Of a stretch of 6,125 nucleotides of DNA, positions 1 to 6,125 are shown one piece after another. Made by a program: the position numbers and the translations under genes. The DNA is taken from the sequence record PZ049726.1; one strand, 5' to 3'. The notes beneath the pieces were generated by a model. The model had not been told where the DNA came from. It worked only from the letters and a program-made list of their open reading frames with translations, and did no database searches. Every line of letters begins with the position of its first letter. Within the stretch, counting starts at the first letter, position 1. This stretch comes from a phage.

Positions 1-133
1 TTAACTTTGATAAATCCTCTATATCAGACTCCTCTACATCTTCAATAGGTTCTTCTACATCAACCTTTTCAGCTTCTTCTTTTTCTTTTAAAGCTAACTC
101 TCTTCGCCTTCTATTAAATCCAGTTATAGACAT
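1..133 (-). CDS. Hypothetical phage head-module protein, 5' fragment that continues past the window edge
   Basis: ATG at 133..131 follows AAGGAG with a 7-nt spacer, and this RBS overlaps the capsid gene stop. Hand translation gives MSITGFNRRRRELALKEKEEAEKVDVEEPIEDVEESDIEDLSKL..., open to position 1. It has a basic then acidic N-terminus. Function is not recognisable from 44 aa. Confidence 0.5.
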   Translation of the reverse strand, partial: MSITGFNRRRRELALKEKEEAEKVDVEEPIEDVEESDIEDLSKL

Positions 134-144
134 TCAATCGCTCC

Positions 145-1095
145 TTATATTTTGTGTTTAAATGCAACTATTCTTATATTCTTATTCTCGTAAACTCTGT
201 TCCAGTTTGCTTGATTTGCTAACTCAGCATTTGAAGGTGATTTTTTAGCAACAGAAGCATCAGTAAACTTAACACCTCTTGGATGTAGTAAGAAGTGTTG
301 TCTGTTTATTAATATATCTTCTCCAGCTAATGAATCTCTGTCTGTTTCAGTTGGTACAGGAGCAGCTCCATTACCTTCACCTATTGCACCTTGTCCGAAT
401 AAGTATGTAGTATATACATCTCCATCTTTAGGACAACCATCATCAACTATAACTTTTCTTCCTAAGTATGAAGGGAAATCAACAACTCCTTGAGAGTTAG
501 GTATATATTGAATTAAGTTTTGTTTCTCTAGTTCTGCAAATACAGTTGAGTGCATAGCAACTGCAGTTAACTTATCAGATGCATCTCCTAGTTTTGTTTT
601 AGCATCTATAAAAGAAGTTCCATTTATTTTAGCTAAGTCCCCTTCAAGAGAAGATATGTCATGTACGTTTCCACTCATTGTACTCGAAGCAAATACACCT
701 TTTAAAACAGCTAATAATGTTTTTTGTCTCTGTCTTGCCCAATATTCAGCCACTAAATCACCTATAGCTTTCATTGGATCATCACCACTTAAAGCCGTTG
801 CTAAGTCATTAACTGACCACGCTTTACCTCTCATTAATAAAGCAGCAACGTCTTGACCTGCAGTTATTTTACCAGGTGTTAATGCTCCATTATCATCTAA
901 AACTTCATCATCACCATTTAAATCTTTCCAGTATGGCATATTTATTAATCTACCACCTGCTAATGCTAAAGAATCTAATTCTTTGTCCTTAACAATTATT
1001 CCACACTTTACCAATGCAGATAATTCAGCTGTCCTTTCTATAACATAAGGGTTAAATACCTCTGGTACTATTACATCAGCTATCTTTGTTGACAT
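145..1095 (-). CDS. Major capsid protein, SPP1 gp13-like (HK97 fold)
   Basis: 316-aa ORF. N-terminal ADVIVPEVFNPYV, NMPYWKDL and LSGDDPM, and C-terminal ILINRQHFLLHPRGVKF and ANWNRVYENKNIRIV, match my recollection of SPP1 gp13-type capsid proteins. It sits directly after the scaffold gene, as in SPP1. Confidence 0.9.
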   Translation of the reverse strand: MSTKIADVIVPEVFNPYVIERTAELSALVKCGIIVKDKELDSLALAGGRLINMPYWKDLNGDDEVLDDNGALTPGKITAGQDVAALLMRGKAWSVNDLATALSGDDPMKAIGDLVAEYWARQRQKTLLAVLKGVFASSTMSGNVHDISSLEGDLAKINGTSFIDAKTKLGDASDKLTAVAMHSTVFAELEKQNLIQYIPNSQGVVDFPSYLGRKVIVDDGCPKDGDVYTTYLFGQGAIGEGNGAAPVPTETDRDSLAGEDILINRQHFLLHPRGVKFTDASVAKKSPSNAELANQANWNRVYENKNIRIVAFKHKI

Positions 1096-1115
1096 TTAAC
1101 ATCACTCCTTTTAAT

Positions 1116-1730
1116 TTATTTATTATTTTTTAATTGTTCTGCTAGTGTTGGGTTTTCTTTTAAAATCCTTGCTTGCTCTGTAAGATTGAAAGTTTCTTTT
1201 GCCCAAGGATTAGCTACACTTTGTCCTTTTCTTCCGTAATTTCCTACTCCACCAGTATTTTTAGGAGTTAGCTCTTCAAACAAATAACTATCACTTTCTC
1301 TTAAGCCTTTTATTTGACTTTCTAAACCTTCTAACTTTCCATCTTGATATTTTATACTTTCCATATCAAGTAAAGCTTTTATAGCCTTACTATTCTTACA
1401 TTTCGAACTATTCAAGGCATTATCAAGAGCATAATCAAACTCCATAGCTTTTATTTTATTCTCATATTGTTCAGAAGCTTGTTTATTTGTAAGCTGTAAC
1501 TCCTCTATTTGCTTTACTAGAGTTTCATTGTCTTTATTGTTCTTAGATAAATCTTCTAACTGTGTTTTGTAGTCAGTTAATCTATTATCTAACTCTTTTT
1601 TTTGTTCATTCACTTGGTCGAATCTAGCTTTAGGTATAAAGTTTCCATCATCAACCATTATCTTTTTATCACCTAACTTAGATGTCACTTGGTTATAAAG
1701 TTCTTCTCCTAACAATTGTTTTAAATCCAT
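1116..1730 (-). CDS. Phage scaffold protein (GP20 / minor structural protein family)
   Basis: 204-aa ORF. N-terminal LGEELYNQVTSKLGDKKIMVDDGNFIPKARFDQVNEQ is followed by a long charged coiled-coil-like region. It lies immediately upstream of the capsid gene. Confidence 0.8.
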   Translation of the reverse strand: MDLKQLLGEELYNQVTSKLGDKKIMVDDGNFIPKARFDQVNEQKKELDNRLTDYKTQLEDLSKNNKDNETLVKQIEELQLTNKQASEQYENKIKAMEFDYALDNALNSSKCKNSKAIKALLDMESIKYQDGKLEGLESQIKGLRESDSYLFEELTPKNTGGVGNYGRKGQSVANPWAKETFNLTEQARILKENPTLAEQLKNNK

Positions 1731-1743
1731 AATTAAATCCCCC

Positions 1744-2010
1744 TTATTTCAACTTTCCAACTTGATTTTGAAGCATGTATCCTTCTAAATACCACAATCT
1801 ATCTTTAAACCTAGATTTGCATATTTCAGCTCCAAAATCTTCATCGTAGTTAGCTGGATCTACACATGCTGAACTTTCAACTAATGTAAAACCACAAGGT
1901 AATTCCATTACAACAATTGTTATTTTCCCAAACATAGTTGTTACATGAAATTTAGAGTTGTTGTAAATTTCATCTATTTGACTTTGTTTAACTGTTATAT
2001 CAGATTTCAT
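1744..2010 (-). CDS. Small phage protein resembling the N4 Gp49 / Sf6 gp66 family (function unknown)
   Basis: 88-aa ORF. The core ...VMELPCGFTLVESSACVDPANYDEDFGAEICKSRFKDRLWYLEGYML matches the remembered family signature (NGF.v.GeSaCvdp.nfd.e.G...A...a...iW.LEGY.L). Its start overlaps the upstream stop (TAATG at 2008..2012). AGGAGGG lies upstream. Confidence 0.65.
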   Translation of the reverse strand: MKSDITVKQSQIDEIYNNSKFHVTTMFGKITIVVMELPCGFTLVESSACVDPANYDEDFGAEICKSRFKDRLWYLEGYMLQNQVGKLK

Positions 2011-2291
2011 TACTTACACCCTCCTATTTGTATTTTACCTACTTTCACAACAACCTCATTATTTTCATTTAACTCTATTACCGGTTCTTTGTAATGCTCG
2101 AATTCAACTTTAACATTTACAGACTGAATTAACTTTGTTGGTTTGATTTCTTCTGCATCTAACTTTAGAGTTCCAAATTGAGGTATTTTGAAATTTTGAA
2201 TATCTTTAGAAGATATACCTCCATAACCAAAAGATTGCTTGTTCCAATCATCTGTAAGTATTCCTATAACTTGCTTATTAATATTATCCAT
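2010..2291 (-). CDS. Hypothetical protein (93 aa)
   Basis: Intact ORF on the operon strand with GGAGG 4 nt upstream of the ATG at 2291..2289. It is translationally coupled to the next gene. I recognise no motif. Confidence 0.55.
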   Translation of the reverse strand: MDNINKQVIGILTDDWNKQSFGYGGISSKDIQNFKIPQFGTLKLDAEEIKPTKLIQSVNVKVEFEHYKEPVIELNENNEVVVKVGKIQIGGCK

Positions 2292-2393
2292 AAATCCTCC
2301 ATACGTTTTTTAGTTGTAACGACAACATAGATTAAGCTTAATTTGTTCTTTAACGCCTACAATAGAAGCTAAAAAGGCGCATAAAAAAAGAAC

Positions 2394-2522
2394 TTATAAA
2401 AAGTCCTTACCGTATTCTTTAAACCATTTATCTAGTTTTGCATTACTTTCACCATCTATCCAATTTCTAAGTTCCTCGCCTATTTGGTCGAGTTCTTTTT
2501 CAAGCACTGGTATAGTAGTACA
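2394..2522 (-). pseudogene. Orphan 3' end of a head-morphogenesis (SPP1 gp7 / Mu F family) gene: copy B of the duplicated last 42 codons plus stop
   Basis: Hand translation: CTTIPVLEKELDQIGEELRNWIDGESNAKLDKWFKEYGKDFL*. It aligns codon for codon with 3283..3411. It has no start codon or RBS of its own. The reading frame upstream is closed by the HNH stop 6 codons earlier. Confidence 0.75.
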
Positions 2523-2550
2523 TATAATAAAAGCACCTAATTAAAGGTGC
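2523..2550 (-). terminator. Candidate intrinsic terminator at the end of the HNH gene
   Basis: On the minus strand: GCACCT-TTAATT-AGGTGC (6-bp stem, 6-nt loop, 2533..2550; the HNH TAA stop spans the stem-loop boundary) followed by TTTTATTATA (2523..2532). The stem is short, so it is probably weak or leaky. Confidence 0.4.
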
Positions 2551-3224
2551 ATATCCGATAAATATTTATAAAATTGTTTTCTAGTTGTTTTTTCACCTTT
2601 ATATTTGTTGTGAAATTTATTATGACAACTTACACAAAGAGTTACTCCATTGTCTAAATCTAATCTTAAATCTTTATGAGTATCATAGCTATCCAGATGG
2701 TGTGCCACTAAATTGTATCCATCATCTTTGGTTTTACCACATATCTTGCAAGTATAATCATCTCTTTCTCTAACACTTTTACTCCAAGACTTATATCCAA
2801 ATATTCCACGATTTTCAATTCTATGATTTTCGGATATATTGTTATCATATCTTCCATTGTTTTTACCACTATTAGCTTTAGATATTTTCCTTTTATACTC
2901 TTTCGTCTGCATTACTTTTCTAAGATTATCCCTGCTTTCAGTAGAGTTTAAATAAGTATTGGCTATGTTTTTAGAATTATTTACAAATGCTTCTCTGTCG
3001 GATTTATCTGTATTCTTCCACCAATTATCAAAAGCTTCTTTTCTGCTTCTTGTATTAATTCCTAATTTTCTTAATTGTCTTGATAAATTTCCACTATCAC
3101 AATTAAGTTCTTTAGATATCATAGGTATTGACATTTCTTCATCAATGTAAAGTTTTTTTAATACCTCCGAATATTCCATTCCATATCTTTCTTCAACTTC
3201 GATCATTCTCTTAGATTTTCTCAC
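2541..3224 (-). CDS. HNH homing-type endonuclease (N-terminal HTH, NUMOD3-like linker motifs, C-terminal HNH nuclease)
   Basis: The C-terminus WSKSVRERDDYTCKICGKTKDDGYNLVAHHLDSYDTHKDLRLDLDNGVTLCVSCHNKFH is a textbook CxxC...HH...N...CxxCH HNH motif. The preferred start is GTG at 3224..3222, 6 nt after AGGAGG (3231..3236). The track's start at 3263 has no RBS. ATG at 3206 is an alternative start. Confidence 0.85.
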   Translation of the reverse strand: MRKSKRMIEVEERYGMEYSEVLKKLYIDEEMSIPMISKELNCDSGNLSRQLRKLGINTRSRKEAFDNWWKNTDKSDREAFVNNSKNIANTYLNSTESRDNLRKVMQTKEYKRKISKANSGKNNGRYDNNISENHRIENRGIFGYKSWSKSVRERDDYTCKICGKTKDDGYNLVAHHLDSYDTHKDLRLDLDNGVTLCVSCHNKFHNKYKGEKTTRKQFYKYLSDMHL

Positions 3225-3251
3225 AACAAACCTCCTAATGTTTATACTATA

Positions 3252-3280
3252 ATTATAGTACACAATCCATTAGGATTCAA
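3252..3280 (-). promoter_or_regulatory. Candidate sigma-A type promoter for the HNH gene
   Basis: On the minus strand: TTGAAT (3280..3275), a 17-nt spacer, then TATAAT (3257..3252). It lies in the short gap between the copy A stop (3283..3285) and the HNH RBS. The -10 box sits inside the 12-nt palindrome CTATAATTATAG. Confidence 0.5.
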
Positions 3281-3282
3281 GT

Positions 3283-3438
3283 TTAAATAAAGTATTTCCC
3301 ATACTTTTCAAACCAACTATCAAGCTTCGGACTTTGCTTTCCATTAACCCAGTCTTTCAATTCTTGCCCAATTTCATCAAGATTCTTTTCTAGTACGGGT
3401 ATTGTAGTGCAAAGTCCATTCGGGTGTCCAACGGCAAA
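3283..3438 (-). other. Out-of-frame 3' coding segment of the head-morphogenesis gene (conserved HPN..C motif plus copy A of the duplicated tail)
   Basis: The frame shifted -1 from ORF 3390..4220 reads FAVGHPNGLCTTIPVLEKNLDEIGQELKDWVNGKQSPKLDSWFEKYGKYFI*. This is the expected family C-terminus (HPN, Cys, ..P). That frame is closed just upstream by TAA TAA (3439..3444). Confidence 0.75.
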
Positions 3439-4220
3439 TTATTAACTGAATAAACAACTCCATTCCTACTCCTACTCATACACAATTCACAAGTTCTATG
3501 ACTACCTGAAGTAAGCCATTTAATTCCAGCAACAAACGGATTTCTTTGGCAACTTCTCTTCTGTGCTTGTTGAAAAGTATGATTTATTGCAGTACGGGCA
3601 AGTCTTTGAGCGTTATAATCAACTTGGGTAGAAGCTTTACGATATGTAGTCCTCCATTTCAAAGACTTTCTAGCACTAGGATTCAAATACACTTCCAAGT
3701 CCTTAGCAATTTCATACATAGACTTCTTTTCTGCAATTCCTTGAGCTAGAATATAGTCAATATCCTTTTCAAACTTCTTAGTGCATGCCCATATTCTTTT
3801 GCTTAAGCCTAATCTATCTTTGTAAAGCTTCCCAGACATTATTTCATTAACTGCAGCTTGAGGAACTTTAGCAAACATATCTATAAAGGTATCAGCTAAA
3901 TCTAAGCTAAAGGATTTTTTTATATCGAAGAGCATATTTAGTTGAGTTTCGTTGGCTATATTAGCAATCTCTATTAAATCCTTACTTAGTCTCTTATCAA
4001 TAGAATTAGAGAAAGTTGAAATATCTGTTTGTAAGGATTTTAATACACTTCTTACATATCTTTCGGATAAACTATCCTTTGATACTTTTGAAAGCTTCTT
4101 AGATGTATTTAAGTACATTTGCTTATATATATCTTTTATTTCTCTTTGAAGCTTCTTTGTTAGATGTATCTTTTTCTTATTAGCTTCTAGGCATAACTTT
4201 TCGTATTCTGATTTATTCAT
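3390..4220 (-). CDS. Phage head-morphogenesis / minor head protein, SPP1 gp7 / Mu F family; truncated by a frame discontinuity as it stands
   Basis: 276-aa ORF. It contains LSKRIW, YNAQRLARTAINHTFQQAQ (family RTE-like segment) and SHRTCELCMSR..NGVVYSV (CxxC...G). The in-frame tail LDTRMDFALQYPY* lacks the family's terminal motif, which appears in the -1 frame instead. It sits after the portal gene, as in SPP1. Confidence 0.85.
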   Translation of the reverse strand: MNKSEYEKLCLEANKKKIHLTKKLQREIKDIYKQMYLNTSKKLSKVSKDSLSERYVRSVLKSLQTDISTFSNSIDKRLSKDLIEIANIANETQLNMLFDIKKSFSLDLADTFIDMFAKVPQAAVNEIMSGKLYKDRLGLSKRIWACTKKFEKDIDYILAQGIAEKKSMYEIAKDLEVYLNPSARKSLKWRTTYRKASTQVDYNAQRLARTAINHTFQQAQKRSCQRNPFVAGIKWLTSGSHRTCELCMSRSRNGVVYSVNNLPLDTRMDFALQYPY

Positions 4221-4222
4221 AA

Positions 4223-4405
4223 TTATTTTCTGTTTAAATCAACATAAAGAGTTTTCTTTATGTATTTAGCCATCTCTAAATATTGACTTCTTATCTTTTT
4301 ATCTATTCTACTATCTTCTAGCATAGTTACAAAAGCATACATTGATTCTTTGAATTCATCAGTTTGTGTAAGCTTTACTTCTAAATTTATAAAGTTATCT
4401 TCCAT
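4223..4405 (-). CDS. Hypothetical protein (60 aa)
   Basis: The ORF fills the portal to gp7-like gap exactly. Its ATG overlaps the portal stop (TAATG at 4403..4407), and its stop lies 2 nt before the next ATG. No motif recognised. Confidence 0.5.
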   Translation of the reverse strand: MEDNFINLEVKLTQTDEFKESMYAFVTMLEDSRIDKKIRSQYLEMAKYIKKTLYVDLNRK

Positions 4406-5811
4406 TACTCAACTACCTCCTCAATCATTCCTATGCTATCTTCTAACATAGTCTTTTCTAATTGTATTTGCTTAAGTTCTTCATCAGCTATTTCATCAGT
4501 AGCATTTACCCACTTCTTAATATAAGTTTTCTTACTCATTGTCTGAGTATTGACTTGTTGCATATCAATAGTTTTTTCAGTATCTTCATCCTCTTGTAAT
4601 GGATATTGATTTTCTACAACTACCTCAAATTCTTCTAAGATAGGTAGCTTAGTTATGTTATAAACCTCTATCATTTCAAGAGTTGCTTTTATCATCCACT
4701 CAAGAGCAGGTCTCCAAGCTTTCATTTTCTCCTCGCACCTAGTAATAAGTTGCCAGTACAAAGCTTTCATAGACTTACCACTTGTCATCATACCTTTTAA
4801 ATCTTGGTTGTTGATTAAAGGTATATTTAAAACCTCATGCATATCAGATTTAATTCTATTAAGTGTGTTTTCCATACGCTCATTATAATTAAAATCAGTT
4901 TCTACAGTTCCTATTTGTGCTTGTTTTCCTTCACTTGCTGTTTGGTCAGTTGCTACATCCCAATATGCTCCTGGTTTTATTTTGAAATGTTTAGATGCAT
5001 CGGGATCTACATCTGTTCCATAGATAATCCTATTCATTCCTTTTCTAAGAGCATCTATATCCTCACTAGATAGTTTATTGTAAGCAACAGCATTGTCGCA
5101 TAGTTCTTCAACATCACTTTCTCCCTTTAAGTCTCCAGAAAGTCCATCATTTAATATTACATATGCTGGTATACCTGTGAGCTTTAAGTCAACATCTTTT
5201 GAAATAATTTCAATAGGAGTTCCATATCCATCGTATATACCTTCATTGAGAATACATTTGTCTTTAACCATTTCGTATTTCTGTTTCCATATCCTCTGTT
5301 CATTCTTAGTTTCTGCTTGGTTAAGTTGATAGAAGAATATAATCTTTCGTAGTTCATCTACTCTATCATCAAAAGGCTCATACACAAACTCTAAGCTAGG
5401 CACAAACATTATTCTTATTGTCTTAGTTATTGTATCTGCATGAAGCTTAATAGCAACTCTTTTACCTATGAAACAATCTCTAGCTGCTTTAATAAGTTTA
5501 TCTTCAAATAAGTTCTTTTTTAGAAGTTTTTTAATGTATTTATTTATTTCTTCTGCTTGATCCTTTAATGTATCATCGTCAACTGCAATTGAGAATGTTG
5601 GAGCTTTACCAAATAGGAATCTAGCTTCTTCTTTAATAAGCTTCTTTATATAGTTGACCTTCTTTTTAGTTGGAACATAATCCTCTTCATCAACTACCCA
5701 ATCTTGACCTGGCCCCTCATAAATATCATAAAGGTTTATAATATCACTATGTTCTTTAATTATCTCACTCCCGTAAAGTCCTTCAAGTTCAGATTTTATT
5801 ATATTTATCAT
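4405..5811 (-). CDS. Phage portal protein, SPP1 gp6 family
   Basis: 468-aa ORF directly downstream of the terminase large subunit. RBS AGGAGGTGA lies upstream of the ATG at 5811..5809. Its size, position and acidic C-terminus fit SPP1-type portals. The family call rests on synteny and overall resemblance, not a search. Confidence 0.88.
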   Translation of the reverse strand: MINIIKSELEGLYGSEIIKEHSDIINLYDIYEGPGQDWVVDEEDYVPTKKKVNYIKKLIKEEARFLFGKAPTFSIAVDDDTLKDQAEEINKYIKKLLKKNLFEDKLIKAARDCFIGKRVAIKLHADTITKTIRIMFVPSLEFVYEPFDDRVDELRKIIFFYQLNQAETKNEQRIWKQKYEMVKDKCILNEGIYDGYGTPIEIISKDVDLKLTGIPAYVILNDGLSGDLKGESDVEELCDNAVAYNKLSSEDIDALRKGMNRIIYGTDVDPDASKHFKIKPGAYWDVATDQTASEGKQAQIGTVETDFNYNERMENTLNRIKSDMHEVLNIPLINNQDLKGMMTSGKSMKALYWQLITRCEEKMKAWRPALEWMIKATLEMIEVYNITKLPILEEFEVVVENQYPLQEDEDTEKTIDMQQVNTQTMSKKTYIKKWVNATDEIADEELKQIQLEKTMLEDSIGMIEEVVE

Positions 5812-5822
5812 AATCTCACCTC

Positions 5823-6125
5823 CTATCTACTGTTAAACTTTCTAACTCTACCATGTGTTTTCATATCCATTTCTAATGCGTACCTGGTTGAATCGACGCT
5901 GTGATTGTCTTTATCTTCCAATTTAGGAATAACATTACCATCTTTATCAGTTTGATAATCTATATTCTCAAATTCCTTAGCTGTATTAGGAGTTCTTTTA
6001 TTATCAATAACAATAGCTTCTAAATCATCAAGCCAGTTTTCGCCAAACTCAATACTTCCTGGACCTTTTTTAGCTTTGAGTGCTTTTATTCCTAATTCTC
6101 TAAGTTCTGCAATACTTCGTGGTTC
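5823..6125 (-). CDS. Terminase large subunit, C-terminal (nuclease domain) fragment, PBSX/SPP1-like; starts beyond the window
   Basis: Hand translation from 6125: EPRSIAELRELGIKALKAKKGPGSIEFGENWLDDLEAIVIDNKRTPNTAKEFENIDYQTDKDGNVIPKLEDKDNHSVDSTRYALEMDMKTHGRVRKFNSR*, with TAG at 5823..5825. EPRSIAEL, KG.GSI, EF..Y.Y and NH.vDs.RYAL are the remembered PBSX-type terminase C-terminal motifs. Confidence 0.85.
   Translation of the reverse strand, partial: EPRSIAELRELGIKALKAKKGPGSIEFGENWLDDLEAIVIDNKRTPNTAKEFENIDYQTDKDGNVIPKLEDKDNHSVDSTRYALEMDMKTHGRVRKFNSR

Follow-up and report, generated by a model that had tools for sequence, protein, structure and literature searches.

A probable homing-type HNH endonuclease cassette behind a Clostridia phage head-morphogenesis gene, and the disruption of its putative target site

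Comparison with related loci shows that a 6,125-nucleotide stretch of phage DNA (record PZ049726.1; hereafter the window) carries what appears to be a homing-type element, in which a diverged gene tail (copy A), a promoter, an HNH endonuclease ORF and a terminator precede the orphaned resident tail (copy B) of a head-morphogenesis gene. The same comparisons show that the cassette comes and goes among near-identical phages, that the block holding copy A has moved between gene backgrounds, and that partial conversions leave A/B hybrid tails devoid of the HNH gene. The host element is a Paraclostridium-type prophage with an inserted selfish nuclease gene. On the sequence evidence, the mechanism favoured here, and considered probable, is that of a free-standing homing endonuclease whose carrier would be protected by an altered spacing within the target; related loci with gaps at that site would be candidate stop-hops, and the window a secondary state.

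The HNH gene and its expression unit

The nuclease gene (2541..3224, minus strand) starts at a GTG, has an AGGAGG at 3236..3231 and encodes 227 aa. An ATG-started translation of 221 aa (3206..2544) is 100% identical to the homologue P0121 (227 aa), and the GTG start at 3224 accounts for the six extra residues of that length. The protein consists of an N-terminal HTH-like region, a NUMOD3 motif (Pfam 2.1e-4, 21.6 bits, cut-off 20.4) and a C-terminal HNH domain (Pfam E 1.7e-8, 34.9 bits, cut-off 21.4), and also matches PHROG HNH families. Upstream lies a sigma-70-like promoter, TTGAAT-17-TATAAT (3252..3281, minus strand; -35 at 3280..3275, -10 at 3257..3252), and downstream an intrinsic terminator (2523..2550, minus strand), GCACCT-TTAATT-AGGTGC followed by TTTTATTATA, which overlaps the HNH stop codon and adjoins copy B; one such element was found against 0.2 expected, and equivalent hairpins close the cassettes of loci L008, L011 and L017. 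The roughly 760 nt between the two tails thus hold the promoter, AGGAGG ribosome-binding site, 227-aa HNH ORF and terminator of a complete expression unit, as the initial annotation had proposed. A group I intron or intein was rejected: Rfam intron families were unmatched both at the gathering threshold and at E<=1, the non-coding DNA flanking the ORF is short, some 60 nt 5' of it (3282..3225) and some 18 nt 3' of it (2540..2523), and the ORF has its own start and stop codons, with no in-frame intein fusion.

The HNH protein family is a rare one of 31 members, and all close members lie directly after gp7; a distant homologue (L021) sits behind a MuF gene with an intact motif. Phage matches to the protein (25 listed of 57 records) are from Staphylococcus, Bacillus and Haloarcula phages, with no T4-type phage among those 25 listed of 57. 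Among the matches listed, HNH genes of Staphylococcus and Bacillus myoviruses, a few of which bear the annotation homing endonuclease, come nearest within cultured phages, and the sole solved relative by sequence is the phage HNH endonuclease 5h0m (E 2.4e-5). The latter, together with the location of the gene inside the head/packaging block, would suit a packaging accessory of the terminase-portal module (HK97 gp74-type) that follows gp7 through ordinary synteny. Such a role is very improbable, given that the gene is missing from the closest relatives with otherwise identical head modules, follows gp7 rather than adjoining the terminase, encodes a NUMOD3 motif typical of homing nucleases, is served by its own promoter and terminator, has nearest cultured-phage relatives (among the matches listed) that are partly annotated as homing endonucleases, and is always linked to a disrupted neighbouring site.

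Two gene tails of separate origin

Copy A (3283..3411, minus strand; 42 codons and a stop) encodes CTTIPVLEKNLDEIGQELKDWVNGKQSPKLDSWFEKYGKYFI, and is the diverged, cassette-linked tail. Copy B (2394..2522, minus strand; also 42 codons and a stop) encodes CTTIPVLEKELDQIGEELRNWIDGESNAKLDKWFKEYGKDFL, lacks a start codon and is the resident tail, now an orphan. Aligned without gaps, the copies share 84/129 nt and 26/42 aa plus the stop; at these 27 identical positions (26 residues and the stop) the codon is the same in 10 and different in 17. These counts reproduce those of the initial annotation (84/129 nt, 26/42 aa, 17 conserved residues with different codons), and its reading of two separately evolved alleles without a recent tandem duplication is now backed by saturated synonymous sites (pS about 1.0, pN 0.20) and by the closeness of copy B, and distance of copy A, to HNH-less alleles. 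Its description of copy A as the last 42 codons of the gene holds for the sequence match alone, as copy A is out of frame and one C is missing: relative to the gene body it occupies the -1 frame, which is open from 3438.

Copy B is 128/129 nt identical to the tail of the HNH-less locus L004 (228/231 once the downstream flank is included) and encodes the same residues as the P0001 tail, and copy A differs from the HNH-less relatives at 45/129 nt. It follows that the orphaned end of the recipient is copy B and that copy A arrived with the cassette, which answers the question, previously left between donor and recipient, of whose end had been displaced. The closest HNH-less alleles (P0001/L004-L007 and L045) have a single tail, and both tails together were found in none of the HNH-less relatives compared, an arrangement that had been named as contrary to homing. 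Copy B is probably the right-hand homology arm for homing; in the sister cassettes it is cut to 11 codons fused to the HNH ORF (L009/L010) or absent (L011, L017). As to a donor lineage for copy A, a 51-residue query covering LPLDHPNGL and copy A had a single match, P0152 (86 aa, 65% identity), and yielded no full-length protein whose tail is close to copy A.

The two copies are direct repeats bracketing an insert, and a partial copy of the site at 3281..3256 can be read as the start of a duplicated unit, features that would also be produced by a local tandem duplication in this lineage, between whose halves an unrelated HNH gene landed later without homing. This history is very unlikely: a local duplicate should resemble copy B, yet copy A stands 45/129 positions from the HNH-less relatives and copy B 1/129; block A is identical in phages whose gene bodies differ; and in sister cassettes the HNH gene is accompanied by 11 codons of copy B or by none.

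Presence, spread and conversion tracts

The HNH cassette is absent from L004-L007 and L045, and present in the window, L015 and L008. The A-HNH-B arrangement recurs in the independent assemblies L015, L016 and L008, and is therefore not the assembly chimera against which the initial annotation had cautioned. Repeats of 129 nt at 65% identity, coupled with mixed prophage populations, can mislead assemblers, but an artefact of assembly or sequencing that merged two co-existing phage variants, and so created the arrangement or the missing C, has a very low probability, since the arrangement and the deletion recur in independent datasets (L015, L016, L002, L081), and L008 has the same copy-B junction as the window with a different copy A.

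Two loci, L002 (GCA_025671425) and L081 (an IMG/VR viral contig), have A/B hybrid tails and no HNH gene. Block A, which begins ~12 nt upstream of the site and extends through the whole of copy A, is 100% identical in the window, L015, L002 and L081, four loci whose gene bodies differ by about 10%, which points to recent horizontal spread. In one population of 37 loci (gp7 identity 91-100%), a gap at the site is found in 18, 4 of which have the HNH gene, and the gap module has a sharp left edge at a hairpin with variable right-hand tracts. Conversion tracts in the sister population are graded from the site toward the HNH gene; right-hand tracts extend +17, about +40, about +56 or about +85 nt, or through the HNH gene, which is reached only by the longest. 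All steps of the homing reading that can be checked by comparison are therefore borne out, namely the match of copy B, the single tails, the recurrence, the spread and the tracts. Near and distant DNA searches of the phage collection returned no close relative of the locus.

A broken conserved site in the head-morphogenesis gene

The SPP1 gp7/Mu F-like head-morphogenesis gene (3390..4220, minus strand; 276 aa) was recognised from the ORF list, PHROG and Pfam: the ORF (4220..3390) matches PHROG 1657 'head morphogenesis' (E 1.7e-56) and, weakly, Pfam Phage_Mu_F. Full-length gp7 relatives have 310-311 aa, as against 276 in the window. After an Asp codon (GAC, 3428..3426) the ORF leaves the frame for 13 unrelated codons and ends in ...NNLPLDTRMDFALQYPY, where relatives read ...NNLPLDHPNGxCTTIPV. 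The cause is a GAC-CAC without one C, between 3426 and 3425, inside the L-D-H-P-N-G-x-C motif, and the ORF consequently stops at 3390. The disrupted L-P-L-D-H-P-N-G-x-C coding site (3409..3437, minus strand), TTGCCGTTGGAC^ACCCGAATGGACTTTGC with the absent C at the caret, is the putative nuclease target. Residues H264, P265, N266, G267 and C269 are invariant in 17 full-length homologues, and a -1 shift exactly after GAC would yield CAC CCG AAT GGA CTT TGC, that is, HPNGLC.

The 1-nt deletion in the window is without a recognisable recoding signal: there is no X_XXY_YYZ slippery heptamer in 3441..3390, no significant structure in the local fold (z -0.49), and no stop after the take-off codon, matched codons or upstream hairpin in this allele. 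A plain inactivating frameshift is as likely here as any recoding. Three hops were considered as a rescue of the window allele and rejected: GAC-to-GAC at +12 remains in the zero frame, ACC-to-ACU deletes HPNGLC, and CCG-to-CCG at +11 deletes the invariant L-D-H.

Site disruption among carriers and relatives

In all 18 HNH-bearing loci, which represent five cassette types, the disruption comes directly behind one and the same Pro or His codon. The HNH-less loci obtained by gp7 queries that did not select on the site number 67, of which 42 are intact and 25 disrupted; disruption without an HNH gene is seen in L003, the L083 group, 14 loci of the L017 family, L002 and L081. The share of gap alleles is 18/37 in one population and 11/34 in a further sample, and for most of them no HNH gene lies within 2.5-3 kb. 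Homologous loci number ~1,370, with 120 proteins among the matches listed. A scan of genome contigs, in which the gp7 alignment query settled on the pattern DHPNG[LMK]CT, selected intact sites and nothing else, and was left out of the association counts. A separate scan of metagenome contigs yielded 12 loci only. A scan of viral contigs for GACCAYCC-N{2,26}-AAYGG....TGYAC gave 100 stretches, 6 of them in a MuF context and all of the L083 type, hence no new gap type. INPHARED contained no cultured phage with the gap, and phiCTP1, considered as a possible split gp7, was discarded as it has an intact 342-aa gene.

The four sister HNH-bearing cassette types have gaps of +1, +6 or +11 nt, vs -1 in the window, and these open with a stop codon between matching proline codons: CCC_UAA in L008, CCN_UGA_CCN in L003, L009, L083 and L017, and CCG_UAGUGAAG_CCA. 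A stop after the take-off codon, with a matched landing codon that restores the protein, is present in L008, L009/L003, L083, L017 and L011, and lacking in the window. The three independent insert sequences (6, 6 and 11 nt) each place a stop after the Pro codon and rebuild a Pro codon before AAY-GG. A hairpin with CUUGAC(C) as its 3' arm precedes the sister gaps: in the register tested, 4/5 gap types form all six pairs of the stem (dG -4.9 to -11.8 kcal/mol), and the fifth (L003/L009) has a weaker, shifted stem (-2.9 kcal/mol). The comparison set of 45 distinct intact allele sequences averages -1.2, with a best value of -4.2 in a different register, and has the stem in none. Z-scores of the gap hairpins reach -4.2, with 2/5 hairpins not energetically significant, and covariation is thin to marginal, consisting of one compensatory pair and one G.U, a score reached by 36/500 shuffles. 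The five gap modules are probably of common ancestry and so do not constitute independent trials.

The tails 3' of the break are open in all types and in 11 haplotypes, and HNH-linked tails have pS 0.49-0.84 (the lowest for the L009/L017 pair) and pN 0.19-0.41. Recombination with intact alleles could refresh these tails, since mosaicism is seen, and so mimic purifying selection. Two other explanations for continued use of the downstream frame were rejected: termination-reinitiation requires an in-frame AUG behind the stop, which L003/L009 (NG-M-C) have and the other types lack, and so fails as a general mechanism; UGA read-through or an alternative genetic code leaves the +1 and +11 gaps unexplained, with the other genes of these loci reading normally in code 11.

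The breaks at L-D-H-P-N-G may instead be loss-of-function scars without any recoding, arising as imprecise repair products or nuclease-resistant escape mutations and spreading by conversion drive despite truncating gp7; the C-terminal tail would then be dispensable or the prophages defective, and copy A as dead as copy B. The window deletion, with no known recoding signals, fits this explanation, as does the fact that any 1-nt insertion before CCTAA automatically makes CCC_TAA. A driving nuclease can also raise costly resistant alleles to high frequency, the tail mosaics show that recombination often involves intact alleles, and a gap was found in no isolated, plaque-forming phage. This explanation is nevertheless considered fairly unlikely. 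Random insertions are unlikely to place a stop and a regenerated Pro codon in inserts of 6, 6 and 11 nt alike; the hairpin occurs in all gapped alleles (weaker and shifted in L003/L009) and in no intact one; HNH-linked tails are conserved as protein despite synonymous saturation, with all 11 haplotypes of one population open; and the frequency of gap alleles (18/37, 11/34) is hard to square with loss of a motif containing the invariant H and C.

A third copy of the site in the HNH promoter

A third, partial copy of the site, CTTGAATCCTAATGGATTGTGTACTA, lies at 3281..3256 between the copy A stop and the HNH start and reads N-P-N-G-L-C-T. Its 17-nt core matches the site consensus at 17/17 positions (chance expectation 0.01), and it is this site copy, CCTAATGGATTGTGTAC at 3274..3258, that forms the promoter spacer from -35 to -10. 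The gap to the left half-site is 2 nt shorter (CTTGA--ATCC). The arrangement of promoter with site copy is also found in L008, L009 and L011; a suggestion that the pseudo-site of L017 tracks its local target was dropped, as a match of 14/21 is not above shuffles. The heptamer TGTACTA is present at both cassette edges, at 3262..3256 (the 3' end of the pseudo-site) and 2522..2516 (the start of copy B). The promoter copy may perhaps be just a relic of the original insertion junction. The statement in the initial annotation that the flanks of the two tails do not align is incomplete, given that this partial copy resembles the region just upstream of the Cys codon; the third site copy, the frameshift in copy A and the family-wide target disruption were all absent from that annotation.

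Proposed mechanism

From where the polymorphisms fall, we infer the position of the target: the predicted nuclease would recognise conserved DNA encoding L-D-H-P-N-G-x-C, 9-24 nt upstream of the starts of copies A and B. At this target the L004-type HNH-less allele reads ...GATCATCCGAATGGGAAATGTAC.... Such an allele would be cut or nicked, and repair from an HNH-bearing genome would copy all the DNA from the break as far as the near-identical copy B or downstream arm, with the strong synonymous divergence of tail A keeping repair from resolving before the HNH gene has been copied. In target-like copies in HNH-bearing genomes the spacing of YTNGAC to AAYGG..TGYAC is always altered, the change being -1 nt for the gene in the window, -2 nt for the copy in the promoter and +1, +6 or +11 nt for the sister cassettes. 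This altered half-site spacing would shield the carrier from its own nuclease.

In the sister cassettes, L-D-H-P-N-G-x-C would be restored exactly if the P-site peptidyl-tRNA-Pro re-paired after shifting by +1 or hopping over 6 or 11 nt. Recoding would yield a junction peptide such as ...NGVVYSVNNLPLDHPNGLCTTIPVLEK. The sister gaps may thus be short-range counterparts of the T4 gene 60 bypass, which is seen as protecting against MobA. The window allele would represent a secondary state, in which the hairpin-plus-gap module has been lost and a 1-nt deletion is now protective; its gp7 would be either a truncated protein of 276 aa or one that unprogrammed -1 shifting behind GAC restores in a small share of cases.

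A broader proposal, put forward tentatively and at a little under an even chance, is that gp7 of a set of Clostridia phages hosts a mobile recoding module of ~45 nt that travels with the HNH nuclease and protects against it, acting by +1 slippage or 6-/11-nt tRNA-Pro hops, with the window deletion derived from it. From its 5' end, the module would comprise a hairpin, a take-off codon for proline, a stop, a spacer of 0-8 nt and a landing codon that again specifies proline. The window deletion would then be a derived member of the same arms race, possibly with low-level -1 rescue (a 'savior indel').

Relation to known systems and significance

T4-type phages are the source of the closest parallel, a MobA HNH homing endonuclease that reportedly accompanies a 50-nt translational bypass cassette in gene 60 (work attributed to Bonocora et al. 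in 2011). The origin and purpose of this bypass are still debated. To our knowledge, efficient programmed bypassing in phages is confined to this one element family, T4 gene 60/MobA and its homologues. The bypass is found in all carriers of the endonuclease, and also in some that have lost it (Manning & Atkins, 10.1101/2022.08.31.505936). The present system is alike in having a free-standing HNH nuclease beside a conserved phage gene, a diverged version of the adjacent coding region that belongs to the element itself (homR in T4, tail A in the window), and a gap at or near the nuclease site in all carriers that is kept in some loci without the nuclease. The sister cassettes further share the stop after the take-off codon, matched landing codon and upstream stem-loop, and the proposed role, carrier protection from its own nuclease, is the same. 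It differs in that the host gene is gp7/MuF of Clostridia siphovirus-type prophages, not a topoisomerase; the gaps measure 1, 6 or 11 nt and involve proline codons, where the T4 gap measures 50 nt and involves GGA; there is no division of the gene into two ORFs that gain new N- and C-terminal extensions; and the window allele has a 1-nt deletion and no bypass signals. The resemblance is thus one of mechanism and not of membership, as judged from the host gene and from the 25 phage matches listed of 57.

The layout of the window also recalls the 'mORF gene hybrids' of fungal mitochondria, known from Allomyces macrogynus atp6 and from Glomus atp6, atp9, cox2 and nad3 (PMC3630166). Gene body, foreign C-terminus, endonuclease ORF and native C*-terminus follow in the same order; the native copy matches relatives at 91-98% there and 99% here, and the inserted copy has a DNA identity of 64-81% there and 65% here, with the protein conserved (PMC3630166). 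A gap at the target site, or recoding, is not described for the fungal hybrids (PMC3630166). The endonucleases there are mitochondrial mobile ORFs, in contrast to a phage HNH nuclease here, and the inserted C-terminus is in phase there and one base out of frame here. The parallel with Allomyces atp6 drawn in the initial annotation therefore stands for the order and the divergence pattern, and not for the phase.

The seg/mob nucleases of T-even phages (SegF, SegG, MobE) are free-standing enzymes that cut the nuclease-less allele at a distance. Inheritance with variable co-conversion of flanking markers, and protection of the carrier by sequence differences at the site, would be common to both systems; protection there is by substitutions, here it would be by frame-breaking indels in a conserved motif, and no duplicated gene end is known to be left there. 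A further likeness is to I-TevI, which is said to repress its own expression via an operator resembling its homing site (attributed to Edgell et al., 2004): the target-like copy between the -35 and -10 of the nuclease promoter (3274..3258) is a putative operator of this kind.

With respect to recoding, +1 shifts at CCC_UGA occur in tsh of the Listeria phages PSA, A118 and A500 and in E. coli pheL, and 'stop-hops' have been constructed synthetically (PMC5009743); a 2016 review knew of no natural in-frame stop-hop (PMC5009743). L008, L003, L009, L083 and L017 share with these a proline codon in the P site ahead of a stop that is decoded slowly, and matched codons on either side of that stop, and differ in that the candidate event would be obligatory for a functional protein instead of adding an extension. 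If the recoding reading is true, these loci would provide the first stop-hop from nature and, next to T4 gene 60/MobA, only the second known element to pair a nuclease with a bypass, one that arose independently in a different gene and phage group. Breaking the target of one's own nuclease, with ribosomal repair of the message, would then be a general strategy of homing endonucleases, and gaps of +1, +6 and +11 nt at a single codon, which vary naturally in hairpin, stop and landing codon, would make a test series for short-range bypassing in Firmicutes. The window itself offers a phage case of a foreign C-terminus, endonuclease and orphan native C-terminus, an architecture so far seen mainly in fungal mitochondria.

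A practical point concerns annotation: gene callers report these gp7 genes as truncated (251, 265/266 or 274 aa) and accompanied by small orphan ORFs.

Gene content and the HNH expression unit

All genes of the window lie on the minus strand (ORF list, Pfam, PHROG), from the C-terminal part of the terminase large subunit (TerL; 3' end, its frame open from 6125 and stopping shortly before the portal start), through an SPP1-type portal gene (5811..4405), a 60-aa ORF (4405..4223), the SPP1 gp7/Mu F-like head-morphogenesis gene, here gp7 (4220..3390), a 227-aa NUMOD3-HNH gene (GTG start 3224, end 2541), a 93-aa ORF (2291..2010), a gp49/66-family ORF (2010..1744) and a scaffold gene (1730..1116), to the major capsid gene (1095..145). 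The window is most closely related to prophages found in Paraclostridium bifermentans and allied species. The 60-aa ORF has no family match; in a P. bifermentans chromosome locus (L003) the slot between portal and gp7 holds a 73-aa Tad2-like ORF (PF11195; 5777..5998), and the related locus L004 has an additional 119-aa ORF there. With small ORFs this variable, the interval resembles a slot for cargo within the head module.

The HNH gene lies between two gp7 tails, copy A (3411..3283, minus strand) and copy B (2522..2394, minus strand). The 760 nt separating them form the complete expression unit that the initial annotation had described, with a promoter (TTGAAT-17-TATAAT, 3280..3252), a ribosome-binding site (AGGAGG, 3236..3231), the GTG-initiated ORF and a terminator (2550..2523) all located on the minus strand. 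The HNH family is small (31 matches among 5.8 billion proteins), and all close members sit immediately downstream of gp7. A distant homologue (34% identity, 315 aa; L021, 514..2493) directly follows a MuF-family gene whose motif, PAHYNCRSG, is intact, so the association extends beyond the broken-site family. A packaging HNH was rejected, as the gene is absent from the closest relatives. A group I intron or intein was rejected too: Rfam scans gave no intron match even at E<=1, and the ORF has its own start and stop. The HNH proteins of the window (P0121) and of locus L008 (P0122) are 77% identical overall, yet no difference separates the two loci over the last ~54 residues, the terminator or copy B, which indicates recombination inside the nuclease gene between cassettes of different gap type (-1 in the window, +1 in L008).

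Resident and imported gp7 tails

Realignment reproduced the reported divergence of the two 129-nt tails: they share 84/129 nt, 26/42 aa and the stop codon, and 17 identical positions use different codons, with synonymous sites saturated and a pN of 0.20. Both copies exist as described, but copy A is out of frame with the gp7 body because one C is missing. HNH-less relatives (protein P0001 in L004-L007; L045) have a single tail, identical in protein to copy B. Copy B matches this HNH-less tail at 128/129 nt (228/231 including the downstream intergenic region), whereas copy A differs from it at 45/129 positions. It follows that the orphaned tail of the recipient is copy B, and that copy A is part of the cassette. 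None of the HNH-less relatives compared holds both tails, and the A-HNH-B arrangement recurs in independent assemblies, which excludes an assembly chimera. Copy B itself occurs in stages of decay, with 42 codons in the window, L015 and L008, just 11 codons, joined in frame with the HNH ORF, in L009/L010, and none in L011 and L017.

Comparison among loci shows that the cassette is mobile and has spread horizontally. A block that begins ~12 nt 5' of the conserved gp7 site described below and takes in all of copy A is 100% identical in the window, L015, L002 (Paraclostridium sp. AKS46) and L081, while their gp7 bodies differ by ~10%. L002 and L081 lack the HNH gene but share the 1-nt deletion, and carry a hybrid tail that follows copy A up to ...AAGTATGG and continues with the last codons and flank of copy B, the product expected from A x B recombination or partial conversion. 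To the right, the cassette is flanked by an intergenic element (2302..2370, minus strand), the 5' part of which (...TTTTTAGCTTCTATTGCAGGCGTAAAAGAA...) has acquired several substitutions but is still recognisable in every related locus, even the distant L011 and L017. This element gives a sub-threshold Rfam match to GP20-b (24.2 bits, E 0.012; gathering score 36.2), a candidate cis-regulatory RNA that precedes scaffold (GP20) genes in phages.

Disruption of a conserved gp7 site

A more important feature than the A/B architecture is the nuclease-linked disruption of a conserved site. Full-length gp7 relatives (310-311 aa) read ...VNNLPLDHPNG(K/L/M)CTTIPV..., whereas the window ORF from 4220 ends ...VNNLPLDTRMDFALQYPY at the stop at 3390, one C of GAC-CAC being missing between 3426 and 3425. 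His264, Pro265, Asn266, Gly267 and Cys269, like a CxxC further upstream, do not vary among 17 homologues, so the break falls in the most conserved part of gp7; from this His/Cys pattern and the CxxC we infer a putative metal-binding site. A third copy of the site, CTTGAATCCTAATGGATTGTGTACTA (3281..3256, minus strand), lies directly 3' of the copy A stop, reads N-P-N-G-L-C-T and forms the spacer of the HNH promoter; its core matches the site consensus 17/17 (0.01 expected by chance). Elsewhere in the window gp7, a 6-nt tandem duplication (AGTAGG-AGTAGG, 3465..3476, minus strand) adds Ser-Arg, giving MSRSRNG against MSRNG in all relatives. Some gp7 homologues run past the usual stop, by ~125 aa in P0025, P0037, P0043 and P0049 (435-439 aa) and by ~265 aa, with an HEFGH (HExxH-like) motif, in L101, extensions that we take to resemble toxin/effector domains fused to MuF proteins.

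In all five HNH+ cassette types (18 loci) gp7 is broken at this same place, each time differently: GAC^ACC CGA (-1 nt; window, L015, L016), CAT CCC TAA CGG GCT TTG C (+1 nt; L008), CAT CCT TGA CCT AAT GGA (+6 nt; L009, L010), CAT CCG TGA CCA TTA GGA (+6 nt; L017-L020, a distant gp7 with the motif HPLGRC) and CAT CCG TAG TGA AG CCA AAT GGA (+11 nt; L011-L014). No intact site occurs among the HNH+ loci found, whereas the 67 HNH-less loci, fetched by gp7 queries not selecting on the site, comprise 42 intact and 25 disrupted. Gaps without a nearby HNH gene are found in L003, the L083 group (CCG TGA CCG) and 14/18 gap alleles of the L017 family. Gap alleles make up 18/37 loci in this last population, with 91-100% identical gp7, and 11/34 loci in an unselected sample. 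The L017 family also contains a frame-intact third class (L128-L133, L142, L143, L148, L151), in which D-H-I-L-G-R-C (CAC ATA TTA GGT AGG) replaces D-H-P-L-G-R-C, with the otherwise invariant Pro substituted and several neighbouring synonymous positions changed; this may be an alternative, substitution-based nuclease-resistant allele.

Counted from the site, the hairpin-plus-gap module of the L017 family extends from ~-29 to +12. All gap alleles share one sharp left edge, which falls where the hairpin starts; the right boundary varies (+17, ~+40, ~+56 or ~+85 nt), and only four contigs have a tract that crosses the cassette tail and enters the HNH gene. Similarly, L003 is identical to L009 through the end of the gap, after which it carries the resident tail. 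Repair tracts from a lesion at the site would produce such patterns, which would explain gap+, HNH- alleles as hit-and-run or partial conversions. The homing interpretation of the initial annotation thus finds support in the native and imported tails, the mobility, the conversion tracts and the disrupted site of carriers.

Decoding or decay at the gaps

In the four insertion types the Pro codon is immediately followed by a stop, and the next canonical codon has another Pro codon immediately before it. If the P-site tRNA-Pro re-paired +1, +6 or +11 nt further on, the product would be exactly L-D-H-P-N-G-x-C (or HPLGRC). Read-through of UGA would insert two residues into the invariant motif and cannot handle the +1 and +11 gaps. 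The tails 3' of the break are open in every type (among HNH-linked tails, pS 0.49-0.84, lowest in the L009/L017 pair; pN 0.19-0.41), and all 11 tail haplotypes behind the L017-family gap are intact.

A hairpin ends 2-3 nt before the take-off Pro codon in all five insertion-type modules: GGUCAAGG-7 nt-CCUUGACC in L083 (dG -11.8), GGUCGAG/CUCGACC with an A-U to G-C exchange in L017, GUCAGG/CUUGAC with one G.U pair in L011, a stem of dG -7.6 in L008, and a shifted GUCAA/UUGAC stem in L009/L003. The stem is absent from all 45 distinct intact allele sequences compared (mean -1.2 kcal/mol; the best, at -4.2, pairs in another register). Three gap types have Z-scores of -4.2, -2.8 and -3.0, those of L011 and L009 are not significant, and formal covariation is thin (one compensatory pair; 36/500 shuffles reach the score). 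In T4 gene 60, forward movement is proposed to be driven by a 5' stem that re-forms as the message emerges from the ribosome (10.1101/2024.12.09.627546). Listeria phages and E. coli pheL use CCC_UGA for +1 shifting, and matched codons around a stop give "stop-hops" in synthetic constructs, with no natural case known (PMC5009743). The open tails, the frequency of gap alleles, the hairpins and these precedents lend support to decoding over decay, and the sister-phage disruptions bear the hallmarks of programmed short-range bypassing.

The window disruption is a bare frameshift. A -1 shift exactly after GAC would give CAC CCG AAT GGA CTT TGC and restore the motif, but no slippery heptamer or significant structure was found in the frame-overlap stretch. 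It seems rather unlikely that this gp7 is rescued at low level, by the "savior indel" logic of PMC5009743, instead of being left truncated.

A proposed mechanism and its relatives

Comparison shows the anatomy of the cassette, which tail is resident and which imported, its horizontal spread, partial conversions, and a disrupted site in all carriers found. Beyond this, we propose that the HNH enzyme recognises the L-D-H-P-N-G-x-C DNA as a bipartite site, and that carriers would be protected by altered spacing of the YTNGAC half to the AAYGG..TGYAC half (-1, -2 in the promoter copy, +1, +6 or +11 nt). Right-hand homology would come from copy B together with the conserved element downstream of it, synonymous divergence of tail A may discourage early resolution of repair, and insertion-type gaps would be decoded through tRNA-Pro re-pairing. 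In the window allele the hairpin module is missing, and the stretch 5' of the site looks like that of the resident allele; we read the window allele as derived, the module having been lost by recombination and protection then restored by the 1-nt deletion.

The closest mechanism appears to be that of T4 MobA/gene 60, where every carrier of the element has the bypass, as do several from which the nuclease has been lost (10.1101/2022.08.31.505936); likewise, the gap here is in all HNH+ loci found and also in HNH- alleles. This is resemblance rather than membership, since the host gene differs (gp7), no T4-type phage occurs in the best 25 of 57 records of phage matches to the HNH protein, and the gaps are of 1-11 nt with proline codons. 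The parallel with fungal mitochondrial mORF hybrid genes (Allomyces atp6, Glomus genes; PMC3630166) holds for the architecture, but not for the broken frame of copy A. No earlier description of this gp7/HNH/broken-site system was found in the literature searched. The HNH-linked gaps allow direct tests of stop-hopping in nature and of nuclease immunity as a rationale for bypassing.

In L002 (~3440..4400) and L003, a ~960-nt insert encoding a 208-aa HNH_3 (PF13392) ORF interrupts TerL within a conserved motif, ...DKDNHS | (I)DATRYALE..., and matches no Rfam intron family even at E<=1. The last 25 TerL codons resume after the insert in a different frame, and TerL is uninterrupted in the window and L004. 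This split is a second nuclease-associated gene interruption within the same head module.

Follow-up and report, generated by a model that had tools for sequence, protein, structure and literature searches.

In phage T4, the HNH endonuclease MobA travels with a 50-nt untranslated insert in gene 60, and ribosomes pass the insert by translational bypass. The insert blocks self-nicking, but flanking polymorphisms alone do not. Among such bypass cassettes, the lesion persists after the endonuclease is lost. Before a 2022 survey of mobA homologs, T4 gene 60 was the only phage case that linked a homing endonuclease to translational recoding, and all of the cases found since are homologous to T4 gene 60.

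Other described systems resemble parts of the locus that we analyze here. The T-even phages carry free-standing endonucleases (seg and mob) that spread by intronless homing, and the sites that these enzymes cut are hundreds to thousands of bp away from the genes that encode them (PMC2988022). The GIY-YIG enzyme I-TevI is encoded within an intron; its operator overlaps its own promoter and matches the homing site at 15 of 20 positions (PMC2988022). As for recoding at stop codons, shifty-stop +1 frameshifting and synthetic stop-hops combine a slow stop codon in the A site with a P-site tRNA that re-pairs. According to a 2016 review, natural in-frame stop-hops were not known.

The DNA that we analyzed, hereafter the window, is a 6,125-nucleotide stretch of a phage (PZ049726.1). 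It contains a head module with all of its genes on the minus strand. The closest homologs are from Paraclostridium bifermentans and related prophages. Among deposited phages we found no close relative: the best was a Terrisporobacter phage with a 78% match to the capsid and scaffold, and the HNH protein had only partial matches, at 45% identity or less. The genes are:

5811..4405, minus strand: SPP1-type portal gene
between the portal and minor head genes, minus strand: 60-aa ORF
3390..4220, minus strand: MuF/SPP1-gp7-like minor head (head morphogenesis) gene, zero frame, with a premature TAG at 3392..3390
2541..3224, minus strand: free-standing HNH endonuclease gene with a NUMOD3 motif, 227 aa
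between the HNH gene and the scaffold gene, minus strand: two small ORFs
1730..1116, minus strand: scaffold gene
1095..145, minus strand: major capsid protein gene

Between and within the minor head gene and the HNH gene are these smaller features:

3409..3434, minus strand: T-star, a disrupted copy of the putative target, codons P-L-D-(H)-P-N-G-L-C
3428..3423, minus strand: the lesion, GAC ACC, with the His codon short of one C (GAT CAT CCG in intact alleles)
3283..3411, minus strand: copy A, the cassette-borne replacement 3' end, CTTIPVLEKNLDEIGQ...GKYFI and stop, in the -1 frame
3252..3281, minus strand: T', a remnant of the left half of the target with intact spacing, CTTGAAT CCT AAT GGA TTG TGT ACT A followed by TAAT; the promoter is built on it
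3280..3252, minus strand: endonuclease promoter, TTGAAT, 17 nt, TATAAT (a consensus-level match only)
2523..2550, minus strand: cassette terminator, hairpin GCACCTTTAATTAGGTGC (2550..2533) and T-tract TTTTATTATA (2532..2523), with the HNH stop codon in the hairpin loop (also a consensus-level match only)
2394..2522, minus strand: copy B, the displaced native 3' end, CTTIPVLEKELDQ...GKDFL and stop, with no start codon

The order is thus the N-terminus of the head gene, then the T-star lesion with copy A, and then T', the HNH gene, and copy B. We propose that this is an HNH cassette within a head gene that protects itself in the same manner as T4 mobA/gene 60, by a "saviour indel" that is corrected by recoding during translation. 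The boundary at 2522 would then be the right-hand edge of the cassette, which carries a free-standing HNH homing-endonuclease gene and entered at, or within a few bases of, the Cys codon of ...LPLDHPNG(K/L)C TTIPV.... We give this reading, with the junction and the entry site included, a probability of roughly 0.6.

As at mobA/gene 60, an HNH gene adjoins a gene from an essential module, and a frame-disrupting indel interrupts conserved codons close to the presumed cut. Also, in relatives of the window, take-off and landing use matching codons and a stop comes after the take-off, and the lesion outlasts the endonuclease in some genomes. In contrast to T4, the target is a MuF-like head protein instead of a topoisomerase, and the phages are of the Paraclostridium type, from Firmicutes. 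The lesions are tiny and varied (-1, +1, +6, or +11 nt), whereas T4 has one 50-nt cassette with hairpins; we detected no RNA structure at the lesion. The head gene is not divided into two ORFs; a duplicated 3' end keeps it complete. Finally, the nicking block and the bypass are known for T4 but are predicted from sequence here. With these differences, the locus is an analog of the mobA/gene 60 cassette and not a member of that family.

Like the free-standing endonucleases of the T-even phages, the HNH gene has its own promoter and terminator and lies between genes; it is present in some close relatives and absent from others, and its flanks are co-converted. In contrast to the T-even genes, its core is bracketed by putative halves of the site, which is the geometry of an intron-encoded enzyme, although no intron is present. 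The duplicated 3' end resembles duplications of atp6 and cob in fungal mitochondria, where a partial C-terminal duplicate lies downstream of an endonuclease ORF and the upstream copy completes the gene. The fungal cases involve LAGLIDADG or GIY-YIG enzymes in organelles and lack a frame-breaking lesion or recoding. We know of no endonuclease-linked duplication of a 3' end in a phage structural gene.

The ORF at 4220..3390 matches PHROG 1657 (E = 1.7e-56), and the matches to PHROG 1657 and 21401 (minor head gene) are strong. The match of the truncated ORF to Pfam's Phage_Mu_F is weak (17.5 bits, versus a cut-off of 29.6). Intact homologs carry PF04233 and the motif DHPNG[LMK]C, and the truncated ORF is 81–88% identical to intact 310-aa homologs from Paraclostridium. 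Also, the gene follows an SPP1-type portal gene, as in the Phage_Mu_F/SPP1 gp7 type. These features point to a minor head protein of the Phage_Mu_F / SPP1 gp7 type.

Copies A and B both match the extreme C-terminus of the head-morphogenesis profiles (PHROG 1657/21401). Each comprises 42 codons and a TAA stop; 26 of the 42 residues are identical, and the DNA is 64% identical. The left half of the target is absent from copy B. The intact 310-aa homologs end in ...LPLDHPNGKCTTIPVLEKELDQIGEELRNWIDGESNAKLDKWFKEYGKDFL, which is exactly the copy B peptide, and this peptide is also identical to the C-terminus of the intact alleles P0044 and P0045. At the DNA level, copy B differs from the intact, endonuclease-free alleles at the related loci L011 and L014 by just 1 of 126 nt. 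Copy A is saturated at synonymous sites relative to copy B and the native alleles. When compared to L011/L014, 12–13% of the conserved codons upstream of 3433 in the gene body differ silently, versus 65% in copy A. These comparisons indicate that copy B is the original 3' end of the recipient, now displaced downstream, and that copy A is foreign and came with the HNH cassette.

To locate the edges of the foreign DNA, we mapped mismatches against the intact L011/L014. The window is near-identical to them upstream, and differences are dense from 3432 onwards, which places the left edge between 3433 and 3432, in the Pro codon of L-P-L. Native sequence ends at 3433 and resumes at 2522, and these positions are separated in the intact allele by 22 nt (A CTG GAT CAT CCG AAT GGA AAA, or codons L-D-H-P-N-G-K). 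In their place are the lesioned HPN stretch, copy A, the intergenic promoter, the HNH gene, and the terminator. Because native sequence stops at 3433 and resumes at 2522, the site of the break or insertion is bracketed to the codons for L-D-H-P-N-G-K and the Cys that follows. The 22-nt replacement appears to be the footprint of an insertion at a break with almost no resection. We write the intact target site as GATCATCCGAATGGGAAATGTACTACTATACC; in L011/L014 it is …CCACTAGATCATCCGAATGGGAAATGTACTACTATACCAGTG….

Recombination end-points in other lineages cluster at the same Cys codon. Copy B starts there in L084 and L020, the conversion tract of L015 has its right end there, and so does the target remnant in every cassette promoter. 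The copy B junction is identical in L005 and L007. The junctions of the window, L020, and L084 may stem from one ancient event: their terminators are homologous, and copy B may have been converted after a single junction had formed.

The sequence-only reading of the window had described this boundary. As it reported, copy B starts at TGT (2522..2520), directly against the T-tract (2532..2523), and the sequences upstream of the two Cys codons do not align. It had also placed the endonuclease's target at or near an HPN-Cys-TTIPV stretch. The inferred location is well supported by the independent comparative data above; the argument that had led there, from silent changes, carries no signal. Also, HPN is not next to Cys, as it had supposed: copy A has CAC CCG AAT GGA CTT TGC (HPN-G-L-C), with two codons between.

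The HNH gene begins with a GTG at 3224, with AGGAGG as its ribosome binding site (3236..3231). The protein matches Pfam's HNH family (PF01844, E = 2.1e-8) and NUMOD3 (21.4 bits), and it has weak similarity to an HNH endonuclease in the PDB (5h0m). Its homologs begin with MRKSK.... Ten aligned homologs, including P0001 (99% identical to the window's protein), are invariant in the C..C, HH, N, C..CH, and FH columns, so the HNH catalytic motif and the zinc-binding cysteines are intact. Homologs at 99, 77, 64, 62, 56, 53, 52, and 46% identity are all encoded directly downstream of a MuF-like gene, and more distant relatives are found in other gene contexts. A scan of GTDB genomes with the HNH profile gave two distant matches.

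The close relatives L011–L014 lack the endonuclease at the same locus, as do L001, L015, and L016. In an unbiased sample from IMG/VR, it accompanied 0 of 16 related head genes. The existence of carriers and non-carriers at the same locus implies that the gene is a presence/absence element, which is what a homing endonuclease gene should be. We infer that this is a free-standing HNH homing endonuclease gene, whose product would cleave the target and promote homing. A group I or II intron or an intein does not fit, as the HNH gene is a separate ORF with its own ribosome binding site, promoter, and terminator. Around the cassette there is no Rfam intron match; the search at E ≤ 1 gave just a sub-threshold hit to GP20-b elsewhere.

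Copy A is out of frame with the ORF at 4220..3390: GHPNGLCTTIPV... lies in the -1 frame. Across the lesion, the zero frame reads ...LPLD TRMDFALQYPY, that is, ...LPLDTRMDFALQYPY, and ends at the TAG at 3392..3390. The sequence-only reading did not mention this frame break. Lesioned head genes of this sort are routinely annotated as truncated or as two ORFs, so the full-length protein is missed by pipelines.

Among endonuclease-linked alleles, we found four kinds of lesions at this spot:

-1 type (the window, L005, L020, L084): GAC ACC C, one base short of GAC CAC CC
+1 type (L007): CAT CCC TAA CGG, with a Pro codon before a shifty stop
+6 type (L008–10, L021–24/27–30/71): CAT CCN TGA CCN, with an in-frame stop between two Pro codons (CCT TGA CCT and CCG TGA CCG/CCA)
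+11 type (L017–19, L085): CAT CCG TAG TGA AG CCA and CAT CCG TGA TAA AT CCA, with two Pro codons flanking two stops and an 8-nt gap

In the +1, +6, and +11 types, the take-off and landing codons are both for Pro and a stop follows the take-off. The window's own GAC ACC CGA lesion lacks both the matched codons and the stop. GAC ACC C is found in the window, L001, L005, L016, L020, and L084. In every endonuclease-linked allele, the indel is 9–15 nt upstream of the Cys codon. These lesions are not sequencing errors, as every kind turns up repeatedly in independent assemblies, the complete genome CP094933 among them.

The intact motif DH[PA]NG[LMK]C is present in 109 of the 120 best homolog clusters (the endonuclease status is known for a minority of the 109). 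By lineage, lesions are present in 8/8 with the endonuclease and in 3–4 of 15–16 without it (P = 3e-4 to 1.3e-3, Fisher's exact test), and 12 distinct endonuclease-free loci are intact. The linkage of lesion and endonuclease is universal among the eight lineages examined.

The lesion alleles that lack the endonuclease (L001, L016, L015, and L092–95) are all mosaics. L001 and L016 are like copy A and then switch to the copy B type at ...EKYG/KDFL. L015 has a patch of about 75 nt of cassette-type sequence around a TGA lesion, which ends a few bases after the Cys codon, and L092 is similar. These alleles look like the results of endonuclease loss or of hit-and-run conversion.

The pattern CCNAATGGNNNNTGYAC occurs twice in the window (0 expected): at 3423..3407, within T-star, and at 3274..3258, where it falls inside the endonuclease promoter, flanked by the -35 box (TTGAAT) and the -10 box (TATAAT). 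The second occurrence is in T', which is retained, without a lesion, in all eight cassettes. T' matches the intact target at 12–16 of 21 positions (14–16 in seven cassettes and 12 in L021). The HNH core is therefore bracketed by a left half-site (T') that ends just past the Cys codon and by copy B as the right half-site, which begins at the Cys codon or the next one (in the window, L005, L007, L020, and L084). The position of T' between the promoter boxes is reminiscent of the I-TevI operator, and in the window its match to the intact target is 16/21. I-TevI is an intron-encoded GIY-YIG enzyme, unlike this HNH protein, and repression by the HNH protein is putative. It is possible that T' is an operator for autorepression. 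Alternatively, it may be a mere insertion scar.

These observations are consistent with the following mechanism. The HNH enzyme would recognize a site that spans the HPN codons and the Cys-Thr-Thr codons and would break the DNA near the Cys codon. The carrier genome seems to keep no full site: the right half is missing from T' and the left half from copy B, and T-star is disrupted. If there is no complete site in the carrier genome, then self-immunity would be explained without silent changes. Copy B most likely escapes cutting because it lacks the left half-site, and the expressed copy is most likely shielded by the 1-nt deletion in the His codon of T-star.

With copy A out of frame as a result of this deletion, ribosomes would have to shift by -1 to make the full-length protein. 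The shifted product would read LPLD(H/T)PNGLCTTIPVLEK across the lesion. In L007, a +1 shift on CCC UAA C would have the same effect, and in the +6 and +11 relatives, the peptidyl-tRNA-Pro would hop over CCN UGA CCN or from CCG across stop-stop-NN to CCA. For all three of these types, re-pairing of the peptidyl-tRNA-Pro at the next CCN would restore ...DHP-N/L-G-x-C exactly. The relatives' CCC UAA C and CCN UGA CCN have what shifty-stop frameshifting and synthetic stop-hops have, namely a slow stop in the A site and a P-site tRNA that can re-pair, and the CCN TGA CCN alleles are candidates for natural in-frame stop-hops. The window's -1 lesion fits neither model.

How might the -1 shift occur? 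We found no slippery heptamer (X XXY YYZ) in TTG CCG TTG GAC ACC CGA. Nor did we find RNA structure at the lesion: z-scores ranged from -1.0 to +1.35 (+0.20 for the fold), and there was no covarying helix. Without the heptamer or a downstream stimulatory structure, we rejected canonical programmed -1 frameshifting. The zero-frame codons after GAC are rare in the window: ACC encodes 3 of 89 Thr and CGA encodes 1 of 68 Arg. Our best guess is that a pause at the rare codons ACC CGA makes the P-site tRNA slip on G GAC: tRNA-Asp would move from GAC to GGA, after which CAC would be read. We also considered a hop from CCG at 3434..3432 to CCG at 3423..3421, which would delete L-D-H. We rejected the hop because no slow codon follows the take-off and because TTGGACAC is conserved as coding.

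For some of the relatives, there are rival routes. The stop in the +11 relatives is overlapped by an in-frame GTG (TAGTG or GTGA), and termination-reinitiation could replace hopping there. Read-through of UGA in the CCN TGA CCN alleles would also yield a near-normal protein. A separate start for copy A does not work for the window, L007, or L021, which have no in-frame start codon; GTG or ATG starts are present in L017, L085, L008, and L084.

In every lineage, the post-lesion frame is open to the normal C-terminus, and the conserved residues of the family are kept. Between lineages that share a lesion, dN/dS is about 0.07–0.2. For example, copy A of the window and copy A of L020 (both -1 type) are identical at 36 of 42 residues and have 15 silent changes (dS = 1.49, dN = 0.10, ratio = 0.07); their endonucleases are only 56% identical. 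These values indicate that the post-lesion region is under purifying selection, which implies frameshifting or hopping. This argument would be weaker if copy A were renewed by recombination with intact alleles, which is conceivable. Among the best 120 homologs, no intact C-terminus is closer to the window's copy A than 30/42, so recent copying of copy A from an intact allele is unlikely.

The rival explanation that survives best, which we still consider improbable, is that the lesions are scars of repair after cutting by the endonuclease, with no recoding at all. The head protein would work when truncated at HP, and copy A would be decaying or separately initiated. The single-base indels and the 6-nt partial duplication of the neighboring TGACC do resemble error-prone repair, and we found no frameshift signal for the -1 type. 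SPP1 gp7 is reportedly non-essential, so a truncated head protein might be tolerated. The start codons in L017, L085, L008, and L084 would allow separate initiation in those lineages. However, decay is at odds with the open frame, the retained conserved residues, and the low dN/dS of copy A across the lineages, and separate initiation is at odds with the lack of a usable start codon in the window, L007, and L021. A further point against scars is that the Pro-stop...Pro insertions restore HPN exactly.

Phage structural genes often make two products by conserved frameshifts. The indels at HPN might then be programmed recoding to produce short and long isoforms of the head protein; the endonuclease would merely adjoin the gene, and it would target something else, such as the downstream intergenic region. 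Such programmed sites would account for lesion alleles without an endonuclease (L001, L015, L016, L092), but about 90% of homologs have no lesion, and the four kinds of lesion share one spot and are tightly associated with the endonuclease. Furthermore, the core of the endonuclease gene is bracketed by the site halves T' and copy B, and the switch points between foreign and native sequence flank the HPN site. We consider an isoform switch to be quite unlikely.

We return to immunity by a saviour indel with recoding. A broader version of this reading is more tentative, and we would put it somewhat short of even odds: that this is a second, independently evolved system that combines an endonuclease, a saviour indel, and recoding; that at a single Pro codon it has evolved at least four solutions (a -1 shift, a +1 shift at a shifty stop, an in-frame stop-hop of 6 nt, and a hop of 11 nt); that it includes the first natural in-frame stop-hops; and that the enzyme represses itself via the half-site in its promoter. 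If the cassette is indeed unrelated to mobA, this would suggest a general evolutionary strategy for selfish nucleases that are aimed at highly conserved codons. The head genes of Firmicutes phages would hold several minimal recoding solutions at one codon, and they would offer compact natural substrates (1–11 nt) for slippage or hopping by P-site tRNA-Pro, including in-frame stop-hops.

Free-standing endonucleases often gain self-immunity from polymorphisms. In that vein, the sequence-only reading proposed that silent differences near the boundary confer resistance and that one version of CTTIPVLEK is a recoded, cleavage-resistant allele. Both copies do encode CTTIPVLEK with silent differences in 6 of 9 codons, exactly as it listed, which gives copy A six silent differences from the native sequence in the 27 nt to the right of the Cys codon. 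We asked if this is a local excess. Given the codon usage of this window, 4.7 silent differences are expected in these nine codons at full saturation (P = 0.29). At the other 17 conserved residues there are 11 silent differences, so the first nine codons do not differ from the rest (P = 1.0, Fisher's exact test). Across the whole repeat, silent differences (17/26) are marginally above the 11.9 expected at saturation (P = 0.027); this marginal excess belongs to the whole copy and not to the boundary. We therefore rejected a local excess: the rate is the same along the whole repeat, a result that the reading itself had named as grounds for abandoning the idea. The silent differences instead reflect old, uniform, saturated divergence of the foreign copy A from the native copy B.

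Other evidence also disfavors resistance by silent changes. Copy B is of the same sequence type as the naive alleles, which are presumably cleavable, and copy A is diverged uniformly. In T4, the nicking by MobA is blocked by the insert and not by flanking polymorphisms alone. And silent changes would leave the indel at the HPN codons of all eight lineages unexplained. This mechanism is probably wrong, and we give it little credence; a frame-breaking indel that is corrected in translation fits better.

Lastly, the direct-repeat geometry alone could suggest an ordinary tandem duplication or an assembly artifact that is unrelated to the endonuclease's mobility, but this is effectively refuted: the copies are just 64% identical in DNA, the native alleles match copy B and not copy A, and independent assemblies from different samples have the same architecture. 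At this level of identity, the repeat was missed by a general repeat search.

The left half of the putative endonuclease target, without the lesion (CCT AAT GGA TTG TGT AC), underlies the endonuclease promoter of the cassette, and this remnant is kept in 8/8 cassettes.

window 3252..3281, minus strand: endonuclease promoter on the target remnant (TTGAAT, 17 nt, TATAAT)

By analogy, the promoter-embedded remnant may be an autoregulatory operator; such an operator is a feature of I-TevI, which is a candidate parallel.

Copy B, the displaced native 3' end of the head gene, is in frame with the HNH ORF, and the gap between them consists only of TAA and six codons (window 2523..2546). In the related loci L008-L010, the HNH ORF (P0003) reads on without a change of frame through the 11 final codons of a native head-gene tail, ending in ...QFDKWFKKYGSEFM* (L008 5660..5693). 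These codons amount to a minimal copy B joined to the endonuclease.

Two endonuclease-free alleles carry short patches of cassette-type sequence, whose right ends lie within a few bases past the Cys codon.

L015 3740..3830: patch around the TGA lesion
L092 2550..2640: patch around the TGA lesion

These patches look like "hit-and-run" conversions, leaving presumably resistant alleles that lack the endonuclease.

In alleles with +1, +6, and +11 lesions (L007, L008/L015, L017, and L092), a G-rich run that resembles a Shine-Dalgarno sequence is found ~35 nt 5' of the Pro take-off codon; it reads GGGGAGGTG or GAGGGGGTGG (codons NGEV or REGVV).

L007 3078..3090: G-rich run
L008 4745..4756: G-rich run
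L017 3240..3252: G-rich run
L092 ~2555: G-rich run

Intact alleles have AGGAATGGAG at this position. L021 has no G-rich run upstream of its Pro take-off codon, and the sequence of L085 ends short of the position. At ~35 nt, the distance is too great for the run to be a classical RF2-type stimulator. Separately, the window has a 6-nt tandem duplication (AGTAGG AGTAGG; 3465..3476, minus strand), so that it encodes MSRSRNG, versus MSRNG in all of the close relatives examined (L001, L005, L011, L014, and L016).

Further endonuclease genes are present near the terminase gene in related head modules.

L015 614..1240: PF13392 (HNH_3) gene between terminase and portal
L016 659..1285: PF13392 (HNH_3) gene between terminase and portal
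L022 71..625: PF13392 (HNH_3) gene upstream of a terminase C-terminal fragment
L023 1..98: GIY-YIG gene at the locus start

Homing endonucleases have colonised this group of phages heavily.

The intergenic region 3' of the head gene contains a match to the GP20-b RNA motif (window 2302..2370, minus strand; E = 0.015) that, at 24.2 bits, is below the Rfam gathering score of 36.2. In the related loci whose sequence was followed past the MuF stop (L001, L005, L007, L008, L010-L016, and L020), this region is kept whether the cassette is present or absent. Copy B is separated from the scaffold gene by two small genes.

window 1744..2291: 93-aa ORF and 88-aa protein of the N4 gp49/Sf6 gp66 family

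L001 (4935..5038) lacks both, and the same ribosome-binding region runs directly into the scaffold gene; L001 has other small genes between the portal and head genes.

Follow-up and report, generated by a model that had tools for sequence, protein, structure and literature searches.

A heritable single-base deletion in a phage gp7-like head gene travels with an HNH endonuclease cassette and may protect the enzyme's target site

The window (the whole stretch of DNA analyzed here, 6,125 nucleotides of phage sequence record PZ049726.1) carries a portal gene at 5811-4405 (SPP1-type, PF05133, E=1.6e-33), then a 60-aa open reading frame (ORF), then a gene for an SPP1 gp7/Mu F-like minor head protein, with the scaffold and major capsid genes downstream of the latter. 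The gp7-like gene matches PHROG 1657 ('head morphogenesis') with E=1.7e-56, and its product, 276 aa as now read, is 87% identical to an intact relative of 310 aa (P0001). Scores against the Pfam family Phage_Mu_F (PF04233; cut-off 29.6 bits) are 17.5 bits for the window ORF and 17.1 bits for the restored protein, compared with 27.4 bits for P0001 and 30.1 bits for another relative, P0113. The 3' part of the gene belongs to a cassette that consists, in order, of a lesion at the 5' edge, a foreign C-terminal tail, an HNH endonuclease gene (3224-2541) and a terminator. The features of the region, all on the minus strand, are as follows.

3390..4220 (-): SPP1 gp7/Mu F-like minor head (head morphogenesis) gene as now read (ORF list; PHROG 1657)
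3435..3455 (-): left boundary of the co-converted tract (sliding identity and alignment)
3425..3426 (-): place of the lost nucleotide, where GAC(Asp)|CAC(His) has become GACAC (compared with intact alleles)
3407..3423 (-): putative endonuclease recognition core CCGAATGGACTTTGCAC, codons P-N-G-L-C, directly 3' of the lesion
3283..3426 (-): tail A, the foreign C-terminus, HPNGLCTTIPVLEKNLDEIGQELKDWVNGKQSPKLDSWFEKYGKYFI plus stop in the -1 frame (translation)
3252..3280 (-): sigma-A-type promoter of the HNH gene (-35 TTGAAT, 17-nt spacer, -10 TATAAT)
3258..3274 (-): another sequence resembling the target, CCTAATGGATTGTGTAC, within the HNH promoter's spacer
2541..3224 (-): free-standing HNH homing endonuclease gene, 227 aa (Pfam)
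2533..2550 (-): intrinsic terminator and cassette end, GCACCTttaattAGGTGC then TTTTATTATA
2394..2523 (-): copy B, the stranded resident tail, (C)TTIPVLEKELDQIGEELRNWIDGESNAKLDKWFKEYGKDFL*, with the amino acids of the tail of intact P0001

Frame 0 of the minus strand reads ...RTCELCMSRSRNGVVYSVNNLPLDTRMDFALQYPY* and stops at 3392-3390, and the -1 frame, closed upstream by TAA TAA (3444-3439), reads FAVGHPNGLCTTIPVLEKNLDEIGQELKDWVNGKQSPKLDSWFEKYGKYFI* to a stop at 3285-3283. An earlier note on this DNA had proposed that one missing base divides the body of the gp7/Mu F-like gene from its HPNG.C tail, and translation bears this out, together with the frame-0 stop at 3390, the run of the -1 frame to 3283 and the upstream TAA TAA closure on which the proposal was built. 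All intact homologues read ...NNLPLDHPNG, the family protein continuing as NNLPLDHPNG.CTTIPV, so that frame 0 must be correct through GAC (3428-3426). Leu-Pro-Leu-Asp (3437-3426) lies in frame 0 and the tail frame is correct from His (CAC, 3426-3424), and the frame of the window, compared with intact homologues, switches exactly between D and H (an intact allele, L004, reads gat cat ccg aat ggg at this site). Because C3426 ends the correct part of frame 0 and also begins that of the tail frame, what has been lost is a single C of GAC|CAC, in the interval from 3427 to 3425. The break at 3426/3425 is a real loss of one nucleotide, and it is inherited. The shift had been placed within 3427..3438, which the alignment with intact homologues does not support, and a fourth T at 3436-3438 had been offered as the repair; we rule out the latter, since it would yield ...NNFAVGHPNG (FAVG in place of the LPLD found in every homologue), and it also lost the weak Pfam match at an E-value cut-off of 0.01. 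The expected length of the restored protein, 312 aa, is correct, also with the C restored. The break does lie close to the repeat boundary (~3411), at 14-15 nt upstream of it rather than 16-27.

The 276-aa product comprises 261 native residues and 15 out-of-frame residues (TRMDFALQYPY after LPLD), ending, if there is no recoding, in ...LPLDTRMDFALQYPY; an exact look-up of this product found it not to be on record. Across 111 intact homologues the motif CxxC...PLDHPNGxCTxxP is contiguous, with no variation at C244, C247, P261, D263, N266, G267, C269, T271 and P273 and at least 90% conservation at H264 and P265, in agreement with the earlier assignment of the HPNG.C...P tail as the C-terminus of this family; in the window a change of frame at 3426/3425 divides the motif. 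Of the best 120 homologues, three are cut at the lesion site and all the others, 117, have 304 aa or more. The C-terminal tail is predicted to be structurally integral to the protein: in an AF2 model a strand (270-275) pairs with another (230-236) and is followed by two helices, and the block-mean pLDDT over residues 250-310 is 70-92. On this model the 276-aa protein would be without the His and the last Cys of CxxC...H...C and without the strand and two helices of the C-terminal domain, and since the tail is also among the most conserved parts of the family, its loss should be costly.

The same deletion, in the identical sequence GAC^ACCCGAATGG, occurs in five datasets: the window (WIN), an NCBI assembly (GCA_025671425.1, L001), two Logan assemblies (ERR9974868, L010; ERR11525787, L011) and an IMG/VR prophage (2541047517_000002, L078/L082). 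Carriers are 100% identical from ~3440 to 3283 while their gene bodies differ by up to ~16% (76-100% identity per 45-nt window among WIN, L010 and L001). Tail A is 100% identical to L010 and L001 over ~3440-3300 and only 56-71% identical to L004, an allele of the resident type that lacks the cassette. Upstream of the left boundary the window resembles L004, which is free of the homing endonuclease gene (HEG), and downstream it is identical to other cassettes of its own type (type A; letters B to F denote types of relatives). L004 matches the window upstream of ~3455 and again in copy B (98.7% identity between 2523-2292 and L004 5804-6035), and the right junction of the cassette, 2524|2523, is common to the window, L003 and L010. 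The HNH gene is present or absent at this one locus among close relatives, with L004-L009 empty and the window, L010 and L003 filled, and the duplicated tail (copies A and B) is confined to the window/L010/L003 clade, other families having a single tail. Two lesioned alleles without the HEG, L001 and L078, have a chimeric A/B tail, which shows that recombination between the tails removed the HNH gene there and left the lesion in place.

The HNH gene starts with GTG (3224-3222) behind an AGGAGG ribosome binding site (RBS) at 3236-3231, and its promoter agrees with the consensus at 10 of 12 scanned positions. Its product has an N-terminal HTH-like region, a NUMOD3 motif (21.4 bits, cut-off 20.4) and a C-terminal HNH motif (PF01844, 34.6 bits, cut-off 21.4). 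The closest solved structure is that of an HNH endonuclease (5h0m, E=2.4e-5), the nearest relatives in GenBank phages are annotated as HNH homing endonucleases, and the protein is 100% identical to P0121 in two Logan assemblies. We also considered a group I intron or other self-splicing element carrying the endonuclease and rejected it: besides a homologous coding tail, the interval has both a promoter and a terminator, and Rfam gave no intron match at E<=1 over the whole window (neither of the two sub-threshold matches at this E-value is an intron). Searches for further copies returned little. No near-identical DNA was found in GenBank phages, where tblastn gave at most 41% identity for the gp7-like protein and 48% for the HNH protein, in no case with the cassette; a one-genome-per-species scan found neither the HNH gene nor the type A lesion; and a scan of JGI metagenomes did not find the type A site, lesioned or undeleted. 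Scans of IMG/VR for this site returned the lesioned L078/L082 contig alone, so an undeleted progenitor was not found there. A word-based protein search with tail A gave no candidates, and missed P0001 too despite several common 5-mers, so this negative carries no weight.

The lesion of the window is one of a family of such changes. In six of seven related HNH families the frame is broken at the same codons, in forms that comprise a 1-nt deletion, a 1-nt insertion (CCC T AAC in L003), three 6-nt inserts of the structure CCN-stop-CCN (CCT TGA CCT in L002, L036 and L037; CCG TAA CCT in the P0129 family; CCG TGA CCA/G in the P0131 family) and one 11-nt insert (P0125 family); the seventh, the P0132 family, keeps its frame and reads DHPSGLCC, departing at the otherwise invariant N266. 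This coincidence of lesions at one site, with six interruption forms in relatives, is far beyond chance. Many alleles that lack the HNH gene are still lesioned. Because the loci were mostly retrieved via HNH or truncated proteins, their proportions are biased; a less biased set of 32 IMG/VR contigs, drawn from one phage group only, contains the TGA lesion in 16 (just four of these with the HNH gene), intact DHPLGRC in eight and a Pro->Ile change at the CC of the insert position in eight, with the HNH gene in none of the 16 unlesioned alleles. Counted from the His codon, nucleotide diversity is 4-17% (E family) and 0-8% (D family) at positions upstream of about -30 nt and drops to 0-1.3% in windows of 30 nt from the lesion through the tail, HNH gene and terminator, and this collapse around the cassette is a sweep signature. 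The tails of all lesion types are open, with pN << pS between types (polymorphism within types, at two changes per type, is too sparse for a selection test, and dN/dS of the 40 codons 5' of the site was set aside because of unaligned indels).

We infer a recognition sequence and a cut site from the boundaries of the converted tract and from motif recurrence. The window has two occurrences of the motif CCNAATGGANTNTGYAC, where 0 are expected, one directly 3' of the lesion and one in the spacer of the HNH promoter; each of the seven HNH families has a target-like counterpart upstream of its HNH gene, and the lesions of the relatives are all at the 5' edge of the putative core. The conserved P-N-G-x-C codons are probably what the endonuclease recognizes, and the copy at 3258..3274 is a possible operator. 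The reading we favor, which we consider probable while leaving real room for doubt, is that the deletion alters the target site of the nuclease, moves with the endonuclease as part of a mobile cassette and probably makes the allele immune to it. The cassette comprises a short converted patch, the lesion, the foreign last ~47 codons (tail A), the promoter, the HNH gene and its terminator; on this reading, its copying into the conserved LPLD-HPNG-C codons of a resident gene like that of L004 left the resident tail downstream as copy B. The lesion lies at the 5' edge of the probable recognition codons and most likely persists because it keeps the cassette's own or a superinfecting enzyme from cutting the allele that carries it; such an alteration would always accompany the HNH gene and would outlast its loss. 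The truncated gp7 may be tolerated, since SPP1 can do without its gp7, at a cost in infectivity (PMC6316719), and has only about 3 copies of it per virion (PMC4493119), or it may be carried as the price of a selfish element that drives itself through the population. Some observations weigh against this reading: a 1-nt change of spacing alone may not stop a modular HNH enzyme, immunity could really stem from the many synonymous differences nearby, no cultured phage with the cassette was found among GenBank phages, and the open tails with pN << pS are more in keeping with a tail that is still translated than with simple truncation.

That the deletion is an artifact of sequencing or assembly is hardly credible: single-base indels are the commonest assembly error, but this one lies outside a homopolymer (GA[CC]AC) and is found unchanged in two independent Logan assemblies as well as in an NCBI assembly and an IMG/VR prophage, so the homopolymer error once suspected does not explain a lesion that recurs in L001, L010, L011 and L078/L082. 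A scar of imprecise repair, left when the endonuclease cut this genome during homing, would account for a lesion no more than ~10-30 nt from the left edge of the converted tract, and the non-homologous right junction (2524|2523) shows that illegitimate joining happened once; that junction, however, is also present in L003 and L010, and the lesion with identical flanks occurs in four other datasets, including other gene bodies, and so pre-existed in the donor and was copied. No undeleted GACCAC donor of type A was found in viral, metagenome and genome scans, and we regard a fresh scar as very unlikely. The suspected tie between the break and homing is thus real, but the lesion, being already in the donor-type cassette and moving with it, is not damage made on entry into this genome. 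Random inactivation in a decaying prophage, unconnected with the endonuclease, is improbable in our view: the sequences do come from prophages or metagenomic contigs, and the allele was found in no cultured phage, but six lesions and two unusual substitutions fall on the same four codons in different phage groups, full-length homologues predominate with the few short ones cut at the lesion site, the other structural genes of the window are intact and the lesion is identical in backgrounds up to ~16% apart. Drift of inactivating mutations could be permitted by the dispensability of gp7 in SPP1, about 25% of virions without gp7 being infectious (PMC6316719). It might also be that a gp7 ending after LPLDHP is useful, or that the two parts of the gene work separately. 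The P0125-family tail can be called as a 52-aa ORF of its own whose GTG start overlaps the stop (TAGTG), types C and D have ATG or TTG 9 nt past the stop, and lesioned alleles are common in the IMG/VR set; the splitting of Aeh1 NrdA by MobE is a precedent. The window's tail frame, however, has no ATG, GTG or TTG from 3438 to the conserved Cys and no RBS, types E and B are likewise without a start codon, and the break falls inside a putative metal-binding motif, so adaptive truncation or a split gene seems a poor prospect.

A further possibility is recoding, in which a -1 (or +2) shift at or near GAC ACC CGA restores the full-length protein, in parallel with the bypass of T4 gene 60, the relatives achieving the same by stop-hop, 11-nt hop or +1 slip. 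The insertion relatives fit the layout of a hop, with a Pro take-off codon, a stop and a Pro landing codon; the product of the 6-nt hop in type E, DHPLGRC, is the sequence of the intact allele, the 11-nt hop from CCG to CCA in type F restores the frame, and CCC TAA C of type B resembles the shift-prone CCC_TGA (PMC10861913). Types B, D, E and F have a hairpin of 6-8 bp (GGTCAAGG/CCTTGACC) whose end lies 2-3 nt short of the take-off codon; it includes a compensatory change (GAG/CTC) and a G.U pair, one of each, and is found in no intact allele. The open tails with pN << pS are as recoding would have them, few copies of gp7 are needed per virion (~3 in SPP1; PMC4493119), and in E. coli single-base deletions undergo detectable non-programmed -1 suppression (PMC10861913). 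Against this, no natural in-frame stop-hop is on record (PMC5009743), the CCN flanks follow automatically from insertion of a hexamer with CC at its end after the CC of a Pro codon, and types C, D and E may descend from one ancestral insert and would then not be independent. In the window itself the junction GAC ACC CGA has no stop, Pro or matched codons, re-pairing of tRNAs one base back from GAC, ACC or CGA is poor, the upstream hairpin is missing, and reading by eye of the 3438-3390 overlap found no X XXY YYZ heptamer; a downstream 9-bp stem (3417-3409/3337-3329), 5 nt after ACC, has z = -1.26, with 26 of 200 shuffles folding at least as well. Recoding is plausible for the insertion types and without support in the window, and as an account of the window's deletion we think it unlikely.

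The reading of the lesion as a protective change carried by a homing cassette has its closest parallel in T4 gene 60, whose coding gap and MobA cassette were reportedly described by Bonocora et al. in 2011. In both, a free-standing HNH-type endonuclease goes together with a change that interrupts the ORF where the target gene is highly conserved, and alleles inherit this change along with the endonuclease and retain it once the endonuclease is lost; in T4 the change protects from self-cleavage where nearby substitutions alone fail. The T4 insert protects against MobA and is carried by all phages that have the endonuclease and by several that have lost it (Manning and Atkins, bioRxiv 10.1101/2022.08.31.505936; PMC5009743). 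Like the inserts of the relatives, gene 60 has the stop codon first, flanked by matched codons; matched take-off and landing codons occur in types C, D, E and F, and in overlapping form in B, whereas the window has neither, its form being a 1-nt deletion. The interruptions here are of 1-11 nt in at least six forms, unlike the 50 nt of gene 60, and the endonuclease lies after the gene rather than splitting it as MobA does. In Allomyces atp6, according to what is said to be the finding of Paquin et al. in 1994, an endonuclease ORF brings a replacement 3' end while the original 3' end stays downstream, the same order as copy A, HEG and copy B, but the foreign tail is in frame and functional there and out of frame in the window. 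I-TevI, as Edgell et al. reportedly found in 2004, represses itself via an operator resembling its homing site, and the target-like sequence at 3274-3258 in the window enzyme's own promoter may be a comparable operator, although I-TevI is a GIY-YIG enzyme and the window enzyme an HNH enzyme. The combination of HNH and NUMOD3 in a gene sporadic at one locus, and a near-clonal tract with sharp boundaries in diverse genes, are features shared with the co-converting T4 Seg/Mob and SPO1/SP82 I-HmuI types (PMC10448857). Known HEG immunity is mostly ascribed to substitutions or to the insertion itself; here its proposed source coincides with frame-breaking indels in an invariant protein motif. The relatives' CCC UAA C and CCN-stop-CCN, with tRNA-Pro in the P site and a slow stop in the A site, recall shifty stops and stop-hops such as prfB CUU UGA C, CCC_UGA and the synthetic stop-hops of Weiss et al. 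1987 (PMC5009743), a likeness in which the window site has no part.

We tentatively raise a wider possibility, which we think has a modest chance of being correct: that this HNH cassette family is a second, more varied natural system of the gene 60/MobA type, in which protective indels would be undone in translation by stop-hops over CCN-stop-CCN (TGA or TAA), by an 11-nt hop and by a +1 slip at CCC-UAA-C, with help from the upstream hairpin, the -1 of the window being offset by nothing more than a low level of frameshift suppression, which would suffice for a protein of few copies per virion. If true, the relatives' hops would be the first natural in-frame stop-hops; as it stands the relatives are candidates for natural stop-hopping, which is undocumented according to reviews (PMC5009743). 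The natural allele series at one site (intact, substituted, -1, +1, +6 and +11) could be used to map the specificity of an uncharacterized HNH enzyme and to ask whether indels protect from cleavage where synonymous changes cannot. What this adds to the earlier note is that the lesion of the window belongs to a family of frame-breaking changes at the same codons next to homologous HNH genes. What looked like a fault of annotation now flags an active selfish element, a homing endonuclease can spread changes that break the frame of a structural gene through phage populations, and 'truncated' MuF/gp7 genes adjoining HNH genes should not be dismissed as errors or as signs of dead prophages.

The one-nucleotide deletion at 3426/3425 in the head gene of the window is part of a homing-endonuclease cassette, and belongs to a series of lesions that recur at the probable target site. 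The surrounding DNA is a siphovirus head module with all genes on the minus strand:

5811-4405, minus: SPP1-type portal
between portal and gp7-like gene, minus: 60-aa ORF
start 4220, minus: SPP1 gp7/Mu F-like 'head morphogenesis' gene
-35 TTGAAT at 3280, -10 TATAAT ending 3252, minus: sigma-A-type promoter of the HNH gene
GTG at 3224, minus: HNH endonuclease gene (227 aa; AGGAGG before the GTG; Pfam HNH 34.6 bits, NUMOD3 21.4 bits), after the gp7-like gene
2550-2533, minus: hairpin terminator, end of the cassette
2524/2523, minus: right junction of the cassette (...TTTTATTAT / ATGTACTACT), common to the related loci L003 and L010
between HNH gene and scaffold, minus: two small ORFs, one of the gp49/66 family
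1730-1116, minus: scaffold
1095-145, minus: major capsid

In the gp7-like gene, frame 0 gives ...RTCELCMSRSRNGVVYSVNNLPLDTRMDFALQYPY*, ending in a stop at 3392-3390; TAA TAA at 3444-3439 shuts the -1 frame, which then runs FAVGHPNGLCTTIPVLEK...KYFI* to 3285-3283, and translation confirmed the earlier note's description of these two frames. A search with a restored protein as query gave 1,822 relatives; the 120 best include 117 of 304 aa or more (mostly 310-311 aa), and most span the entire query. Intact relatives read ...NNLPLDHPNG(K/L/M)CTTIPV.... Aligning 111 intact homologues shows C244, C247, P261, D263, N266, G267, C269, T271 and P273 to be invariant, and H264 and P265 to be kept in at least 90%. 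Given the LPLDHPNG reading of intact relatives, frame 0 is right through Leu-Pro-Leu-Asp (GAC, 3428-3426) and the tail frame is right from His (CAC, 3426-3424); judged by these homologues, the missing base is one C of GAC/CAC. The interval previously proposed for the shift (3427-3438) and the repair suggested with it, a fourth T at 3436-3438, are about ten bases off, because with that repair LPLD would become FAVG. Between the CxxC motif and the lesion, only the window has an in-frame tandem duplication (AGTAGG AGTAGG, 3465-3476, minus; Ser-Arg-Ser-Arg in place of Ser-Arg), which L001-L004, L010 and L036 lack.

A sequencing error, one of the options raised earlier, is contradicted by the same deletion, GAC^ACCCGAATGG, in four other datasets:

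L001: Paraclostridium sp. AKS46, GCA_025671425.1
L010: Logan ERR9974868
L011: Logan ERR11525787
L078/L082: IMG/VR 2541047517_000002

Per 45-nt stretch, these loci match the gene body of the window at 76-100% identity, yet from ~3440 to ~3300 identity among the window, L010 and L001 is 100%.

L004, an intact allele without the endonuclease (protein P0001), agrees with the window upstream of ~3455 and, at 98.7% identity, over 2523-2292, which comprises copy B (the resident gene's own stranded tail) and the downstream intergenic region; its identity to tail A (the foreign gene end preceding the HNH gene) is only 56-71%. Between the two matching stretches lie the lesion and tail A, followed by promoter, HNH gene and terminator. 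L001 and L078 keep the lesion but not the HNH gene and have a chimeric A/B tail, indicating that the gene was lost via recombination between the two tails. Copy B is limited to the clade of the window, L010 and L003; in the other families the endonuclease just comes after the stop codon of the gene. The A and B cassettes are 100% identical in the catalytic 3' third of the HNH gene, the terminator and copy B (window 2400-2790 against L003 ~3790-4175), versus 62-92% in its 5' two-thirds (the putative DNA-binding part) and likewise in tail and lesion; the HNH gene itself is therefore mosaic.

A different HNH gene (PF13392, HNH_3, 208 aa) lies between large terminase and portal in L001 (2659-3285) and L002 (2614-3240) and is missing from L004, and the stretch of the window from the upstream ORF to the portal start at 5811 has no room for a 208-aa ORF; it looks like a second sporadic endonuclease of the same head module. 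Matches to Rfam GP20-b below the gathering score of 36.2 (window 2302-2370, minus, 24.2 bits; L038 2822-2890, 28.5 bits) sit within a conserved intergenic element, upstream of the scaffold in L038 and of the small ORF 2291-2010 in the window, whose sequence (..GCGCCTTTTTAGCTTCTATTGCAGGCGT..) recurs by eye with variation in L003, L010, L032, L036 and partly L022.

The HNH protein has ~14 homologues (44-100% identity), and we compared the loci of seven HNH families at the LPLD-HPNG site.

Site alleles of the seven HNH families
Family A (window): -1
Family B (L003): +1, GAC CAT CCC T AAC GGG
Family C (L036/L037, also L002, which lacks the endonuclease gene): CCT TGA CCT AAT
Family D (P0129 family, 10 loci): CCG TAA CCT AAT
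Family E (P0131 family, indexed in 94 blocks): CCG TGA CCA/G TTA
Family F (P0125 family): 11-nt insert, CCG TAGTGAAG CCA AAT
Family G (P0132 family): gene intact, 311 aa; site DHPSGLCC, with the Asn that is invariant elsewhere substituted

In family F (L032, 2775-2950) the gene is broken into two ORFs of 251 and 52 aa, where the stop of the first is overlapped by the GTG that opens the second (TAGTG), a 'gene in pieces' version of the same lesion.

Two copies of the motif CCNAATGGANTNTGYAC are present in the window (expected number, 0):

3423-3407, minus: copy 1, directly 3' of the lesion
3258-3274, minus: copy 2, CCTAATGGATTGTGTAC (P-N-G-L-C if translated), inside the 17-nt spacer of the HNH promoter (3252-3280)

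All seven families have a counterpart of the promoter copy upstream of the HNH gene, that of family E apparently changed in parallel with the target (..TTGG.. rather than ..AATGG.., by eye). From these matches we infer that the P-N-G-x-C codons form the putative recognition core of the endonuclease, and the promoter copy (3274-3258) may be a candidate autoregulatory operator, like that of I-TevI.

The endonuclease would target the most conserved codons of the gene, and carrier alleles would need to avoid cutting; the marks of such an escape would be indels bordering the recognition core on its 5' side, or changes to residues that are invariant elsewhere. As carriers must escape, the lesion is inherited together with the HNH gene and, after its loss, stays, as what would be a resistant allele; on these comparisons the lesion is most likely a putative immunity to the endonuclease. 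Phage T4 is described as having the same pattern of co-inheritance and persistence in its gene 60 insert with MobA, where the insert, and not substitutions alone, blocks nicking, and where the insert is present in all phages with the endonuclease and in several now without it (bioRxiv 10.1101/2022.08.31.505936; PMC5009743). The earlier note's link to homing holds up, but random decay, like sequencing error and its placement of the base, does not.

The insertion-type alleles look designed for translational recoding. A Pro take-off codon, a stop and a Pro landing codon are so arranged that a 6- or 11-nt hop would give exactly the intact protein, type B CCC TAA C resembles the +1-prone CCC_TGA (PMC10861913), and in types B, D, E and F, but not in intact alleles, a hairpin of 6-8 bp with one compensatory change ends 2-3 nt 5' of the take-off codon; in all types the tails are open, with pS of 0.46 to >1 (saturated) versus pN of 0.18-0.43. 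However, CCN flanks would come automatically with the insertion of a hexamer ending in CC after the CC of the Pro codon, types C, D and E possibly descend from one ancestral insert, and no natural stop-hop is documented (PMC5009743). All of the insertion-type signals are missing from the window allele: it lacks a slippery heptamer and the upstream hairpin, its junction has neither stop nor Pro codon, and its downstream stem is unremarkable (z = -1.26). The hairpin (GGTCAAGG...CCTTGACC) is formed by the codons V-(K/E/R)-(D/N)-(L/I)-P-L-D, with a compensatory GAG/CTC pair in family E and a G.U pair in family F, and type C has a duplicate of its 3' arm as the 6-nt insert TTGACC. It is located as follows:

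L022: 2756-2782
L012: 2742-2768
L003: 3095-3121
L032: 2757-2783

The 10 loci of family E differ pairwise by 2-17% upstream of about -30 nt relative to the His codon; from that point to the end of the terminator, across lesion, tail and HNH gene, most 30-nt windows are at 0-0.7% (maximum 1.6%). Family D has the same pattern. By this measure, a near-clonal cassette whose 5' edge holds the lesion has entered diverse gene backgrounds and spread. In the E phage group, among 32 IMG/VR contigs (most 20-42 kb), 16 carry the TGA lesion, only four of them with the HNH gene, which is found in 0 of the 16 unlesioned alleles; these divide equally between intact DHPLGRC (GAC CAT CCA CTT GGC; 8/32) and Pro->Ile (CAC ATA; 8/32). 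Every lesioned allele has the converted patch RFKVEDIPLD upstream, and the tails of these alleles are recombinant with native tails, every one open. Pro->Ile falls exactly at the CC of the inserts and so may be a resistance substitution. The Pro of the HPNG motif is nearly invariant, and the Pro->Ile alleles (L062-L065, L067, L068, L072 and L076, at ~2200-2215) are endonuclease-free.

Intact P0001 was modelled with AlphaFold2 at a mean pLDDT of 72.8 (70-92 as block means over residues 250-310). In this model the tail contributes a strand (270-275) paired with strand 230-236, and two helices; the window product is predicted to be without this strand and both helices, and without the His and last Cys of the motif. 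Some homologues (P0032, P0035-P0037, P0045) have C-terminal extensions of 125-195 aa beyond the conserved tail, consistent with the MuF-fused toxin proteins known from temperate phages (PMC5576092). SPP1 gp7 is dispensable, yet only ~25% of gp7-less virions are infectious (PMC6316719), and there are about three copies per virion (PMC4493119). By analogy, the truncated gp7-like protein could therefore be tolerated, or be borne as the price of a driving element.
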